A DNA stretch of 565 bases, from the sequence record EF517100.1. One strand, written 5' to 3'. Positions 1 to 565 of this stretch are shown one piece after another. Source of the stretch: a phage. Within the stretch, counting starts at the first letter, position 1. Every line of letters begins with the position of its first letter. The notes beneath the pieces are model-generated. The model was not told the origin of the DNA. It was given only the letters and a program-made list of their open reading frames with translations, and did no database searches. A program made the position numbers and the translations under genes.

Positions 1-441
1 GTTCCGGCTGCTGACCGTGTGTTCTACTGTGACCCAGATAGCTACTCTGCGATTCTGGCAGCACTGATGCCGAACGCAGCAAACTACGCTGCTCTGATTG
101 ACCCTGAGAAGGGTTCTATCCGCAACGTTATGGGCTTTGAGGTTGTAGAAGTTCCGCACCTCACCGCTGGTGGTGCTGGTACCGCTCGTGAGGGCACTAC
201 TGGTCAGAAGCACGTCTTCCCTGCCAATAAAGGTGAGGGTAATGTCAAGGTTGCTAAGGACAACGTTATCGGCCTGTTCATGCACCGCTCTGCGGTAGGT
301 ACTGTTAAACTGCGTGACTTGGCTTTGGAGCGCGCTCGCCGTGCTAATTTCCAAGCGGACCAGATTATCGCTAAGTACGCAATGGGCCACGGTGGTCTTC
401 GCCCAGAAGCTGCTGGTGCAGTGGTTTTCAAAGTGAAGTAA
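1..441 (+). CDS. 10A: Major capsid protein, T7 gene 10A type; C-terminal 146 codons plus TAA stop at 439-441; 5' partial, continues upstream of the window
   Basis: Seen in sequence: frame +1 is open from position 1 and translates to VPAADRVFYCDPDSYSAILAALMPNAANYAALIDPEKGSIRNVMGFEVVEVPHLTAGGAGTAREGTTGQKHVFPANKGEGNVKVAKDNVIGLFMHRSAVGTVKLRDLALERARRANFQADQIIAKYAMGHGGLRPEAAGAVVFKVK*. Codon usage is strongly biased as in a highly expressed gene (Arg only CGT/CGC, Leu mostly CTG, Gly mostly GGT/GGC). Established knowledge, recalled not searched: this matches the C-terminus of phage T7 gp10A almost residue for residue, the only difference I recall being the last residue (K here, E in T7). The ORF-track start at 19 is a GTG inside the gene, not the true start. 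Confidence 0.95.
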   Translation, partial: VPAADRVFYCDPDSYSAILAALMPNAANYAALIDPEKGSIRNVMGFEVVEVPHLTAGGAGTAREGTTGQKHVFPANKGEGNVKVAKDNVIGLFMHRSAVGTVKLRDLALERARRANFQADQIIAKYAMGHGGLRPEAAGAVVFKVK

Positions 442-565
442 TGCTGGGGGTGGCCTCAACGGTCGCTGCTAGTTCCGAAGAGGCGAGTGTTACTTCAACA
501 GAAGAAATCTTAACGCCAGCACAGAAAGCCACACGCACCCGTGCTGTTAACAAAGCTCGAAAGGA
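1..565 (+). CDS. 10B: Minor capsid protein, T7 gene 10B type, made by -1 frameshift: shares the 10A frame up to the slippery site (about 1-428), then continues in the -1 frame from 429 past the window end; partial at both ends
   Basis: Seen in sequence: the -1 frame (codons at 429, 432, ...) has no stop from 375 to 565 and reads, after the shift, QSEVMLGVASTVAASSEEASVTSTEEILTPAQKATRTRAVNKARK(E...). Established knowledge, recalled: the T7 10B extension begins ...VVFQSGVMLGVASTVAAS... and ends ...ANKARKEAELAAATAEQ, the tail also encoded upstream of the T7 terminator in pET vectors. The window sequence is clearly homologous with a few substitutions. The exact shift codon cannot be determined from sequence alone. 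Confidence 0.8.
423..429 (+). promoter_or_regulatory. Programmed -1 ribosomal frameshift slippery site GGTTTTC (G GUU UUC in the 10A frame)
   Basis: Seen in sequence: the heptamer lies 12 nt upstream of the 10A stop, in codon phase G|GUU|UUC, with an open -1 frame downstream. Established knowledge: the T7 gene 10 frameshift that yields 10B (roughly 10% of capsid protein) was mapped to this G GUU UUC motif near the end of 10A. Confidence 0.7.

What the first reader, a model, noticed from the sequence alone, without database searches (positions are those of the whole stretch)
423..429. Known T7-type programmed -1 frameshift site at the end of the capsid gene
GGTTTTC sits 12 nt before the 10A stop with the -1 frame open downstream. 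This is the classic gene 10A/10B recoding arrangement of T7-like phages, which sets the ratio of major to minor capsid protein. It is a genuine and interesting signal, but a well-characterised one, not a new system.
Basis: partly seen in the sequence, partly recalled or inferred. Interest (0 to 1): 0.5.

Follow-up and report, generated by a model that had tools for sequence, protein, structure and literature searches.

The report
Known T7 capsid gene frameshift site
The window is the end of the phage T7 capsid gene, and GGTTTTC at 423-429 is the long-known site where about one ribosome in ten slips back one base to make the longer minor capsid protein 10B, so the finding is correct but ordinary.

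Summary
GGTTTTC is at 423-429, read G GTT TTC in the capsid frame. The 10A stop TAA is at 439-441, so 9 nt lie between heptamer and stop, not 12. The -1 frame has 15 stops before position 375 and none from there to the window end.

The window is 97.9% identical to T7 itself (V01146 23564-24128), where 10B is annotated as a joined frameshift product. The literature read here describes the G_GU-type shift site, about 10% efficiency, 10A of 344 aa, 10B of 397 aa, and 10B as dispensable.

Of 80 related viral contigs, 72 keep an in-phase N GTT TTC with a -1 extension. Five carry C CCA AAG and one T TTA AAG instead. The two with the heptamer broken by synonymous changes have no 10B-type extension.

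Not visible in the window: the 10B stop and the distal stimulator in terminator Tphi.

Side observations:
- All 12 differences from T7 are G:C to A:T, and 8 of them lie downstream of the 10A stop. This suggests a chemically mutagenised T7 lineage with relaxed constraint on 10B.
- A predicted stem-loop at 434-497 shows suppressed synonymous variation. It has not been tested.

The parts
1..441 (+). 3' part of gene 10A (major capsid protein): last 146 codons plus stop TAA at 439-441
   Evidence: Pfam PF21703 Gp10A-like, E 2e-53, profile positions 139-279 of 279. 97.9% nt identity to T7 V01146, annotated gene 10A. One amino-acid difference from T7: E to K at the penultimate codon, position 436.
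423..429 (+). -1 shift site G GTT TTC (G GUU UUC)
   Evidence: In phase with 10A. Identical to T7. Present as N GTT TTC in all 17 GenBank relatives examined and in 72 of 80 IMG/VR relatives. Described for T7 in PMC5009743.
423..565 (+). -1 frame reading of the 10B-specific C-terminal extension (GFQSEVMLGV...NKARK), open to the window end. In T7 the 10B stop lies about 34 nt beyond the window.
   Evidence: Translation. phrog_12582 'head protein', E 1.8e-20. 41 of 47 residues identical to T7 10B. T7 10B ends at L001 1799, equivalent to window position 599.
434..497 (+). [quoted passage not shown] Outer stem about 435-444 with 487-496; inner hairpin 446-470. Predicted only.
   Evidence: MFE -25.8 kcal/mol, z -2.8 in the window and -2.3 in T7. 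It is the RNAalifold consensus of 12 Teseptimavirus sequences. 98.7% of cells are paired, but all changes are one-sided and 45 of 500 shuffles do as well.
450..482 (+). Block with almost no synonymous variation among T7-type relatives; overlaps the inner hairpin
   Evidence: 1 of 9 amino-acid-invariant codons shows synonymous variation here, against 34 of 52 in the last 102 codons of 10A, in 22 distinct sequences. Fisher p = 0.003.

Best explanation
The window is the 3' end of gene 10 of a phage T7 variant. Most ribosomes translating 10A read G GUU UUC AAA GUG AAG and stop at UAA (439-441), which gives the major capsid protein. A minority slip back one base while tRNA-Val and tRNA-Phe occupy GUU UUC and re-pair on GGU UUU. 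They then read CAA AGU GAA GUA AUG... in the -1 frame, bypass the 10A stop, and add a C-terminal tail of about 56 residues that replaces the last 3 residues of 10A. This gives the minor capsid protein 10B. The slip rate fixes the 10A:10B ratio in the virion. What is shown here: the identity with T7, the phase, the open -1 frame, and the conservation of site and extension across relatives. What is taken from the literature: the ribosomal tandem-slip mechanism, the roughly 10% efficiency, the dispensability of 10B, and the dependence on a distal 3' element in Tphi. What is inferred: that this mutated variant still frameshifts at a T7-like rate.
For: The window is 97.9% identical to T7 over 565 nt, and V01146 annotates 10A and 10B (as a join) here. 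The heptamer, its phase and the 9-nt distance to the stop are identical to T7. The -1 frame is closed 15 times upstream of 375 and open from there to the window end. The extension matches a phage 'head protein' family.

Comparative evidence:
- N GTT TTC is present in 17 of 17 GenBank Studiervirinae loci from four genera.
- It is present in 72 of 80 IMG/VR relatives, although GTT is only 46% of Val codons elsewhere in the gene.
- Six relatives instead carry canonical slippery heptamers at the same place (C CCA AAG in five, T TTA AAG in one), each with a long -1 extension.
- The only two relatives with the heptamer synonymously broken (GTA TTT, GTC TTC) have no 10B-type extension.
- The extension's C-terminal motif LTPAQKAARTRAANKA is conserved at protein level across genera.

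Literature: PMC5009743, PMC1635266, PMC5592923, PMC3276506, PMC8923235.
Against: Nothing contradicts it, but several things limit it. The end of 10B and the terminator Tphi, whose CCCC is reported to be needed for full frameshifting (PMC5009743), lie outside the window. The variant carries 9 G:C to A:T changes at or after position 436, one of them 7 nt 3' of the heptamer, and their effect on efficiency is unknown. Natural relatives AV103 and Yersinia phage R also have A at 436. 10B is dispensable, so a mutagenised lineage could have lost efficient frameshifting without cost. The primary papers (Condron et al. 1991) could not be read.
Confidence: 0.92

Rival explanations
1. The signal is a relic in this lineage. 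The heptamer is intact, but frameshifting is much reduced because 10B is dispensable and the mutagenised genome has damaged a stimulator, either the distal Tphi element outside the window or the proximal region 436-565.
For: All 12 differences from T7 are G:C to A:T, and 8 of them fall in 442-565 against 4 in 1-438 (Fisher p = 0.0014). Five of those 8 change the 10B amino-acid sequence, including residues conserved in all relatives (A to T, A to V). A separately sequenced lab isolate (AY264777, isolate P) has a C to T change inside the Tphi CCCC. 10B is non-essential (PMC5592923; PMC3276506).
Against: The heptamer and its phase are untouched. The -1 frame has acquired no stop despite 8 mutations. 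The predicted proximal stem-loop keeps the same energy as in T7, -25.8 kcal/mol. A at 436 occurs in natural relatives.
Confidence: 0.06
2. The downstream frame is a separate small gene that starts at ATG 441-443, which overlaps the 10A stop (TAATG). It would be translated by re-initiation and not by frameshifting, as many GenBank records annotate it.
For: Several relatives annotate a stand-alone CDS of about 52 codons starting at that ATG. The ATG is present in 20 of 22 distinct T7-type sequences.
Against: For T7 the product is a 397-aa fusion (PMC5592923; V01146 join). Two T7-type relatives have ACA instead of ATG. The Berlinvirus, Przondovirus and T3-type extensions have no start codon at that place. 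The T7 GGAG ends only 2 nt before the ATG and is GAAG in the window. Co-variation of slippery heptamer and extension is not expected for an independent gene.
Confidence: 0.01
3. The -1 product arises from RNA polymerase slippage on the T run (loss of one U in the mRNA) and not from ribosomal slippage.
For: The site contains a run of four T. A one-base deletion in the transcript would give the same protein sequence after Phe.
Against: By general knowledge, a run of four is far shorter than the runs that support programmed transcriptional slippage. The site is treated as ribosomal, with tandem tRNA re-pairing, in PMC5009743 and PMC8310308. The alternative heptamers in relatives (C CCA AAG, T TTA AAG) are classical ribosomal shift sites, noted as highly shift-prone in E. 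coli.
Confidence: 0.01

Closest known systems
Bacteriophage T7 gene 10A/10B programmed -1 ribosomal frameshift (Dunn & Studier 1983; Condron et al. 1991)
   Same: The same locus at 97.9% nt identity. Same heptamer G GUU UUC, same phase, same 9-nt distance to UAA, and the same -1 extension (41 of 47 residues).
   Different: There are 12 G:C to A:T substitutions relative to the reference, 9 of them at or after position 436. 10A changes E to K at its penultimate residue, and 10B has six residue changes in the part visible in the window. The end of 10B and Tphi are not in the window.
Bacteriophage T3 gene 10A/10B -1 frameshift
   Same: A -1 shift in the last few codons of the homologous capsid gene produces a minor capsid protein that is dispensable (PMC3276506; PMC5009743).
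   Different: The T3-type relatives seen here use C CCA AAG one codon further 3', and add an extension of about 86-96 aa, described as Ig-like for T3. The window has the short, non-Ig T7-type tail.
Canonical X XXY YYZ tandem-slippage sites with a proximal 3' structure (E. coli dnaX, IS elements, retroviral gag-pol)
   Same: A two-tRNA -1 slip on a heptamer. A stable structure is predicted 4-5 nt downstream.
   Different: The first tRNA re-pairs on G GU and not X XX (PMC5009743). The experimentally implicated stimulator is a distal element more than 200 nt 3', in the terminator. A role for the predicted proximal stem-loop is untested.

Membership tests
T7-type gene 10 -1 programmed ribosomal frameshift | Heptamer G GUU UUC in phase with the capsid reading frame | tested here: met
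   423-429, with codons GTT (424-426) and TTC (427-429) in the 10A frame.
T7-type gene 10 -1 programmed ribosomal frameshift | Site lies in the last few codons of a Gp10A-type major capsid gene | tested here: met
   PF21703 Gp10A-like, E 2e-53, matched to the end of the profile. Three codons lie between the site and the stop.
T7-type gene 10 -1 programmed ribosomal frameshift | -1 frame open past the 10A stop and encoding the 10B-specific tail | tested here: met
   Open from 375 to 565. phrog_12582, E 1.8e-20. 41 of 47 residues identical to T7 10B. The stop itself is outside the window.
T7-type gene 10 -1 programmed ribosomal frameshift | Nucleotide-level homology to T7 gene 10 | tested here: met
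   97.9% identity over 565 nt to V01146 23564-24128.
T7-type gene 10 -1 programmed ribosomal frameshift | Distal 3' stimulator: terminator Tphi with its CCCC, more than 200 nt downstream of the shift site | not testable with these tools
   In T7, Tphi lies at window-equivalent positions of about 640-690, beyond the 565-nt window. The exact variant was not found in any collection, so its flank could not be fetched.
T7-type gene 10 -1 programmed ribosomal frameshift | A fusion protein 10B is actually made, at about 5-10% of 10A | not testable with these tools
   Known for wild-type T7 (PMC1635266; PMC8923235). Needs a protein experiment for this variant.
Canonical X XXY YYZ slippery heptamer | First three bases identical, so that the P-site tRNA re-pairs fully in the -1 frame | tested here: not met
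   The site is G GU, not G GG or U UU. This is the documented relaxed case for T7 (PMC5009743). No canonical in-phase heptamer exists near the stop.

The most novel reading that the evidence does not exclude
T7-type phages may also use a proximal RNA element that has not been characterised, in addition to the published distal stimulator. This would be the stem-loop predicted at window 434-497, which starts 4-5 nt after the shift site and encloses the 10A stop. Its core, 450-482, shows almost no synonymous variation among 22 distinct relatives. The element could tune frameshifting or have some other RNA-level role.
Probability: 0.2. Interest if true: 0.35.

Novelty: already known. Interest (0 to 1): 0.1.

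Why it matters
This is a textbook recoding signal. It sets the ratio of two capsid proteins made from one gene, and it underlies T7 phage display, in which the 10B tail is replaced by foreign peptides. Finding it again in a T7 variant adds nothing new about the mechanism. There is modest value in the comparative picture. The shift position is conserved across Studiervirinae while the heptamer itself is exchanged (G GUU UUC, C CCA AAG, U UUA AAG). The heptamer is lost together with the extension. Many database records still annotate the 10B tail as a separate small gene. The predicted proximal stem-loop bears on the still unexplained long-range stimulation of T7 frameshifting, but that remains a lead and not a result.

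Tried and rejected
- **Source of the exact variant.** A 30-nt pattern covering five of the window-specific substitutions gave no match in IMG/VR, JGI metagenomes or GTDB genomes. No phage record exceeds 94.5% identity over 420-565. The origin stays unknown.
- **Primary papers.** Condron et al. 1991 (PMC209055, PMC328964), Sipley et al. 1991 (PMC5952207) and my guess at the PMC id for Springman et al. 2010 (PMC2815918, from memory) are not held. Mechanistic statements rest on later papers that cite them.
- **Rfam.** No family matched the window or the T7 locus at E up to 1.
- **Covariation test of the predicted stem-loop.** There were no two-sided compensatory changes in the MAFFT alignment, and 45 of 500 shuffles reached the observed pairing, so this is inconclusive. 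Single-sequence folds of WW2 and PGX1 rebuild the stem base with other bases across a 3-nt indel, but that depends on the alignment.
- **Pfam on the extensions.** Nothing significant for the T7-type tail, nor for the two long tails submitted, from Berlinvirus PcCB251 and Kayfunavirus 216Ecol046PP. The T3-type extensions seen later were not scanned, so the Ig-like nature of T3-type tails is taken from the literature only.
- **Whole-window fold of 423-565.** z = -1.1, not informative.
- **Minus-strand and other-frame ORFs in the window**. They lie inside the capsid coding region with no support, and were rejected as spurious.

Full report
**Observation**

The window contains one GGTTTTC, at 423-429 on the + strand. 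Shuffles of the window give 0.03 expected copies, and 6 of 200 shuffles have at least one.

The only long reading frame is frame 1, open from base 1 to a TAA at 439-441. In that frame the heptamer reads G GTT TTC, followed by AAA GTG AAG TAA. Nine bases separate the heptamer from the stop.

The -1 frame has 15 stop codons between positions 12 and 374 and none from 375 to the end of the window. The two frames therefore exchange openness exactly around the heptamer. Taken alone the open stretch is weak evidence, since 8% of shuffles of 423-563 are also open.

**Identity**

A megablast against 50,697 phage records gives full-length matches at 97.9-98.1% to many T7 genomes. In the reference record V01146 the matching stretch, 23564-24128, lies under 'gene 10A, major capsid protein' and 'gene 10B, minor capsid protein'. 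Gene 10B is annotated as a two-piece join ending at 24162, 34 nt beyond the equivalent of the window end. The terminator Tphi is at 24210 and gene 11 follows.

The 0-frame translation matches Pfam Gp10A-like (PF21703) at E 2e-53, up to the last profile position. The -1 tail matches a PHROG 'head protein' family at E 1.8e-20.

**What is known about this site**

- The review of Atkins et al. 2016 (PMC5009743) lists T7 gene 10 as the bacterial example of a heptamer in which X_XX is G_GU.
- The same review states that a long-range effect involving a CCCC in the transcription terminator, more than 200 nt 3' of the shift site, remains unexplained. It also notes that the T7 extension, unlike that of T3, is not Ig-like.
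- PMC1635266 gives about 10% frameshifting.
- PMC5592923 gives 344 aa for 10A and 397 aa for 10B, and calls 10B non-essential.
- PMC3276506 says the same for T3 and T7, and that 10B is dispensable.
- PMC8923235 describes the 10B C-terminus as an unstructured surface extension exploited by phage display.

The primary papers of Condron et al. 1991 are not held. My recollection of them is that the shift was mapped by protein sequencing and mutagenesis, and that the 3' non-coding region is required. That is memory, not a tool result.

**Comparative test**

Seventeen GenBank loci from Teseptimavirus, Berlinvirus, Przondovirus and Kayfunavirus all carry an in-phase N GTT TTC, 9 to 21 nt before the capsid stop. 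In 16 of them the -1 frame stays open for 40-91 codons beyond the 10A stop; in Yep-phi it stays open for only 16.

In 80 IMG/VR relatives with 77-99% amino-acid identity the picture is as follows:
- 72 have N GTT TTC (67 of them GGTTTTC) with a -1 extension. GTT makes up only 46% of Val codons elsewhere in the same genes.
- Five have C CCA AAG one codon downstream, with an extension of 86-96 aa.
- One has T TTA AAG with a T7-type extension.
- Two have the heptamer broken by synonymous changes (GTA TTT and GTC TTC), and these are the only ones without a 10B-type extension.

C_CCA_AAG is noted as highly shift-prone in E. coli (PMC5009743). So the site and the extension appear and disappear together, and the heptamer can be swapped for another slippery one. 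The phage sequences are related to one another, so the raw binomial p-value overstates the independence of these observations.

The C-terminal motif of the short extension, LTPAQKAARTRAANKA, is conserved at protein level across genera. The tail is therefore under selection in nature even though it is dispensable in the laboratory.

**Mechanism**

The best-supported reading is the published one. It is a tandem -1 slip of tRNA-Val and tRNA-Phe from GUU UUC to GGU UUU, followed by reading of CAA AGU GAA GUA AUG... past the 10A stop.

For T7 the tail adds 5.28 kDa. For the window it adds at least 4.33 kDa from the visible residues, and about 5.4 kDa if the 11 missing codons are like T7's.

**RNA context**

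RNAalifold on 12 Teseptimavirus sequences predicts a stem-loop that starts 5 nt after the heptamer. The stem pairs window 435-444 with 487-496, includes the UAA, and encloses a hairpin at 446-470.

Folding 430-500 alone gives -25.8 kcal/mol in both the window and T7, with z -2.8 and -2.3. The two window mutations inside it, at 436 and 474, do not change the predicted energy.

Pair counts show 98.7% of cells paired. All variation is one-sided (G-U to A-U or G-C), there are no double compensatory changes, and 45 of 500 shuffles do as well. That test is inconclusive.

Independently, codons 450-482 of the -1 frame show synonymous variation in 1 of 9 amino-acid-invariant codons. The last 102 codons of 10A show it in 34 of 52, in the same 22 distinct sequences (Fisher p = 0.003). 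No Rfam family matches.

I regard this as a lead to a proximal RNA element, not as a demonstrated stimulator. I could not check whether Condron et al. already tested it.

**The variant itself**

The window differs from T7 at 12 positions, and every one is G to A or C to T.
- Ten of the 12 lie at 5'-RG-3' on the G-bearing strand, against a background of 51% (p = 0.02).
- From memory, this is the known preference of N-methyl-N'-nitro-N-nitrosoguanidine.
- Seven of the 12 states are unique to the window among 12 relatives.
- At position 525 the T7 reference (G, Glu) is the odd one out. All relatives, and several T7 stocks, have A (Lys).
- Four changes lie in 1-438. Three are synonymous in 10A. 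The fourth, at 436, changes the penultimate residue of 10A (E to K) and also residue G to E of 10B.
- Eight lie in 442-565 (Fisher p = 0.0014 on G/C sites). Five of these are non-synonymous in the -1 frame, a proportion no different from the available opportunities.

This pattern fits a mutagenised T7 lineage in which 10A is under purifying selection and the 10B tail is close to neutral. A sequenced laboratory isolate, AY264777 ('isolate P'), shows the same spectrum: six G:C to A:T changes in 946 nt, one of them inside the Tphi CCCC. MNNG mutagenesis of T7 populations is mentioned in PMC8923235.

The exact sequence was not found in any collection. The origin is therefore unknown and could be an evolved line, an unpublished stock or an altered sequence.

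**Rivals**

- *Reduced activity in this lineage.* A weakened or relic signal cannot be excluded, because the distal stimulator is not visible and 10B is dispensable. The heptamer, the phase and the open frame are all intact.
- *Separate small gene.* Many records annotate a stand-alone gene starting at the ATG of TAATG. This is contradicted by the known 397-aa fusion protein, by relatives that lack that ATG, and by the co-variation of heptamer and extension.
- *Transcriptional slippage.* Slippage on a run of four T is unlikely, and the alternative heptamers in relatives are classical ribosomal shift sites.

**Verdict**

The feature is the already known T7 10A/10B frameshift, so interest is low. 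The side observations (mutation spectrum, heptamer turnover among relatives, and a conserved predicted stem-loop) are recorded for anyone who wants to follow them up.

Noticed in passing
window 309, 325, 348, 436, 474, 508, 525, 527, 531, 542, 547, 557: All 12 differences from reference T7 are G:C to A:T transitions, and 10 of the 12 lie at 5'-RG-3'. Eight fall in 442-565 (10B-only) against 4 in 1-438. This looks like alkylating-agent mutagenesis with relaxed constraint on the 10B tail. The exact variant is absent from every collection searched.
   Followed up: partly
window 525 (T7 V01146 24088): The T7 reference has G (Glu in 10B) here. The window, 11 other relatives and several T7 stocks (AY264777; probably also AY264778, LC730325 and PV223880/1, which are one mismatch closer to the window over 420-565) have A (Lys). 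The reference strain carries the derived state.
   Followed up: partly
window 434-497, core 450-482: Predicted stem-loop starting 4-5 nt after the shift site and enclosing the 10A stop. dG is -25.8 kcal/mol and z about -2.3 to -2.8. The core shows strongly reduced synonymous variation in relatives (1 of 9 against 34 of 52 codons). There is no double compensatory covariation, so its role is unproven.
   Followed up: partly
L039, L040, L042, L044, L046 (C CCA AAG); L034 (T TTA AAG); L058, L065 (heptamer broken): Among relatives the shift position is kept but the heptamer is exchanged for canonical slippery sequences. The only two relatives with GTA TTT or GTC TTC lack a 10B-type extension.
   Followed up: yes
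L013-L015 (Berlinvirus), just 3' of GGTTTTC: Berlinviruses have G GTT TTC AAA AAG, that is, a second potential shift site (C AAA AAG) abutting the first. Which one is used was not examined.
   Followed up: no
L003, L004, L006-L012 (GenBank annotations): Many deposited genomes annotate the 10B tail as a separate CDS of about 50 codons ('minor capsid protein', 'head protein', 'capsid and scaffold'). In most it starts at the ATG overlapping the 10A stop; in WX2 and CHRF_10027 it starts a few codons further 3'. A joined frameshift product would be correct, so this is an annotation artefact.
   Followed up: partly
L002 (AY264777 isolate P), window-equivalent position 609: This lab-evolved T7 isolate carries a C to T change in the CCCC of terminator Tphi. 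The literature implicates that sequence in long-range stimulation of gene 10 frameshifting.
   Followed up: no
window 445-449 (GGGGG): A G run 16 nt after the heptamer could in principle pair with the Tphi CCCC. It is not conserved in relatives (GGGAG, AAGGG, GGAAG, TGAAG), so a conserved long-range pairing through it is unlikely.
   Followed up: partly

Follow-up and report, generated by a model that had tools for sequence, protein, structure and literature searches.

Identity of the Locus

The window, i.e., the whole 565-nt stretch of EF517100.1 that was analyzed, carries on its plus strand the 3′ part of gene 10A (1–441; residues 200–345 followed by the stop codon TAA at 439–441), as indicated by frame-1 translation, alignment to T7, and a match to PDB structures. 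A slippery heptamer (423–429) precedes the 10A stop, and the −1 frame holds 10B-specific coding sequence from position 429 to the window edge. Using megablast against 50,697 phage records, we obtained 225 hits, among which Escherichia phage T7 provided the top matches, 97.9–98.1% identical along the entire window. Against the reference T7 genome (V01146), the window could be aligned gap-free at T7 23564–24128, with 553 of 565 positions identical. The frame-1 protein matched residues 200–344 of T7 10A in PDB entries 2xvr/3j7w (E = 3.8e-93), and by this sequence evidence the 0-frame ORF is that of a T7-like (HK97-fold) major capsid protein 10A. In the annotation of V01146, gene 10A spans 22967–24004, gene 10B is a joined CDS ending at 24162, Tphi is located at 24210, and gene 11 begins at 24228.

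The window differs from T7 by 12 substitutions, every one of which is a change from G:C to A:T. The consequences at the protein level include E345K at the final residue of 10A and six amino-acid changes within the 45 visible residues of the tail. No database record matched the window or its 12 substitutions exactly, variant-specific strings were absent from viral, metagenome, and genome contig collections, and an exact-protein lookup found no identical protein for the 146-aa 10A fragment. With high confidence, we assign positions 375–565 to a phage T7 gene 10, where they comprise the recoding region together with the 10B-specific tail. The feature is already known, namely as the T7 gene 10A/10B frameshift tail. 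The present analysis established the identity with T7 gene 10, the reading frames, the heptamer and its register, the homology of the tail, and the layout of stop and terminator in the relatives.

Reading Frames and the Slippery Heptamer

A frame scan of the window confirmed what the initial annotation had described for the −1 frame, i.e., a stop codon at 372–374 and an open frame from there to position 565. This TAA on the plus strand is the last −1-frame stop upstream of the shift site; it bounds the open stretch and has no function of its own. Between 375 and 565, the −1 frame, whose codons start at positions divisible by 3, contains zero stops in 63 codons plus two bases. Within this stretch, only 429–565 is read in the −1 frame, while 375–428 is open and translated as 10A. 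Past the shift site, stops occur at 439 and 511 in the 0 frame and at 434, 470, and 548 in the +1 frame. The openness of the −1 frame is by itself weak evidence for coding, because approximately 5% (375–563) to 10% (429–563) of shuffled sequences were stop-free as well.

The slippery heptamer G GTT TTC (423–429, plus strand) is of the X XXY YYZ type, with G_GU in the place of X_XX, and stands in the register of 10A. The codons read GTG GTT TTC AAA GTG AAG TAA, so that the 10A stop follows three codons downstream, as in T7. Gapless alignment showed the heptamer to be the same as that of T7, for which G_GU U_UUC is given as the gene 10 shift site in a review (Atkins et al. 2016, PMC5009743).

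For comparison, we used 80 IMG/VR loci matching the C-terminus of 10A as relatives; the T7 clade comprises 22 distinct sequences that are 80–98% identical to the window. GGTTTTC was found in 67 of the 80 relatives. Five loci (L033, L034, L036, L038, and L040) carry CCCAAAG instead, and L028 carries TTTAAAG. We take the CCCAAAG loci to be T3-type, assuming that this is the shift site of T3. The −1 frame extends 113–299 nt beyond the 10A stop in 77/80 relatives, the exceptions being L050, L052, and L059, an anomalous locus. In all 80, by contrast, the +1 frame is closed within 4–52 nt of the 10A stop. The real support for coding in the −1 frame is therefore comparative, as this frame is open in nearly all relatives while the +1 frame closes.

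The 10B Tail

The 10B-specific part of the window (429–565, plus strand) consists of 45 codons in the −1 frame (QSEVML...NKARK) and two further bases that begin a Glu codon. Positions 429–563 translate to QSEVMLGVASTVAASSEEASVTSTEEILTPAQKATRTRAVNKARK, in which Ser, Thr, Ala, and Glu together account for 56% of the residues and Lys or Arg for six of the final 13. This agrees with the composition that had been proposed from the sequence, i.e., a Ser/Thr/Ala/Glu-rich tail with a basic end. Homologues of the tail were 78–90% identical, and their invariant motifs STVAAS and LTPAQKA are both present in the window tail. A T7-like tail (P0004) showed 88% identity, and the closest tail protein among 5.8 billion proteins was only 90% identical. 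At the protein level, the homologues finish 9–13 residues past KARK. In the 22 T7-clade sequences, 10 of the 15 third positions of −1-frame codons in 486–530 were variable, compared to nine of the 30 other positions. Judged by this homology, the −1 frame crosses the 10A stop, and the tail it specifies is a homologue of that of T7 10B. The window contains 45 of the 56 tail codons; the remainder in T7 comprises 11 codons (EAELAAATAEQ), followed by TAA. T7 10A has a length of 344 aa and 10B of 397 aa, which corresponds to an extension of 53 aa, and 10B is dispensable (PMC5592923, PMC11482910).

The Expected Downstream Stop and Tphi

In T7, the 10B stop codon TAA is located at window-equivalent positions 597–599, i.e., 32–34 nt past the window edge, and thus within the few tens of nucleotides beyond position 565 in which the initial annotation had expected it. 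The TAA is followed by the spacer CTAGCAT and by a 15-pair hairpin, AACCCCTTGGGGCCTCTAAACGGGTCTTGAGGGGTT, at window-equivalent positions 607–642, with a T-run that reaches position 648. The arms of this hairpin include CCCC at 609–612 and, on the 3′ side, GGGG at 635–638. Gene 11 starts approximately 20 nt beyond this T-run. The hairpin and its U-run form Tphi, the late terminator for T7 RNA polymerase, which expression vectors carry as the "T7 terminator". All 22 T7-clade sequences keep the heptamer region, the tail, the TAA, and a near-invariant Tphi, so that the positions foreseen for the 10B stop and for a strong terminator right after it apply to the whole clade. Among the wider relatives, 74/80 possess a strong hairpin (−17 to −28 kcal/mol) and a T-run, 37–79 nt past the −1-frame stop. 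All 74 hairpins open with CCCC(T)TGGG and close with GAGGGG-T5-10, and their interior is variable. A −1 frame that continues for hundreds of codons with no terminator, which would have spoken against this layout, was seen in no close relative.

As none of the collections contained the 3′ continuation of the window, we infer its own stop and terminator from the relatives. The downstream sequence would match that of T7, with the stop at 597–599 and Tphi at 607–648. The hairpin expected here by analogy, AACCCCTTGGGG...GAGGGGTTTTTT, is predicted to lie within approximately 10 nt of the −1-frame TAA. Tphi is thus predicted to follow directly after the 10B stop (8 nt), as in T7 and the 22 clade members, and to lie wholly outside the window.

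Proposed Route to 10B

Ribosomes translating 10A would arrive at G GUU UUC (423–429), where the tRNA-Val in the P-site and the tRNA-Phe in the A-site would slip back by one base to GGU UUU in approximately 10% of passages, which is the literature value for T7. Reading in the −1 frame would resume at CAA (429–431; ...AVVF-QSEVMLGVAS...), the 10A stop at 439–441 would be missed, and the junction peptide of the resulting 10A–10B fusion would be AVVFQSEVMLGVASTVAASSEEASVTSTEEILTPAQK. The addition of a 56-residue tail, which is Ser/Thr/Ala/Glu-rich at first and Lys/Arg/Ala-rich at its end, would yield the minor capsid protein 10B. By analogy with T7, the remaining 11 codons and the TAA would occupy window-equivalent positions 564–599, and Tphi (hairpin 607–642 and U-run) would follow. 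As for the stimulation of the shift, our best guess is that a stem-loop at 434–497 acts as a proximal impediment, which is modulated or stabilized by the distal terminator region. Production of the fusion by this variant at approximately 10% is presumed from the T7 literature. The occurrence and efficiency of frameshifting, the dispensability of 10B, and the need for the terminator (CCCC) were all taken from the literature.

Two published observations concern the 3′ sequence. When the heptamer GGTTTTC was placed before EYFP without its native 3′ context in a phage display study, frameshifting amounted to <1%, compared to approximately 10% natively (PMC1635266). Furthermore, the 2016 review ascribes to a CCCC within the terminator a part in T7 frameshifting and considers its mode of action unexplained (PMC5009743). 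In T7, the distance from the heptamer to CCCC is 186 nt. According to the initial annotation, efficient frameshifting needs distal 3′ sequence including the terminator region, and the stimulatory element may lie outside the window. The first statement matches the reported role of CCCC (PMC5009743), and the result with EYFP (PMC1635266) is consistent with it. The second holds insofar as CCCC belongs to the terminator (PMC5009743), but is probably incomplete, because a candidate stem-loop and a constrained block are found inside the window.

A Predicted Stem-Loop and a Near-Invariant Block Downstream of the Heptamer

Folding of the RNA predicted a stem-loop at 434–497 (plus strand) that encloses the 10A stop and represents a candidate local frameshift stimulator. 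It is composed of an outer stem (434–442:489–497), a middle stem (443–447:469–473), and an apical hairpin (449–455:461–467). Its first base lies 5 nt 3′ of the heptamer, within the canonical spacing for −1 frameshifting (5–9 nt). The minimum free energy (MFE) was −25.8 kcal/mol (z = −2.4), and 5 of 200 shuffled sequences folded equally well. The sole inverted repeat in the window, 434–441/490–497, is complementary at 8/8 positions.

The stem is kept in 22/22 T7-clade sequences, with 98–99% of cells paired. This conservation is weak evidence, because all changes are one-sided and proceed through G-U only; RNAalifold revealed no double-sided covariation in the T7-clade stem (22 sequences). An alternative inner hairpin (453–457:480–484) scored about equal to the RNAalifold hairpin. 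We also compared the MFE folds of cluster representatives. In five of seven clades (clusters 0, 1, 2, 4, and 5), the fold consisted of one extended stem-loop 5–7 nt past GGUUUUC, formed by different sequences and with z-values of about −1.4 to −4.3; the representatives of clusters 3 and 6 did not show an extended stem-loop near the heptamer. A sister clade with 29 members has a similarly placed hairpin with two compensatory pairs (AU/GC at 16:10 and CG/UA at 17:8), and the supported helix begins 19 nt past the heptamer. Rfam yielded no match at E ≤ 1, either for the window or for the 3.5-kb T7 locus.

Inside the stem-loop lies a near-invariant block of about 34 nt (450–485, plus strand; GTGGCCTCAACGGTCGCTGCTAGTyCCGAAGAGG...). 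In the 22 T7-clade sequences, only two of 11 third positions of −1-frame codons vary between 453 and 485. By comparison, 102 of 140 third positions are variable in 10A (Fisher p = 5e-4), and 34 of 41 in the remaining tail (p = 1e-4). The suppression of synonymous variation therefore suggests that the nucleotide sequence as such is under constraint, and part of the stimulator may be located inside the window; this synonymous conservation could also serve another function.

In the MFE fold of the window, the heptamer itself is paired with GAAAGCC (524–530). We rejected this pairing as a stimulator, since it would already be unwound by a ribosome positioned at the heptamer. In addition, the pairing partner consists of conserved Q-K-A codons.

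Local and Long-Range Stimulation

The elements within the window raise the possibility that the stimulator is mainly local, i.e., the stem-loop at 434–497, and that the terminator is needed only indirectly. We regard this as a tentative explanation that is more doubtful than not. The canonical 5-nt spacing and the z-value of the predicted stem-loop argue for it, as do the similar folds that five of seven clade representatives form from different sequences 5–7 nt past the heptamer, the compensatory pairs of the sister clade, and the low synonymous variation in 450–485. Moreover, CCCC forms the base of the Tphi hairpin, so that a mutation of CCCC would also destroy the terminator. An intact Tphi could define or protect the 3′ end of the mRNA approximately 50 nt past the 10B stop, and its loss would lower the amount of 10B that is recovered while slippage stays unchanged. 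An indirect role of this kind is an equally simple reading as long-range pairing. However, the changes in the T7-clade stem are one-sided only, and in the review the distal effect counts as a true long-range stimulation that is still unexplained (PMC5009743). As the literature calls the distal sequence required, the local stem-loop cannot suffice alone.

Another possibility is a direct long-range RNA pairing between the window and the terminator, with a pseudoknot-like junction. A precedent is the −1 frameshift of barley yellow dwarf virus (BYDV), which needs a far-downstream sequence that pairs with a structure beside the slippery site. T7 resembles BYDV in its distal requirement and in a candidate duplex; in contrast to BYDV, the distance is approximately 190 nt rather than kilobases, the system is bacterial, and the pairing is a candidate only. 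Long-range frameshift stimulators are also described for umbravirus-like RNAs (PMC10602861). An unbiased duplex search of the 100 nt after the heptamer against the 5′ flank of Tphi identified, in T7, GGGGGU (446–451) and UGCUAGU (465–471), which flank the apical hairpin, as candidate partners of ACUAGCA..ACCCC (window-equivalent 599–605 and 608–612).

We consider a BYDV-like pairing of this kind improbable, although several observations are in its favor. The T7 duplex reaches −17.0 kcal/mol, compared to −10.6 ± 2.4 kcal/mol for shuffled sequences, of which 1.7% were as good, and both strands of its 7-bp part are nearly invariant in the T7 clade. The density of G runs of at least four is 6.3 per kb directly past the heptamer, compared to 0.58 per kb in the remaining tail and 0.01 per kb upstream. 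The pairing would also explain the reported role of CCCC (PMC5009743). On the other hand, only 17 of 60 unique sequences carry the G-run, its offset takes four different values, and in other clades it pairs locally; relatives such as Yersinia phage R and EG1 have none near the heptamer. The duplex is significant in T7-like sequences only and not in other clades, it shows no covarying pairs, and its outer pair is mismatched in two sequences. Both the local stem and the Tphi hairpin, which is very stable, would compete with the duplex, and the MFE fold of the full T7 region does not contain it. Finally, a complement of 6–7 nt within approximately 250 nt is not rare by chance. The combined arrangement, in which the block at 450–485 forms the apex of the stem-loop while its flanks pair with ACUAGCA..ACCCC at the foot of Tphi and thereby explain the distal need for CCCC, appears unlikely as well.

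Our best guess remains a proximal stem-loop that would act together with the distal terminator region. As of the 2016 review (PMC5009743), the way in which a sequence approximately 190 nt downstream boosts frameshifting at G GUU UUC had found no explanation. Targets for mutation are offered by the conserved local stem-loop, the constrained block of about 34 nt, and the candidate pairing with the terminator flank.

Other Readings of the Open Frame

An ATG in the −1 frame (441–443, plus strand) overlaps the 10A stop as TAATG. The tail could thus be encoded by an independent small gene, with termination at UAA (439–441) and reinitiation at AUG (441–443). The product, a free peptide of approximately 52 aa, would replace the frameshift fusion or be made besides it. 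The window and 20/22 T7-clade sequences share the UAAUG overlap. Many GenBank records of relatives annotate a separate "head protein/minor capsid protein" ORF of 49–54 aa starting from this ATG, and proteins of 49–54 aa are stored accordingly in a large protein collection. This separate ORF is probably an annotation artefact, as gene callers cannot model a frameshift, and in this way the 10B tail is probably mis-annotated in many deposited T7-like genomes as a small gene of its own. The heptamer is far more widely conserved than the AUG; GGTTTTC and the open frame are kept in L010 and in clusters 2 and 5, none of which has the AUG. L028, whose heptamer is TTTAAAG, likewise lacks the AUG and keeps the open frame. 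For T7, 10B is documented as a 397-aa fusion with 10A that arises by frameshifting (PMC5009743, PMC1635266, PMC5592923). An independent gene is therefore very improbable, and the frameshift fusion remains the reading of choice.

That the open −1 frame has no coding role can be dismissed almost with certainty: 45–63 codons do stay open in 5–10% of shuffles, but chance is excluded by a frame that stays open in 80 relatives with three exceptions, with the +1 frame always closed, and by a tail that has protein homologues, including the annotated T7 10B, and in which substitutions are enriched at third positions.

Transcriptional slippage on the TTTT run was rejected as a source of 10B. Four bases are generally considered too few for this, and published work explains 10B by ribosomal slippage.

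Comparison with Known Frameshift Systems

The programmed −1 frameshift of T7 gene 10A/10B was reportedly described by Dunn and Studier in 1983 and by Condron, Atkins and Gesteland in 1991. The window shares with it the gene, the heptamer G GUU UUC, the register, and the stop three codons on, and differs by the 12 substitutions. Our analysis thus re-identifies a programmed frameshift that was among the earliest to be described in bacteria, as well as the T7 terminator in widest use. The predictions for the downstream region restate the T7 map and, as a finding, carry little weight.

Among the relatives, the loci presumed to be T3-type by their shift site carry C CCA AAG and have an extension of approximately 85–92 codons. 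T3 gene 10 also uses a −1 frameshift near the end of the capsid gene, which leads to a C-terminally extended minor capsid protein, and has a similar CCCC...GGGG terminator (PMC5009743). The T3-type extension is Ig-like, whereas that of T7 is not (PMC5009743). In bacteria, tandem slippage is also known from E. coli dnaX, where a 3′ stem-loop follows the site at a short distance (PMC1635266). Unlike T7, dnaX uses A AAA AAG and an upstream Shine-Dalgarno-like stimulator, needs no distal element, and shifts at approximately 50%.

Sequence features and predicted RNA structure downstream of the slippery heptamer

Among the 22 aligned sequences of the T7 clade, we identified a block of 34–36 nt (window 450–485) that hardly varies, compared to approximately 10% divergence outside of it. 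Synonymous variation within the block is low, with 2 of 11 third positions varying versus about 73% elsewhere, and its variable positions are nonsynonymous. This suppression of synonymous variation implies some role of the block at the RNA or DNA level.

Structured RNA was also considered in more distant relatives of T7 gene 10. The sister clade (29 relatives among L039–L091, aligned as A3) harbors a long hairpin 20–62 nt 3′ of the slippery heptamer GGTTTTC (alignment columns 27–69), in which two base pairs have switched in a compensatory manner (AU/GC and CG/UA). The −1 extension in this clade is about 90 codons long. These compensatory switches suggest that structured RNA just 3′ of the 10A stop recurs outside the T7 clade as well.

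Across the relatives L012–L091, runs of at least four G residues occur at 6.3 per kb within 45 nt 3′ of the heptamer (window 430–474), compared to 0.58 per kb in the remaining tail region and 0.01 per kb, i.e., nearly none, in gene 10A and upstream. The post-heptamer runs are found at four offsets, which differ by lineage.

The heptamer itself (GGUUUUC, 423–429) is paired with GAAAGCC (524–530) in the minimum-free-energy fold of window 423–565. GAAAGCC provides the codons for Q-K-A. At 525 and 527, where the window has A in place of the G of T7, two G–U pairs of this helix have become A–U pairs. The pairing probably arises incidentally from the conservation of the QKA codons.

Substitutions separating the window from T7

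The alignment to T7 revealed no differences within window 1–308 and 12 thereafter (positions 309, 325, 348, 436, 474, 508, 525, 527, 531, 542, 547, and 557). All 12 are G-to-A or C-to-T changes relative to the T7 plus strand, without a single transversion or A:T-to-G:C change among them; in natural relatives, by comparison, only about 40% of the differences from T7 are G:C-to-A:T and 25–45% are transversions. None of the window's variants is carried by any database copy. The window looks like T7 that was mutagenized, either by an alkylating agent or a deaminase, or altered in some other way. Differences are denser in the 10B-only part (8/124) than in 10A (4/441; p = 0.001). The 10A changes comprise three synonymous ones and one at the last residue (E345K), and six residues are altered in the tail; constraint on the dispensable 10B looks relaxed in such an altered T7.

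Apparent loss and annotation of the 10B extension

A usable extension is missing in a few relatives. L052 lacks the heptamer, and its −1 frame closes 11 nt past the 10A stop; L050 has a premature TAG within the tail; L059, likewise without the heptamer, has a terminator-like hairpin directly 3′ of the 10A stop. These appear to be natural 10B losses, which is consistent with 10B being dispensable.

In GenBank, many T7-like genomes give the 10B tail a small ORF of its own, named "head protein/capsid and scaffold protein", where a joined frameshift CDS would be expected. This ORF begins at the ATG overlapping the 10A stop (TAATG, window 439–443), as seen in L002, L003, L005, and L007–L009, and appears to be a systematic mis-annotation.
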